Shown in pieces: positions 1-64,000 of a DNA stretch of 64,000 nucleotides. The stretch is from positions 43,586,001 to 43,650,000 of the forward strand of contig NC_042997.1 in NCBI RefSeq assembly GCF_006345805.1, given 5' to 3'. A model generated the notes under the pieces. It did not search any database, was not told the origin of the DNA, and worked only from the letters and a program-made list of their open reading frames with translations. The translations under genes and the position numbers were made by a program. Origin of the DNA: Octopus sinensis. Its lineage: Eukaryota. How positions within the stretch are numbered: position 1 is the first letter of the stretch; the number at the start of each line of letters is the position of its first letter.

Positions 1-1
1 A

Positions 2-380
2 GGAGGCGCAATGGCCCAGTGGTTAGGGCAGCGGACTCGCGGTCGTAGGATCGCGGTTTCGGTTCCCAGACCGGGCGTTGTGAGTGTTTATTGAGCGAAA
101 ACACCTAAAGCTCCACGAGGCTCCGGCAGGGGATGGTGGCGATCCCTGCTGTACTCTTTCACCACAACTTTCTCTCAGTCCTACTTCCTGTTTCTGTTGT
201 ACCTGTATTTAAAGGGCCGGCCTTGTCACTCTCTGTGTCACGCTGAATATCCCCGAGAACTACGTTAAGGGTACACGTGTCTGTGGAGTACTCAGCCACT
301 TACACGTTAATTTCACCAGAAGGCTGTTCCGTTGATCGGATCAACTGGAACCCTCGTCGTCGTAACCGACGGAGTGCTTC
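2..380 (+). mobile_element. tRNA-derived SINE family A, full length
   Basis: tRNA-like head with A box TGGCCCAGTGG and B-box-like GTTTCGGTTCC; near-identical to copies at 885, 43160 and 61603. Confidence 0.92.
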
Positions 381-884
381 CAAAAATTGTACTTGGGTGC
401 ACACGTCTACAGTTTAATGCTTTAGATGTAATGCAAACTTCTACAGCATTGCTCTTGAATTTATAAGCTGGCATGAAATCTCGATAAAGCACAAAGTGTA
501 CGTATGTAACACGCAGACAGAGCAGAGTACATTTATCAACGGATGAGAAAAGGAAAGGAAACTAATGGGGAAAAATATACAGCTTTATTTTATTTTTCTA
601 GGGCGATGAATTGGTAAAATGATCAGAAATGTGTTGCGGTATTTGTTCCTGCTGGTTATGTTCTGAGTTCAAATCTAGCGAGGGTGGGTGGGTGGATTCT
701 ATAAAATAATGGGTTAACATGCAGTTTAGTGCCGTAAAACAAGTAAAAGTAAATTGTACCCGGAAGTGATGACAGTAAAGTCTTATAATTTCATAAACAC
801 AGGCACTTATTTATATACTGCCTTCTAGTGATAGCATGAGCATTTTTGAATGAGTGTTTGAAGTATACTACTACTATGTCATGT

Positions 885-1268
885 GGAGGCGCAATGGCCC
901 AGTGGTTAGGGCAGCGGACTCGCGGTCATAGGATCGCGGTTTCGATTCCCAGACCGGGCGTTGTGAGTGTTTATTGAGCGAAAACACCTAAAAGCTCCAC
1001 GAGGCTCCGACAGGGGATGGTGGTGATCCCTGCTGTACTCTTTCACCACAACTTTCTCTCACTCTTACTTCCTGTTTCTGTTGTACCTGTATTTCAAAGG
1101 GCCGGCCTTGTCACTCTCTGTGTCATGCTGAATATCCCCGAGAACTACGTTAAGGGTACACGTGTCTGTGGAGTGCTCAGCCACTTACACGTTAATTTCA
1201 CGAGCAGGCTGTTCCCGTTGATTCGGATCAACCGGAACCCTCGTCGTCGTAACCGACGGAGTGCTTCC
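885..1268 (+). mobile_element. SINE family A, full length, with TSD
   Basis: Same sequence as 2-380; ACTACTATGTC at 870-880 and 1273-1283 acts as an 11-bp TSD. Confidence 0.93.
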
Positions 1269-2483
1269 ATCCACTACTATGTCGAGTACCCAACAACGAA
1301 CACCAGTGAAAAGCTATAGGAACGCGTTTGATACCCGACAGGCAGGCTTCCTATGTTTGTTTAGACCACATATATAGTTGTGAAGTTGTGAAGCATTTAA
1401 AAAATTTTGTTGATTCAACGATGAGAATGAGGTTGACCGATGCTCGCCAAGAAGAAACTCAAGAGACCTGCTTTATTTACATCGAATCTGTATGGACGGA
1501 AAAATAGGCTGAGACCGCGTAAAAACTATATATAACTTCTTTGCATCATCATCATTTATATAAATATTATGAAACTATGGGAGTTCCCTGTCATTGCTTC
1601 CAGTCCCTATTAATTTTAACATTTTTATGACACTAAACTGAATGTTAACTAAATAAAGTTCTAGTCAAACAATAGGGTCGATGTAATCAACTTGCTAAAA
1701 CAAGAATTATTTTCCAGTACCAAATACTACAAAAAAAAAATCGAATTCAAATATGTAGTATTCGAATTCTGATGACAAACAATTATCCATATGAAAATTG
1801 GAAACTGTAGAATCTGGAGTACTCCTGTTTATATTTTTGGTTTTACAATAAACATTGCCTATTCCCGTATTAAATTTTTGGATATGTTCCATCTGTTTTC
1901 TTTTCAACTATGAACTAGTATAATATTCGTTTTATTTTCGTGTCGAGAAAAAGTGAGTCGTTTGGCATTAAATATGTAGCATTTCAATATTAGATTGGTC
2001 AACTCCATCTAATAAAGTTGACAGTTTCTAATAAAAATGATTTAAAACTGAAAATTGAAATTCGACGCCGAATAAAACAACTAAATATCTATATTTCTAA
2101 ATACAATATGGCTTTTAAATAAGTATTAAATGTTCCCGCAAGTGTGTTTGCGAGTGCATGTGTATACATAAAGCGATTTTTTTCTTTGAAGATGTCTTAA
2201 CATATTTTGAGACTACTATTTCTCTTTCAAATTCGAGAAGCCAACAATGAAAGAAGAAATAAAGTTAGCGTTAACAGATAACGTTGATTTCTTTCAATAT
2301 TCATAAATTATTGTCATTTTTCACGTGGGATATGAATAAATATCAAGATCAATAAAATAAGTCTTTCTGAACAATAGTGAAATGACTGAACAGTACGAGT
2401 CTTTTGGTTCCTCAGTTCAACATTTCTGTATGCTTTTCACCCACTACAAAATATTTGAGTTCCAGATTATATCCTTTTAAATA

Positions 2484-2884
2484 TTGGCACAAGGTCAGTA
2501 ATTTTGAAGGGAGGGGAAGTCGATTACATCGATCCCTGTGTTCAACTAGTACTTATTTCATCAACCCCGCAAGGATAAAAGGCCAAGTCCACCTTGGCTG
2601 CATTTGAACTCAGAATGTAAAGAGCCTGAAGAAATGCCGCTAATCATTACGTCCAGCGCGGCAAAGATTATGCCAGCTCGCAGTCTTTGAATCTTAGGCT
2701 CAAAGCCTGAGATTTTAGAGTAGGAGGGGGAGCCTAGTACATGACAGGTACTTATTTAAATGACCCTGAAAAGATGAAAGACAAAGGTGACTTCGTCAGA
2801 GTTTGAACTCAGAACGTAAAAACGGACGAAATGCTACCAAGCATTTTGTCCGGTGTACTAACAACTCTGCCAGCTCGTCGGCTT
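2484..2884 (-). mobile_element. Two degenerate SINE family C copies
   Basis: Reverse-complement matches to GAGCTGGCAGA...GTTCTGAGTTCAAA...CCTTTCATC...AAGTACC, present twice. Confidence 0.75.
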
Positions 2885-3027
2885 AATATAGGTCTCAAAT
2901 AATATAAATTGTTTGATTAATTCTTATAGCAGAACGGTTATTCCTGCCTTCAAGAATTTGCTTACATGAAGTAAAACAAAAACTAGTAATATTTCAATTT
3001 AATTCTTACGTTTTTTTTTTTCTGTAG

Positions 3028-3385
3028 TTTGTTTCAGCTCAGAGCTGCGGCCATGCCAATGCACTTCCGTTTCGCTACTCTGTTGTTACTGAGAGCCTCC
3101 TCCAATATGTGGCACTTGGTGAAGAATGGAGTTTGATGTAGCTACCCTCATTTGCACCTCTTGCTCTTGAGGTAGGTTCATATGGGACTCTCGACAGGAG
3201 GAGATCTGGCTTTGATTTAAAAACGCATATATCTACTTTGTGCGGTTCTTTGGGAGAATATTAAAAAGCTGTGGGCCCCTGAAACCCAGGCTGTTGCAGT
3301 AACTGGTCCTGAAGCGCGATGGCGTTGCTGGGATCTTTGGCACTATGCAGTGTCGTCCCGTTCTGGCATTGGTGTAGAAAGGATT
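3028..3385 (-). mobile_element. CR1-like LINE 3' fragment
   Basis: Minus translation YTNARTGRHC...NSLGFRGPQLFNILPK resembles a CR1-group ORF2 C-terminus; 3' end GCATGGCCGCAGCTCTGAGCTGAAAC. Confidence 0.75.
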
Positions 3386-4169
3386 TGAACTACTTTTCTT
3401 AGATTTACGAGGTCTACTTCTTTGGTTCATACTTATATGTATAACTATACACAATTGGCTGAATTGTATATATAAACATGAAAGAATGATGTGTGATTTG
3501 AGGAGAGATCTGTATATTGTTGGGTCATGAATACATTTCTACGTAAAATAGGCAGTTGAAATTTGGAAGAGATTTAGCTGCTACTCTTATCATGTCTATC
3601 ATGGTGTAGATGCTTCCTGTTTTAGTTTAACACATAAGTTTCTCTGTGTGTGTGTGTGTGTATGTGTGTGTGTGTGTGTGTGTGTGTAACGACAGATGTC
3701 TGTATTTGTGTTTGTAACTAAGTTGATACATTAAGTTTATCGAACAAATGAAGAAACTAGATTGCCATTAAACATCGAGAAAATATTATCAAACTTCTTA
3801 ATAATAACAAATATATGTTTTAAAATACTAACCAAGTTTATAACCAGATTCTCTTGACATAATTATGAATATATGTCGAGTAACCTTTATTTCCTGTTCG
3901 TCACTTCTATAGTACTTAATGTCACACTCTTTTTACAGTCACACAATTGGTTACGGTAAAATGTTCTCTGTGAATATATCGAGAGTGAAGTATATGTCTC
4001 TAGTTAGAACTCAGGAGGTTCTTTGTTCAAATTCTTTGATTAAGTGTTCATACGGACACCGAAAACAAACCTGTAACTATGTTATGGTACCAACCAGCAT
4101 GCTACAGAGGGCGATTAACTACCCAAATGTGCATAAAACCTTCCCACAAACGTCAACAACAGGGTGAAG

Positions 4170-5700
4170 ATGACTGACCCCGCACCAGATATTAAGTCGA
4201 GTCCCCTCACGCAACTATTCCCGAGTCTCTAATCACGGCGAACAGTTTTTAACGTGTTGAATGCTTTTCGCTTCTCCTCTAAACTAAGACCAATTTCTTC
4301 TTCATTATCGTCAAACCAATCCTGGTGCTTTTTCACAACAAAACCAAGAATGTTATTACAAACCTCATAGACTCTGTTTTTGAATAAATTCCAACTTCCA
4401 TCACAGGTCAAATCATTTATCTCACAAAATTACCGAGAGCTGACGGCATCTTAAGTTTATTGGCATCAATCCGTTTAGGTCACTTGACGCTGTTTGCTCT
4501 AACCTTAGGCTTGACAACTAAATTCACCTTAGCACGCAAAAGCCTATGGTCCATCCAGCACTTTGCCCCAAGCATAACTCGCACAATAGCAAAGTCCCTG
4601 ATATCACGTTTCCTAGTAAGAATGCAATCTATAAGGTGCCATTTCTTAGATCCAGGGTGCATCCATGTTGTTTTATGATTATTTTTTAGTTGAAACATTG
4701 TCTTCATGACACACAGATCCATCTCAGCTCACATTTGTAATAACAGTAAAGTGTTGTAACTCTCAACCCCATGTTTTCCTAAAACATCCCAAGTCTCCCA
4801 ATCTGCACCAATGCGAGTATTAAAACCACCTAAAATGACAACTTTGTCATCAGGAAGGATACTGCAGATAATCCCTAAGTGACAGAAGGCAAGTTTATCA
4901 TTTTCGGACGAATTCGTAGTTATGAGTGTTGCATGGCGAGCCTTTCTTAACGGAATTGTTAAAAACATCAAACTATCAGAATGGCCACATGGTAGTTCCT
5001 CAAGTCTAGAAACCAAAGTTGTTTTAATTGCAACTCCAGCTCCTGATTCTCTCTTACAAGTCTCAGCTCGACCGCTGCTCCAAAAACAGAGTCACGGCGA
5101 TATGTTTATCGCTGTAACTCTTTTGCAACAAATGCGAATTTTCTCTCCAGACCAGATTTCAACAGACCATTGTCTAATAAGGTTCGAATATTCTAACACC
5201 CAATATTCATAGGCTTGCACTTTAACCTGAATTTACTCACAGTTCCAGGATGACGACCGGATCCAGGCTGTGGTGCCCTGGGACACCTGCCGGGCCAGAC
5301 TACAGGACAACATGTTCCGAAGCTCTTTTTGCCATTTACTTCAGTATCAGTATCGACTTTCATTGTTTTAATGTGCCTCTTTTGGCTTCGACCAGCCATC
5401 TACATTCAAGATGTTCGTTTCTTTTTCCTTTCCTGCAATACCTGTGCTTGACGCTTTTTAAAGTGAGGAAAAGTTTTGCACAGAACTAATCCCACTCTCT
5501 AAACTACAAAGCATGATTCGAAAAGAAGAGCAAGTCGACATCATAGGGTGCAGTTGCAATCGCAGGTTTTATATCAGCGTGTCCTTCTCCCAGTCTTGCC
5601 CAATCAAAGGCTAACCACAAGACAGCAGTGAAGGATTTGAATTCAGAGTTATCTTCGCCTCGGAAGATTGCCTTCACCACGGCCTTGTTAGACACAGGAG
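4170..5700 (-). mobile_element. RTE-clade LINE, 5' part (APE endonuclease), frameshifted
   Basis: Motifs ILGGFNTRIG, TWMHPGSKKWHLIDCIL, DHRLL and KKHQDWFDDN; the extent above about 5400 (putative 5' UTR) is uncertain. Confidence 0.85.
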
Positions 5701-5896
5701 CTCCACCCGCCCCTTTATATTTATACAAACACACGCACAAATATATAAAATATATTTTTCTTTTTTCTTTCTCTTTTCGTTCTTTTTTTAAAATATAAAT
5801 GTAAAATATAAATATATATGTAAACAATATCAAGGAGATATAAAGGGAATCATAAATATGTATAAATATAAAATATTTCTAAAAAAATATTTTCAT

Positions 5897-5965
5897 CTAC
5901 CTACCTACCTACCTACCTACCTACCTACCTACCAACCAACCAACCAACCAACCAACCTACCTACC

Positions 5966-5995
<30 letters not shown>
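5897..5995. repeat. Compound microsatellite (CTAC)n(CAAC)n(CTAC)n(ATAC)n
   Basis: Directly visible. Confidence 0.95.
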
Positions 5996-5996
<1 letters not shown>

Positions 5997-6004
5997 GTCG
6001 TTAT

Positions 6005-6500
6005 TGTCGTCGTCGGCGGCTGTCCCTTGTAGATTGACGTTGGTTGTTACTGTTCGGTAATCATCTCTAGCAGGCTCGTATGTGGGCCACAAGGCCTGCT
6101 CTTGATCAGCACAGCGATGACATCTACTGCAGGTGAAGCTATTTAACGTAACGGAGAAGTGATGCCTCTCATGTGCTCTTTTTTTATATTCGCTGTTGTT
6201 TTTCCTCAGTGGCCGGAAATACGAGCTTCAACGATCGGTGCCATTCATTGCGCTGCAGGACCTTCTCTTCCCAGATATCTTAAGAGATGCCGAAGTTCTT
6301 CGTATGTCTCTTCAGCATATTCATGCATCGCAATCTCAGACCACTACGGCTCCTTCTGCCTTGATGCAGTTCAGGGTAAAAACCGTCTTTGGGAGTTTGC
6401 CACTCTCCATCATGCAAACGTGCCCCGCTCATATGTGACAAAATGGCTTCAAAGACCGTGTAAAAGCTATTTGTACGTTCTACGCGTCGTTTCCATGTTG
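6005..6500 (-). mobile_element. RTE LINE 3' remnant
   Basis: Minus translation GHVCMMESGKLPKTVF and DIWEEKVLQRNEWHR match the RTE ORF C-terminal pattern GHV.RM...RLPK...WE....DR..WR. Confidence 0.65.
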
Positions 6501-6789
6501 TAAAATTATAATGAAATTATGAAATTTCGCTGTTATCTCTTCCAATTTCTATCGCAAGTTACTTCCACTTATTTTAGTGCACTAAACTGCATGTTAACCA
6601 AGGAATTTATAGCAGCACGGTAGTGTAAATGAAACGAAATAACATCAGTGGTCGTTTCTTGCATTGACTCGTGATCCCAAAATAATAAATAGAAATGTGT
6701 TATCAATTGAATTAACCGCAGTACATGCCGAGTAATTAATTTATTGCAAGACAAATGGCTTCCCCTGTTAGTTTTGAACTCAAATCATA

Positions 6790-8962
6790 TTATTGTCTTC
6801 TTTCAATTTTGTATCCATTTCTTGCTGAGTGTCTTCTCAACACCTAGAGTAAAGAAACTCACTGTATACATTGATAGACCATCAAAATAAACACACCAGG
6901 TTGTTCATTTACAAAGTCATGTGATAGAAAAACGAAAGAAAGAAAAAAATGAAAAGAAAACAAAGAAAATAAAGGGGGAAAAGGAATATGTGTGACCAGT
7001 TAAGACAATATTTTGCACTTCTTGCATGGATGGTAAGCCAGAGATCATCCTCAAATAATTTTCAGTTCCTTTTTTGATCATTCCGAGTGCTCCTACAATC
7101 ACTGGTATTGCAGCCATCTTGAGATCTCAAATATTTTCGATTTCAATCAGCAAATCTTTATATTGTCTGAGATTATCAAATTCTCTTGCTGCGATATTAT
7201 GATCACAAGATATGCTCGTGTCAATCAACAAACAGATTTTATTGTTTTGGTCTTTCACAACAATAGCTGATTTATTAGTTTTGATGGTCTGGTTTGTATG
7301 TACTGGAAAGTCCTAGAGAATCGTTACATTTTCTCCCACAGTCACAGCCTCAGAGTGGTGTTTGTACCATTTATCAGCAGTTCCAATTTTATAATGCCGA
7401 CATATTATCCAGGATCGATATTGGCCAACTCCGTCTCGTCTTGATTTATATCCTACTGGCGCTAAAACCCAGAGATTAGATGGCCCACTTTTTCGATGTC
7501 ATTGTTGCGGTGTCGGCACTTTGGTTCTATTCCATTTTCATCACATTGGCTTGGTAGTTCCGGGTCAATAAATTCTGATATTGAGCAGCTGAAATAAAGC
7601 CTTCACTCTCTGCCTTTAGCCCTGAGCTCTGTAGCCACTGATGGGTATGCTTCTGGTCTACATCAGCTTGTTTGCTACCAGCTACATATTTGCCATGCAG
7701 AAGTTTTTATTCCCACCTATCAGCCAATTGTTCAAACTCATTTTCTTCATTGATTTCACCTTCTTAGCAACAACAGTTGCTGCACTTCCATCATGCTGTC
7801 CAACCTGTGTATTATGCATGAATTCACTAGCAAATTTTTTGCTCTCCTTCTTGACAGAATGAAACTTCTTACGTCTCACGTAGTTTTCAACGAGTTTTAG
7901 TATCCAGTCGTTAGATGTTTCAAGAAATTTGGCCAGTCCAATTGCAAGAGAATATAAATTGGATCAAGCCCCGACCTCCTTTGGGAGGTGCATCTTGTTG
8001 CAAGTCAGCAGCTTACAGATTTTACTATCAATCTTCCTTATTTCGCTGATATTCCAGTTCAACACATTGAAACTATAAATAACAACGGAAACTTCTGAAG
8101 GAATTTATGGCTAACACCTTGTTACGAGCATTTCACTCAGATTTTAGGACTGCTCGAACTCTCCTGTAACATACCCTCCAGATCATCTCTTCCATGCTTG
8201 CATGCTGAATGCCAGAAACCCCATTTATTCCTGCTCGAGCTGTTTTATAATTGTATCAATATCTAACACCACTGAATATGAGGTCTTCAATTTCCCTTAC
8301 TGAACAGTGGCCTTGGTACAGTTATCAAGACCAAATTCCATCCCGATGTCATCACTGAATGCTTTCACAATAGATCTTCAAGCTCATTACTGTCTTTGCA
8401 ATAGAGTTTTAAGTCATCCATGTAAAATAGATGGCTTATTTTCTTGTCAATTTTATATCCACACCCTGTTCTGTTCAGTTCACTTGTAAGGAGTATTAGA
8501 GACTATGCAAAAAATTAGAGGTGGAAGTGAATTACCTTGGAAAAAGTCACAGTTGGTATTAGTATTGTTTGTAGTTAGTATTCCATTAGAGTGGAGTAAC
8601 TGAAGAGTCGTATTCCACACTGACATGTTGTGCTTCAGGAAGTTTGAAATTATAGGAGAAATTTTGAAGATATCCAGTGATTTCAAGACCCTTGAATAAG
8701 CTATGCCGTTAAAGCCCTTTTTGTAATCAATCCATGCGGAACTGAGATTTCTGCGTTTGTTATGACAGTTCTCAAGGATCATACTATTGATTAGAATTTG
8801 ATCCTTGCATCCATATGAGCCCCGTCAGCATCCTTTTTGTTTAGTGGGAAAATATCGTTGTGTTCCATAAAGGCGTATGTTTTCTATCTACGTAGTAGAT
8901 AGACAGGTTATGGGCCGATAATTTTGGGGAAACTTGGCCTAATTATTCTTTGGAAGTAGGTA
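6790..8962 (-). mobile_element. RLE-type (R4/Dong-like) LINE, degenerate, RT to 3' end
   Basis: RT motifs AWIDYKKGF and FQGNSLPPLIFC; RLE end PVIVGALGMIKK; (TAA)n tract at its 5' junction. Confidence 0.88.
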
Positions 8963-9037
<75 letters not shown>

Positions 9038-9038
9038 A
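8962..9038. repeat. (TTA)n microsatellite
   Basis: Directly visible; abuts the RLE LINE. Confidence 0.95.
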
Positions 9039-9039
9039 T

Positions 9040-10790
9040 TTTAAAAAGGATTGACTTAACTCTTCACAAAGGTAAACTGTCAAGACAAAGAGCACGATTC
9101 GATCGTAATAGATAATTTATTGGTTGAACAATATTTCGACAGTAAGTCTGTCTTTGTCAAGTACAAAATAAAAGGTGATAAAAATTCAAAATTATAGAAA
9201 TTTAAATTCAAAGTATGAACGAGAGCAACCAGCGTCCACGCGTTGATGGAATGACATCATCGGTCTTTAAGTTACAATTTTATAACAGGCGAAAAGAAAA
9301 AGACAGAAAAAAAGACAGAAAAATAGGAAAGAAAAATGAAAAGGAAAAAGAAGAATATTTAATCAAACAGTTTTGTATGAATTTGATGATATTCTCCTGC
9401 CATTTTATTCATTCCTCCAGGGCGTGATGTTAATAACCCGCAAACATATTTCTCCTCATGCATTTTGAGAAGTGAAAGTGAAGCAGATTCAGAATATTTT
9501 CTGAGAATATGCACTTTCAAGTCTTCTTCAAAATTGCTGCCGCTTGAAATGAAATGTTCGGCAAGTTCTGTCGAACTACTGTTATTGTGCCTCACGTCGA
9601 ATCTGTGCCCATTAAACCTTTTGTTTAATTGTTCTGTTGTGCAACCAACATAAATCAAGTTGTGTTTCGTGCATTCTGCCGCGTACACCAAATGGAATCT
9701 CTACATGTCCTACCTTCTGAATAAATCATAACATTTCTGTTATGATTCCTGATGGAATTCACTTCACTCATGTTGTTGCATAATGAACAGGGCTTACCTC
9801 CCTTGCGGCTGTTTTTCAGAGTACAGCGTACAGATACTCCAATGTTCGTATTTTTTAAAGTCAGAAATAGAGGTCAATAATTCTCTTATATTCTTATTCC
9901 TTCTAAAGGCTACAATAGGCGGCTGAGGAAATATCTGCTTGAAACGAGGATATTTTTTCGTCACACGCTGGTAATTTTCATGCAACACGTTTGAAATGCC
10001 AGCGAAATGTCGGTGTCACTTAATCACGAAAGTAATTTTGTAATCTATCGTATTGTGTTTGCTAAAATTATGCGTGAAGGTTTGACAATCTTTGCTAATC
10101 TTAGCTATTTCATTTGTTATTTCCTTTAATCTTGATTCACTGCAACCGCATTTGACATAATGATATACAAAAGCATTTGCATGTTTCCAGTAATCCCCTA
10201 TGTCAATATATATCCGTTTTATCCTCAAAAGTTGGGATTTCGGATTTGACCGAATAATATGATGTGTATGATCGGAGAAGCGGTGGAGATAAATGTGGGA
10301 TGACGTGAGCTTGCAAAATAACTGTCCCTAGAAAACTTGACTTTTGTGTCCAAAAATTCAACGGTAGTTTTTGGAAATCTAGAACCTAAATTTTATGTTG
10401 GACTTAAAGCCATAGTTTTTAGCATAACAGTCACAGAAACGCAAGAAGTCCCTTAAGCTATTCTGTGATCCTTCCCAGACAAAAAAACACGTCATCAATG
10501 AACCGTAACCAGAGTATTGGTTCATGACCATGAAGGGTTTTGAATGTGTTCAGTAACTGCCTCGAATTTCGTCATGAGGATATTAGCGAAATTTATTGCC
10601 AAGGGGTTACCCATGGCGCAACCCTTCGTCTGGTGGTAAAATCTTTGTCTAAACTTCGTTGTGTTACTTTGTAACACAAACCTCAATATTCTAGAGAGAA
10701 AATTTGATAGAATACTTTTGTTTGACCGCTTTTCGAAGGCATCTATACCATATATTTTTTGCAATTTACTAAACAATTATCATCGTTTTG
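9040..10790 (-). mobile_element. Penelope-like element, degenerate (RT + GIY-YIG endonuclease)
   Basis: QTKGCAMGNPLAINFANILM, LRFIDDVF, PPIVAFRRNKNIRELL; GIY-YIG-like VYAAECTKHNLIYVGCTTEQLNKRFNGHR in ORF 9359-9691. Confidence 0.92.
9126..9166 (-). ncRNA. Degenerate hammerhead-like motif at the Penelope 3' end
   Basis: Minus strand TTGACAA-A-GACAG-actta-CTGTC-GAAA-TATT: stem II intact, core decayed. Confidence 0.4.
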
Positions 10791-10865
10791 CTGTTAATAA
10801 GCATTATGGGTGACATAATACATTTCCCAATGTCATAGTATGATTCATATACGGTATTTTTATAC

Positions 10866-11022
10866 AATTCCGCCGAGGTCGACTTTGCCTTTCATCCTTT
10901 CGGGGTCGATAAATTAAGTACCAGTTACGCACTGGGGTCGATGTAATCGACTTAGTACCTATGTCTGTCCTTGTTTGTCCCCTCTGTGTTTAGCCCCTTG
11001 TGGGTAATAAAGAAATAGGTAT
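10866..11022 (+). mobile_element. SINE family C, 5'-truncated
   Basis: AATTCCGCCGAGGTCGACTTTGCCTTTCATCCTTTCGGGGTCGATAAATTAAGTACCAG, which resembles a Deu/Nin-type central domain. Confidence 0.85.
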
Positions 11023-11389
11023 TTTTATACAATATTTGTCTGCGTATATGTGTGAGAGAGAGGGAGCGAGAGAGAGAGAGAGAGAGAGAAAGAGAGACAG
11101 ACAGACAGAAAGAGAGAAAGAGAGAGAGAGAGATGTATTTCAGTACCCTCAAGAAAATCATTGAGGAAAACGTTGGCTCACATTGTAGTATCTTGGTGAA
11201 CGCGTTTCAAGACCGCAATATATGGAGGAACACCACAGTGTCATCAATTGACGTTGGATGATGAAACTCTCTATTTATCATTGATGAAAGGCTCAGCTAT
11301 GATGGAGGCATCAGGATGTTGTAGCAATTGAACAGATGATTCAGAACGAATTACTGCCTTTGCGATTAATAGCTTTTGAACTATAATAA

Positions 11390-12411
11390 TTCTTTCCACT
11401 TTAGACAAAAAGCCTGATATTTTTTGGGGCGGGTGTAAGTCGATTACATCGACCCCAATACTCAACTGATACTAATTTTATCGAGTCTGAAATTATGAAA
11501 GGCAAAGTCAACCTTAGCGGAATTTCAACTCAGAACGTAAAGACAGACGAAATACCTATTTCTTTACTACCCACAAGGGGCTAAACACAGAGAGGACAAA
11601 CAAGGACAGGCAAACGGATTAAGTCGATTATAGCGACCTCAGTGTGTAACTGGTACTTATTTAATCGACCACGGCGGAATTTGAACTCAGAACGTAGCGG
11701 CAGACGAAATACCTATTTCTTTACTACCCACAAGGGGCTAAACACAGAGAGGACAAACAAGGACAGACAAACGGATTAAGTCGATTATAGCGACCTCAGT
11801 ACGTAACTGGTACTTATTTAATCGACCACGGCGGAATTGAACTCAGAACGTAGCGGCAGACGAATACCTATTTCTTTACTACCACAAGGGGCTAAACACA
11901 GAGAGGACAAACAAGGACAGGCAAACGGATTAAGTCGATTATAGCGACCTCAGTGTGTAACTGGTACTTATTTAATCGACCACGGCGGAATTTGAACTCA
12001 GAACGTAGCGGCAGACGAAATACCTATTTCTTTACTACCCACAAGGGGCTAAACACAGAGAGGACAAACAAGGACAGACAAACGGATTAAGTCGATTATA
12101 GCGACCTCAGTACGTAACTGGTACTTATTTAATCGACCACGGCGGAATTTGAACTCAGAACGTAGCGGCAGACGAAATACCTATTTCTTTACTACCCACA
12201 AGGGGCTAAACACAGAGAGGACAAACAAGGACAGACAAACGGATTAAGTTGATTATATCGACCCCAGTGCATAACTGGTACTTATTTAATGGACCCCCGA
12301 AAGGACGAAAGGCAAAGTCAACCACGGCGGAATTTGAACTCAAAACGTAACGGCAGACGAAATACGGCTACGCATTTCGCCCGGCGTGCTAACGTTTCTG
12401 CCAGCTCGCTG
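11390..12411 (-). mobile_element. Multimeric SINE C with about 6 tandem body modules
   Basis: One head at about 12411; module starts at 11673, 11830, 11984 and 12141 (157, 154, 157 bp spacing). Confidence 0.9.
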
Positions 12412-12738
12412 ATTTTTTTTTGTTTATTTATTTAGTTAATTATTTATTTATTAAAAAAAATTTTTTTTTTTTTACTATAATAACATTTCTCAATAGCAGA
12501 GTTTCTTATATTTTTATTATTAGAATTCCATAAGCTTCGTGATCAAATTTTTGCTATTTATGCTACAAGAATTTTTACTTGTCTCGAGGGACATTTCTGG
12601 AATTTTTGGTTTGCATGCAACCAAAACAGGATATGGAGATGCTTATTTATGATTTCGTATTAAGTGGTTCAGAAGCAAATCTAGTTTATGAAAACAAAAT
12701 GAAAACAAAAACAAACTATTCTCTTAAAGATTAATATT

Positions 12739-13352
12739 AGTTTCAAATATTGGTACAAAACCAGCAATTTTGGGGAAGCAGGTTAAGTTGAGTATATCGA
12801 GTCCACTATTCAATTGGTACTTATTTCATCAATCCCAAAAAGATGAAAGGCAAAGCCGACCTCGGTGGAATTTGAACTCAGAACGTAAAGACGGACGAAA
12901 TGCCGCTAAGTATTTTTCCGGCGTGGTAATGATTCTTATTTCTTTATTGTCCACAAGGGGCTAAACATAGAAGGGACAAACAAGGACAGACAAGGGATTA
13001 AGTCGATTAAATAGACCCCAGTGCATAACTGGTACTTAATTTATCGACCCCGAAAGGATGAAAGGCAAAGTCGACCTCGGCAGAATTTGAACTCAGAACG
13101 TAACGGCAGACGAAATACCTATTTCTTTACTACCCACAAGGGGATAAACATAGAGGGGACAAATAAGGACAGACAAAGGTATTAAGTCGATTACATCGAC
13201 TCCAGTGCGTAACTGGTACTTATTTAATCGACCCCGAAAGGATGAAAGGCAAAGTCGACCAAGGCGGAATTTGAACTCAGAACGTAGCGGCAGACGAAAT
13301 TCTGCTAAGCATTTCGCCCGGCGCGCTAACGATTTTGCCAGCTCATCACCTT
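12739..13352 (-). mobile_element. Trimeric SINE C with probable TSD
   Basis: Three body modules; AAGATTAATATT at 12727-12738 and AAGACTAATATT at 13358-13369. Confidence 0.88.
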
Positions 13353-13529
13353 ACCTGAAGACTAATATTGAGCTGCGTCAATGAAAGGGTTCTGTTTGTA
13401 AGGTTTTCCTTTTTAAATAGTTTTAGTCGATCAAATCGATCCCCGTCTTTATCTTATAAGGTTCATACTAATTTTATCGGTTTATTTTTTCGCGAAGCCC
13501 CAAATTAGGGGGACTTAAAACAACCTACA

Positions 13530-13745
13530 TGAATGTATGTACATATGTATATGTAATGTAATGCAAGAGTGTGTATGTATGTATGTATGTATGTATGTAT
13601 GTATGTATGTATGTATGTATGTATGTATGTGTGTGTATGTGTGTGTGTATGTATGTATGTATGTATGTATGTATGTATGTATGTATGTATGTATGTATGT
13701 ATGTATGTATGTATGTTTGTGTGTATGTATGTATGTATGTATGTA

Positions 13746-13776
<31 letters not shown>

Positions 13777-13929
13777 ATGTATGTATGTATGTATGTATGT
13801 ATGTATGTGTGGATGTATGTATGTATGTATGTGTGTATGTATATGTATGTGTGTGTGTATGTATGTATGTATGTAGGTAGGTATGTGTATGTGTATGTAT
13901 GTATGTATGTATGTGCGTGTGTGTGTTTA

Positions 13930-13960
<31 letters not shown>

Positions 13961-14090
13961 ATGTATGCATGCATGCATGCATGTATGTGTGTGTATGTAT
14001 GTATGTATGTATGTATGTATGTATGTATGTATGTTTGTGTGTATGTATGTGTGTATGTGTGTGTGTTTACATATCCATACATTCATATAA
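13530..14090. repeat. (ATGT)n/(GT)n microsatellite
   Basis: Directly visible. Confidence 0.97.
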
Positions 14091-14160
14091 ATGCATACAT
14101 ACAAGCGCGCATATTTGTATATGCATGTTTCGATATCTAACTTCTATTTATGCCTCCCAC

Positions 14161-14161
14161 T

Positions 14162-14200
<39 letters not shown>

Positions 14201-14266
14201 CCTCCCTCCCTCTCTCTCTCTCTCCTCTCTCTCCTCTCTCCCCTCACCCCCTCTCTCTCTCTCTCT
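14161..14266. repeat. (CT)n-rich polypyrimidine tract
   Basis: Directly visible. Confidence 0.95.
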
Positions 14267-14662
14267 GTTAGTGCGTGTTTGTCTGTCCATTGTGTGCGAC
14301 AGAAGCACCATTTGTTTAAAATAGCAATCTCAGTGTCATACTCAAAGCAGATGCATCAATGAGAGCTTAATCAACTGTGATATTTGCCCTGAGATAGTAT
14401 CTCTTATAGACGTATAGTGTTAAAAAAACAACACAGCAGCAGGCGAAAATTGTCCAGCAGTGGTAGTAGCATTGCTAAATGCGCATTTCTGCCTCTTTGG
14501 GATTCCTCGACTAGGAAAGAAAATAGAAAAGAAAAAGAACTTAATGAATTTTTTTCTAGACTAATTATTTTCCATCTACAAGAATGTCTGGCGTCATTAC
14601 ATGTTTAATTTATACATGTCGGGTTATGTCCTGCTGAAAGTTTCTAAAAAGAATGAAATATT

Positions 14663-14824
14663 GGCGCAGAAGTGGCTGTGTGGTAAGTAGCTTGCTAACC
14701 AACCACATGGTTCCGGGTTCAGTCCCACTGCGTGGCACCTTGGGCAAGTGTCTTCTACTATAGCCCAGGGCCGACCAATGCCTTGTGAGTGGATTTAGTA
14801 GACGGAAACTGAAAGAAGCCTGTC

Positions 14825-14865
<41 letters not shown>

Positions 14866-15359
14866 AATATAAACAAGAGGGGTAGTAATATTAGTTACTA
14901 CCAAGTGCCCAGCACAAAAGACGAATTAGTCGTTAGACAAAATATTATTCATATAGAAAAATATTGTTCATGTAGAAATACAATTAAAGGCTCCTAATAA
15001 TTTAGGAGCCTTTAATTATATTTCTACATGAACGAGTGCTGGGAACACAAAGGGGATGAACTTATCGAGAGTGAAAATCAAAAACGTTTACCGATAACTT
15101 TACATCTCGGACTGATCAGTTTCTGCCTACTTCTAGCGAAACACAGAATATGATTGCTAAGGCTGGCTTTATCAACGAGTCGCCTAAATTGAATCGAGGT
15201 CTGCAGCGATGTGAGACCATGTGTTTCGCTAGAAGTAGGCAGAAACTGATCAGTCCGAGATGTAAAGTTATCGGTAAACGTTTTTGATTTTCACTCTCGA
15301 TAAGTTCATCCCCTTTGTGTTCCCAGCACTCGGCATCCTAATTTAGAAGCCTTTAATTG

Positions 15360-15431
<72 letters not shown>

Positions 15432-15646
15432 TGTGTTTGTGTCTCCCCCTAGCATTGCTTGACAACCGATGCTGGTGTGTTTACGTCCCCGTCACTTAGC
15501 GGTTCGGCAAAAAGAGACCGATAGAATAAGTACTGGGCTTACAAAAAGAATAAGTCCCGGGTCGATTTGCTCGACTAAAAAGGCGGTGCTCCAGCATGGC
15601 CGCAGTCAAATGACTGAAACAAGTAAAAGAGAAGAGAGTAAAGAGT
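14663..15646 (+). mobile_element. SINE family B, interrupted by a foldback insertion
   Basis: A box TGGCTGTGTGG, B box GGTTCAGTCCC, CORE-like CCTTGGGCAAGT, internal (TA)n(TG)n and AAGAGT-type tail. Confidence 0.9.
14863..15362. mobile_element. Foldback/MITE-like insertion in (TA)n
   Basis: Inverted repeat of 113 bp (15033-15145 / 15220-15332) plus a hairpin at 14966-15033. Confidence 0.75.
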
Positions 15647-15771
15647 ATTGCTACATGTGATTTTTTAAAGACTCGAAATTTCAAAGAACTTTCGGTAATA
15701 AGTAAAGTAAAAGAATAAATATGCATATTCTATACGTATTCTTCTTCACCAATTTCAAATTCAAGCTTCGA

Positions 15772-16054
15772 ATTCCTCCAAATACAATGAAGAAATGATT
15801 CCTCCAAATACAATGAAGAAATGATTCCTCCAAATACAATGAAGCAATGATTCCTCCAAATACAATGAAGAAATGATTCCTCCAAATACAATGAAGCAAT
15901 GATTCCTCCAAATACAATGAAGAAATGATTCCTCCAAATACATGAAGAAATGATTCTCCAAATACAATGAAGCAATGATTCTCCAAATACAATGAAGAAA
16001 TGATTCCTCCAAATACAATGAAGAAATGATTCCTCCAAATACAATGAAGAAATG
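15772..16054. repeat. 26-bp minisatellite, about 11 copies
   Basis: Unit ATTCCTCCAAATACAATGAAG(A/C)AATG. Confidence 0.95.
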
Positions 16055-16301
16055 TGTGTGTGTGTGTATGTAGCCTATTGCCCTACGTACTTCTTTCTAC
16101 CCAGTAAATTCTCTCTGACACCTTCTCATCTATTTCAAGGCACGCTATAAAATGAATGTGCTTGCATACGCTTTGATAAACTTTCATTCACAAACGTACT
16201 GACAAGAACATGCTTTCATGCAGTATAAAAACAATAGTCTCGCAAGCATACATAAGTTTCCATAGTTTGATAATAACATTGCCAACACACACACACACAC
16301 A

Positions 16302-16356
<55 letters not shown>

Positions 16357-16463
16357 CACACACACACACACGTACTCACACACGTACGCACGTACACACA
16401 CACTTACGCACATACATACATACATACATACATACATACATACATACATACATACATACATAC

Positions 16464-16897
16464 GGCGATCTTTCGTCTCTAGTAGACCTTTCCGTCGATT
16501 TCCGTAAACAAATTTTTTTTTTACATATGGGCTTGCGGGAACTTTTGAAGTAATATACATACATATACACATACACCGAGTAAAAAATTTCAGTTATCTC
16601 TCTCTTTCACACATTACTCTGTCTCTTCACACACACTAACAGAAGCACTTCACTTACACAACATACTATCTGTCTCCCACACCCCATCAAACACACACAC
16701 ACACACGCACACACACACACATGTACATCAATGCTTCCCATGCACGGTAACTTCAAAAGAACTTCCCTCGTCATACAATCGCTTTCTCTTAGTCTCTTTC
16801 GCTCTCATTACTTCAAAAGTTCCCGCAAGCCCATATGTAAAAAAAAAAAATTTTTACGGAAATCGACGGAAAGGTCTACTAGAGACGAAAGATTGCC
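16464..16897 (+). mobile_element. Non-autonomous DNA transposon (Merlin-like MITE)
   Basis: About 90-bp TIRs beginning GGCGATCTTTCGTCTCTAGTAGACC; inserted in (TACA)n; second copy at 50306. Confidence 0.85.
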
Positions 16898-17427
16898 CAT
16901 ACATACATACATACATACATACATACATACATACATACATACATACATACATACATACTCACGCACGCTCACAAATACGCATTTTTGCACTAACTGGCAC
17001 AGTATGATTATATTGTCTTACAAGCATACATGCTCTAGTATTATCATGTAAAATTTCTATTGTCGCCTGTCAAACATGAACCCTTTCATGTTGATATTTT
17101 CACAAACAATATAAACTTCATTTCGTATCACTGAAACATAAACCATCTAACAACAAAGTAGTATAGTATATTTCTGCCATATAAGCCTTTGATATCTTTA
17201 TTTCACTGCTGTGAGTTGACATGCATGACCTGTGTTTTACAAACCGAGCACATTCTCTTGCACAATACACTTCTCATAATTTTTACTTATGTTCGCTATA
17301 AATTGATCATCTTCAATATACAACGGATTCTCGTCTTTAATTTTTGTTTTTCGTGTTCCCGGATGACCGGGCGTATCACTGGCTGTTTATAGCGTTTTCC
17401 TTGCCCTTTCTCGAGATGGTTAAATCA

Positions 17428-17890
17428 GTATGTATGTATGTGTGTATGTATGTATGTATGTATGTATGTACGTATGTATGTATGTATGTATGTATGCATG
17501 CATGTATGTATGTATGTATGTATGTATGTATGTATGTATGTATGCATGCATGCATGTATGTATGTATGTATGTATGTATGTATGTATGTATGTATGTATG
17601 TATGTATGTATGTATGTATGTATGTATGCATGTATGTATGCATACATGTTTGTATGTATGTATGTATGTATGTATGCATGTATGTATGCATGTGTGTATG
17701 TATGCATGTGTGTGTATGTATGTATGTGTGTATGTATGTATGTATGCATGCATGTATGTATGTATGTATGCATGTATGTATGCATGCATGCATGTATGTA
17801 TGTATGTATGTATGTATGTATGTATGTATGTATGTGTGTATGTATGTATGTATCTATGTATGTGTGCGTGTGTGTGTGTGTGTACGTGTG
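17428..17890. repeat. (ATGT)n microsatellite
   Basis: Directly visible. Confidence 0.97.
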
Positions 17891-18824
17891 GGTAAACTTA
17901 CACACGAGGATTTGCGCGTTACGATAGAACACGGTTTGTATGTTTTATTTATTGTTTATGTGTGTGCCTTCAAATTTAATCCATATATATATATGATTGT
18001 GAACTTATGTCTACCTTGGTCCCTCAAATGGAGAACCCTTGATACGTTTTACAAATTTCCATTGTATCTCTAATCATCTGTATCTGGGGAATGGGAATCA
18101 GCCGGCTCTGATTTCTTTCTTTTTTCTTTTTTTTTTATAACCCAAGCCCTTTTAAGCTTCTATGCAGATCTATTGCTACGTAGATCACTACACCTGGTCT
18201 AGCCTACAGTGAGCAGATTTCAACAATGCTGCTTCGCTTCTTTAAGGACAGCTTCGTTGATGAGATGTCATTCGGCATAGCCCAAGATTCTTCATTCTTG
18301 TTCTTCAGTTACTATATTGTGTGTTCACAGTAATCGTTGATGAATACATTCAAGCAACCTGTATATGATTTATACCTCATACTGAGCACACTGTGGGCCT
18401 CTAGATTTTGGCCGCAAGTGTCTCCTGGTTTTTAATTACGAGTGTTGTATGTTCAACAGCCAGCTAGACTGACACATCAACCCCAGCAGTGTTCTTTTGA
18501 ACAGGTTAACGAAGGCTGCCCTGTGGAATGTTAGCTTTCTACATCAATAACCGTCAATCAGGTCCCTCCCGGTTTTGTGACAGCCGCCAGGAGAGTTTCA
18601 CTGTGAAATAAATGTTTGCACAGTACTCACTTCGTAGCTCATCTAATAACCAAATGTTGTGTTATTCGCATGAACGTTGTGTTGTTTGTTTACGTTCCAA
18701 ATGATTCCCCTAACGGCTCTAGAGTATCTGGTGGATGGGGCTTTCACAACTCTGATAGTATGGCCTTTCATACTGCAATAAACCGCTTGTGGGTTTATTG
18801 CAAACTTATGTAGTGACGCTATAC

Positions 18825-19115
18825 AACAGTGCACGCGCGCGCAACGTCATCTTCAGTTCGCGTGTGCGGTGTTGGAGCCTTCTGGAAAGGCAGAAGGGAA
18901 GTGCCCTCTCGCGCATGCGCGAAGACCGGAAGAAGGAATTGCTGATGTGGCAATAGCTGATTAGGCGAGGGAGCGTTAACCTTAACCAAAAGGGTACAGA
19001 GACACGTAGCAGTCAGCAGAACGCTTTCGATACCAAATTGTTGCAGACCGTATTTTCTTCGCTCTCTAAGGACGCCATATTTGACCAGCTCTGTTTTGCT
19101 GCTGAACTTGTAAGA
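18825..19115. promoter_or_regulatory. CpG-rich promoter-like island
   Basis: NRF1-like GCGCATGCGC (about 18911), ETS-like ACCGGAAG (about 18925) and YY1-like CGCCATATT (about 19073) in locally GC-rich sequence. Confidence 0.45.
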
Positions 19116-19933
19116 TTCTTACAAGCGTTAAAGTTCAGCCTTGCCACATCCAGACCCAAGTGGAACCAAATATACCACCTTATTTCTTACTGTTATAAGA
19201 AAAATAAAGAGTATATATTTTTACTGTTGCGTTTGTGTTCTTTGACTGGTAGAATCTGGAAATTAAAAGAAGCAACTAATTCCCGTTACACTTACGATTG
19301 ATGGCTTTTCGTTCACGAAGTTGTTTGCTTTTTTACCTGTGTAAAACAATTGTTCATTTACTACTCGCAGTCTGTATTTAAGGGCAATGTATTCTCGTTA
19401 TTGTTTCTTGTCAACATTTCCCATAGACTTTAGTTGCAGCTGGTGGTTCATGGATTTACTATTCATTTCACCCGTGATGATTGTATCCAACTGTCCAATA
19501 TTTTCCACGAGTCTGTCGATATGTGCCTGGTTGTTTCTTCTCGCAGAGATCGATCACTGCTACTTTCATCTGTTGGCGAATGGCAATCGCACCACTTTAC
19601 AACCGACGAACATTCAATGTCCAAAAGTCGGGATTTTTCAATTTCTGCTAATTGTTCTTTAGCTATTTGGTCCATTGCGGATAACCTTTGGTCGGTAGGT
19701 TTTGCATCGATTCGTGTCTGTAGACGGTGAACTTTTGCTAGAATTTTGTTGTTGAATGTTCTTTCAGTATTATTCAATCATTATTTCTGTTTGTTCGTAA
19801 TCAGTCGCTGCTCGCTAGTGTAATGGCGGTATGTAATGGTATAATAGTGTAATGGCGATATGTTCGTTTCAGTTTTATTGCTATCGTGATCCGTATTGTT
19901 CACAATCTTCTCAAGAGAAGGATTGACTGGTCT

Positions 19934-20152
19934 ACGTATGTATGTATGTACGTATGTATGTGTGTGTGTATGTATGTATGTATGTATGTATGTATGTATG
20001 TATGTATGTATGTATGTATGTATGTATGTACGTATGTATATGTGTGTGTGTGTATGTATGTATGTATGTATGTATGTTTGTATGTGTGTGTGTATGTATG
20101 TATGTATGTATGTATGTATGTTTGTGTGTGTTGGGTGTGTGTGCGCGTGTGT
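19934..20152. repeat. (ATGT)n microsatellite
   Basis: Directly visible. Confidence 0.97.
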
Positions 20153-20389
20153 ATCATTATTCAGTTTTATTTCAAGATTTCTTGTCAATAGAGAAAGAGC
20201 CGGTTTCTAACCCAGATCCAAGTCCCTTTCATTGGAATTTCAACAACATCAACAGGTATTTTTTCATGCATGTATGTGCATACATGTGCAGTATTTGGAG
20301 TTGGTGCATGTGCAGATTTCTATGTTTTGTTTTATGTATGTATTCTCATGCGTATAGTTGCATGTCTAGACATGCTCATATATACTTAA

Positions 20390-20725
20390 ATTATAAACTT
20401 CTGGGAAGTTTTACAGATTGTTGCTGTTACTGTGATGGCTTGGCTCTGTAGTCTTTGAATCAGCTTTCTTCTTTCTGGTTTTCAGAAGCCTAATTTCTCA
20501 AGATAAGTACTTGGACAGTGTGCTACATATTCCAGTGCTCCAATAATTATAGGTGTAAACCTGAACTTGTAATCTGGCTAGAGTAACTGCTGATTTCTCA
20601 ATAATTCAGCGTAGGTATTTTCTTTTCCCCTGATCTTTAGCTTTATGTTAACATCTGCTGGGCTGCTGATTTTCACAACTGTACACAAGTTCTCTTCTCT
20701 ATCTCAAATCTCTGTCAAGTCCATT
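20390..20725 (-). mobile_element. RLE-type LINE 3' remnant
   Basis: Minus translation ENLCTVVKISSPADVNI...KENTYAELLR...PIIIGALE. Confidence 0.75.
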
Positions 20726-20769
20726 ATGTATGCATGTATCTCCTCAAAGACATACATCATCTCAAAAGA

Positions 20770-21211
20770 GTTCAGACGCATGGTTCATGGTCTCACGAAT
20801 TTGTCTTATGAAGAAAGGCTGAAGACGGTCGACCTTTATTCTCTAGAAAAACGCCGCCGCCGTGGTGATCTCATTCTCGCTTGCAACATCATAAGCGGAA
20901 AGTGTAACCTCTCGAAAGAGCTGTTCTTCACTCCTGCTCCAGAGCGTCGGCTGCGGGGTCATTCCGAAAAGCTCTATCTGCGACGATTTCATCTTAATCG
21001 AAGGAGAGGGGCTTTCTCTGTCCGGGTTGCGGATCCGTGGAACAAGCTGCCAGACGAGATGGTGAAGATGCCGACGACCGCTTTGTTCAAAGCCTCCCTT
21101 GACCTCAAGTGGCCTCAACTCTTTACATGAACACCACCCTGTACTTAACTCCATGTCCCCCTACATGGCCTTGCTATTTGCTTTTTGAGCCAATTTAACT
21201 AACTAACTAAC
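20770..21211 (+). mobile_element. CR1-clade LINE 3' end
   Basis: LSYEERLKTVDLYSLEKRRRRGDLI...FSVRVADPWNKLP...FKASLD; short 3' UTR and (AACT)n tail. Confidence 0.92.
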
Positions 21212-21221
21212 ATGTAAGTAT

Positions 21222-21415
21222 TATGTATGTATGTATGTATGTATGTATGTATGTATGTATGTTGTATGTATGTATGTATGTATGTATGTAGGTATGTATG
21301 TATATATGTATGTATGTATGTACGTGCGTACGTATGTATGTACGTATGTATGTATGTATGTATGTATGTATGTATGTATGTATGTATGTATGTATGTATG
21401 TACGTACGTACGTAC

Positions 21416-21446
<31 letters not shown>

Positions 21447-21536
21447 TGTATGTATGTATGTATGTATGTATTGTATGTATGTATGTACGTGCGTACGTAT
21501 GTATGTATGTATGTATGTATCTACGTACGTACGTAC

Positions 21537-21567
<31 letters not shown>

Positions 21568-21684
21568 TGTATGTATGTATGTAGGTATATATGTATATAT
21601 GTATGTATGTATGTATGTACGTGCGTACGTATGTATGTACGTATGTATGTATGTATGTATGTATGTACGTACGTACGTACGTAC

Positions 21685-21732
<48 letters not shown>

Positions 21733-21869
21733 GTATGTATGTATGTATGTATGTATGTATGTATGTATGTATGTACGTACGTACGTACGTATGTATGTAC
21801 GTATGTATGTATGTATGTACGTACATAAGTATGTATGTATGTATGTACGTATGTATGTACGTACGTACA

Positions 21870-21901
<32 letters not shown>

Positions 21902-21967
21902 CGTACGTACGTACATATATATGTATGTATGTATGTGTGGATGTATGTATGTATGTATGTATGTATG
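21222..21967. repeat. (ATGT)n/(ACGT)n microsatellite
   Basis: Directly visible. Confidence 0.97.
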
Positions 21968-22059
21968 CCTTCATGTAATTTATTAATATTCTTCTTAAAA
22001 TGAAGGAACCGGTTTGTGAAAAAACAAACCAAAGCCCTACAATTGGAGTTTGGAGAACA

Positions 22060-22790
22060 AAAAGATAATTGTTATGTATCGAATTTTATTTAAGAAAGCC
22101 TTGCATATTTTTATTGTTCCACTTACAGATGACATCTATTAAGTTCATTTTTGGCCAGTTTCTTTCTTCACTTGAAAATCCTAGCTTTTCCACATCATCT
22201 CTTTGACATTTATTTACTTAACCCAGTGCACCAATAACCATTGATATAAATTGTGAATTTATAATCAGGATAGTGGGTGAGGGAGGCTATAGGTTTTGAA
22301 GCAGTTCTCGATAGGTATTCTCTTCTTTCTGGTTTTAGAAAAGATGTTCAGATCTACAAGGGAAATATCCTATATGACTATACCAGACCTATTCTTTTCT
22401 GTCCCAAATAATTATGTCAGGATTGTTATGTTTGTAGTTGGTAGAAGCTCTGACGGGAATATCTAATCAATATGTTCTTTATTGATAACTATTTACTCCA
22501 TAGCAGAGGTGTTATTTATATTTATCCCAGGGAAATCTTTTAAGCAGATTGTGTGGTATGGTTTATTGTTTTAGCAATAACATCATATCACAGTGGGAGG
22601 TAGTATCTCAAGGGCATTTTCGGGAAGTTGTTGATTACATGTGTTGTGTCCTCCAAAGATAAACAGTATAATCGACATTTGCGGTCTCCATTTGAACCCA
22701 ATTAAAGACTTACTGTTTTGTAGTAACTTTATGAAGCAAAATCTTAACAACTAACATCTTATGTTGTGACAAAATCCATGTGGCACTTGA
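22060..22790 (-). mobile_element. RLE-type LINE remnant (zinc knuckle + nuclease)
   Basis: Minus translation KCRLYCLSLEDTTHVI, KHNNPDIIIWDR and a decayed IGALG motif. Confidence 0.7.
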
Positions 22791-22836
22791 TTGCAGTAAC
22801 TGTAATATTTTTTAATATTAATCACAACAACAAGAT

Positions 22837-23045
22837 GGCGAGCTGGCGGAACCCTTAGCCTGCCGGACAAAAATACTTAACGACATTTCGTCCGTCTTTA
22901 CGCTCTGAGTTTAAATTCTGCCGTGATCGACTTGGCCTTTCATTCTTTCGGAATCGATAAAATAAGTACCAAGTGAACTGTGGAGGTGATGTAATCGACT
23001 TACACCGTCCCCTGACTTTGTTGGTCCTTCGTCAAAATTTGAAGC
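22837..23045 (+). mobile_element. SINE family C
   Basis: Head GGCGAGCTGGCGGAAC plus central domain. Confidence 0.8.
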
Positions 23046-23592
23046 CACTAATACGAAGTACTTTCATTTCATTACTTCTTTGCTTAAGCTAAGATTAGTC
23101 ATTTTTATTTTGTAGTATATCATATTTTTCTATTTTCAAAAGCGCCATTATTACCATACGGCAATAACATGCACGCGCGCATAACGACTGAAGAGGTATC
23201 AGTTCTGAATAGCTGTCTAAATATCTTAACGTGGATATACCGTAAGAAAGCCGTAATGCTGCAGTACTCGTTTTGAGAAAGCATCTCTTATAGACGTACA
23301 ATGCCCAAAAGAATCAGTAGGATACTATACGTAGAAATCCTGGAATCTAGCAACCGCTACAATACTTGTCTGCTGTTGATACGTTTTGTGTATTTTAGGC
23401 CAATACGTCTATATGACAGGCCTTCTCAAGACGAATACCGCAGTATTACGACTGTAACTGGATGAACGATCTGTAACACTGGAGGGGTGCAGCTCTCATT
23501 CCTTACATTAAATTATTTATCGAAGGAAAAGCCAAGACTTCTGAATATCTTCAACAGCATAAATATTTTATTTCTGAATTCGCAATATATAC

Positions 23593-23748
23593 ATTCTTCT
23601 TCCGGGCGAATCGGTAGCCTAGGAGCTCGTTGCGGTGGTCAAGTGGAATGAGGCAAATCCTGTCTGTTCCAGCATAGTGTAGCAACGCCACGAGGTTGCA
23701 GCTTGGGAGAGATGTTAAAACTCGACCGTCCTGTTCGACTGTCAGCAT
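23593..23748 (-). CDS. Candidate first coding exon of an unidentified gene
   Basis: ATG lies just downstream of the NRF1/ETS cluster; MLTVEQDGRVLTSLPSCNLVALLHYAGTDRICLIPLDHRNELLGYRFARKKN followed by a weak GTATAT donor; no homology recognised. Confidence 0.25.
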
Positions 23749-23784
23749 TCGAGAGAGGTCGATACGCGGAAAATTTTGCTGCTG

Positions 23785-23880
23785 CTAGTTTACTGCGCAT
23801 GCGCATGAGCGAACTTCCGGCAGGCCTCCCGGAAGAATCCAAAGTCTGCGCATGCGTGCTGAAGATTTTTCCAAAATGGG
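23785..23880. promoter_or_regulatory. Promoter-like NRF1/ETS motif cluster, possibly bidirectional
   Basis: TGCGCATGCGCA 23794-23805, ACTTCCGG 23813-23820, CCGGAAG 23829-23835, TGCGCATGCG 23847-23856. Confidence 0.55.
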
Positions 23881-24032
23881 GTCACTAAACGACTTCCTTA
23901 CAGCATATCTACGTTAAGTAAGATATACAGATTGCCATACATACATATATACCTGTATATATGTATAAATATATACATGTATGTATGTAGATATGCATAC
24001 ATGTATGTATGCATCCATATATACAGGTACGT

Positions 24033-24261
24033 GGCGGCGAGCTGGCAGAGTCGTTAGCACGCCGGGCAAAATGGTTAGCGGTATTTCGTCTGCCGTTAGG
24101 TTCTGAGTTCAAATTCCGCCGAGGTCGACTTTACCTTTCATCCTTTCGGGGTCAATTAAATAAGTACCAGTTACGCACTGGGGTTGATATAATCGACTTA
24201 ATCCGATTGTCTGTCCTTGTTTGTCCCCTCTATGTTTATCCCCTTGTGGGTAATAAAGAAT
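24033..24261 (+). mobile_element. SINE family C monomer
   Basis: GGCGGCGAGCTGGCAGAGTCGTTAGCACGCCGGGC...TGTGGGTAATAAAGAA. Confidence 0.9.
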
Positions 24262-24265
24262 TATA

Positions 24266-25440
24266 TATACATGTATGTATGTATGTATGTATGTATGTAT
24301 GTATTTATGTATTTATGTATTTATGTATGTATGTATGTATGTATGTATGTATGTGTGTATGTATGTATGTATGTGTGTATGTATGTATGTATGTATGTAT
24401 GTATGTATGTATGTGTGTATGTATGTGTGTATGCATGTATGTATGTGTGTATGTATGTATGTATGTGTGTTTGTATGTATGTATGTATGTATGTATGTAT
24501 GTATGTATCCATGTATGTATGTATGTATGTATTTATGTATGTATGTATGTATGTATGTGTGTATGTATGTATGTATGTATGTATGTATGTGTGTGTATGT
24601 ATGTATGTATGTATTTATGTATGTATGTATGTATGTATGTATGTATGTATGTGTGTATGTATGTATGTATGTATGTATGTATGTATGTATGCATGTATGT
24701 ATGTATGTATGTATGTATGTATGTATGTATGTTGTATGTATGTATGTATGTATGTGTATGTATGTATGTAGTATGTATGTATGTATGTGTGTATGTATGT
24801 ATGTATGTATGTATGTATGTGTGTATGTATGTATGTATGTATGTATGTGTGTTGTATGTATGTATGTGTGTATGTATGTATGTATGTATGTATGTGTGTA
24901 TGTATGTATGTATGTATGTATGTATGTGTGTATGTATGTATGTATGTATGTATGTGTGTGTGTATGTATGTATGTGTGTGTATGTATGTATGTATGTATG
25001 TATGTATGTATGTATGTATGTATGTATGTATGTGTGTATGTAGTATGTATGTGTGTGTGTGTATGTATGTATGTATGTATGTATGTATGTATGTATGTAT
25101 GTATGTGTGTACGTATGTATGTGTGTGTGTATGTATGTATGTGTGTGTGTATGTATGTATGTGTGTGTATGTATGTATGTATGTATGTATATGTGTGTGT
25201 ATGTATGTATGTATGTATGTAGGTATGTATGTATGTATGTGGTATGTATGTATGTGTGTATGTATTATGTATGTATGTATGTATGTATGTGTGTATGTAG
25301 TATGTATGTATGTGAGTGTGTATGTATGTATGTATGTATGTATGTGTGTATGTATGTATGTATGTATGTATGTATGTGTGTATGTATGTATGTATGTGTG
25401 TATGTATGTATGTATGTATGTATGTGTGTTTGTGTGTATA
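24266..25440. repeat. About 1.2-kb (ATGT)n microsatellite
   Basis: Directly visible. Confidence 0.97.
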
Positions 25441-25572
25441 TGTGCCGCTTGTGTGAGTGTGTTTATGTCAATAGTCTAACATTAAATTGAAGAATTACTT
25501 AATACTTTTTTTGTAGAGTTGCATGCTTATTATTCTTTTACTTTGCTACCGCTTTTGCAAAAGTAAGTGTGA

Positions 25573-25616
<44 letters not shown>

Positions 25617-26176
25617 GCGCGCGCTTTTGTGTCACTGCGTGCGTGCGTGCATGTGCGTGTAATATTTGTATGAACGTATTTATGAACAAATACACAGAAT
25701 CATATGTGTTGCTATTGGATACATTATGCTTAACATCCTTTTCATTGCTGTTGTTACGGCAACCATTTGTCATGTGTTAATTTTATGCTGTAACAATATT
25801 CTCGTCCTCCTTTGAATTTCTCTGACACCTTGAGTTAATCTTGCATTAACAATTGCTAAAGGGTGCAGGTGTCTCTGTATTTATTATGGATAAAGTTTTA
25901 ATTAGTATGAATAATCTGCTAGATTGTTAGAAATCTGTAAGGTGATTGTTTCAGCTTTGTTCACACATTTATACAAAAGATTTTCTACAGCTTGAATCTT
26001 GATCTTGGCTCCTGTCTAAATAACTTTAACGCCTCTCTATCACCTGTTTTCAGGATCTGATGGAAAGTTGCTGGTCAACCTAAATATTTACTGTGTAACA
26101 TTTTCAAAAGTGCGAACAGAAAATAAACCGTAAATTTATCTTTTAGGCACGCTTAACGTCCATGTTAAAAATAGAA

Positions 26177-26420
26177 TACTCTTTACTCTTTTTACTCTTT
26201 TTACTTGTTTCAGTCATTTGACTGCGGCCATGCTGGAGCACCGCCTTTAGTCGAGCAAATCGACCCCGGGATTTATTCTTTGTAAGCCCAGTACTTATTC
26301 TATCGGTCACTTTTTGCCGAACTGCTAAGTGACGGGGACGTAAACACACCAGCATCGGTTGTCAAGCAATGCTAGGGGGACAAACACAGACACAAACATA
26401 CACACAAATACATATATATG

Positions 26421-26460
<40 letters not shown>

Positions 26461-26622
26461 TACGACAGGCTTCTTTCAGTTTCCGTCAACCAAATCCACT
26501 CACAAGGCATTGGTCGGCCTGAGGCTATAGTAGAAGACACTTGCCCAAGATGCCACGCAGTGGGACTGAACCCAGGACCATGTGGCTGGTAAGCAAGCTA
26601 CTTACCACACAGCCACTCCTGC
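26177..26622 (-). mobile_element. SINE family B, full length
   Basis: Reverse complement of the 38872-39284 copy, with an internal (TA)n. Confidence 0.92.
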
Positions 26623-26757
26623 ATTGCTATTTCTGAGTAATTCTTTTTTCAGATACTTTTAATGTGCCAACGAAAAAATATTTCCCCCAAATCGTTCGAG
26701 CGTGTTTTTCTCGTCTTTGTCATCTTTTTTTAAACAATTTTTTTTTTAATCTATGAG

Positions 26758-28030
26758 CAGAGGTACCCAATCCGTTCTATGTTTCGAACACTTAAGTGTT
26801 TGATTAATTTTCGCACTCTGTACAGTAATGACGTCACATTTGAAGATGAAATATAAATTTTCTAATAAGTTATTTAGTATTTTTCAATTAACTACACATA
26901 ATGATGTAGGTGAACAAATTGGACCTTACAACAATAAGCACTTGACACAGTATAAATAAAAACTAAATTTAAATTGAGGAAAATAAAATAAAACTAAACA
27001 AGGAAATCAATCTAAATCACGATAACTGCTTTCTTCTTGCTTTTCAATTACGCTTGGCACACTGTACAGTTGTCCATAAGCCCAACAGATCTTGGAGCTT
27101 AATTCTGATCTACGTATTCTGTGGCTTGCTGTTAATAAATAAATTCTTTAGGGCCCTGAGCATTTATTTGCTTGGAGGCCTATAATGCAGCTAAGACGGC
27201 CTTGAATTCACGATTTTATCAAAATGAGAAAAATGTTCTTGTTTTACGATCTACAGAAATGATTGTGGATTCAGGCAATTTTGAGGTTTTTTTCTTGGTT
27301 GACGAAATAAAACTGGACCCAGATGCACTGCAAACGGAATGACGAATGGTCAGAATCTTTTCAGAGTTACATTTACATTTATAGAGTAATACCATTCTCG
27401 ACACGCTTAATAGAATAACGTTATCTTAAAGAGAAGTCAGTAAGTTTTATTCTGAAAAGTGATTATAATAACGCATTTACTTTCTATCTTCGTCACCCGA
27501 AATGCTATCTCGCAACCCGCCCAAAGAGCATGTGGAAGTGGTTAGATGGATGATAGATATTTGTGTAGGCTGCGTATTGTTCCCATATAACAAAAACAAA
27601 AAAACAAGTTACCATATAAAATTTTCAGCGCATCACATTTATTTACAAAAAGACATTACAAAATTGTCTGCCGAGATTGTTAGATGTCAGGAGTGTATCT
27701 ATGTATTGAGAAATATAAGAAAATATGCTTTCATATTTGATGAGATGCTCTTTTAACATGGCTGCCAATAAGCAAGACTATCTCTAACGAACTCTGCTAA
27801 GCTTCTCTCCTCTCGGATTTTTCTTCCGGTGCATGCCAATTTATAGCCATATTTTGACAGGAAATTGCATGGAAATTTCCATAGAAATCACGCGATCACA
27901 CAACCGCACCTCTCTTACAATTTGTCAAAATACAGTGCAAAATCACCTGATATGTCGTAGGCTTTTATTCTTGTTACTGAGATATCAAGGTTTCGAATTG
28001 CAAGCGTCGCTACAGATATGACATCTTGAA
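26758..28030 (-). mobile_element. hAT (Charlie/Buster-like) transposon remnant
   Basis: CAGAGGTACCCAA TIR-like end; minus translation PFVIPFA...KKPQNCLNP...HFDKIVNSRPS resembles a decayed hAT dimerisation domain. Confidence 0.4.
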
Positions 28031-28211
28031 TAATTCATATTCTTTGATTCAAATTTTCGGCTGCTGTTTAATCCAGGTCAGCCCTGACCAAACAAGTTAT
28101 AATCAAAGGTATTTTAACTTGTCCATCCTGTCTTTTGCATATCAGGAAGTAAATTGACTCCTTTTAATACGTTGGGATGTGATTTGAGAGATGTGGAATG
28201 TGTTTTGTATG

Positions 28212-28913
28212 TGTGATTATGCCGGTTGGAAATAACATCACTAAGTGAGACAAGCTGACACTGAGTCAGCTCCGTTGACTGACAGGTGATGGTCGTTTAG
28301 AGAATGCGCGGGCTAAAACTATGTGCCTTCACTAGTTAGTTAAGGTGAGACAGTGTCACATGACAATTTGCTGGGGCTGCCTGCTGGAGCCTAGCGGCAG
28401 GTATTTAAAGGGACAAATTTGACAAGTCAGTCAGTCACCGGCTGACACTCGCTGACAATACATCGAAGAGGCCAGTGAACAGAAGAAAGAAGAAGGAAGA
28501 CATGCACCCAACACCAGAGCTGAAGACACCTCCGAAAGGGGTGGGGCACCACGTCAAAACGGTAGATGAGTAGGGGCCGAAATCGGACGTGGCTCCTCCT
28601 GATGATATCTTCAGCTAACTGGATCCTATAAAGGAGCTGTTGTGGTAGCAGACCACGAAACACGGTTGTAATTCCTCCTGTGTGCAAATGTGTTTATTAT
28701 GTGTTATGTGAAATGTATAACGTTAATCACTTCACAGCGTGTGCCGTGTGCCCTTTTTGTGCCACCAATACTGCTCGGGTTGCCATGCGGCTTGCAAGAC
28801 TAAAACCTCGAGAGAGGCAGTTTTTTGCTGGCAGATATGGGGGCTAAAGCATCAGATAAGGGACCACTGGTGAACAGGTTTCCTGCTATAGAGCGACTAC
28901 ACGGCTCCTCACA
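28212..28913 (+). mobile_element. Possible solo LTR
   Basis: GC-richer block bounded by TGTGA...TCACA with an internal TATTTAAA; no TSD found. Confidence 0.35.
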
Positions 28914-29814
28914 TTTCAGAAGAGAGGGTGGAAAGTGTTTTCCCGGTGGAACGAGCAGAGATAAAGTAGTTGTGATGAGGTATCTGTACGGACTCTGAAG
29001 TATGAAGTGATTCGAAAAGTGAGTGAAGGGCAGAAGAACCAGGGGTGTGGGTAGGTAGAAGTTGCAAGGGTGTATGGCAAGCTGAGAGATGGAGAAAGTG
29101 AAGGAGTGAATATAAAGAAAGACAAGTATTGAGTGAATAATAAGTGAAGGCGGTAGGGAAGAGTAAGTGACAAAAGGGTTAAGGGGTGGACGTAGTGAAT
29201 GGTAGATAAAGTTAGGTGGGGGGGACCAGTTAATGAATGGGGATTAAGAGTAGCAGAATATTAATGATGATATAGTAGACAAGGGAACGATAAGAGTGTG
29301 AAAGAATGAAAGCGAGCGAGTGAGCAAGAGAGAGAAAGAGAGAGAGAGAGAGAGAATTTCTTTACTCACCATAAGGTTGAGAAAAAGAGGGGACAATACG
29401 GGGACAGACAAAACAAACGTTGGGGTCAGGGTATCGAATGAGACGAAACGTATGAATAAACAGACAATTAAAATATATACAATTAAATAACAAAAAAATG
29501 AAGCGGGGGACGCGGTTGACCCCACAAACCACAGACTCACACTGAAGACTTTGCTTTCTCCTTTTTTATATTCTCGTTTAAACAGAGAGTTAAAAACATA
29601 AAGAACACTGGCAGTTTCGTATAAGACAAGTTGCTGTCGGTTTGATACCAGATCTGCAGCTGGTACAAGGACCGAAGGCCACATGTTGGTGGAATTGTAC
29701 TGAAGATAGGGCAATGGTAAGAAATTATGGTAATCTCTCGTAGTCCGAGAAAGACTGTTTCTACAATTTATTTGCTGAACAACCTATACGAACGATTTGC
29801 TTATGGTATCAAAT

Positions 29815-29990
29815 GCTTGAGCTGTACATTGGCTCACTTTCCCCATCAAATGGACATTGCCTGAACAGGTACACGGTGTACCTCATGTCAGGTGTCGAAG
29901 TGATCGTAGAGCAACGTAAGTTGAAGCGTTTTGCCCAAGAACACAATGCACGACTACCCTGTCCAGGAATTGAAACCACTAGGTTATGCG
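29815..29990 (-). mobile_element. Degenerate CORE-like SINE
   Basis: Minus strand GGTTTCAATTCC B box followed by GCATTGTGTTCTTGGGCAAAACGC. Confidence 0.6.
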
Positions 29991-30236
29991 CCCTCACGGA
30001 TGATAGGACAATAAAAGTTAAGTAACAGACCTGGGAAGACTGGAAAAATGTGGGAAACAAAGAACAGTATCAAGTAGCCAGGAGTCTGCACATTCAGGGC
30101 GAGAATCAGAAATGAAAGTAATCAGAACTTTCACTCGTGCAGCCTACGCTTAAATCTGACTCTTATCCTAACCTTAACAGAACATTTACCAAATGTTTAG
30201 TATCTGTTTTCTTCATAGAATTTTATCCATCTTAAA

Positions 30237-30420
30237 GGCGGCGAGCTGGTAGAATCGTTAGCGCGCCGGGCAAAATGCTTAGCGGCATTTCGTCCGTCTT
30301 TACGTTCTGAGTTCAAATTCAGCCGAGTTTGACTTTGCCTTTCATCGTTTTTGGGGTCAATAAAATAAATACCAGTTGGACATTGGAATCGATGTAATAG
30401 ACTTACCCGCTCCCTTAAAG
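30237..30420 (+). mobile_element. SINE family C
   Basis: GGCGGCGAGCTGG head plus central domain. Confidence 0.85.
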
Positions 30421-30897
30421 TTGTTGGCTTTTCACACCTACATGAACTTACCTGCCCACTCACCCTGTCCAGTTTTTTGCACCTCATCACTCCACCCCTT
30501 GTACACTAACGTTTGCCAGAACACATCTTTTTCATCATATTTTTCCTCTCTCTCTTTCTTTTTTCCCTCTCTCCTCCCCTCTCTCTTTTTCCAAATAAGG
30601 TTATGTATCTCCTCTACTGCAAGTCTCCTATTTCTGTCCTTTTATCATAAAGCGGACGTTAAATTATGACGACGATGATGATGATGATGATGCTTCTACA
30701 TACAACTTATTTACATATTGGTAAAACGATCTGTTGACTGATAAATGGCCTTGTCTGAAATACAACACGGCTCTGGTCATGCGATTTTGAACGATCAACA
30801 CTCTGATTGATATGCCAGCTTCGTAACAACTTGACTAACAATAGTTCTGGTGTAAGTTTTAGAGCAGCCGAATATTCTAAGATGTTGCAGACGATTA

Positions 30898-31038
30898 TAA
30901 GGTTGTCCCAAAAGTTCGTAGAAAGTCTTGGAAAATAATGGTCTTTATTTTGAGGAATAATTTTTGTTGCTTTTGTTAGTACTTGGCGAGTAAAAATTCA
31001 ATTTTCGCAAGTGTTTACGAACTTTTGGGACAACCTAA
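30898..31038. mobile_element. Tc1/mariner-type MITE
   Basis: TIRs TAAGGTTGTCCCAAAAGTTCGTA / TACGAACTTTTGGGACAACCTAA flanked by TA on both sides. Confidence 0.85.
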
Positions 31039-31289
31039 TATTTATAACTGGTTTACGTACCAAATGGGAATTTATGCCAAAATTATATTTTAAAAGAATT
31101 TCAAGAAGTTCAATGGAAGTATGAAAGAAATGTTGAAAGATCATTCGCATTCCTATTTCGTTTCATAAAAAATTCACTCGGTTGGGGATACAGGGGATAA
31201 AGGTCGTTAGTGAAAAAAATAAGCATTTAAGAATAAAATAACACGGATAAAGAATGAAAGGGGGAATTACCTAGGGGTGCCTTCTGAGT

Positions 31290-31912
31290 AAAATTGATTT
31301 GCTCTCCCCACAATTTCTGGCCTTGTGCAAAAATTTCAAACCATTTTTAAGCTAGTGGCGCGTTGGCAGAATTGTTAACACACTAGGCAAAATGCTTTGT
31401 GGCATTTCGTCTGTCTTTACGTTCTAAGTTCAGATTTACAAGGCCGACTTAACCTTATATCCTTTCTGGGATCGATAAAAGAAGGACCCATTGAGCACTG
31501 AGGTTGATGGAATCGATTTAACCTTCTCGTAAAGGAAGATGTTTTATACCAAAATTAGAAAGAATTGTTAACTAGGCGTGTCGGTGGTGAGCTGGCAGAA
31601 TCGTTAGCGTGTCAGAGAAAATGCTTGATGGCATGTCTTCCATATTTTTACGTTCAAATGTGAGTGTGTGTATGTGTGTGGCTGTGTGTGAGTGTGCGCA
31701 CGCGCATGCTTAGTGGGTGGGTGCGCTGTTCCAGATATAAGAGCCAGGAACGCATATGAGACATCAGTCAATATATTATAGTCAGTAAGTTCAAATGCCG
31801 CCGAGGTCGACTTTGCCTTTCATCCTTTCAGAGTCGATAAAATTATGTAGAAATTGAGCTCTGGAATTGATGTAATCGACTTTCCCCACCCCCCACTCCA
31901 AGAATTTCAGGA
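31290..31912 (+). mobile_element. Cluster of degenerate SINE C pieces
   Basis: Heads at about 31357 and 31585; central domain at about 31790. Confidence 0.7.
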
Positions 31913-32484
31913 TTATTAAGTGAGGGCTTGGGACATAAATTGACATGGAATTCTGATGGAAGATTTTAACTTAGAACGCTTTAAAACAAAAAGTTTGTCA
32001 TAGAACCAGAGGCAGTTCCAGATGGGTCGGTATCAACAGGGTTAATGTGCCATTTCTCTGAACGTCTGCATATAATTGGCCCCCAAAACACATCTGGTGT
32101 ACCTACTCGTTACACTGACTATAATATATTGACTGATATCTCATATGAGTTCCTGGCTCTTTTATCTGGAACAGTGCACCCACTAAGCACGCGCGCGCGC
32201 ACGCACACACACACACACACACCACACACACACACACACACACCACACACACACCACACACACACGTGCGAGCCGGATCACATCCATAAAAATGCCATTT
32301 GCCTGATAGGCAAATTCTCACTTACTAACACTCAACAATTAAACTGTGACCTCTCATTGCTTTTTCTTCCATTTAAAGGTCACTAGTGTTGTTGTTGACT
32401 CAGTGTCTATTCTGACTAATTACAGAAAAAAAAACTCTAGTCATATTCATCTGAAAAGAAGCTTATATAGGCATGTACACGTGT

Positions 32485-32520
<36 letters not shown>

Positions 32521-32736
32521 TACACAGACGTATATACATGCATGTATATATATGTATATGTGTGATTGTTTCTATGTATATATGTATCCATGGATAGATA
32601 CACACTCACACACTATATATAATATATATATACATATACATATACATACATATATATGTGTATGTGTACGTGTGTCGGTATATATATGCGTATACATACA
32701 TACCATGCATACATACATATATACAAATACATATAC

Positions 32737-32815
<79 letters not shown>
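32485..32815. repeat. (CA)n/(TA)n low-complexity tract
   Basis: Directly visible. Confidence 0.93.
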
Positions 32816-32816
<1 letters not shown>

Positions 32817-33061
32817 AGATAAGAAAATGGAGAAATACATCTAAATCAAATATCAATTACCAGATAATACTCAATCACATACTTTATTAAACCACCACAT
32901 AAGAGACTGTAGGGTTAAACATAAAAAAGCAGAACAAATCAGTGTACATAAAGGAATGTACATAAAAAGTGTACATAAAAGAGTAATGTTGTATAATAAG
33001 TAGAATATATATAAAAAAGAGAATATAAATATAAGTAAATATAAATATAAGTATAGATTAC

Positions 33062-33188
33062 ATCTTACAGCTGTTTCGGCCATGTAGATAAGTATGTCTC
33101 ATTTTACCAATATTAGCCTTTTATGGTAGGTCAATATATAGATATAAATGAGACATTTACAAAAATATCATAAGGCCTCTTCGGAGAT
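33062..33188 (-). ncRNA. Type I hammerhead-ribozyme-like motif (U4C core) with long stem II
   Basis: Minus strand ATCT-CCGAAGA-GGCC...GGCC-GAAA-CAGCTG-TA-AGAT; internal inverted repeat ATGTCTCATTT/AAATGAGACAT. Confidence 0.6.
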
Positions 33189-34101
33189 ATACATATACAT
33201 ATGAGTGCATATACTCACACTCCTATACATATAAAAATATACATATACATAATGATGTAAATAAATAATATAAATTAGTAAACATATATACGTTCCACAT
33301 TCAATGTTTCAGTTCTTCAACTTAATATTGTGATAATAAACATACACATATTAGTACCTAGATGCAAATATACATAGTCAATAGTACATTATATTACTTC
33401 CTACTAATTTCCAAAGTGTCATTAAAGTTAGCATCATTATCGTTGTCAATACCATTAATGCTACCATTATTATCATTCATAATATTATTAATAACGCTTA
33501 CATTAGGATCCAAAGTGGCACATATGTATGTCCGGGTTCCAGTTAGTAATTTTCCTTATGACATAAATACACTATTGGATTTGAATTTAAATTATCATTG
33601 TCTTCCTCACGGTTGGTTCGCCGAGAGCCGCCCGACCTCCACCACACCGCACAAGAAAAACATACACATCCACATCCAACCCTAAACCCACACGTCCACA
33701 TAAAAACCCACACACACATGCACACACACGTGAATACATTCCGACATATCCACACACTCACTAGATTGCAGAGTGTATGTCTGTCATCGCATGGCTTATA
33801 GACAAATCAGTACAGGCAGCAGTGTCTATACACTAACACATACACTCACACGCACATCCGCATATACTCATAGATATTAATACACTTTCATATACTGTAT
33901 CAGGGAACATTCGCACACACATATATACATATTTAAATATATATCTGCGCACTCATACGTACAAATAAAACCTATACTTATATCCACCCATGAATAAATA
34001 TTTGCATATACATATATACATATCCAATAAGCAAAATACGAAGACAGGTGAAGAAACAACAAGCAGGCGTATTAGTTTGGCGCTCGAGAAGAATGGAAAG
34101 G

Positions 34102-34139
34102 TCTTTGACGTTTCGAGCCTACGCTCTTCGACAGAAAGA
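34102..34139 (-). ncRNA. Minimal type I hammerhead-like motif, variant core CUGUCGA-A
   Basis: Minus strand TCTTT-CTGTCGA-A-GAGC-gtag-GCTC-GAAA-CG-TC-AAAGA. Confidence 0.6.
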
Positions 34140-34235
34140 TTGAGAGGTAAAAAAAAAACGGAGAGAAAAAAACGTGTAGGGATTAAAGGTTCAGCATGAT
34201 GAACTATATATATATGTATGTATATGTATGTGTAT

Positions 34236-34274
<39 letters not shown>

Positions 34275-34302
34275 TAGTAGTAGTAGTAGTAGTAGTAGTA
34301 GT

Positions 34303-34333
<31 letters not shown>
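34236..34333. repeat. (GTA)n microsatellite
   Basis: Directly visible. Confidence 0.95.
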
Positions 34334-34834
34334 AAAATGCCCTAATGCAATACCAAGCAGTGGCTCTCATGGCCTCTAATCTTAACTAATAGGAAGTGTC
34401 AACAAGATGAGTTACAGTAAATATTCTACTCAAAACCACAGATTTGCTTGTCAGTTGCTTGACCATAAGCAGTTGAGAGTGTCCCTTAGTAGCTGACGAT
34501 ATGTTCATCTCTGATCACGAGCAGGAGCATGTATTAAGAGGAAGTTTAAGGGTTTGTATAATTCACTCTTGGAAACATATGTGTTGCATTCATAATACTT
34601 AAACAACCCTTATTCAGGGAAATTTTTGCGCTGACTACTCGAGCTAAAGAAAATTCTAGTAGAGCCGCACCTACAAGGTCATACGCTGTTTCTCTTGATA
34701 TGAGGTCACTATGTAGTGCACATATGGTTGTGATGCATGTACCTGATGTACCTTTATCAGACGAGTAGTTATGATAGATATATCGGGTTTCGTATATTTG
34801 TAACTTTGCTGGTGCGTGCTCCTCTCTCAATCGT

Positions 34835-34872
<38 letters not shown>

Positions 34873-34875
<3 letters not shown>

Positions 34876-35177
34876 TCGTAGGAGCACTAGGAATGATCAA
34901 GAAGGGAACCGAAAATTATATGAGAATGATCCCTGCAAGAAGTGCAAAAGATTGTCTTAACTGGTACATCACACGTATTGAGAAGAGCATTGTCGATGTG
35001 AGAACTGTTGCTGCTCATGTATTTTAATTTAACTTAAAAAAAAAAAAAATTTTTAATGAACGAACTATTGAGTTTGGTTTAATGGCCTACCAATGTATAC
35101 TATGAGTTTCTTTGCCCTAGGAGTCGGGAAGACACTCGGCAAGAAATGGAAGCAAATTTGAAAGAAGAAAAAAAAAG
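34873..35177 (+). mobile_element. RLE (Dong/R4-like) LINE, short 5'-truncated copy in (TAA)n
   Basis: IVGALGMIKKGTENYMRMIP plus 3' UTR; (TAA)n on both sides; near-identical to 39690-40007. Confidence 0.9.
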
Positions 35178-35229
35178 TAATAATAATAATAATAATAATG
35201 ATGATGATGACGACGACGACGACGATGAT

Positions 35230-37572
35230 GGAAGATATAAACTCTTTGAACAGTGTAGTATCAATGCTTGTCAGGAAAAGAAATGAAAAACTTAAGAAAG
35301 AATGGAAATTCGAAAAAGTTAGGAGGAAGTATGGTGTAGATACAAAGTTCTTGAATGTTGTAATTGAAGAACTGAAGCAGCGCATACATGCAAAAAAAGC
35401 AAAGCTGATGGTGTACAGGGATTTTGGATAATAATGTTCAGTAGTTGCCATAAATTGATCGCAGAGCAATTTGATGCATTTATCAATGGAGAAGAAGAAA
35501 TCCCGGACTGGTCGACAAAAGGACGAACGGTGTTGTGCCTGAAGGATGCATCAAAGGGAAATGCTGCTGACAATTACAGACCAATTTCCTGCCTCTCGTT
35601 AATGTGTAAGTTACTGTCAGGAGGAATTGCAGAAGAACTGTATAAATTTCTTGATGAGAGCGATATATTGCCGACAGAGCAAAAAGGCTGTAGAAGAGAG
35701 ATGCGGAGGAACCAAAGATCAACTATTGATAGACAAAATGGTAATGCAAGATTGTAAACAAAGGAGAACAAATCTGGGAATGGTCTGGATCGACTATCGC
35801 AAAGCTTATGATATGATTCCACATCCGATGATCATCGCGTGCTTAGATCTGTTTGGAATTGCGAGGAATTTAACGTGTTTCCTGAAGAGAACTGTGGTGG
35901 GATGGAAAACTGAACTGACGTCTTACGGAAAAAGCTTGCACACCCTGGGTATCAGAAGAGGGACTTCCCAGGGTGATAGCTTATCTCCGTTGCTGTTCTC
36001 TGCATGATACCTCTGACCTTAGTACTTAGGAAAATGAACCTAGGGCATCAACTAAAGGAAAATCCCAAACCATCAACCACCTCTTCTTCGTGGATTAATG
36101 GAAACTGGATGGCAAAGATGAGACACAAGTGAATTCCTTGGTGAACACGGTCCACTGTTTTTGTACTAGTATTAGAATGGAATTTAGACTCAAAAGTGCG
36201 GAATAATCTACCTAAAGAGAGGCAAGTTGCAGTCCCTGGCAGGGGTAAAATTACCAATTAGAGACTTGAATAAACAAGTTGAAACGGAAGGAGGCAAATA
36301 TCTTGGTCTACTGGAGTTCAACGAGATAATGGAAAAAGGAAATGAAAGAGTAACTGAGGATGGAGTATTTCCGAAGACTGAGGTTAGTGTTGCGTTCAAA
36401 ATTGACTGGATGGAACAAAATCCAAGCAGTTAATACGTGGGAGATAGCATTACTTCGGTATGGAGCGAGAATTATAAAATGGCAAAAGAGAGAAGTGAAG
36501 AAAATGGATACCAAGACCAGAAAAATGTTGACAGTACACGTAGCCTTCCACCCTAAGAGTGACACCGATATGCTGTACTTGTCGAGAAGAAAGGGTGGGA
36601 GAGGTTTGATCGGTTGCCGGGAATGTATCGGAGCAGAGGAAAACAGCTTAGGGTGGCATATTAAAAATGCCGTGGAGCCACTGTTGAATCACATGAAGGC
36701 CGGCGTCATCAAAACTGAAAAAATGTGTAACTAAAAGAAAATTTAAACAAGGAATGAACGAAAAAAAAAAGGAAAAGAAAAGGCATGGAAGGAAAAGAAA
36801 ATGAACGGTCAGATACAGAGGACCGGTGGCTATGGATGAGGGGGAGTGACCTGAAGATAGAGACAGCAGTACTCATATGCGCAGCTCAAGAACAAACGCT
36901 AAGGATCAAATATATGAAGTGCACTGATAGCGACAAATGAAGAACGTGTAATGAGAGGGGTGTAACTGTATGGCATATCGTTAGCGAATGCTCGAAATTG
37001 GCACAACGTGAATACAAAAGACACCATGTCAAAGTGGCAAGAATGATCCGTTGGGAGCTCTGTGGAAATCACGGCCTACAAAGAGCAGAGACGTGGTATG
37101 AGAAAACTCCAGAAGGCGTCACCAAAAATGAGACTAGCAAAATCCTGTGGGATGCAATGATCCAGTGCGATCAGCGGACCAGACATCGGAAAAAAGTAAG
37201 GTGTATGTCAATCGACATAGCATGCCCCGGTGACAACAGGATCAATGTGAAAGAAGAAGAAAAAGCGAAACAACTATGGCGATTTGAAGTGGGGAAATAC
37301 GAAGGTTGTGGTAAATGAAGAGAGTAGACGTGATACTAATAGTAATTGGTGCGCTTGGAAGTATCAGCACTCAACTACCAACATGGCTGAAAAAAGATTG
37401 ATGCAAGTGTGAAGGTAGAACACTTACAAAAATCAGCATTGCATGGAACTGCAAGAATTCTTCACAGGGTTCTTGAATCATGACCAGTAAACAAGTGTCA
37501 CCTTAGTCTGCTGGCTGTGGACAGCTGACACTTTTCATCATAGCCAGCAAAATAAGCTGTGAGTGTTCACAT
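35230..37572 (+). mobile_element. RLE (R4/Dong-like) LINE, second family, frameshifted
   Basis: [55 protein letters not shown]; ends in (TAA)n. Confidence 0.92.
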
Positions 37573-37589
37573 GATAATAATAACAATAA

Positions 37590-37798
37590 TCTTTTCTACT
37601 ATAACTACAAGGCCTGAAATTTGGGGGAAGTTGACTAATCGACTACATCAATGTCAGTACTCAATTGGTACTTATTTTTTCGACCCTGAAAGGGCAAGAG
37701 GCAAAGTGGGCCCCGATAGAATTTGAACTCAGAAGGTAAGGCCGGAAGAAATGTTACTAAGCATTTACTCCGGTGTAGTAACGATTAAGCACCACCTT
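37590..37798 (-). mobile_element. Degenerate SINE C
   Basis: GGTACTTATTT...GAATTTGAACTCAGAA. Confidence 0.7.
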
Positions 37799-37800
37799 GA

Positions 37801-38421
37801 GGTAGAAAAATGTAACGATTCTTTGAGACTTTCCAGTACACAGACAGAACCATCAAAAGTAATGAACCAGATATTGTGAAAAACCAACCCAGCAGAGTTT
37901 GTTGAATGATCGACCTGAGCATTCTTTCTGATCATAATATCTCGGCAAAAGAAGTTGACAAGTTCATAATATGTATAGATTTTCAGACTGAAATCGAAAA
38001 AATGTGGCATCTAAAGACGGTTAAAATACCAGTGATTGTAGGAGCACTTGGAATGATTAAAAAAGGGACTGAAAAGTATTTGAGAATGATCCCCGGTTTG
38101 CCAGCCATCTAAGAAGCGCAAAAGATTGTTTTAACTGGTAACTGGTCACACGTACTGAGAAGAGAATTGTTGCTGTGAATTTTCTTTCCTTTTTTCTCCG
38201 TTTTCTTTGTTTTCTTTTTCCATTTTTTCTTTTCTTTAAATTTTCTATCTTTTCTTTTTTCCTATATTTTTTTCTTTTTTGCCCTCTTTTTCTGTCATAT
38301 AACTTGACTTCCTAAATAAACAATCGGGTATATTTATTTTAATGGCTTACAAATGTATTCAGAGAGTTTCTTTGTCCTAGGTGTCGGGAAGACACTCGGC
38401 AAGAAATGGAAACAAATTTGA

Positions 38422-38422
<1 letters not shown>
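37801..38422 (+). mobile_element. RLE LINE 3' portion
   Basis: EIEKMWHLKTVKIPVIVGALGMIKKG; 3' UTR homologous to the other copies; followed by (TAA)n to 38508. Confidence 0.88.
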
Positions 38423-38452
<30 letters not shown>

Positions 38453-38508
38453 TAATAATAATATAATGATAATAATAATAATAATAATAATGATAATAAT
38501 AATAATAA

Positions 38509-39498
38509 AACAGAACTGAACAACTCTAAACACCTATAACATCGGAAGATGTCACCCAGGCACTGCAAAAAACAAAGTAATTGAAAAGTACCCGGATATG
38601 ACAAGATCTCCAATTTTTGGCCGAAATATTTAACCGGGATACATAAGATGCTGACCGAGAAATTCAATGAGATGCTAGAATAGCCAGAGGCAACATCTGA
38701 ATAACTCACAGAAAGGAAAACCATCCTAATTCCAAACTTCCCTGAAACGACAGACCCACAAAACTACAGACCCATAATATGTTATGGGTCTGTAGTTTTG
38801 TGGGTCTGTCCCTACAACTTACAAAGTCTTAACTGCAAAAATATTGTAGAGAATGGCGCAGGAGTGGCATAGGCGCAGGAGTGGCTGTGTGGTAAGTAGC
38901 TTGCTAACCAACCACATGGTTCCGGGTTCAGTCCCACTGCGTGGTATCTTGGGCAAGTGTCTTCTGCTACAGCCCCGGGCCGACCAATGCCTTGTGAGTG
39001 GATTTGGTAGACGGAAACTGAAAGAAGCCTGTCGTATATATGTATATATATATGTATGTGTGTGTGTGTGTGTTTGTGTATGTGTGTTTGTCCACCTAGC
39101 ATTGCTTGACAACCGATGCTGGTGTGTTTACGTCCCCGTCACTTAGCGGTTCGGCAAAAGAGACCGATAGAATAAGTACTGGGCTTACAAAAAATAAGTT
39201 CCGGGGTCGATTTGCTCGACTAAAGGCGGTGCTCCAGCATGGCCGCAGTCAAATGACTGAAACAAGTAAAAGAGTAAAAAGAGTAATGGGCAAACATATA
39301 GAAGAAAACAACTTGTTTCCAGAAGAGCAGAAGGGTTGCTGCAAAGGACCACATGGCTGTAAAGATCAGTTATTGATCAATAAGCCATAACTGAAGACAG
39401 CTGGAAGGAAAAGAAGGGTCTTGGATCGATTACCGACATTATTCCCCACACGTGGATCCTGGAAACACTAGCCATGAACAGGGTAGCACTAACTATAA
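38509..39498 (+). mobile_element. RLE LINE pre-RT/RT fragment interrupted by SINE B
   Basis: KVPGYDKISNFW, NYRPI, PEEQKGCCKGPHGCKDQLLINK. Confidence 0.85.
38872..39284 (+). mobile_element. SINE family B, full length, with duplicated 5' end
   Basis: Family B sequence preceded by an extra GGCGCAGGAGTGGC at 38855-38868. Confidence 0.93.
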
Positions 39499-39541
39499 TA
39501 AGGCTTTGGTCGGTCCGACGCTGTAATAGAAGACACTTGAA

Positions 39542-39586
39542 CATCCTTGCACAGGGGCCATGCTAATTTTCTCTGTATCGTTCCAA
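39542..39586 (-). pseudogene. U6: U6 snRNA fragment
   Basis: Minus strand TTGGAACGATACAGAGAAAATTAGCATGGCCCCTGTGCAAGGATG has 2 mismatches to the metazoan U6 ACAGAGA box/ISL region as I recall it. Confidence 0.9.
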
Positions 39587-39659
<73 letters not shown>

Positions 39660-39662
<3 letters not shown>

Positions 39663-40006
39663 TGGCATCTCAAGGCGGTTACAATACCAGTGATCGTAGG
39701 AGCACTAGGAATGATCAAGAAGGGAACCGAAAATTATATGAGAATGATCCCTGGCTTACTATCCCTGCAAGAAGTGCAAAAGATTGTCTTAACTGGTACA
39801 TCACACGTATTGAGAAGAGCATTGTCGATGTGAGAACTGTTGCTGCTCATGTATTTTAATTTAACTTTAAAAAAAAAAAAAAAAAATTAACGAACTACTG
39901 AGTTTGGTTTAATGGCCTACCAATATATACTATGAGTTTCTTTGCCCTAGGAGTCGGGAAGACACTCGGCAAGAAATGGAAGCAAATTTGAAAGAAGAAA
40001 AAAAAA

Positions 40007-40007
<1 letters not shown>
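39660..40007 (+). mobile_element. RLE LINE, short 5'-truncated copy in (TAA)n
   Basis: MWHLKAVTIPVIVGALGMIKKG...SHVLRRALSM*; (TAA)n on both sides. Confidence 0.9.
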
Positions 40008-40079
<72 letters not shown>

Positions 40080-40083
<4 letters not shown>

Positions 40084-40886
40084 TCGTAACACAGTGTAGG
40101 TAAAAATGCACTGGAGTCTTTGGTCATCTGTCAAGTCACAACAAGGACTTCAGGCAGATAATATTTTCCTTAAGATGTGTGCTGTGGCCAATAAGGCAGC
40201 TTTTTGCAAGGCATCAATCTTGCATAGGGTTTCCAGTTGCCTTAAGAAGTCTTGAAGTTTCAATGGGATTGAGCTCAACGCCCCGATCACCGCTGGTATC
40301 ACTTTTACCTTACCCTCTCGCATTCCATACAGTCTTGCCATTTCCACTTTCAATTTGGAGTACTTGATGATTTTTTCAACCTCTTTACTCACAACATTCT
40401 TGTCATTTGGTATGGCTACATCAATGATCTGACAGTATTTGTCTCCCTTATTCAATATGACAATATCCGGCCGACGGTGTTCGACTACACGATCCGTCTG
40501 AAAATCATAGTCCCAGAGTATCGTTACTTGTACATCTTCCTGCATACCTTTACTTGGTACATACTCATACCAGTTCTCTGTTACTTCATATTGGTATTTA
40601 TGGCATAAATGCCAATGAAGATACACACACACTTTATCGTGGCGGTGCTTGTATTCTTTTTGTGCAAAGCTCTCACATCCACTTACCAAGTGGATCGTAT
40701 TTTCCACACTCTTTCTACAGAGTCTGCATATCTGAGTGTCAGAAGTTTTATAGATGTTACACTTCACTGAATTTTTAGTGAGAGCCTGTTCTTGTGCAGT
40801 AATGATCAGGCTTTCGGTGGTACGCTTCAAATCACCTCGCTCAAGCCATGCCCATGATACTGTATTATCTTTAACGTCTTGTGTAC
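40080..40886 (-). mobile_element. RLE LINE 3' part with open CCHC + restriction-like endonuclease frame
   Basis: ORF 40150-40830: CRLCRKSVENTIHLVSGC, HRHDKV, RPDIV, IIDVAIP, EKIIKY, IGALS; (TAA)n on both sides on the minus strand. Confidence 0.93.
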
Positions 40887-40946
<60 letters not shown>

Positions 40947-42391
40947 CATCATTATTATTATTATCATCATCATCATCATCATCATTATTAATATTATTAA
41001 TATTATCATAAAAATTACAATAAGAAGAGTAACGATATTAAACACAACGGCAACATGACACGTGATAATAAGGATTGTAATTGTAGAAAACTCAATTATT
41101 GCCCTTTGTATGGTCATTGCTTGCGATATAATGTCATTTATAAGTGCATTGTTTTTATTAGATATCAAAATTCAACCAAAATATATATAGCATTTATTTA
41201 TTCTAAGAGACGCACATGTTAGTTCGTTCTCTAATATTAAGCGCAAATCTATTTCACCGGCAAATTATAGCCATCATCTCAAAGCTACTAATATTTCCTA
41301 TAACTTTTTCGGATCTGTCCTTAGGTCGGGGAGAACTCACCAAGCTGGTTGTACAGCATGCAATTTGTACAGCAGTGAATCTCTCGATATTACGTGAGAA
41401 TAAAGATTTTCTCCTCAACAGTGTCACATAATAACAATCTGCCAGCATAGATGTTTTAAAACATTTCCCTTTTACTATATAGATCAACACACTCGAATCG
41501 ACCAGTTAACTGTAAGCTTCTATTTTGATCTGACATTCTCGTCCTTGCTTTTATGTATTCCGCTTTTAATGTGTACATCTATTTACTAACCTTTTTAGAA
41601 TTACGACATACCTTAATTTTTTACGTATTTGATTTTTTTCCGTTTTTACTATCCATCATTATATATCTACATCTTTATCCGTTCCCCGACCTTTATTGTT
41701 TTGTAGTGGTGCCATCTTTAGCTACACATTTGGGCACCAATACTACATCTGGTTGCCAAAGTGTGCTTCTTCCACATAGCAGGGGACATTTTGCTTCTTT
41801 TTTTTTTCCATTTCCTTTTTCTTTTTAATTGATTCTCTTTGATCTCTTCTCTCAAGCCAATATTCTTCAAACATAATAACGAACTGTCTTTTGATAGACT
41901 AGCTTCTTAAATCAAAGGAATGGCCCTTTCATTTATTTTGCATTTTTTAATTTCCCTTTTCTTTTGTCTTTCTCTTCCTTTTTCTACCCCTTCTTCCTCT
42001 ACACTGCTTAATAACATTCTTTTTATCTTGACCTCACCTGCTTTCCTCTTTCCCTGTATTCGCCAATCTCTTAGTGATTATCCACCTTCTTTTCCTTCCT
42101 TTTATTGATACTAGTGCAATATCATAAATATCTGATCTGGTACTATAGCGTTTGCCTTCACCACTCTTCCTTCCAACGAAAATATTCGGTGCCTCCAGTC
42201 TGAAGATATTCGCGCATCGTGTTTCATGCGAGTTTATAATGTTTCAACTTATTTTGTTTGTTTGGTGTGCATAATTACTCTATTATTATATATGCCAATT
42301 TGCATAATGTGCATTATAGCACTAACGAATTCCCGAAGTTTTGAAACAATTCTAAAGGACAACCTTCATCTTGTAATTTGTATTTGTAACA

Positions 42392-42791
42392 TCTATATAT
42401 ATAAAAGTGAGGTTGTGTGCTGTCTGTCTCCTACGATTTAGACTCCTAACTACTCCCACATTTTGCGGTGCAGTTTAACCAAAAGCGGGTATCTTATAGT
42501 CGTGATTCATATCGAGCCCTTCTGGGTATTAGCGCGCGTCTACAATGAGTCTACGATTTGAAAAAAAATTTACCATCATTTTTTCCATTTTAATGCATTT
42601 TTTGGCTATTATATAAGGGAAGTAACTCTCTAAAAATGTCTACGATGAGTCAACGATTTGAAAAAAATTTACCATAATTTTTTTTTCCATTTTTGATGCA
42701 TTTTTTTGCTATTTTTTTGCTATAACTCTCTAAAAATGCTTATATGGTTATTTCCCTTACAGACCCGAGCAACGCCGGGCGATACTGCTAG
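42392..42791 (+). mobile_element. Non-autonomous Helitron
   Basis: A|TC 5' end, subterminal imperfect hairpin CCCGAGCAACGCCGGG, CTAG|T 3' end, no TSD, internal direct repeat. Confidence 0.88.
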
Positions 42792-43059
42792 TCTCATATA
42801 AATGAATAATTACCTTCCATAATTGTTCATTTTCGTCTATTTACTTCATGAAAGAACAACGAACAGGTGTATTAGTTTAACTCCTGGGAAGATTCGAGCC
42901 CAGACTTTTCGACAGAAAGAATTGAGAGGGAAAATAAAACAGAGAAAGAACGAAAAAAACAAAAAAATAAACGGAAAGAGAAAAAAGATGAGAATGGCTT
43001 AACGGTTCAACATGTTTACGCCGACCTGTAAACACGAGCACATATATATATATATATAA

Positions 43060-43098
<39 letters not shown>

Positions 43099-43159
43099 GT
43101 AATTATGTGCACTTGTTTGCACGTTGGTATCAACAAAATTATAACGATTAAATGAGAGG

Positions 43160-43540
43160 AAGCACTCCGTCGGTTACGACGACGAAGGTTCCGTTTGATC
43201 CGAATCAACGGAACAGCCTGCTCGTGAAATTAACGTGTAAGTGGCTGAGCACTCCACAGACACGTGTACCCTTAACGTAGTTCTCAGGGATATTCAGCGT
43301 GACACAGAGAGTGACAAGGCCGGCCCTTTGAAATACAGGTACAACAGAAACAGGAAGTAAGAGTGAGATAAAGTTGTGGTGAAAGAGTACAGCAGGGATC
43401 ACCACCATCCCCTGCCGGAGCCTCGTGGAGCTTTTAGGTGTTTTCGCTCAATAAACACTCACAACGCCCGGTCTGGGAATCGAAACCGCGAACCTACGAC
43501 CGCGAGTCCGCTGCCCTAACCACTGGGCCATTGCGCCTCC
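43160..43540 (-). mobile_element. SINE family A, full length
   Basis: Reverse complement of 885-1268. Confidence 0.93.
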
Positions 43541-44047
43541 ATTTTTCTATATTTCCCCATCATTTCCGCCTCCACTAACGATTACATGTAGCAAATAAAT
43601 GAGAGGAAGAAAAATAATAATGTTTGATATGACCTTTATTGTATCGGTACAAGGTAAGATACAACTTCTTCGAGTTGTTGTTGTGCACAGATTTTTTGGA
43701 GTTCTATTATCCATTCTGTAAAGAAGTCAAGTTCATTTGTGAGTAAGTGTTAGAAGACTGATGGAAGAACGAGAGAGAAAGAGTAAAAGAATTATATTCG
43801 CGAGTTGACAAGTAGAGGGGGTGACAGTTGTATAGTAAAGCCGTGACAAATCATACGCGAAGTGCTCTTTAGGGCGGCGGCGGCCAATGAAAGCGGTGAA
43901 AGAAGCAATGGAGGTTGAAGTGAGTTTAGGTACTGTATTTATACATGTTAGAAAGCTGGCTGTAGATCGGAAAAATGGGAAGTAATTGAGTTTATCTTTC
44001 TTGAACTGTATTTAATCCAAGAATGTTCATTTAATCAAAACACGTTA

Positions 44048-44436
44048 TTCTTTACTCTTTTACTCTTTTACTTGTTTCATCCATTTGACTGCGGCCATGC
44101 TGGAGCACCGCCTTTGGTCGAACAAATCGACCCCAGGACTTATTCTTTATAAGCTTAGTACTTATTCTATCGGTCTCTTTTGCCGAACCGCTAAGTTACG
44201 GAGACGTAAACGCACCAACATCAGTTGTCAAGCGAGGACAAAGACAGACACACAAATACATACATATACATACGACGGGCTTCTCTCAGTTTCCATCTTC
44301 TAAATCCACTCACAAGGCTTTGGTTGGCCCGAGGCTATAGTAGAAGACATTTGGCAAAGGTGCCATACAGATGGATTGAACCCGGAACCATGTAGCTCGA
44401 AAGCAAGCTTCTTACCACGTAACCACTCCTGCGCCT
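44048..44436 (-). mobile_element. SINE family B (diverged) whose 5' end runs into the satellite
   Basis: Tail TCTTTACTCTTTTAC, body and head homologous to 26177-26622. Confidence 0.88.
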
Positions 44437-47400
44437 ACGGCCACTCCTGCGCCTACTGCCACTCCTGCGCCTACAGCAACTCCTGCGCCTACAGCCACTC
44501 CTGCGCCTACGGCCACTCCTGCGCCTACGGCCACTCCTGCGCCTACTGCCACTCCTGTGCCTACTGCCACTCCTGCGCCTACGGCCACTCCTGCGCCTAC
44601 GGCCACTCCTGCGCCTACAGCCACTCCTGCGCCTACTGCCACTCCTGCGCCTACAGCCACTCCTGCGCCTACGGCCACTCCTGCGCCTACAGCCACTCCT
44701 GCGCCTACGGCCACTCCTGCGCCTACGGCCACTCCTGCGCCTACAGCCACTCCTGCGCCTACTGCCACTCCTGCGCCTACAGCCACTCCTGCGCCTACAG
44801 CCACTCCTGCGCCTACAGCCACTCTGCGCCTACGGCCACTCCTGCGCCTACAGCCACTCCTGCGCCTACGCCACTCCTGCGCCTACGGCCACTCCTGCGC
44901 CTACCAGCCACTCCTGCGCCTACGGCCACTCCTGCGCCTACGGCCACTCCTGCGCCTACAGCCACTCCTGCGCCTACTGCCACTCCTGCGCCTACGGCCA
45001 CTCCTGCGCCTACGGCCACTCCTGCGCCTACGGCCACTCCTGCGCCTACTGCCACTCCTGCGCCTACAGCCACTCCTGCGCCTACAGCCACTCCTGCGCC
45101 TACAGCCACTCCTGCGCCTACGGCCACTCCTGCGCCTACAGCCACTCCTGCGCCTACGGCCACTCCTGCGCCTACGGCCACTCCTGCGCCTACAGCCACT
45201 CCTGCGCCTACTGCCACTCCTGCGCCTACAGCCACTCCTGCGCCTACGGCCACTCCTGCGCCTACAGCCACTCCTGCGCCTACGGCCACTCCTGCGCCTA
45301 CGGCCACTCCTGCGCCTACAGCCACTCCTGCGCCTACTGCCACTCCTGCGCCTACAGCCACTCCTGCGCCTACAGCCACTCCTGCGCCTACAGCCACTCC
45401 TGCGCCTACGGCCACTCCTGCGCCTACAGCCACTCCTGCGCCTACAGCCACTCCTGCGCCTACGGCCACTCCTGCGCCTACAGCCACTCCTGCGCCTACG
45501 GCCACTCCTGCGCCTACGGCCACTCCTGCGCCTACAGCCACTCCTGCGCCTACTGCCACTCCTGCGCCTACGGCCACTCCTGCGCCTACGGCCACTCCTG
45601 CGCCTACGGCCACTCCTGCGCCTACTGCCACTCCTGCGCCTACAGCCACTCCTGCGCCTACAGCCACTCCTGCGCCTACAGCCACTCCTGCGCCTACGGC
45701 CACTCCTGCGCCTACAGCCACTCCTGCGCCTACAGCCACTCCTGCGCCTACGGCCACTCCTGCGCCTACAGCCACTCCTGCGCCTACGGCCACTCCTGCG
45801 CCTACTGCCACTCCTGCGCCTACAGCCACTCCTGCGCCTACAGCCACTCCTGCGCCTACGGCCACTCCTGCGCCTACTGCCACTCCTGCGCCTACAGCCA
45901 CTCCTGCGCCTACAGCCACTCCTGCGCCTACAGCCACTCTGCGCCTACAGCCACTCCTGCGCCTACAGCCACTCCTGCGCCTACAGCCACTCCTGCGCTA
46001 CAGCCACTCCTGCGCCTACGGCCACTCCTGCGCCTACGGCCACTCCTGCGCCTACGGCCACTCCTGCGCCTACAGCCACTCCTGCGCCTACGGCCACTCC
46101 TGCGCCTACGGCCACTCCTGCGCCTACAGCCACTCCTGCGCCTACAGCCACTCCTGCGCCTACAGCCACTCCTGCGCCTACAGCCACTCCTGCGCTACGG
46201 CCACTCCTGCGCCTACAGCCACTCCTGCGCCTACAGCCACTCCTGCGCCTACAGCCACTCCTGCGCCTACAGCCACTCCTGCGCTACGGCCACTCCTGCG
46301 CCTACAGCCACTCCTGCGCCTACAGCCACTCCTGCGCCTACAGCCACTCCTGCGCCTACAGCCACTCCTGCGCCTACTGCCACTCCTGCGCCTACAGCCA
46401 CTCTGCGCCTACGGCCACTCCTGCGCCTACTGCCACTCCTGCGCCTACAGCCACTCCTGCGCTACAGCCACTCCTGCGCCTACGGCACTCCTGCGCCTAC
46501 AGCCACTCCTGCGCCTACGGCCACTCCTGCGCCTACTGCCACTCCTGCGCCTACAGCCACTCCTGCGCCTACAGCCACTCCTGCGCCTACGGCCACTCCT
46601 GCGCCTACTGCCACTCCTGCGCCTACAGCCACTCCTGCGCCTACAGCCACTCCTGCGCCTACAGCCACTCCTGCGCCTACAGCCACTCCTGCGCCTACAG
46701 CCACTGCGCCTACTGCCACTCCTGCGCCTACGGCCACTCCTGCGCCTGCAGCCACTCCTGCGCCTACAGCCACTCCTGCGCCTACGGCCACTCCTGCGCC
46801 TACAGCCACTCCTGCGCCTACGGCCACTCCTGCGCCTACTGCCACTCCTGCGCCTACGGCCACTCCTGCGCCTACAGCCACTCCTGCGCCTACAGCCACT
46901 CCTGCGCCTACAGCCACTCCTGCGCCTACAGCCACTCCTGCGCCTACGGCCACTCCTGCGCCTACAGCCACTCCTGCGCCTACGGCCACTCCTGCGCCTA
47001 CAGCCACTCCTGCGCCTACAGCCACTCCTGCGCCTACAGCCACTCCTGCGCCTACAGCCACTCCTGCGCCTACGCCACTCCTGCGCCTACAGCACACTCC
47101 TGCGCCTACGGCCACTCCTGCGCCTACAGCCACTCCTGCGCCTACGGCCACTCCTGCGCCTACGGCCACTCCTGCGCCTACGGCCACTCCTGCGCCTACA
47201 GCCACTCCTGCGCCTACGGCCACTCCTGCGCCTACAGCCACTCCTGCGCCTACAGCCACTCCTGCGCCTACAGCCACTCCTGCGCCTACGGCCACTCCTG
47301 CGCCTACAGCCACTCCTGCGCCTACAGCCACTCCTGCGCCTACAGCCACTCCTGCGCCTACAGCCACTCCTGCGCCTACGGCCACTCCTGCGCCTACAGC

Positions 47401-49054
47401 CACTCCTGCGCCTACAGCCACTCCTGCGCCTACAGCCACTCCTGCGCCTACAGCCACTCCTGCGCCTACGGCCACTCCTGCGCCTACAGCCACTCCTGCG
47501 CCTACAGCCACTCCTGCGCCTACAGCCACTCCTGCGCCTACGGCCACTCCTGCGCCTACAGCCACTCCTGCGCCTACAGCCACTCCTGCGCCTACGGCCA
47601 CTCCTGCGCCTACAGCCACTCCTGCGCCTACAGCCACTCCTGCGCCTACGGCCACTCCTGCGCCTACAGCCACTCCTGCGCCTACAGCCACTCCTGCGCC
47701 TACGGCCACTCCTGCGCCTACGGCCACTCCTGCGCCTACAGCCACTCCTGCGCCTACGGCCACTCCTGCGCCTACAGCCACTCCTGCGCCTACAGCACCC
47801 TCCTGCGCCTACGGCCACTCCTGCGCCTACAGCCACTCCTGCGCCTACAGCCACTCCTGCGCCTACAGCCACTCCTGCGCCTACGCCACTCCTGCGCCTA
47901 CAGCCACTCCTGCGCCTACAGCCACTCTGCGCCTACGGCCACTCCTGCGCCTACGGCCACTCCTGCGCCTACAGCCACTCCTGCGCCTACAGCCACTCCT
48001 GCGCCTACGGCCACTCCTGCGCCTACTGCCACTCCTCCTGCGCCTACGGCCACTCCTGCGCCTACGGCCACTCCTGCGCTACAGCCACTCCTGCGCCTAC
48101 GGCCACTCTCCTGCGCCTACGGCCACTCCTGCGCCTACAGCCACTCCTGCGCCTACAGCCACTCCTGCGCCTACAGCCACTCCTGCGCCTACAGCCACTC
48201 CTGCGCCTACAGCCACTCCTGCGCCTACGGCCACTCCTGCGCCTACAGCCACTCCTGCGCCTACGGCCACTCCTGCGCCTACGGCCACTCCTGCGCCTAC
48301 AGCCACTCCTGCGCCTACAGCCACTCCTGCGCCTACAGCCACTCCTGCGCCTACGGCCACTCCTGCGCCTACAGTCACTCCTGCGCCTACAGCCACTCCT
48401 GCGCCTACGGCCACTCCTGCGCCTACGGCCACTCCTGCGCCTACAGCCACTCCTGCGCCTACTGCCACTCTGCGCCTACGGCCACTCCTGCGCCTACGGC
48501 CACTCCTGCGCCTACAGCCACTCCTGCGCCTACGGCCACTCCTGCGCCTACGGCCACTCCTGCGCCTACAGCCACTCCTGCGCCTACAGCCACTCCTGCG
48601 CCTACAGCCACTCCTGCGCCTACAGCCACTCCTGCGCCTACGGCCACTCCTGCGCCTACAGCACACTCCTGCGCCTACAGCCACTCCTGCGCCTACAGCC
48701 ACTCCTGCGCCTACGGCCACTCCTGCGCCTACGGCCACTCCTGCGCCTACAGCCACTCCTGCGCCTACAGCCACTCCTGCGCCTACAGCCACTCCTGCGC
48801 CTACAGCCACTCCTGCGCCTACAGCCACTCCTGCGCCTACGGCCACTCCTGCGCCTACGGCCACTCCTGCGCCTACAGCCACTCCTGCGCCTACTGCCAC
48901 TCCTGCGCCTACAGCCACTCCTGCGCCTACAGCCACTCCTGCGCCTACAGCCACTCCTGCGCCTACAGCCACTCCTGCGCCTACAGCCACTCCTGCGCCT
49001 ACAGCCACTCCTGCGCCTACAGCCACTCCTGCGCCTACTGCCACTCCTGCGCCT
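44423..49054. repeat. 18-bp satellite, about 257 units by length
   Basis: Unit GCCACTCCTGCGCCTAC[A/G/T]. Confidence 0.98.
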
Positions 49055-49174
49055 AGTTGATCCCCATAAATTTCTCTGTGTTAGTATTGAGAACAACTCG
49101 TCGAAAAATCTAGACTGCGTTTCAAACTTGGCTAAGAATCTAGAAAGCTGTGTGTGTGTGTGTGTGTGTGTGTG

Positions 49175-49400
49175 ATCATCACCGTCAAGAACTCTAAACT
49201 GATGCTGCTAGTCGTCGGAGTGCCACTCGAGATGCTTTCGTAGTCACCTGTCGCCACTGGTCTTTGTTCTTTCTCAAGTGCCTGCACTCTTCGCTCCATG
49301 TCAGCCGTGAGTGTCCAGCTCTCTCCCTCCCACGCTTATATGAGGATCGAACACACCGGGGGGGGGGTGCTTGGACACTCTGGGTCCTGTTGCAAAACTA
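49175..49400 (-). mobile_element. RTE LINE 3' remnant
   Basis: Minus translation GRERAGHSRLTW...KDQWRQ resembles the RTE GR...W...DR..WR terminus. Confidence 0.45.
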
Positions 49401-49632
49401 ACGGAGATGGTATAGTAAGGATTATACTAAAATTACAATAATCTAGGACAATTATGACTACTCATCCCCCCCACCAAAATTCTCAAAACTTCTGGAATGC
49501 ATGTCGTATGTATACATATTTATGTGCCAGCGCACGAGCGTGCATGTGTGTGTGTGTGTTCGCGCGCGTGTGTTTGTGTCTATCCAACACATACCGGCAT
49601 GGAACGCCGATGTTAAATGATTGTAACATGAG

Positions 49633-50058
49633 GATGATGATGATGATGATGGATGGTGGTGGTGGTGGTAGTGGTGGTGGTGGTGGTGGTGGTGGTGAAA
49701 GGTGGTGGTGGTGGCGGTGGTGGCGGTGGTGGTGGATGGCGGTGGTGGTGGTGGTGGATGGTGGATGGTGGTGGTGGTAGTGGTGGATGGTGGTGGTGGT
49801 GGTGGTTGTGGTTGTGGTGGTGGTGTGGTGGTGGTGGTGGTGGTGGTGGTGGTGGGTGGTGGTGGTGGTGGTGGTTGTGGTGGTGGTGGTTGTGGTGGTT
49901 GTGTGGTGGTGGTGGTGGTGGTGGTGTGGTTGTGGTGGTGGTGGTGGTGGTGGTTGGTGTGGTGGTGGTGGTGGTGGTTGTGGTGGTGGTGGTTGTGGTG
50001 GTTGTGGTGGTGGTGGTTGGTGGTGGTGGTTGTGGTGGTGGTGGTTGTGGTGGTGGTG
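49633..50058. repeat. (GAT)n to (GGT)n compound microsatellite
   Basis: Directly visible; preceded by an RTE-tail-like GGCATGGAACGCCGATGTTAAA. Confidence 0.95.
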
Positions 50059-50305
50059 ATATATGTACGTGTGTATGTATGTGTATGAATACAGATGTAG
50101 GTGAATGTGAGAGAGAGAGAGAGAGAGAGGGTTCTCATAGCTGACACCACGTCAACTTAGTGCAGCATCAAAGGGCTATTAACAAATTGCATTCTATTGG
50201 TGTTGTTTATTGAATTAAAGTCGGGTCCAGCGAATGCGTTCGGACTTCTTTTCGTCAGTTATTCTGATAGAACAGAGAAGACAACCCAAGTTATAAACAA
50301 TCTTC

Positions 50306-50810
50306 GGCAATCTTTCGTCTCTAGTAGACCTTTCCGTCGATTTCCGTAAAAAGAATTTTTTTTTTTACATATGGGCTTGCGGGAACTTTTGAAGTAATGA
50401 AAGCGAAAGAGACTAAGAGAAAGCGATTGTATGACGAGGGAAGTTCTTTTGAAGTTACCGTGCATGTGAAGCATTGATGTACATGTGTGTGTGTGTGTTT
50501 GATGGGGTGTGGGAGACAGACAGTATGTTGTGTAAGTGAAGTGCTTCTGTTAGTGTGTGTGAAGAGACAGAGAGAGTAATGTGTGTAAGAAAGAGATAAC
50601 TGAAATTTTTTACTCGGTGTATGTGTATATGTATGTATATTACTTCAAAAGTTCCCGCAAGCCCATATGTAAAAAAAAAAATTATTACGGAAATCGACGG
50701 GAAGGTCTACTAGAGACGAAAGATCGCCCAATCCCGCAAGCCCATATGTAAAAAAAAAAAATTTTTTTACGGAAATCGACGGAAAGGTCTTCTAGAGACG
50801 AAAGATCACC
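50306..50810 (-). mobile_element. Merlin-like MITE, second copy, with duplicated right TIR
   Basis: Inverted relative to 16464-16897; 8-bp TSD CAATCTTC at 50298-50305 and 50811-50818. Confidence 0.9.
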
Positions 50811-51156
50811 CAATCTTCTACACTTCATACTTCCGTATTGAAAAGTCGACACAGACATAAGGACATACACATACACATACTTACAGGCACACACACACGC
50901 ACACACTTACATGCCCACACACGTACACACATACTCATAGGCACACACATACATGCACATACACACACACACACACACGAAACAACAACAGAAGTTCCCA
51001 CAGGAATCCCTTTCTAAATTCTTTCACAAATACTTGGAATTTTTCCCTTCCCATTTGAGTGACAAAAACCTCGCGTATTTGTTCAAATGATACTCTAAAA
51101 GTAATGAAACAACTGAATTTCCTCTACAAAATACTAGCTACATACATGCTTAATAC

Positions 51157-51325
51157 GAGCTGGCATGGTTGTGTGGCTTGGAAGCTTGATTTGCGACCAG
51201 GTGGGTCTGAGTTCAGTCCCCATTGTGCACGCAGTTACTGAGGAAGGCATCTACTAAAGCCCTAGTCTGACCGACGCTTCCAGAGAGAATTTGATAGATG
51301 GATACTGTTTGGAAACCTGTCACGT
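51157..51325 (+). mobile_element. Degenerate SINE B 5' half
   Basis: TGGTTGTGTGG A box and GAGTTCAGTCCC B box, then (TG)n. Confidence 0.65.
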
Positions 51326-51432
51326 GTGTGTGTGTCTGTCTGCCTGTGTGTGTATGTGTATGTGTATGTGCGTATGTGCGCGTGTGTGTATATATATGTG
51401 TGTGCATATATGTGAGTCTGTATATACATATA

Positions 51433-51462
51433 CTAGCAGAGATACCCGGTGTTCCTCGGGAT
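51433..51462 (-). mobile_element. Isolated Helitron 3' terminus
   Basis: Minus strand CCCGAGGAACACCGGG-tatctctg-CTAG|T, same architecture as the end at 42791. Confidence 0.6.
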
Positions 51463-51486
51463 TAAAATGGCATGGTTTTTTTTTAT

Positions 51487-51680
51487 TCTTTTACTTGTTT
51501 CGGTCATGTGACTGCGGCATTGTTGGGGCACTGACTTCAGACAACGAAATCGACCCCAGGATTCATTTTTGTAAGCCGAGTACTTACTCTATCGGTGTAC
51601 TTTGCCAAACGCCTAGGTTAAGGGGATGTAAACACAGCAACATCGGTTGTCAACCGATGGTGGGGCTACAAACAGGGATA
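51487..51680 (-). mobile_element. Degenerate SINE B 3' half
   Basis: TCTTTTACTTGTTTC...AAATCGACCCC...CATCGGTTGTCAA. Confidence 0.75.
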
Positions 51681-51737
51681 CACACACACACACATATATA
51701 TATATACACATATATATGCATATATATATACTTATAT

Positions 51738-51825
<88 letters not shown>

Positions 51826-51902
51826 TATATACTTATATATATATATATATATACATGTATATATATGTATATATATACATGCACATAAATATACATGTAT
51901 AG

Positions 51903-51943
<41 letters not shown>

Positions 51944-52155
51944 ACATATATACGTATATATACATACATATATATGTACGTATATTTATATATATACATA
52001 TATATATACCTATATACATACATATATATATATGCATATATATATCTATATCTATCTATCTATCTATCTATATATATATATATAGATACGCACACATATA
52101 TATGTATATTTACATATATGTGTATATGCATATATATATGTATACATAGATATAT
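51680..52155. repeat. (TA)n-rich tract
   Basis: Directly visible. Confidence 0.95.
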
Positions 52156-52189
52156 GGTGGTTGTCTACTCTTTATGCAGCGTTTGACCA

Positions 52190-53765
52190 CATCCTGTACC
52201 TATACCTTAGCACCATCATGGCATCTGATGTGGCTTTTTAAACCAGACAATGTTCTGAAAAGACACCCACATAGGTTACACATCCGATTCGGACCACCGA
52301 GAGCTGCAGATAAGTTCTGATCTTTGTGGAACTTAGAATGTCTTTTGAGGCCTCCGTTAGATTTGCAAACCTTCTGGCATACACCGCATTTAAAGGTATG
52401 CACAGACATATAGGCAGAATAGTTGTTGGAGGTTCGTTTTCCATGGGTTCACAAATGAGACTTGAGCCCAGCAAAAGAAAGGCATGGTCTGTCACAAACT
52501 GTGCATACAAAAATATCATTGTCATTCACCTTCTCGATCGTAATATTCATCCTTAGATCTCTTTTGAATCTTACATGCGTTATCCTGGCCTCTTCAAATG
52601 CTTTCACTCCACTCCACACTTTTGTTCGCCATCCAATTCGATCCAATTCGATCCGAAGCAAGTGACTTTATAGTAGTTCTTATGCTGTCCTTAAACCCTT
52701 TTTTAGGTCAACGCCGATAGCGTTTCCCCTCATAAATCACAATAAATCAGCTGTTTCGGCATGCGTTCATCCACCATTCTAACAATATGGTCACACCATC
52801 ACATTTAGTTCCTCAAATTCATAGCGTTAATTGAGGTGATGCCTGCAGATGCAAGGACATCTGTGTTTGTAGTAAAAGAACTCTATTTAATGTTTAAAAT
52901 GCGATGCAGGCATTTTTGGTGAAATTGTTCTAACAATTTAAAATGCCTTTCATAACAAGTCCAAGTTTCCCAAGAGAACAACAGGGATGGTAAGACAAAT
53001 GATTTGTGCCAGCTTTGTATTCTTATTTATGTGTCGCTGGCACCAAACATGTGACTCCAAGCCACCATTTGCTAATGCTTTTGCTGCCCTTTGAATTCGC
53101 AGATGTAGTTCTCTATCAAGATTTCCATCATTTTGTACAGAGCCTCCAAGGTAGATAAACGAATCGACAACCTCAAGTAACTTACCCTTAACAAAAATTT
53201 GGGTGGGGTTACAAACAGTACCACACGCAGGTTAATGCATTACAACTGTTATTTTCAAGTTGATGGTCAAACCCAAATCATCACAAGCTGAGTCAAATGC
53301 AGATACAAGAGAATGCAGACCTGTTTCAGAATGACTGACAAGATCACAATCGTCAGCGTACAAAAGTTCCCTAATGAGTGAAGTAAAAACCTTTGTTTTG
53401 AATTTCAGTCTGGTCACATTAAAAATATTCTCTGTTGGTCGATATTCTATGTAAATACCCTTCTCAAAGTTTTGAAAAGCATGTGACAACACAACAGCAA
53501 AGTATATTGCAAAGAGGGTGGGTGCATCAAGGTCTCCTTGCTTTACACCATTTTCCACGGCAAAGGCATCAGAGAGCCTACCACCAAAGTTAACTCTAGC
53601 TTTCATATCTTGATGCAAAGCCCTGATCATGTTTACAAATTTTGGGGGGCAACCTATTTTCCTTAGAATTAACCACAGAGCATTTCGATTAACAGTATCG
53701 AATGCTTTGCTCAAATCAACAAAGCAGTGGTATAGAGCAAGATTCTGTTCAATGCACTTTTCTTG
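52190..53765 (-). mobile_element. RTE-clade LINE, RT to 3' end, with three C2H2 fingers
   Basis: FVDLSKAFDTVNR, GVKQGDLDAPTLF, LLYADD; C-terminal CxxC-x12-H-x3-H repeats. Confidence 0.93.
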
Positions 53766-53843
53766 GGAGAGAAAAAACAGAAAGAAAGAAGAATAAGAGA
53801 GGGAGAATAGAGATAGTTGTAGAGTGCGCATCGGAATTATTAA

Positions 53844-54311
53844 GATAAAACTTTCTTGGAAATGGATGCATGGCGTTCGATCATATAATAATATAATATA
53901 ATATAATATAATATAATATAATATAATATAATATAATATATATATGTGTGTGTGTGTGTGCATATATACATACATATATGTACATACCTACATATATATA
54001 TATATGTATATATACATAAGTATATGGGTAGAGGACGTTAAAAAAACGTGAACAAAATGAAAAGCGAGAACATAAAATAACAAAAACATATATACATATA
54101 CGACTATTTTAACGAAGTCGCATCTTGTCCCAACGTTCGAAACGCGGAGTAGATAAAACAGGGGACAACTGATGAAGGGATTGTTCTTTATGTTGCTTGT
54201 CTCGCTTCTCCATTTGTTTATATCGTGGTTCGAAAAAAAAGTTCGTTTTCCATGTTTTGTTTTTTATTTTCTCGTTTATCATTTTGTTCACGTTTTTCTG
54301 ACGTCCTGTGT

Positions 54312-54366
<55 letters not shown>

Positions 54367-54480
54367 TACATGTGTGTGTGTGTAGGTATATACATATATG
54401 TATTATATATGCAAATGCATATATTATTTATATTATTATATGATCGAACGCCACGCATCCATTTCCAAGTAAGTTTTATC
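53844..54480. repeat. Large imperfect palindrome with microsatellite spacers
   Basis: 53844-53890 is inverted at about 54434-54480; about 54032-54089 is inverted at about 54252-54307. Confidence 0.8.
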
Positions 54481-54488
54481 TATATATA

Positions 54489-54558
<70 letters not shown>

Positions 54559-54860
54559 CACACACACACACATGTATATATACATACATAATATACATCT
54601 ATATATATATATACACATATGTACACATATATACATGCATACGTACATATATATATATATACATATATATTTACGTATATATATACACACATATATATAC
54701 ATATATATACATATATATACATATATATATATATATACATATATATATACACATATATACATCTATATATATACATACATATTTACACATATATAGATAC
54801 ACATATATACATGCATACATACATACACGCATACAACATACATATATACATATATGTATA
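54481..54860. repeat. (TA)n/(TACA)n tract
   Basis: Directly visible. Confidence 0.95.
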
Positions 54861-54930
54861 CATCAGGACAGATCGTTAGCCACTAGACACACTTTTTTCT
54901 CTCCTTGTTTCTCTCCTTTTTCCTGTGTCC

Positions 54931-54966
54931 CTTTCTGTGGAAGAGCGTAGGCTCGAAACATAAAAT
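54931..54966 (+). ncRNA. Minimal hammerhead-like motif, variant core CUGUGGA-A
   Basis: CTTT-CTGTGGA-A-GAGC-gtag-GCTC-GAAA-CA-TA-AAA; homologous to 34102-34139. Confidence 0.5.
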
Positions 54967-55050
54967 ACTTTTTCTATCCCTGAGCGTTATACTAATACAC
55001 CTGTTTGTTTTGTACACCTGTCTTCGTCTTTTGTTTTTTTCGTAAACTCT

Positions 55051-55086
<36 letters not shown>

Positions 55087-55088
<2 letters not shown>

Positions 55089-55607
55089 AATGTAGGATAA
55101 AATTTTTTCGAAATTTTATTAAAAAAATACCTTTAAAGGTTAAATTTTAAAATAACTTATAAAATAAGGGCAAAAGAAAAATTCTAATGCCAAATATGCC
55201 GAAAATAGACAAATTGTCAATAACCATTATAATTTATATTTTATGCGTCTCGAAACAAGCCGATAGAAATTTCTAAAAAGTTCCGTTATTACCGTATTGG
55301 TCCCAATTTCAAAATTAATTCATAGGAATTAGTGCTTGCTTTTTCCATGGGTATGAGTAAGTATTTCATTTGGGACCAATACGGTAATAACGGAATTTTT
55401 TAGAAATTTCTATCGGCTTGTTTCGAGACGCATAAATTATAAATCATAATGGTTATTGACATTTTGTCTATTTTCGGCACATTTGGCATTAGAATTTTTC
55501 TTTTGCCCTTATTTTCTAAGTTATTTATAAATTTAATCTTTAAAGGTATTTTTTAATATGCTGACCATTGATAAAATTTTTTTCGAAAAAATTTTATCCT
55601 ACATTAG
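55087..55607. mobile_element. MITE/foldback element with about 220-bp TIRs in (TA)n
   Basis: CTAATGTAGGATAAAATT...GGTCCCAA (55087-55306) inverted at 55370-55607. Confidence 0.9.
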
Positions 55608-55622
55608 ATATATATATATATA

Positions 55623-56700
55623 TGTAGTGAATCTTGCATGCATGATCCACCATACCCAAATTTAAATTAACACTGCAACAGAACTTTTCCCACGATGGGA
55701 CAATGGTTTTTCTCTGACAGCAGTTTTACATCTTCCAGATGCCTTTAGCTAGGCCGAAATAATGTCTTCACCACTTGACCCTTTCTAACTTCTTCTACTT
55801 TACCAAAAGCTAGAATAGAGATAACAAGACCACCAACTAAATCTATTGTTCTCAGTGATATATCTATCCTTCTGGATAGTTATATAAGCCAGCACATCCC
55901 AAGCAAAAATTAGTTTGTCACAGTCGTGACGACTCAACGAAGTTAGTCATCTTGGTGACAAACTCGTGAGTTGAGAGAGAGCTAATATCAGTTAGTGAAC
56001 CGACCACTAGAATCATGGAGGCAGGCAGACAAAACGGCCAGAGGGAAAAAGAAAGACAACGTCCCACACTCTCTCACTCTCACTAGCTCTAATTCTGTTC
56101 TCTCACAACATCATTCTATCTCTCTCTGTATTTAATACTAAACAGTGAAGAGGACACAAACACAAACTTTACTTCGGATGCATTTGGATTTATAATAAGC
56201 TGTTCGTCGAGGCAAGGTATTGTGACGTAACGGTAAATAAATACTTCCTTAAAACTTCATGCATTGTTCATCTTTCACATCCTACAGTTAGCAATTATAA
56301 CAACAAATCTTTATCGTTACAATTGGTGACCCGTGAAAAAGAATTGCTGCCTTCTGAAACTGCATTACCAACAGTCACAACTGTCAACACCGAGCAAAAG
56401 AATCGATGCCTTTTGAAGCTGCATTACCAACAACTTGGTGAACCCGTGTAAAGAGAATTACTACCTTCCGACGCTACATGTCGCTGCATTTTTACTGATT
56501 CGAACTAAAGGACTAGAATATCTACAGTCACTAAACCAAAGGAAAACGAATGACAACCTTCGTCACCACCAAAATGCACCCTCCATCGACCTGCTACAGA
56601 GAGCACTATTCTGCGATGCAATCTACAATGCACTTCACAACAATGCAACACAGCCGACGCATAGAAACTTCAAGCATTACGTGACCAATACTGTCTAACA
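55623..56700 (+). mobile_element. LTR retrotransposon 5' remnant (LTR end + PBS)
   Basis: AATAAA, then GTTACA ending at 56321, then PBS-like TGGTGACCCG at 56324-56333; both outer boundaries uncertain. Confidence 0.5.
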
Positions 56701-57549
56701 GAGAAACTTAATATCATTTGCCACTCCTATCTTGAACAAAAGAAATTAACTTATTTTGACCCGGTGGCACATGTCCCAGTAATTTCTCATAAATTTACAG
56801 TCAGACTCTCTCCTAATATACTAGTTGAGTGAGAAATAGCTAATGTCGTAAGTAGAAAATTTTCAATAAATTAAAATATGAGGAGAGGAAAACGTTGGCT
56901 CATTGCTTAATGTTAATTAAATTTCGTTGTGGTAAAAGGCAACTACACCAGAATTTCAATAGCTTTAATTTTGTATTGTATATGCAATAAGAAAGTGGTA
57001 ATTTGATAATAAATTTTAATCTAATCTGATATTTGGCAATCCAGCAGTTATTCTAGATATGTTTCATGCTTATATACCCTATTCAGCAATGCAAAAGTTT
57101 TCCCAGTGCTTACCTGATCTAAAGATAACGGTTTATTTATATCTTGATGTACATAAAATTACAGGAGCATACCACTAGTACTTAATGAATAGTAACTGTT
57201 ATCAGAATTCAGTGATTGTCATAAAGTATGCCATGGGCAATGGAAATCCTACAGCTATTATCAGTCAACCAATTTTAATTCACTAATGAATACAGTTAAC
57301 TAAGGGTCAAATGAATGAAAACTTAGACCTGGATATGAAATCCGGTTTTTTTTCCGCCAGAAAAAGAATGGCGGTACCTATAGTCTTATTTCAAGAAACA
57401 GACGGACAATGAGAGGAAGTTGTACTTAGACTATTGCTTGCTCATAAGGGCTGAGTGACAGCGTAAAAGTGGACAATAAGTAAATCCTATCATCACACAG
57501 CAGGAGTGGTACTTCCAATGGACTGTTACACTGTCTTGCTTACACCTTC

Positions 57550-59610
57550 TTGCTTACAAATTTGGTCCACCCTCCCCAAAGCTTCATGAAAATTCGGTGG
57601 ATCAACATAGATTTTATTAGCACAAATCAAGGGAGCTTAACAGCTTTAATGAGCTTCAGTTCTTTATTCAATCACCACCTTCTATTTACCTGTCTGTGTG
57701 AAACTTTTCTTACACTTTTCCATTTAATTTCTGGATTTTCTTGAATCAACTGGGTACGAAACTATCGCTTGAATATAATAATTTAAGCCCCAGTTGCTGC
57801 TCTGGATTAGATATAGTAGGTCATATTTCTATAAATATAGTTAATATATCTCCTATCTCCTACTGTGGTGTCATCATAGGAGATATTTTAGCCCTTTGCC
57901 TGTCCAAAGCATTTCCATAATTGATCCTAAACGTCCATGCTTGCTTTCAGATTTTTAGTTAGCTCCTGTTCCATTCGTTCTGAATAGTAAAAAGCCTTCC
58001 TTTCGTAGGTCCCAAGTCACTTTGGTGTCTGAAAAGAAGAGAAAAAGGAACGTGTATCACGTATGGTGCATGGACGCTAGGGAAATAGGTTCAGTATATC
58101 ACTTGCGATACACAGGAAAGGCAAAGAGTTAATGCTCGTTTTCCTTTGTTAACAATTTATAATATCTCTTGTTCAGGTGAACTTGATATAAATACATTTC
58201 AGAATAATCTTGGTCTAACGCAAATTGAAAGTCCAGCAACCCGAACAAGTGGAAATATAACGTCATGCCTCAGTTTTGTTATTAGAGGCACATCTGATAT
58301 CATTATGCAGAAGTTAAGTTAATCCTCTGATCTGCACCTCTGATCACGTAGTGATTTTTGGTTCATTTCAGCCGTTGATTTCTTGTCTTCTAATACAATA
58401 TTTCTAATTGTCAATGATTCTATTTCTCTAAATTACTCTCCTGTATTTATTGGAATTTAATTCTTTCCTGGAATAAATTCAAAATAATTTATTTTGACAA
58501 ATTCAAATGTTAATTCTTGATCAAAACGAAGGCACTCTAGGAATCGTTTTCCTGTGAGTAACCGTTTTTCAATGCAACTAAACGTAAAGCTGACAATGTA
58601 GGAACTTTGGAATTACATGCATCTAACAAATTACACAATTTCTAACTTGCTTTGGCCAAAGTTAGGTAATTAATGACATGATTATGTTAGAGGCAATAAA
58701 GCTATGAATTTCTAATCACTAGTACCAATGTATCCGCTAGGATGAAATAAACCCTATAAATTGGCACAAGTTAGCCTCATATCTTGGCAAGAAAGCTTCT
58801 GCGTCCATTCCGCCGCTTGTATATAATAACATTACCACCACAGAGCCACACACCAAGGCTAATCTTAATTATTACCTGTAAAGAATCTATCAGATCCGCA
58901 GCCTTCTTTGAACTTCTTTCTGCTAACCATAAACTTCTATCAGATATGTCTTTTCCGTTCAGGATATTGAAGAAATTTAGCATTCACGCGATTGCTCCGT
59001 ACCCACGAAGCCAGGTGGAATTAGAAACTCGGTTGATGTAGCTCACTGTCTACACCTTTGTTTTTACTATTCTGTCAATCAATTAATAAAGGTAAAATTC
59101 CTGCAGAATGGAGGTCTGCCATTGATTTACCAATCTTCAAATATATAGACTGTAAATCCGATCCTAACAGCTTCAGACTTTTATTTCAAACGTTGAAGTT
59201 ATCACACTTCCAGGGGCACACTTACTGTATTGATTTGTTAATTGGTGAATGTATTTCTGACTTTAACCTATTTTTTAGTCTTTCCGCGAAGAACCTTGTC
59301 TCTTCACCAATTACTTCAAACGTTGGCAAACTGCTACAGCATTTAATCAATTACGCAATCTTGGATTTCTCATGCTCTAATAATTTGATTTCCTCTTCTC
59401 AATTTAGATTTCTACCTCTCCACTCAACCACAGATCAACTCAGCCTATTTATTCGCCAAACGTCTTATCTTCCCAATAAAAGTGCTGCCTCTATCGTTCT
59501 TCTTCATTTGGCTGCAGTTTTGTTTTTATAAATATTGTACTGCAGCTGTTATTCAAAATTTTATTTACGGAATTCAAGGTCGTCTTTTTAGATGATGAGA
59601 CAACTTTCTC
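57550..59610 (+). mobile_element. Old APE-RT LINE (CR1/L2/Jockey group), degenerate ORF2
   Basis: CLCETFL, SDH, GKIPAEWRSA...PIFK, SNNLISSSQFRF...STTDQL. Confidence 0.7.
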
Positions 59611-60054
59611 CTCGGAAAACACGTGGGAATGGACGCATGAAAGTTAAATAAAAACGAGGTGAGGGATGACTTTATACAATGAATATACTCAGCAAGTCAA
59701 ATGCATGTGGGTGCAAATACTTCTCAATTTCCAGGACGTGCTTTTTTTTGCATGTTCAATGCCTTGTAATACATTTTTAGCTATCTTTTGTTATGTTTTT
59801 ATCAATAAATAGTTACTTCTTTATTTATTATATTTCTGTATTATATTTTATTTAGTTGTCATAATATACTATACAGTATAGATTAATTTACAGTATACTA
59901 CAGAGGAAGGATGGTTCAGTATTCTCGTTGAATACATGGAAGTTAGGGAATGGCATAGTAGCCACCGAGTGGCTTTATGAAGACTGATGTAACGTCATGT
60001 GACGTTAAGTTGAGTGTGTCCATGGATACAGATTCTCGCATTTCTCTGCATTCG

Positions 60055-60263
60055 CTTCAAATTTTGGCACAAGGTCAACAATTTGAAGGAGAGGGTAAAT
60101 CGATTAGATCGACCCCAGTACTCAACTGGTACTTATTTTATCGACCTCAAAAGGATGAAAGGCAAAATCAACTACGGCAGAATTTCAATTCAGAACGTAG
60201 CGACGGACGAAATGCCGCTAAGCATTTTGTCCGGCGTACTAACGATTCTGCCAGCTCGCTACC
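60055..60263 (-). mobile_element. SINE family C
   Basis: Reverse complement of the family C sequence. Confidence 0.85.
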
Positions 60264-60699
60264 TTCGCACTTTCATGCATTTGGGAGAAGATTGAGTGAA
60301 GTTGCTATTTTGTTCATTGTTTGAGGTGATGTGTTTCGAGAAAACTCTGCAGATCAGATGGGGGGGGGCCTGCGGAATGAACGAATACGTCTGGAAAGCG
60401 ATGGTAGCAGAATGAAAGTTTACTACGATGGTCAGACTGCAAAAATTGCAATACTATGGCCACGTTACGGGTGGGAGAACAAAAAACAGCTTCGCGAAAG
60501 ATAAAGACGAAGATGGAGCTATGACGTCAAAGACAGAATGAGAAGGATCCTGAAGAGTTGTGGCTATTTCTAAGGGTCTGACCTTCAGTCAGGATGGGCA
60601 TATTCCTTCCTTCCTTCTTTCAGTCAGTCATTGTTGTCGTAAAATAATACAGAATTTACCAGTAAGCTTGTAATTGATTTTAATATAATTATGGTGTAA

Positions 60700-61310
60700 C
60701 ATGAACCATTCTCACTTATCAATCTTGCAAAGTGTGTCGTTTGAATCAGTGTCAGTAAGTTAACTGGGCATAGCAGAGATTATGAGATAGGTGCTCTTCT
60801 ACTGCCCTACATTTTCTTCAATCATGAATCAGCCCCAAAGAAGTGAGTATTATTTTGTATTTTTCCTTAGCAAGAAAGTGATGCTATTGAATTATGCCTC
60901 TTCCTCACAAAGTGGCACTGCTGGGGATCGTAGAGGACTTAACTTATTTCCAGAATTTTCACTAAGGGTGTTATGATAGTTTTGGAACAACAGCCTCTGG
61001 AACGTAGTGCTGCTGTCGTTGGTTATCCTGCAGTCAACTGCTCTTTCTTTCACTGCATTTTCAGGTCCTCTGGACAGAAAGCCCTTAAATGGCTTTTACT
61101 TCATATGTGTGAAGACTGGGTTGTCTTTTCTGGACCACGAGTTTCATTGTTCGTGTTTCTGCACTCACGACAGAACACAACGCCGGATTGACTGTGCGGC
61201 GTTAAGGAGTTATAACGGCTTGCAAATCCATGTTGACTCCACTCAAATACCTGTCCTTGTCGCCTCTGCACGAACAACTCGTCCTTCCTGTGTTGCAAAG
61301 GTAACTATGA
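60700..61310 (-). mobile_element. Very degenerate RTE-like LINE fragment
   Basis: Weak minus-strand similarity to the post-RT region (YL...SAETRTMK). Confidence 0.35.
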
Positions 61311-61339
61311 GTTAATAAATCAATAATATTCCAAATTAA

Positions 61340-61550
61340 GGCGGCGATCTGGTAGGACCGTTAGCACGCCGGGCAAAATTTTTTGCGGCATTTCATCCGT
61401 CTTTATGTTTTGAGTTCAAATTCTGCAATGGTCTACTTTGCTTTTTTTCCTTTCGGGGTCGATAAAATAAGTACCAGTTGAGCCCTGGAATCGATGTAAT
61501 CGACTTGCCTCCTCCATCAAAACTGATGACTTTGTGCAGAAATGGGAAAC
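61340..61550 (+). mobile_element. SINE family C
   Basis: GGCGGCGATCTGG head plus central domain. Confidence 0.8.
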
Positions 61551-61602
61551 CAATAATATCCCCAAATATCTCTAACAGTTACCTTCGTGTTGCACTGACC
61601 CG

Positions 61603-61994
61603 GGGAGGCGCAATGGCCCAGTGGTTAGGGCAGCGGACTCGCGGTCATAGGATCGCGGTTTCGATTCCCAGACCGGGCGTTGTGAGTGTTTATTGAGCGA
61701 AAACACCTAAAGCTCCACGAGGCTCCGGCAGGGGATGGTGGTGATCCCTGCTGTACTCTTTCACTACAACTTTCTCTCACTCTTACTTCCTGTTTCTATT
61801 GTACCTGTATTTCAAAGGGCCGGCCTTGTCACTCTCTGTGTCACGCTGAATATCCCCGAGAACTACGTTAAGGGTACACGTGTCTGTGGAGTGCTCAGCC
61901 ACTTACACGTTAATTTCACGAGCAGGCTGTTCCGTTGATCGGATCAACCGGAACCCTCGTCGTCGTAACCGACGGAGTGCTAGAAGAAGAAGAA
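61603..61994 (+). mobile_element. SINE family A with (AGA)n tail and TSD
   Basis: GCACTGACCC at 61592-61601 and GCATTGACCC at 61995-62004. Confidence 0.93.
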
Positions 61995-62448
61995 GCATTG
62001 ACCCATGTATTGCGGTATAAACCTATTTCTAGTGGCCGTTTGCCTCGCCCTTGGTACTAAAATGTAGGTACACATTCCTGCAGACTATGTTTCGCTCGAT
62101 GGGTAAGATCTGTCCCGCACTTCAGCCAAAGTGTCCTTCAGTCCAGTCTTAGTGACCATATGGCAGAGACATATCAATTTTTTCCTTGTCTGTTCTTCGA
62201 CGAATTCATCAAACAAAGAGACAGAGTCTCTGATAACACATTTCTGTGCTTTTCCCAATTATCAGTCGTCTTCTGTAGAATACTAACGTGCAAGTTCCAT
62301 TGGCCACATTATTTATCTATTTACAATCAACATCTTAAAGAAATTATGAGAAACACGGTAACGAAGTAGAAATAAAATATGTTGCCAAGATAGACTCGAT
62401 CTGTTTTCTTTAAATTTTTATTTATTTATCGTATCTTCATTAAGATTC

Positions 62449-62842
62449 TTTTCTACTCTAGGCACAAGGCCCGACATTTTGGGAGAGGGGGCCAGTCGAT
62501 TAGATCAACTCCAGTATGCTATTGGTACTAATTTATCGACCTCGAAAGTATGAAAGGCAAAGTCAACCTCGGCGGAATTTGAACTTATAACGTTCAGACA
62601 GACGAAATACCTATTTCTTTACAATCCACAAGGGGCTAAACACAGAGAGGACAAACAAGGACAGACAAACGGATTAAGTCGATTACATCGACCCCAGTGC
62701 GTAACTGGTACTTAATTTATCGACCCCGAAGGGATGAAAGGCAAAGTCGACCTCGGCGCAATTTGAACTCAGAACGTAGCGGCAGACGAAATACGGCTAC
62801 GCATTTCGCCCGGCGTGCTAACGTTTCTGCCAGCTCGCCGCC
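62449..62842 (-). mobile_element. Dimeric SINE C with 18-bp TSD
   Basis: GTATCTTCATTAAGATTC at 62431-62448 and GTATCTTCAGTAAGATTC at 62845-62862. Confidence 0.92.
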
Positions 62843-63009
62843 TGGTATCTTCAGTAAGATTCAAATTAAGATTAGTTACGGATGACCAGGTAGCGGTATT
62901 TAGTTTCATCCATTTATATTGTGTGTAGAAATTCCACCGGAGACATTTTGTCTATGAATCCTCTAGAGTCCTTTCACAAAGAATATATATATATATATAA
63001 AACTTTGAT

Positions 63010-63330
63010 AGGTTTCGGCCGGTATAGGCCCAGGCCATGTTTAACTCAATAGCACCACCTGGTGAAGTATTTTAGTCATATATGGGGCACTGTGGCCCAC
63101 TCTAGCAAAACGTTATTATTGTTGGAGACATATCTGGGTGTAGGAGGTTGGTCCGGGATTTTTTGTCCAGTGAACATTTGAATTTAATGAGATTCGTTTC
63201 CTTTTTGATGTATTTTGGTATGGCATTAAAGAGAGCTGGAGCGGTTCAGGTAAAGTAATTGTGACGTAATGTTGCTATGTGTACCGAGTTCGATTTTTGT
63301 AGTAGGCGGGTAGCACGGGGGCCAACGGTA
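63010..63330 (-). mobile_element. CR1-like LINE 3' end
   Basis: Minus translation APALFNAIPKYIKKETNLIKFKCSLDK...PDQPPTPRY; 3' end CATGGCCTGGGCCTATACCGGCCGAAAC. Confidence 0.78.
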
Positions 63331-64000
63331 ATGTATATTACTGGAGTCGTTTTAACTGAACGTCTCCGAAATTCGTGGTCGCATGCAAATATTAGAAATC
63401 AATGATTTTGTAACGGGCGGGTAGCCAGGAAAGTATAATAGAGTGGTTTCCCTTGACTCGCTTGCCAGCACGAAGATCAACATTTTACTGGGTGAATCTT
63501 CGAAAGTTACGTTGTTTCTGTTTCTTTCAAAGTCAGTGTGACCAAGTAACTAAAATTAAGGGTTGAAATAGAGCCACAGACTTTGCTTACCATGGGTCTA
63601 CTTTCTATTCTACAGTAGCCAGACTATATAGACAATTTATAGAAAATATTTCAGGGACCGGAGTGACAGCTTAAGAAGACAACAACGACGACGATAACAA
63701 CAAAACAACATTATTACAAAACAAAAGCTGGTACTTATATTGATAATGCTGATCCGACACAGCGATAATGCTAATAATGAAAAATAATTGACGAAATAAT
63801 GAAGAGATAATAATTCATTATGTTGAGTGACAGAAAGAGCAGCGTGCTCAGACTAAATGCGTCAGAGTATTTAGTAATAATCTATTAAGTTCTTATTTCA
63901 GATCTCATTGTATTAAAATTTTATTTTTCATTCACCCGTGAGTCGATAAAATAAGTACCAGCCATGAGCTGAGAGATCGACTCGGTCGAATCTACATATT

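Follow-up and report, generated by a model that had tools for sequence, protein, structure and literature searches.

The window analysed here, a stretch of 64,000 nucleotides from Octopus sinensis, contains a 38-base hammerhead-like motif at positions 34102-34139. The sequence-only reading of this DNA had already pointed to the motif, and our analysis confirms it, with the addition that the motif lies on the minus strand, a point which that reading had omitted. The motif and its parts are as follows; copy 1 denotes the copy of the host repeat in which it resides, and numbers such as C3 or H17 are hammerhead positions.

34102-34139, minus strand: minimal hammerhead motif of type I carrying U at position 6 (sequence, descriptor scan with shuffles, position map)
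34140-34180, minus strand: U-rich tract upstream of the motif (sequence and copy alignment)
34135-34139, minus strand: stem I 5' strand, pairing with 34106-34102; 5 bp in copy 1, 4 bp in most family contigs
34128-34134, minus strand: core C3-U4-G5-U6-C7-G8-A9, with C3 at 34134, U6 at 34131, C7 at 34130 and A9 at 34128
34127, minus strand: extra unpaired A between A9 and G10.1 (sequence)
34115-34126, minus strand: stem II with a 4-nt loop; strands 34126-34123 and 34118-34115, 4 bp, closed by G10.1-C11.1
34108-34114, minus strand: G12-A13-A14 (34114-34112) followed by palindromic ACGU (34111-34108)
34108-34111, minus strand: the palindromic ACGU itself, positions 15.1, 15.2, 16.2 and 16.1, which would form stem III between two molecules (nested dimer structure)
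34107, minus strand: H17, the predicted cleavage-site nucleotide; C in copy 1 (position map)

When the window was scanned with a hammerhead descriptor that left positions 6 and 7 free, 34102-34139 was the single match, against a chance expectation of 0.05 matches on average (5 of 100 block-wise dinucleotide shuffles had one). The motif agrees with the hammerhead consensus at C3, U4 and G5, at G8 and A9, at G12, A13 and A14, and in the A15.1-U16.1 pair. At position 6, the consensus A is replaced by U, and alignment bears out the earlier statement that all three copies of the repeat in the window share this U. The motif also has the features of the minimal hammerheads of Penelope-like elements, namely the extra nucleotide after A9, the G10.1-C11.1 pair, a palindromic 15.2-16.2, a short stem I and a U-rich 5' flank. 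Rfam covariance models returned no hammerhead family at E-values up to 10 on 34020-34200. Neither the scan nor inspection by eye revealed a canonical core in another register, or any hammerhead on the plus strand. A second occurrence of the five bases at the start of stem II lies 39-41 nt downstream, at 34081-34085 (minus strand) in copy 1 and at about 54982-54986 (plus strand) in copy 2; the 3' flank could therefore be a competitor for the 3' strand of stem II. This recurrence may be due to chance, or may represent an off-switch that is removed by cleavage.

The motif belongs to a dispersed host repeat. It had been claimed that two homologues of the motif occur in the window; they do exist (BLASTN E-values of 1.6e-27 and 4.7e-9), although their decay was understated, both copies being more degraded than described. 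The length of the host repeat, previously put at 200-300 bp, measures about 180-200 bp. The three copies are as follows.

34029-34207, minus strand: host repeat copy 1, about 180 bp, between TA-type microsatellites (alignment); 3' end near 34029-34032, with contig pieces ending at 34029 and 34032
54862-55045, plus strand: host repeat copy 2; motif at 54931-54968 with U6, G7, a broken palindrome (ACAU), A17 and a 3-bp stem I
42845-43040, minus strand: host repeat copy 3; core starting at 42915 with U6, a stem II mismatch and a 19-nt deletion

The alignment of the copies extends over about 180 bp, beginning with about 35 nt of weakly conserved sequence, continuing with the U-rich tract and the motif, and ending in an AU-rich tail. 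As this alignment shows, the 19-nt deletion in copy 3 takes away stem III and the cleavage site as well as stem I's 3' strand. TA-type microsatellites lie on both sides of copies 1 and 2 and on the 5' side of copy 3. The 5' ends of the copies are unequal, copy 3 extending further upstream than the others. A profile built from the three copies detected no fourth copy below an E-value of 3.5 in the 64-kb window. There is no tandem array, the arrangement by which retrozymes are defined, in the window, where the three copies are solitary. Of the class assignment proposed earlier, the architecture of a Penelope minimal type I hammerhead with a palindromic stem III is supported, whereas the retrozyme reading attached to it is unsupported. 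The family may consist of 5'-truncated ends left by an autonomous Penelope-like element and not of an independent non-coding element. A Pfam search of 142 complexity-filtered stop-to-stop frames of at least 70 aa revealed no Penelope domain beside the three copies, and translation of the repeat in search of mis-called proteins yielded nothing. Scans of metagenome contigs and viral contigs with the family pattern gave 0 matches. The three copies share an in-frame stop upstream of the U-rich tract, but we judged it too weak to count as an indication that an ORF ends there.

The 64-kb window as a whole is rich in SINEs and microsatellites. A young repeat of about 380 bp is present in four copies that are 96-98% identical (2-382, 884-1268, 43158-43541 and 61604-61981), with a 5' end that appears tRNA-like by eye, and older SINE-like copies are numerous across the window, some of them in tandem at 11.4-13.4 kb. 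The reverse transcriptase (RT) fragments nearest to the host repeat copies (PF00078; 35603-36004 on the plus strand and 53235-53987 on the minus strand) are LINE-like by reading of their translations and unrelated to the motif. At 39542-39614 (minus strand), the 5' 73 nt of U6 snRNA score above the Rfam gathering threshold and adjoin a repeat that is common to 34836-35208; this piece is possibly a U6-LINE chimeric retrocopy. The stretch at 44300-49200, about 5 kb, is GC-rich (60-68%) and strongly skewed, with very long open frames in three phases, and is probably a minisatellite array. Fragments of C2H2 zinc fingers occur in two frames at 52203-52667 (minus strand).

Elsewhere in the window, a Penelope-like element and a second hammerhead lie next to each other.

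[quoted passage not shown]
9124-9166, minus strand: second minimal hammerhead, of a different family, with a U3-A8 pair, canonical A6 (9160), extra A and palindrome; about 200 nt past the end of the GIY-YIG ORF, with a U-rich tract between

The element shows 43% identity over 110 aa to an RT plus GIY-YIG protein, and the order at 9.1-10.8 kb is stop codon, U-rich tract, minimal hammerhead and microsatellite. A descriptor allowing both core pairs found exactly two motifs in the window, 34102-34139 and 9124-9166. A more decayed stretch near 9260 (minus strand) is possibly hammerhead-like as well. The similarity between the family carrying the U6 motif (hereafter, the U6 family) and the family at 9.1-10.8 kb is confined to low-complexity sequence, the U-rich tract; therefore, the comparison indicates the layout of such elements in this genome and not the parent of the U6 family. 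No Penelope ORF linked by sequence to the U6 family was found. We also conducted an ORF-anchored search for other Penelope loci as a baseline for position 6, which gave five loci from 74 pattern matches, and 0 from 57 in viral contigs; the 3' sequences of those five loci, in contigs that mostly end early, contained no convincing hammerhead. Microsatellite targeting has been reported for some Penelope clades (PMC8557442). Penelope-like elements are reported to make up 6.83% of the O. vulgaris assembly (PMC13282606), and the available passages of the main text of that paper make no mention of hammerheads.

To characterise position 6 across the family, we used 4 of 24 public runs, which carry three organism labels (A for X1, B for X2 and X14, and D for X7). 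All four runs consist of assembled contigs, which were mapped on 33930-34215, a region with one U6 copy, at 80% likeness, and differences were listed from 3% upwards. The numbers of contigs mapped were 7,052 for X1, 8,969 for X2, 3,305 for X7 and 1,538 for X14. X14, of which an RNA origin is no more than a guess, served solely for allele shares. Among the differences listed at 3% or more, no base other than U occurred at position 6 (34131) in any of the four runs. A6 is below 3% in X14, because there is no A>T place in its tally, and G6 is below 3% in all four runs, because the sole A>C place is explained elsewhere. C6 in all runs, and A6 in X1, X2 and X7, are absent from the best-supported differences listed, which there include some with a depth below 100. 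No class of loose ends was found at 34129-34131 among the best six per run. Depth is flat from 34130 (N7) to 34137 and amounts to 1.16-1.32 times the depth at H17, which argues against a large class of clipped contigs. The contigs of the four runs thus support the earlier proposal that U6 is the family state and not a product of decay.

The summed depth peaks on the motif, where it reaches 5.5 million in X1, compared with 20-54 for the single long pieces listed in X1 and X2. A crude division of depths gives about 100,000 copies, which is not a proper copy number; the three copies in 64 kb, equivalent to about 47,000 per Gb, are of the same order. Among the contigs that map, nearly all sampled copies of this very abundant short repeat carry U6.

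Of the 36 positions from 34102 to 34137, those listed as polymorphic in all four runs number three: N7, H17 and one base of the loop. At N7 (34130), U accounts for 28-43% and A for 26-29%, the rest being mainly C (28-46%). At H17 (34107), A accounts for 66-69% and U for 26-30%, with 1-5% remaining, and the first base of loop II is polymorphic between G and A at 3-9%. X1, X7 and X14 have G17 at less than 3%, with both or none of their G>C places accounted for; one such place is unseen in X2. The consensus hammerhead is reported to leave N7, H17 (not G) and the loop bases free (PMC3088659), and the family follows this rule, with N7 varying freely and H17 being A, C or U and not G. The probability that all three listed sites would fall on the seven free positions by chance is 0.005, and that the two variable sites of 15 junction positions would be 7 and 17 is 0.01, both values being post hoc. 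The N7 shares separate X1 and X2 (U 28%) from X7 and X14 (U 41-43%), against the organism labels, since X2 and X14 share one.

Stem II is unvarying at 3% or more among the differences listed, and is uninformative on covariation either way. At 34138, which lies outside these 36 positions, loose ends give C in 377 and U in 113 contigs of X1. Either base can pair with G34103; the change from C-G to U-G in stem I is one-sided. The fifth stem I pair is private to copy 1; stem I of the family is therefore 4 bp long. Given that contig depth over-weights shared variants, the observed pattern describes subfamilies and not single copies. Subfamilies that are related cannot count as independent events, so that the evidence comes down to a handful of substitutions. 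The fact that the listed variation of the family falls solely at positions that a hammerhead leaves free suggests that constraint persisted after A6 became U. We infer that U6 would be older than the N7 and H17 subfamilies, and that the source elements would later have changed only where a hammerhead allows.

Next, we consider folding and the published activity of position-6 variants. In the isolated 38 nt, the hammerhead fold is possible and lies 0.9 kcal/mol above the minimum. In the repeat context of copy 1, the ViennaRNA probability is 0.04-0.06 for stem II and near 0.001 for stem I; stem II reaches 0.43 in the context of copy 2. The double hammerhead dimer is sterically nested, with an energy of -13.9 kcal/mol versus -23.8 for the dimer minimum (ViennaRNA). 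A natural A6C core, that of phage Bcep176, is reported to cleave slowly in Mg2+ and better in Mn2+ (PMC3088659, PMC7151607), at a rate below 0.1 per min (PMC3088659). When A6C was placed in a fast hammerhead, the rate was 3.6e-6 versus 0.3 per min at 0.3 mM Mg2+ (PMC7151607). A full pairwise scan found low activity for all CUGA-turn mutants except the C3-G8 swap (PMC9901934); the passages of that paper on the scan give no value for A6U. Minimal hammerheads with A6 also cleave poorly as dimers (PMC4209133), and the hammerhead of an anole Penelope element is reported to cleave and yet to be dispensable for insertion in vitro (PMC11167929).

Given that the published changes at position 6 are strongly negative, we favour a slow, dimer-dependent cutter that acts in Penelope-derived source elements. 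With slightly better than even confidence, we read the 38 bases as a minimal hammerhead motif of type I in which U6 is fixed throughout a family of very high copy number. On this reading, the family likely represents the 3' pseudo-LTR end of a Penelope-like retrotransposon, and the motif is predicted to cut RNA slowly and only as paired copies. The source elements would be transcribed as tandem or partial-tandem RNA, in which two motifs would pair by their ACGU palindromes and swap stem I strands, forming a double hammerhead that would cut after H17. U6 would have arisen before the split of the N7/H17 subfamilies and would lower the rate, as A6C does elsewhere, with the fold still under selection. 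Reverse transcription would start at the 3' end and stop early, and pieces of about 180 bp would thereby be scattered into TA microsatellites. The solitary genomic copies, including 34102-34139, are probably inert. A stronger claim, namely that this is an active U6 hammerhead, derived from Penelope, present in the order of 100,000 copies in several related species, and cutting in its source elements after the loss of A6, with a rescue perhaps provided by dimer geometry, by a protein partner or by Mn2+, we put forward only tentatively and consider doubtful.

It is also conceivable that U6 killed catalysis in the founder of the family, and that the sequence was kept for another job (as an RNA signal for a retrotransposon protein, or as a DNA element in the pseudo-LTR) or simply rode along with a successful family. 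The strong loss of activity caused by changes in the CUGA turn (PMC9901934, PMC7151607) agrees with a dead founder, as does the anole element, cleavage-dead mutants of which insert normally in vitro and which shows no RNA-seq ends at its site in the passages of PMC11167929 concerned. Naiad elements are likewise reported to spread without canonical hammerheads (PMC8557442), and the hammerhead fold is unfavoured in the repeat context (ViennaRNA). However, the three-state variation falls exactly at N7 and H17, and G17 is absent where it could be counted, which are the rules of cleavage. Plain hitch-hiking would not place subfamily differences at these two positions, although constraint at the level of the fold could do so. 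We therefore regard loss of catalysis in the founder as rather unlikely. Another question is whether U6 is the state of one large subfamily only, with common A6 sisters that were missed because two adjacent mismatches, close to where the conserved block ends, were clipped in mapping. The mapping was indeed made against one U6 copy at 80% likeness, contigs that mapped only in part numbered 828, 1,200 and 1,425 in the DNA-scale runs (range given as 824-1,425) and 284 in X14, and 563 loose-end rows and 35 variant rows lie beyond those listed. Yet a contig with A6 and C7 would carry just one mismatch, and such contigs amount to less than 3% in X14, the best six loose-end classes per run include none at the core sites concerned, depth at positions 3-7 is not below that at position 17, and the window copies carry U6 in three of three cases. 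Such missed sisters are very improbable.

The remaining reading is that of a retrozyme-like element about 200 nt long, non-autonomous and non-coding. Transcripts of its tandem arrays would be cleaved into unit-length pieces, which would become circles and be re-inserted through Penelope proteins. The repeat is short, non-coding and very abundant, such families have been described as having many solo monomers and have been argued to originate from Penelope pseudo-LTRs (bioRxiv 10.64898/2026.07.22.740005), and the alignment of the three copies continues beyond the U-rich tract for about 35 nt in the upstream direction. Set against this, the 64 kb contain no tandem copy, the copies differ in their 5' ends, copy 3 reaching further upstream, and no head-to-tail joint occurs among the joints listed, which is a weak test in short contigs. 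Moreover, animal retrozymes are reported to carry canonical type I hammerheads in tandem, whereas the minimal ones go with Penelope (PMC7229834). We consider a retrozyme-like element quite improbable, and the label "retrozyme" is unsupported for the U6 family.

As far as the searched literature goes, the U6 motif is likely to be a previously unreported core variant within the Penelope minimal hammerhead kind. Among the matches listed, searches of the literature and supplements found no natural U6 core, no hammerhead A6U and no sequence of the U6 family; figures that exist only as images were outside their reach, and the novelty is bounded to that extent. A literature search found no report of an octopus hammerhead among the papers listed. 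Penelope hammerheads may not need to cleave, given their poor cutting in vitro and their dispensability for insertion in one reconstituted system. A family that was amplified without A6, and that still varies only at the free positions N7 and H17, is a natural test of this need. If U6 dimers cleave, the hammerhead consensus and the counts based on descriptors would need to be widened, and position 6 would be tunable, perhaps in a metal-dependent manner. If they do not cleave, the motif would be conserved for something other than catalysis, which bears on how the elements replicate. Should the active U6 hammerhead prove true, it would be a natural working core variant that is invisible to every census based on CUGANGA.

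Among known systems, the motif most resembles the minimal hammerheads of Penelope-like elements (Cervera and De la Pena 2014, PMC4209133). Those described there are of type I, have a palindromic 15.1-16.1 in place of stem III, an extra base between A9 and G10.1, a G10.1-C11.1 pair, a short stem I and a U-rich 5' flank, occur mostly as solitary dispersed copies, and have A, U or C at H17. The extra A and the palindrome, both described in the sequence-only reading, are ordinary for this class and no additional oddities. From the published consensus (U-rich flank, CUGANGA-H, G..C stem II, GAAAN, palindrome, NUH and AU-rich flank; PMC4209133), the motif differs at position 6 only. A6 is present in all 56 of the representatives in Fig. 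S3 of that paper, the descriptor of which fixes the core; thus, strict CUGANGA searches would miss the U6 motif, as had been predicted. The sole core covariant reported in the same source is U3-A8, and the 4-bp stem II found here is at the short end of the range. The Penelope hammerheads sit in the pseudo-LTR of an element encoding RT and GIY-YIG (PMC4209133); no such ORF lies beside the three copies of the U6 family in the window.

The hammerhead of phage Bcep176 (Perreault 2011, PMC3088659; Naghdi 2020, PMC7151607) is similar in having a natural pyrimidine at position 6. However, it is a single phage ribozyme with C6 and demonstrated activity, while here U6 is fixed in a high-copy animal repeat that has no evident tertiary contacts and whose cleavage is predicted. 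Animal non-LTR retrozymes (Cervera and de la Pena 2020, PMC7229834; Li et al. 2026, bioRxiv 10.64898/2026.07.22.740005) are also short, non-coding repeats with type I hammerheads, possibly derived from Penelope. The same two papers define them by tandem units, of which two or more in succession contain a complete hammerhead, and by circular RNAs, whereas the copies described here are solitary, minimal and non-canonical.

Follow-up and report, generated by a model that had tools for sequence, protein, structure and literature searches.

One copy of a short interspersed repeat that we call SINE B, inserted in the reading frame of a non-LTR retrotransposon, has its first 14 bases twice at its 5' junction, and the extra unit was probably made during integration, by a 5' joining that was primed, aborted and re-primed. 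In the window (the whole stretch of repeat-rich eukaryotic DNA analysed, 64 kb long) the 14-mer GGCGCAGGAGTGGC is found at the edge of this insertion and again, identically, at 38872-38885, with the spacer ATA in between and a period of 17 bp (Table 1). This arrangement, GGCGCAGGAGTGGC-ATA-GGCGCAGGAGTGGC at a SINE 5' junction, had been pointed out in a preliminary description of the DNA, and we find it as described at 38855 and 38872. When up to two mismatches are allowed, the 14-mer has 252 matches in the window, compared to 0.10 expected by chance; among the 200 matches listed, only those at 14663, 38855 and 38872 fall outside an array at 44.4-49.1 kb.

Table 1. Features of the duplicated SINE head, its surroundings and the array (positions in the window).
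Feature	Position	Strand	Evidence or detail
Extra head unit (nt 1-14 of the SINE), without leader	38855..38868	+	Sequence match
Spacer ATA, putatively the SINE's own 5' leader	38869..38871	+	Tyr register of outside copies
Full-length SINE B	38872..39284	+	A-box-like motif 38882-38892, B-box-like motif 38925-38935, central (TA)/(TG) microsatellite, AAAGAGT-type tail
Left TSD AATGG, its GG also the first two bases of the extra unit	38852..38856	+	
Right TSD AATGG	39285..39289	+	
RT fragment of the host non-LTR retrotransposon, 5' of the insertion, broken by stops	38522..38856	+	Aligns to paralog 35518-35694
Host LINE RT, frame resumes	39290..39497	+	Alignment to paralog
Fold-back (snap-back) inverted duplication in host LINE, perfect 28-bp arms	38749..38810	.	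Ends 41 bp before left TSD
U6 snRNA fragment (~39542-39590) fused to internal SINE B fragment (39500-39539)	39500..39590	-	Rfam U6, 57.7 bits (cut-off 44)
Array of SINE B head, 258 units of 18 bp	44418..49056	-	Unit count, one variable position
More diverged SINE B body attached to array	44052..44435	-	Sequence comparison

The duplicated head and its host LINE

The order of parts at the junction is a target site duplication (TSD), a leaderless copy of head nucleotides 1-14, ATA, the full SINE (about 413 bp) and the second TSD. The outer junction has a microhomology of 2 nt, the GG that both ends the TSD and starts the extra unit, and because these two G's overlap the TSD the number of unambiguously SINE-derived bases in the unit is 12. 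Since the AAT of the left TSD is confirmed by the right TSD, the spacer ATA is a copy neither of the flank nor of the SINE's next bases (TGT). The locus is an imperfect 17-bp tandem pair that has not expanded, and we imply no function for the duplication.

The LINE reading frame around the SINE reveals what the empty site looked like. If the insert and one copy of the TSD are removed, the translation of the host reverse transcriptase (RT) aligns without gaps, in exact codon register, to a paralogous RT at 35518-35694, in an element with Pfam RVT_1 matches; this is a comparison at the protein level, with one diverged paralog rather than a DNA consensus as the reference. Among 14 junction lengths that we tried, zero extra bases gave the best score (88), compared to 72-84 for eight other in-frame lengths and 28-39 for five out-of-frame lengths. 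The earlier claim that the LINE frame resumes after the SINE is therefore confirmed, from position 39290 and in register with the paralog. So is the claim that the extra unit is unlikely to be pre-existing LINE flank: the unit is enclosed by the AATGG TSD, and the LINE codon register, intact without the insert, leaves no room for it. Nor does the LINE itself appear to contain the head here, because nowhere in the window's five LINE-bearing regions does the 14-mer match at more than 8-9 of its 14 bases. The chance of finding the 12 unambiguous bases as flank is about 5 x 10-7 over 30 offsets.

A cluster of related non-LTR retrotransposon pieces, in both orientations and with (TAA)n tracts between them, occupies 34836-41000. 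From their C-terminal zinc-finger and endonuclease-like motifs, which have no Pfam match, these pieces may belong to the R4/Dong clade. RTE and Dong LINEs have been reported in octopus (PMC9115989). A word-indexed protein search with the host LINE fragment returned one candidate and nothing significant. Elsewhere in the window, a GIY-YIG endonuclease fragment (9362-9700, minus strand; Pfam E = 6 x 10-6) probably comes from a Penelope-like element.

The SINE B family and its 5' leader

SINE B is an interspersed short repeat with many copies. There are five heads in the window (at 38872, 14663, 26625 and 44435, and a diverged one at 51159), and a search with the antisense frame of the SINE gave 50 protein matches, about 45 of which are clearly translations through SINE B copies at other loci. 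SINE B has the TSDs and the 3' short-repeat tail (of AAAGAGT type) that characterize target-primed insertion. For example, the single-headed copy at 14663 is flanked by a 5-bp TSD, TATTG (14659-14663 and 15646-15650), ending in a G that is common to the head. Both of the TSDs examined (AATGG and TATTG) are A/T-rich on their 5' side, and the SINE head is GC-rich. The (TA)n tract of the copy at 14663 houses an element of about 500 bp (14862-15360) with internal inverted repeats, inside which there is a 16-bp perfect hairpin (14982-15017).

The A-box-like and B-box-like motifs of SINE B are each one base off the consensus (as given in PMC4333407). ARAGORN found no tRNA genes, and there was no Rfam tRNA match. 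In its appearance, its tRNA-type box-like motifs and its repeat landscape, SINE B resembles the octopus SINEs, to which it may belong. The tRNA-derived SINEs described from octopus are OK, OR1 and OR2 (Ohshima and Okada 1994), of which OR2 is a CORE SINE (PMC4758252). None of the LINEs seen in the 64-kb window ends in the SINE tail motif, but a window of this size is too small a sample to be informative; the partner LINE is a presumed one.

To read the bases upstream of the head in copies outside the window we kept 18 of the 50 protein matches (score at least 100, alignment no more than 2 residues from the head end, and at least 6 residues beyond it) and excluded 32. Tyr, which corresponds to RTA on the SINE strand, occupies positions -3 to -1 in 9 of these 18 copies, compared to a downstream background of 6.8% (P = 8 x 10-7), in a sample that is biased because the copies are old and were picked by gene predictors, and with the provisos that Tyr can be ATA or GTA, that the query ended in Tyr-Ala-Thr, and that TTA and CTA leaders end the frame and are invisible. 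RTA thus appears to be the commonest SINE B leader among the outside copies (9/18), and the spacer ATA is consistent with being SINE B's own 5' leader. We had considered the TA that precedes the head in both the two-unit copy and the array to be a mark of common descent, and rejected this idea: with Tyr in 9 of the 18 outside copies, the shared TA is better read as the family leader.

Four of the protein matches were scanned and have eukaryote-type domains (Myb, exostosin, ubiquitin-conjugating and P450). In P0007, P0008, P0011 and P0022 the antisense SINE B frame is fused to domains of these types, by either exonisation or gene-model error. The multi-stretch matches P0002, P0003, P0020 and P0050, which were candidates for other SINE arrays, aligned poorly (scores 56-60) and were dropped; P0019, a tRNA-like match, was dropped too. 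A word-indexed protein search with the antisense SINE frame gave no candidate, two scans for exact SINE patterns that might have strayed into bacterial and archaeal genomes gave 0 matches each, and an atlas search gave three uninformative matches, all below 0.9.

Origin of the extra unit

Because both units lie within the TSD, the LINE has no room for the extra one, and ATA seems to be the family leader, we favor an origin at the time of integration. A partner LINE would reverse-transcribe a full-length SINE RNA that includes the ATA leader. The target overhang, 5 nt long and with a terminal GG, would then anneal at a point three bases inside the cDNA end, be extended by 12 bases and come off, and would rejoin at the cDNA end (with 0-1 nt of homology) before the second strand was completed. 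A jump of the RT back on the RNA could yield the same product.

Non-LTR retrotransposons provide parallels. In ZfL2-2 of zebrafish, a member of the L2 clade, about 40-50% of copies begin with additional nucleotides, many of which were copied from sequence close by; the TSDs of L2/CR1 elements peak at 3-5 bp (PMC4245944, PMC2666801). Junctions of R2 have direct duplications of 13-28 nt and repeated short units (PMC3774820), duplications and rearrangements are described at R1/R2 5' junctions (PMC2718515), and models of 5' joining are listed in PMC2912911. The junction studied here resembles these in that additional templated bases separate the 5' TSD from the element, and in having a short microhomology, a 5-bp TSD as in L2/CR1, and a duplication comparable to those of R2. 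It differs in that the element is a SINE and the duplication copies its own first 14 nt, whereas in the accounts of ZfL2, R1 and R2 that we drew on the duplicated bases are mainly target DNA; that published 5' duplications mostly copy the target, and not the first bases of the element, counts against an origin at integration.

Template-switch products cluster around the insertion, which agrees with that origin, although neither of them can be dated relative to it. Upstream, the fold-back that interrupts the host RT frame looks like snap-back templated repair; it is the longer of two non-microsatellite perfect hairpins with arms of at least 15 bp among the 10 listed for the 64 kb. Downstream, where the host RT breaks off 210 bp beyond the SINE, the fusion of U6 to SINE B resembles a template-switch chimera, and apart from its truncated U6 fragment nothing in the window reaches the Rfam gathering score.

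It is unlikely that the two-unit head was instead already in the RNA, with a duplicated-head source transcribed from an upstream A box and this copy as its offspring. The junction does create a canonical A box (TRGYnnAnnnG, consensus from PMC4333407) at 38865-38875, with another at 38854; it is 17 bp upstream of the native non-canonical A-box-like element, which lacks such a match. The junction is also one base short of the 5'-most unit of the array, which is in favor of this reading. However, the A box motif is common (103 matches in the window, compared to 125 expected by chance), the junction sequence GGCATAGGCG occurs only once in the window, the bodies of the two-unit copy and the array-bearing copy differ by 9-18%, and none of the 18 outside copies has a second head unit, in a search that detected both window controls.

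The exact order of parts, including the leader, would also result from a double insertion, if a second SINE had entered an earlier head behind base 14 and the pair had then been collapsed, within the first TSD, by recombination of the two bodies. Tandem elements are documented to arise when insertions recur at a single site (bioRxiv 10.1101/158386), but this scheme requires two further rare events, there is no uncollapsed SINE inserted in a SINE head among the five heads in the window, and the two TSDs examined, A/T-rich on the 5' side, are unlike the GC-rich head that would have been the target. We regard it as very unlikely.

Replication slippage after insertion, in which 17 bp of TSD and head were duplicated and the spacer mutated later, is highly unlikely. 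The best phase of the 17-bp unit is identical at 15 of 17 positions, and GG/GGC microhomologies are present on both sides of the unit. Slippage is disfavored because no phase gives a clean tandem pair: all 11 have at least two mismatches, all within the 3-4 junction bases. It would need two adjacent changes in three bases, in a copy that is only 5% (5' domain) and <1% (3' domain) different from its closest relative, and those changes would also need to restore the family leader.

Finally, an assembly or consensus artefact, or pre-existing flank, is barely credible: the assembly is not error-free, as seen in about 20 indel-bearing array units, but a base-calling error is unlikely to produce an exact 14-base copy together with a spacer that the array lacks, and flank is excluded by the codon register and the TSD.

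The 18-bp array and the recurrence of head duplication

The preliminary description saw the pair as a two-unit seed of the same satellite as the array at 44-49 kb, on an independent SINE copy. Independence is upheld by the bodies: the seed SINE and the array-bearing SINE are 82% (5' domain) and 91% (3' domain) identical, compared to 92-95% and 97-99% among the three younger SINE B copies, so with 9-18% divergence the seed and the array are independent insertions. The identity of the satellites did not survive, because the period is 17 bp in one and 18 bp in the other and the seed junction is found in 0 of 258 array units. The pair resembles the array unit without being identical to it, and is not shown to be the array's first step. 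The 5'-most array unit is a rare A variant (23 of 258 units), and the seed junction equals the A variant minus one G; this one-base difference leaves room for shared descent, which it fits equally well.

The array unit consists of the leader TA plus head bases 1-16, with one variable base (T in 144 units, C in 89, A in 23, another state in 2, and never G). Near the SINE the array has a higher-order repeat of 32 units (autocorrelation 0.54, a value reached in 0.6% of 500 shuffles). The units with indels are typical of imperfect polishing. Because leader and head template the whole of the main unit, simple slippage suffices for the origin of the array and is its simplest explanation; the array would then stem from a separate duplication, with other breakpoints, in another SINE copy. 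Slippage or unequal exchange might in principle enlarge a pair; we found no intermediates of 3-10 units between the pair and the array.

We rejected a coding role for the array, because its plus-strand open frames follow from a stop-free unit and are crossed by the indel-bearing units. Comparison of the array frame to proteins (lengths 66-210 only) gave 610 candidates, of which none reached E <= 10. In two open frames the variable base is at a synonymous site, probably by coincidence, and a small inverted repeat is complete when this base is C. Folding of the SINE head RNA is no better than that of shuffled sequences (z = -0.05, -0.59 and 0.77). A G-quadruplex as a cause of stalling was rejected, with G4Hunter scores of 0.60-0.72 falling below the usual cut-off of 1.2, and so was a hairpin at unit junctions, which is weak (-0.9 to -1.9 kcal/mol).

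Family-wide recurrence of head duplication is suggestive only. In the window, duplicated heads are seen in 2 of 4 well-conserved SINE B copies and in 0 of 12 heads of SINE A, whose longest repeat is 9 nt (Fisher P = 0.05). When the array is excluded because it prompted the finding, 1 of 3 SINE B heads is duplicated (P = 0.2); when the fifth head (51159), which has no duplication, is included, the count is 2 of 5, one of them the array itself (P = 0.07, by hand). The outside copies, with best scores for a second unit of 2-13 compared to 27 and 34 for the seed and array controls, set an upper bound of 15% on two-unit heads in this biased sample of 18. Tandem formation is not peculiar to SINE B, because SINE A has tandem duplications of another kind, covering part of the element, in the same window: a 157-bp unit repeated five times at 11517-12295 (96% alike) and a 184-bp unit repeated twice at 12937-13300. 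There is also a 26-bp minisatellite at 15772-16054 (11 copies, 96% alike).

A broader scheme, to which we give little credence, is that the head is a duplication hotspot: integration would repeatedly double the first 14-18 bases with varied breakpoints, some doublings would create an upstream Pol III A box and so be transcribed and re-inserted, and the pairs would seed GC-rich minisatellites, including the 258-unit array.

SINE-derived satellites are known in squamates, where sSat1-3 have units of about 70-290 nt, loci with few units and variable breakpoints occur along with long homogeneous arrays, a primary duplication usually remains single, and nuclei are defined as loci with at least four units (Vassetzky, Kosushkin and Ryskov 2023, PMC10702118). 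As in sSat, the tandem unit is shorter than the SINE and the terminal unit continues into the SINE, in the pair and the array alike. Unlike sSat, the units are 17-18 nt long and derive from the very start of the SINE, and the genome is of invertebrate type. The array, with 258 units, is well above the four-unit threshold, and the pair at 38855, with two, is below it; by analogy, the pair would correspond to a primary duplication of the sSat model. Minisatellites are also associated with Alu (n = 2663), and mouse (GGCAGA)n comes from B1 (PMC9659126). These too are short GC-rich units expanded from within a SINE, but they arise from internal proto-repeats after insertion, whereas the pair described here was apparently made at the insertion junction. 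We found no description of the SINE B head repeat in the literature that we searched, which covered few subscription papers and no repeat databases.

A pair made at integration is a good example of an ordinary mechanism. Of the steps by which mobile elements give rise to satellites, the making of the first tandem pair has been documented least, and this junction, anecdotal as a single case, argues that the pair formed at integration rather than by later slippage. If breakpoints genome-wide prove to concentrate at a hotspot in the head, and unit numbers to run continuously from two to hundreds, SINE B would be a clean system for measuring rates of seed formation and expansion. If the junction A box is used, two-unit heads could be transcribed and spread, and on the hotspot reading retrotransposition itself would write and spread satellite seeds.

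Follow-up and report, generated by a model that had tools for sequence, protein, structure and literature searches.

An 18-nt minisatellite array continuous with the head of an older SINE in Octopus sinensis

A 4.6-kb minisatellite in Octopus sinensis is built from the apparent 5´ end of a SINE and runs without a break into an older, full-length copy of that SINE. It lies in a 64,000-nt stretch of contig NC_042997.1 (assembly GCF_006345805.1, positions 43,586,001 to 43,650,000), referred to here as the window and numbered from its first nucleotide (Table 1). We lean towards an origin in two stages, in which reverse-transcriptase stutter would have left a short seed at the SINE head and DNA-level turnover, much later, would have enlarged it to 257 units.

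Table 1. Features of the array, its host SINE and a younger SINE copy with a doubled head (window coordinates).
Feature	Position	Strand	Detail
Younger same-family SINE copy, doubled head	38855..39285	+	Extra 16-17 nt, junction GGC-ATAGGCG
TSD, left copy AATGG	38852..38856	+	Right copy 39285-39289; 5 bp
Host SINE copy ("SINE B"), full length, older subfamily	44047..44437	-	Head is the array's last repeat
CORE-domain-like stretch	44344..44364	-	After tRNA-like head; by-eye likeness to oyster Cgi_CORE_1
B-box-like motif (presumed)	44373..44382	-	GGTTCAATCC
Degenerate A-box-like motif of host copy (presumed)	44415..44425	-	TGGTTACGTGG
Minisatellite array	44438..49055	-	257 units of GTAGGCGCAGGAGTGGC followed by T, C or A
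Higher-order duplication	44582..45732	-	Two tandem 32-unit blocks, same T/C/A order
Distal flank	49056..49085	-	Ends in GGGATCAAC

In the assembled sequence, from which the array is known, TRF reported a period of 18 with 257.8 copies and 95% matches over 44423-49055, and a 13-mer core of the 18-nt unit matched 256 times in the window at no more than two mismatches (0.42 expected; at most 2 in shuffles). A preliminary description of this DNA had taken the 4.6-kb block to consist of the 5´ end of a SINE, SINE B, fused in register to a SINE B head at about 44436, and these points hold: the unit matches the head of the SINE copy at 38871 letter for letter, and the last repeat passes unbroken into a full SINE on the minus strand (44437 down to about 44047). 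The distal unit lacks the leading G and begins at T. Exact units account for 232 of the 257 (130 ending in T, 82 in C and 20 in A); with indel-bearing units classified as well, the final base is T in 144, C in 86 and A in 23, with 4 unassignable, and G in none of the 257. This base, which sits at the unit-unit junction, is the one common variable site, the remaining 17 positions carrying four singleton substitutions in total among the 236 units of 18 nt. Indels were present in 21 of the 257 units. Ongoing CpG decay is an unlikely source of the T/C split, since the remaining CpG of the unit is intact in all but one unit. A structural cause of the expansion was unsupported: hairpins of the unit did not improve on shuffled sequence (z 0.49 and 0.29), and the array's G4Hunter value was 0.60, the usual cut-off being ~1.2. 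The unit may bear a partial likeness to GGGCAGGANG, given as a human minisatellite core (PMC2408603). Exact-pattern scans for the repeat returned 0 matches in metagenome contigs and 0 in viral contigs, and the sole match in a prokaryote genome, a TPAPTA linker in an archaeal gene, is convergent and unrelated to the array. The array has no indicated function and is most likely a neutral, length-variable locus.

The host SINE, whose tail consists of AAAAGAGT repeats, can be aligned end to end with the 38871 and 26622 copies and differs from the family majority at many sites. It departs from the younger copies in the window at 42 of 345 sites, 20 of which also show as family-wide differences. Its divergence of 6-12%, or some 17-37 My by one published octopus rate, is far above the ~0.1% of the array with the variable base left out. 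The preliminary description, which missed how much more diverged the host copy is, had seen a satellite caught at its origin; given this disparity and the recent turnover of the array, that picture has to be abandoned, and the array is, as judged from its letters, a mature minisatellite on an old seed.

The host element is dispersed, high-copy and equipped with a short-repeat tail, as are tRNA-derived SINEs. Four head-bearing copies of the family lie in the window, and its summed contig depth reaches tens of millions, against 69.5 at the unique flank in sample X1. The motif that we take to be A-box-like by the usual box consensus reads TGGCTGTGTGG in the younger copies; the array unit carries positions 1-5 of its 11 letters, in line with the earlier remark that the unit holds the first part of the A box. 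The B-box-like motif is presumed on the same kind of consensus. The CORE-domain-like stretch was judged by eye against the Cgi_CORE_1 line (oyster) of the PMC4758252 supplement. Neither ARAGORN nor Rfam detected a tRNA in the SINE head, head folds were not above shuffles, and the window-wide Rfam list was mostly sub-threshold miRNA matches driven by microsatellites. The octopus tRNA-derived CORE-SINEs OR1 and OR2 (Ohshima and Okada 1994, cited in PMC4824008, PMC4758252 and PMC5804259) share with our element, by the descriptions in those citing papers, an octopus host, an A/B-box-like head, a CORE-like stretch and a short-repeat tail, and OR1/OR2 serves as a lead only for the family name.

In the family head, GT occurs at positions 1-2 and 19-20, exactly 18 nt apart, in a numbering that assumes an RNA starting at G. 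Of six database ORFs running antisense through the SINE head, three have Tyr in register immediately before GGCG (codon read as GTA or ATA on the SINE strand; chance per codon 0.058, P=0.003). By its sequence, the array unit appears to start at the 5´ terminus of the SINE family. A sequencing-run search returned no RNA runs containing the stretch.

The order of the variable bases records growth within the array. Two 32-unit blocks, starting at 45732 and 45156, share one order (43.2 bits, against a maximum of 19.9 over 200 shuffles), with seven units differing between them, all by indels, and the proximal 72 units are strongly redundant in variant order (0 of 2000 shuffles as low). Together these demonstrate growth at the DNA level, bearing out the proposal of later enlargement by slippage or unequal exchange, and the proximal 72 units do not fit independent synthesis of units without higher-order copying. 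In the distal 185 units variant order was indistinguishable from random (P=0.07-0.18); one stretch of 65 units has no A variant (P=0.02).

Doubled heads recur in the family. The copy at 38871 carries an extra unit at 38855-38870, a doubling that the preliminary description had missed, and the doubled head is enclosed by the 5-bp TSD AATGG. The copy interrupts a LINE-like frame (...AKIL*RM / MGKHIEENN... across the site); nesting of one SINE into the head of another was rejected, as this frame resumes after the tail. Head doubling was observed in two of the four head-bearing copies in the window, compared with none of three assessable copies of SINE family C. Another 5-bp TSD, TATTG, lies around 14663-15640, and none was seen at the 26622 copy. 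The flanks of the array plus its SINE, where a TSD had been suggested as a check, gave no convincing one, with 3 nt at best (AAC; 44044-44046 against the distal flank). At 44456, contigs from three organisms show a G-to-A change (20, 25 and 21 contigs) or a 1-nt deletion (6, 6 and 2 contigs), and these other junction types, A-start and 17-nt, occur in 0 of the 257 array units. All junction types fit one rule, a restart at RTAGG with zero or one variable base before it. A different SINE family in the same window contains an internal tandem repeat of 157 nt × 5, so parts of SINEs are commonly duplicated at the DNA level here. No telomeric doublet was found in the 64-kb window.

Since the unit lies at the apparent terminus, the variable base falls at the junction and doubled heads recur, a seed copied by reverse transcriptase fits best, and to this extent the earlier proposal of re-copying from the RNA 5´ end stands. 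At SINE insertion, the reverse transcriptase of the partner LINE would reach the 5´ end of the SINE RNA, which probably starts at (G/A)TAGGCG, and would then re-engage, a few times over, at a point ~18 bases back, so that a short head of several units was left. The cDNA end (..AC) may re-pair with GU at RNA positions 19-20, or a short 5´ fragment may be what it jumps to; copying of the first base after re-engagement would be error-prone, giving rise to T, C and A variants that DNA turnover would later shuffle. Much later, slippage or unequal exchange would have expanded this short head to 257 units. In the sections cited here, R2 enzymes add non-templated bases on template run-off (PMC2718515, PMC3774820), and Alu-derived repeats appear to be started by retrotransposition and then to grow slowly in place (PMC3389668). 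Several observations weigh against the two-stage reading: the GT..GT micro-repeat would serve a DNA slip equally, the internal tandem repeat of the other SINE family points to frequent DNA-level duplication in this window, the random-like distal order is not specifically predicted by later DNA turnover, the array and its SINE have no convincing TSD, and the Tyr test for the start site rests on six ORFs.

A doubtful but serious alternative is that DNA-level events account for everything, with a post-insertion replication slip between the GT repeats doubling the head, point mutation producing C and A, and turnover expanding the result. It draws on the exact spacing of the GT micro-repeat, on the block duplication in the array and on the internal tandem array of the other SINE family; short flanking repeats are, moreover, the standard model for Alu-derived minisatellites in the cited portions of PMC6947457 and PMC3389668. 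In that published model, as excerpted, the repeats measure 5-10 or 5-20 bp, however, whereas the repeat here is just 2 nt. Both common variants would also have to strike one site (the probability of the second falling there by chance is ~0.04), the A-start and 17-nt junction types elsewhere would require separate explanations, and a slip would have no reason to start at the RNA terminus.

Much less likely is that a LINE reverse transcriptase reiterated the 5´ 18 nt of the SINE RNA in a telomerase-like manner over tens to hundreds of units, part of which were later duplicated as DNA. The geometry fits, with a 2-nt alignment region, an 18-nt template and the variable base as the first after realignment. 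Read on the cDNA strand, this base is A in 144 units, G in 86, T in 23 and C in none, the A>G>T order that might be expected for pairing with a template U, and the variants in the distal 185 units resemble independent draws. Reiteration could date from the insertion or be recent, starting from a break beside the old SINE head; in the latter case the young array, the old SINE and the near-absence of array-type depth in X6 would be reconciled. Random-looking order is, however, also expected from long turnover or out-of-register consensus calling, and present variant frequencies may reflect founder effects. DNA-level copying is needed for both the 32-unit duplication and the redundant proximal units, the stretch without A likewise counts against reiteration, and literature searches on SINE-derived repeats or reverse-transcriptase reiteration brought up no such case.

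That the array length or the SINE junction is an assembly artefact appears very improbable. Scaled to single-copy depth, two array bins held 338/61 (X1), 383/69 (X19) and ~41/2 (X6, with a single-copy depth of ~15 estimated from flank rows), compared with 364/99 simulated for the array alone; contig depth does not translate into copy number, and the bins are not tied to the array's locus. These values suggest about one long array's worth of unit per genome in X1 and X19; array-type depth is near zero in X6, a more diverged relative. At 18 nt × 257 and a single locus, the array, first labelled a satellite, is a minisatellite and not a satellite family. The indels in the units and the indel-only differences between the blocks make the consensus look unpolished, and 24 of about 369,000 pieces included neither a contig nor a read that crosses from SINE to array, and no read across the whole array. 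Against an artefact, short-read contigs of two studies approximate the simulated junction depth for one such array, one contig from X19 crosses from the unique flank into the SINE tail by 26 nt, and the in-register fusion is mirrored at small scale by the 38871 copy. From raw-read sample X21, 436 reads aligned, 0 at 99%, mostly on the microsatellite middle, and gave no information on this point.

That the array is kept for coding a protein repeat, (TATPAP)n (plus strand) or (GAGVAV)n (minus strand), is scarcely credible: the variable base is synonymous in both frames and an archaeal gene encodes the same letters as its linker, but other third codon positions show no common variation, three of the four singleton substitutions are amino-acid changes whichever of the two frames is read, broken LINE pieces and SINEs crowd the window, and protein searches, which covered the third (HSCAY) frame, gave no tandem relative (1 hit; none; 0 of 84 with the repeat) and no other tandem-head locus.

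SINE-derived minisatellites are already known from mouse B1, human Alu and squamate sSats. The mouse B1-derived (GGCAGA)n VNTR family (Bois et al. 1998) and the human Alu-derived (CGGGAGGC)n minisatellites (Jurka and Gentles 2006), both as cited in PMC6947457, resemble the octopus array in having a short G-rich unit taken from part of a SINE and expanded at its own locus. In contrast to those cases as summarized there, the octopus array repeats the terminal 18 nt of its element with one variable base at the junction, belongs to a mollusc and lacks a flanking direct repeat of 5-10 bp; in place of the repeats of that size that flank the unit in a Haber-Louis origin, we found just the 2-nt GT at 18-nt spacing. 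Partial duplications at the 5´ side of Alu, numbering 136 among 7,276 TE-derived tandem repeats in the cited part of Ahmed and Liang (2012, PMC3389668), likewise place a partial-SINE repeat on the 5´ side of a near-full copy, and their retrotransposition-tied start, slow local growth and greater unit number in older elements can be likened to the array. Their units average 88.6 bp, however, and the repeats left unexplained in that part mostly have two units, compared with 18 nt × 257 in octopus.

By the cited sections of Vassetzky et al. (2023, PMC10702118), the squamate SINE-derived satellites sSat1-3 share with the octopus array a tandem SINE part, a longer terminal unit reaching the SINE's end, greater uniformity of long arrays and a range from few to hundreds of units. 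Here, too, the units, arranged head to tail, are homologous to one part of the SINE and fall short of its full length, the terminal unit extends into the remaining parent SINE, and homogenised units occur together with local block duplication. In contrast, sSat units are 70-290 nt, a range the 18-nt octopus unit falls outside, and sSats are multi-locus subtelomeric families, whereas contig depth points to about one long array in octopus. The array works like an sSat yet belongs to the minisatellites. R2 5´ junctions, in the passages cited, acquire direct duplications of 13-28 nt and extra bases at insertion (PMC3774820, PMC2718515, PMC11371274), a likeness in that short duplications or extra bases arise at 5´ junctions during insertion; R2 duplicates RNA-carried target 28S sequence once, whereas in octopus the SINE's own head is repeated and then amplified.

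What hints at something new here is a terminal unit with telomerase-like geometry. The first duplication of minisatellites is still mostly unexplained, with standard models accounting for ~6% of human TE-derived tandem repeats in the cited part of PMC3389668, and this SINE family seems to yield the same terminal doubling repeatedly, from two units up to 257. There is an outside chance that an octopus LINE reverse transcriptase acts on SINE RNA as telomerase does, the cDNA tip re-pairing at GU 18 bases back and recopying 18 nt repeatedly, with the first base misread. Long repeat arrays would then be written straight into the chromosome, and this locus would stand at the far end of a series of stuttered heads found across the family. 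If reiteration exceeds a few rounds, an ordinary LINE enzyme would be showing repeat addition within a natural genome; otherwise the locus would be a neat example, from a cephalopod, of a process already known, and probably a hypervariable marker.

The window holds a tandem repeat with a period of 18 nt and 257.8 copies, in which the core of the unit is matched 256 times against 0.42 expected. The array is thus present as the preliminary description reported, and it arose, as proposed there, from the head of a SINE. Only one position is commonly variable (T in 144 units, C in 86, A in 23, 4 unassignable), with G in none of the 257 units. Outside this position, we counted 4 singleton substitutions across 236 units of 18 nt; 21 units carry indels.

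By its sequence, the array-bearing SINE is an Octopus element, since its antisense translation shares 81% identity with a predicted Octopus vulgaris protein, which in turn reads the same SINE in antisense. The element comprises A- and B-box-like motifs, a CORE-like stretch (compared by eye with an oyster CORE-SINE), a TA/TG microsatellite middle and a AAAAGAGT-repeat tail; the boxes were judged against their consensus. Neither ARAGORN nor Rfam found a tRNA match in it. A peptide repeated three times in the database protein P0028 aligns with the antisense translation of the head at 44-48% across 25 residues; presumably this peptide is an antisense read of glycine tRNA, and the head would then be tRNA-Gly-like. 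Candidate names for the family are OR1 and OR2, described by Ohshima and Okada.

Among the six database ORFs that read the head antisense, three (P0009, P0023, P0025) have a tyrosine codon in register immediately before GGCG (chance 0.058 per codon, P=0.003); P0053 and P0060 lack it, and P0026, with a tyrosine two codons early, was excluded from the count. The family 5´ end, the putative RNA start, therefore likely reads (G/A)TAGGCG. On this numbering, which agrees with the phasing first given to the unit, the unit spans positions 1-18, the GT at 19-20 repeats 1-2, and the variable base is 18, exactly at the junction. Under random point mutation, two common variants would share one site of 18 with a chance of about 0.04, which is modest evidence.

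The host copy differs from younger copies in the window at 42 of 345 compared sites, and those younger copies differ from each other by 3-7%. Among the contig-table sites listed, 20 of the 42 differences have the other letter in 41-98% of family depth; the remaining 22 may be subfamily marks. At the octopus rate of 0.0036 per My used in the Methods section of PMC13282606, the host diverged ~17-37 My ago, against ~0.3 My for the array singletons. A young array thus sits on an old host, which does not fit the earlier proposal of a satellite caught at its origin, and the flanks of the array and its SINE show no convincing TSD. The suggested enlargement by slippage or unequal exchange fared better: the variant string contains one exact duplication of 32 units (43.2 bits, where 200 shuffles reached at most 19.9), documenting block copying at the DNA level, and another of 15 units that is borderline (18.6 bits). 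Redundancy is strong in the proximal 72 units (0/2000 shuffles as low), and variant order in the distal 185 is indistinguishable from random (P=0.07-0.18). All seven mismatched units between duplicated blocks differ by an indel, so the array indels resemble errors in the long-read consensus or changes that came late.

Head doubling is recurrent: 2 of the 4 head-bearing SINE B copies in the window show it, against none of the three copies that could be assessed in a second SINE family. At 38871, the younger copy has a head reading GGCGCAGGAGTGGC-ATAGGCGCAGG, enclosed by a 5-bp AATGG duplication, and lies in a LINE-like frame that picks up again past its tail. We also compared contigs from three organisms (X1, X19 and the more diverged X6) over 43560-44500; in each organism, contigs cover the tandem junction at 44456-44457. 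The array's own junction type is present in all three. A G-to-A form makes up 33% of the depth in X1, 49% in X19 and 82% in X6 (20, 25 and 21 contigs, respectively), while 6, 6 and 2 contigs carry a 1-nt deletion resembling that of the 38871 copy. Both forms are missing from the 44438-49055 array and hence originate at other loci. The 17-nt junction of the 38871 doubled head spells TGGCATAGGCG, closer to the A-box consensus than the family's own box, so doubled-head copies might be transcribed from further upstream and be spreading as a sub-lineage.

For the seed, we somewhat favor a reverse transcriptase re-engaging the 5´ end of the SINE RNA, which would yield the first units in a few rounds, because a restart at RTAGG following 0-1 variable base fits, as a single rule, every junction type seen, and because non-LTR enzymes append extra bases at run-off, as parts of PMC2718515 and PMC3774820 describe. 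Slippage of the DNA from one GT dinucleotide to the other yields the same unit and is a strong if less likely rival, strengthened by the 157-nt x 5 internal array of another SINE family in the window. That telomerase-like reiteration synthesized most of the array is improbable. In its favor, the cDNA base added first upon realignment is never C but always A, G or T, as U pairing would predict, though founder effects may account for these counts. Neither hairpin nor G-quadruplex scores explained the expansion.

An assembly artefact is very unlikely. Simulated de Bruijn pieces with error k-mers removed gave scaled depths of 364 and 99 for the array alone in two array bins, and we observed 338/61 in X1, 383/69 in X19 and about 41/2 in X6, where the flank is diverged and single-copy depth is about 15 by our estimate. 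Two studies (X1, X19) thus hold about one array's worth of the unit and the more distant X6 nearly none, summed contig depth being neither a copy number nor tied to the locus. One X19 contig bridges the flank and the SINE tail; none of the 24 pieces listed, out of about 369,000, crosses the SINE-array junction. Coding use of the array is the least credible reading of all; the TPAPTA linker of an archaeal lipoprotein-like gene (L001, 465-1169), with letters identical to two array units, is a case of convergence.

The window also contains many SINEs and broken LINE reverse-transcriptase frames. The family with 157-nt and 184-nt tandems, which form a small sSat-like array, shows terminal redundancy in most copies. 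A second tRNA-like family, young and 96-98% alike, has no doubled heads; the target duplications of two of its copies, 10-11 bp long, suggest a different partner LINE. The U6 snRNA/SINE B fusion has the look of a chimera made by template switching or repair.

Repeats and related features in the window
Feature	Positions	Strand	Description
SINE copy, full-length	44437-44047	minus	unbroken continuation of 257 array units
Tandem repeat	44423-49055		period 18
Doubled-head junction	38866-38876		17-nt junction of the 38871 copy
Split SINE B copy, 5´ half	14663-14848
Split SINE B copy, 3´ half	15372-15640
Insert in split copy	14849-15371		roughly 500 nt, at the TA microsatellite; by eye a long inverted repeat, MITE- or foldback-like
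U6 snRNA piece	39500-39614	minus	Rfam 57.7 bits, model positions 1-73; joined to 40-nt internal SINE B piece, adjoining (AAT)25 run
Different SINE family	11517-12295, 12937-13300		internal tandems 157 nt x 5 (311-nt higher period), 184 nt x 2
Second tRNA-like SINE family	2, 885, 43540, 61604	minus (43540)
(TGG)n/(ACC)n repeat	49654-50058		400 bp, 600 bp past distal array end; G-rich strand opposite to the array's
Minisatellite	15772-16054		26 nt x 11, unrelated to array

The array shows the tested structural features of a SINE-derived minisatellite and behaves like systems described in parts of the literature: B1- and Alu-derived minisatellites (PMC6947457), 136 partial-Alu repeats adjoining full Alus with slow local growth (PMC3389668) and SINE-part arrays ending in a longer terminal unit (PMC10702118). 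It differs in unit length from the squamate-type sSat, and hence is not of that type. The literature searched on octopus or cephalopod cases and on reiterated SINE heads, with subscription papers mostly outside its reach, describes neither the array nor terminal head reiteration; the portion consulted of the repeat annotation published for O. vulgaris in 2026 (PMC13282606) makes no mention of the array. The locus is a real, mature SINE-derived minisatellite, a variant within a known kind, and its value lies in a testable series of stuttered heads rather than in a satellite seen at birth.
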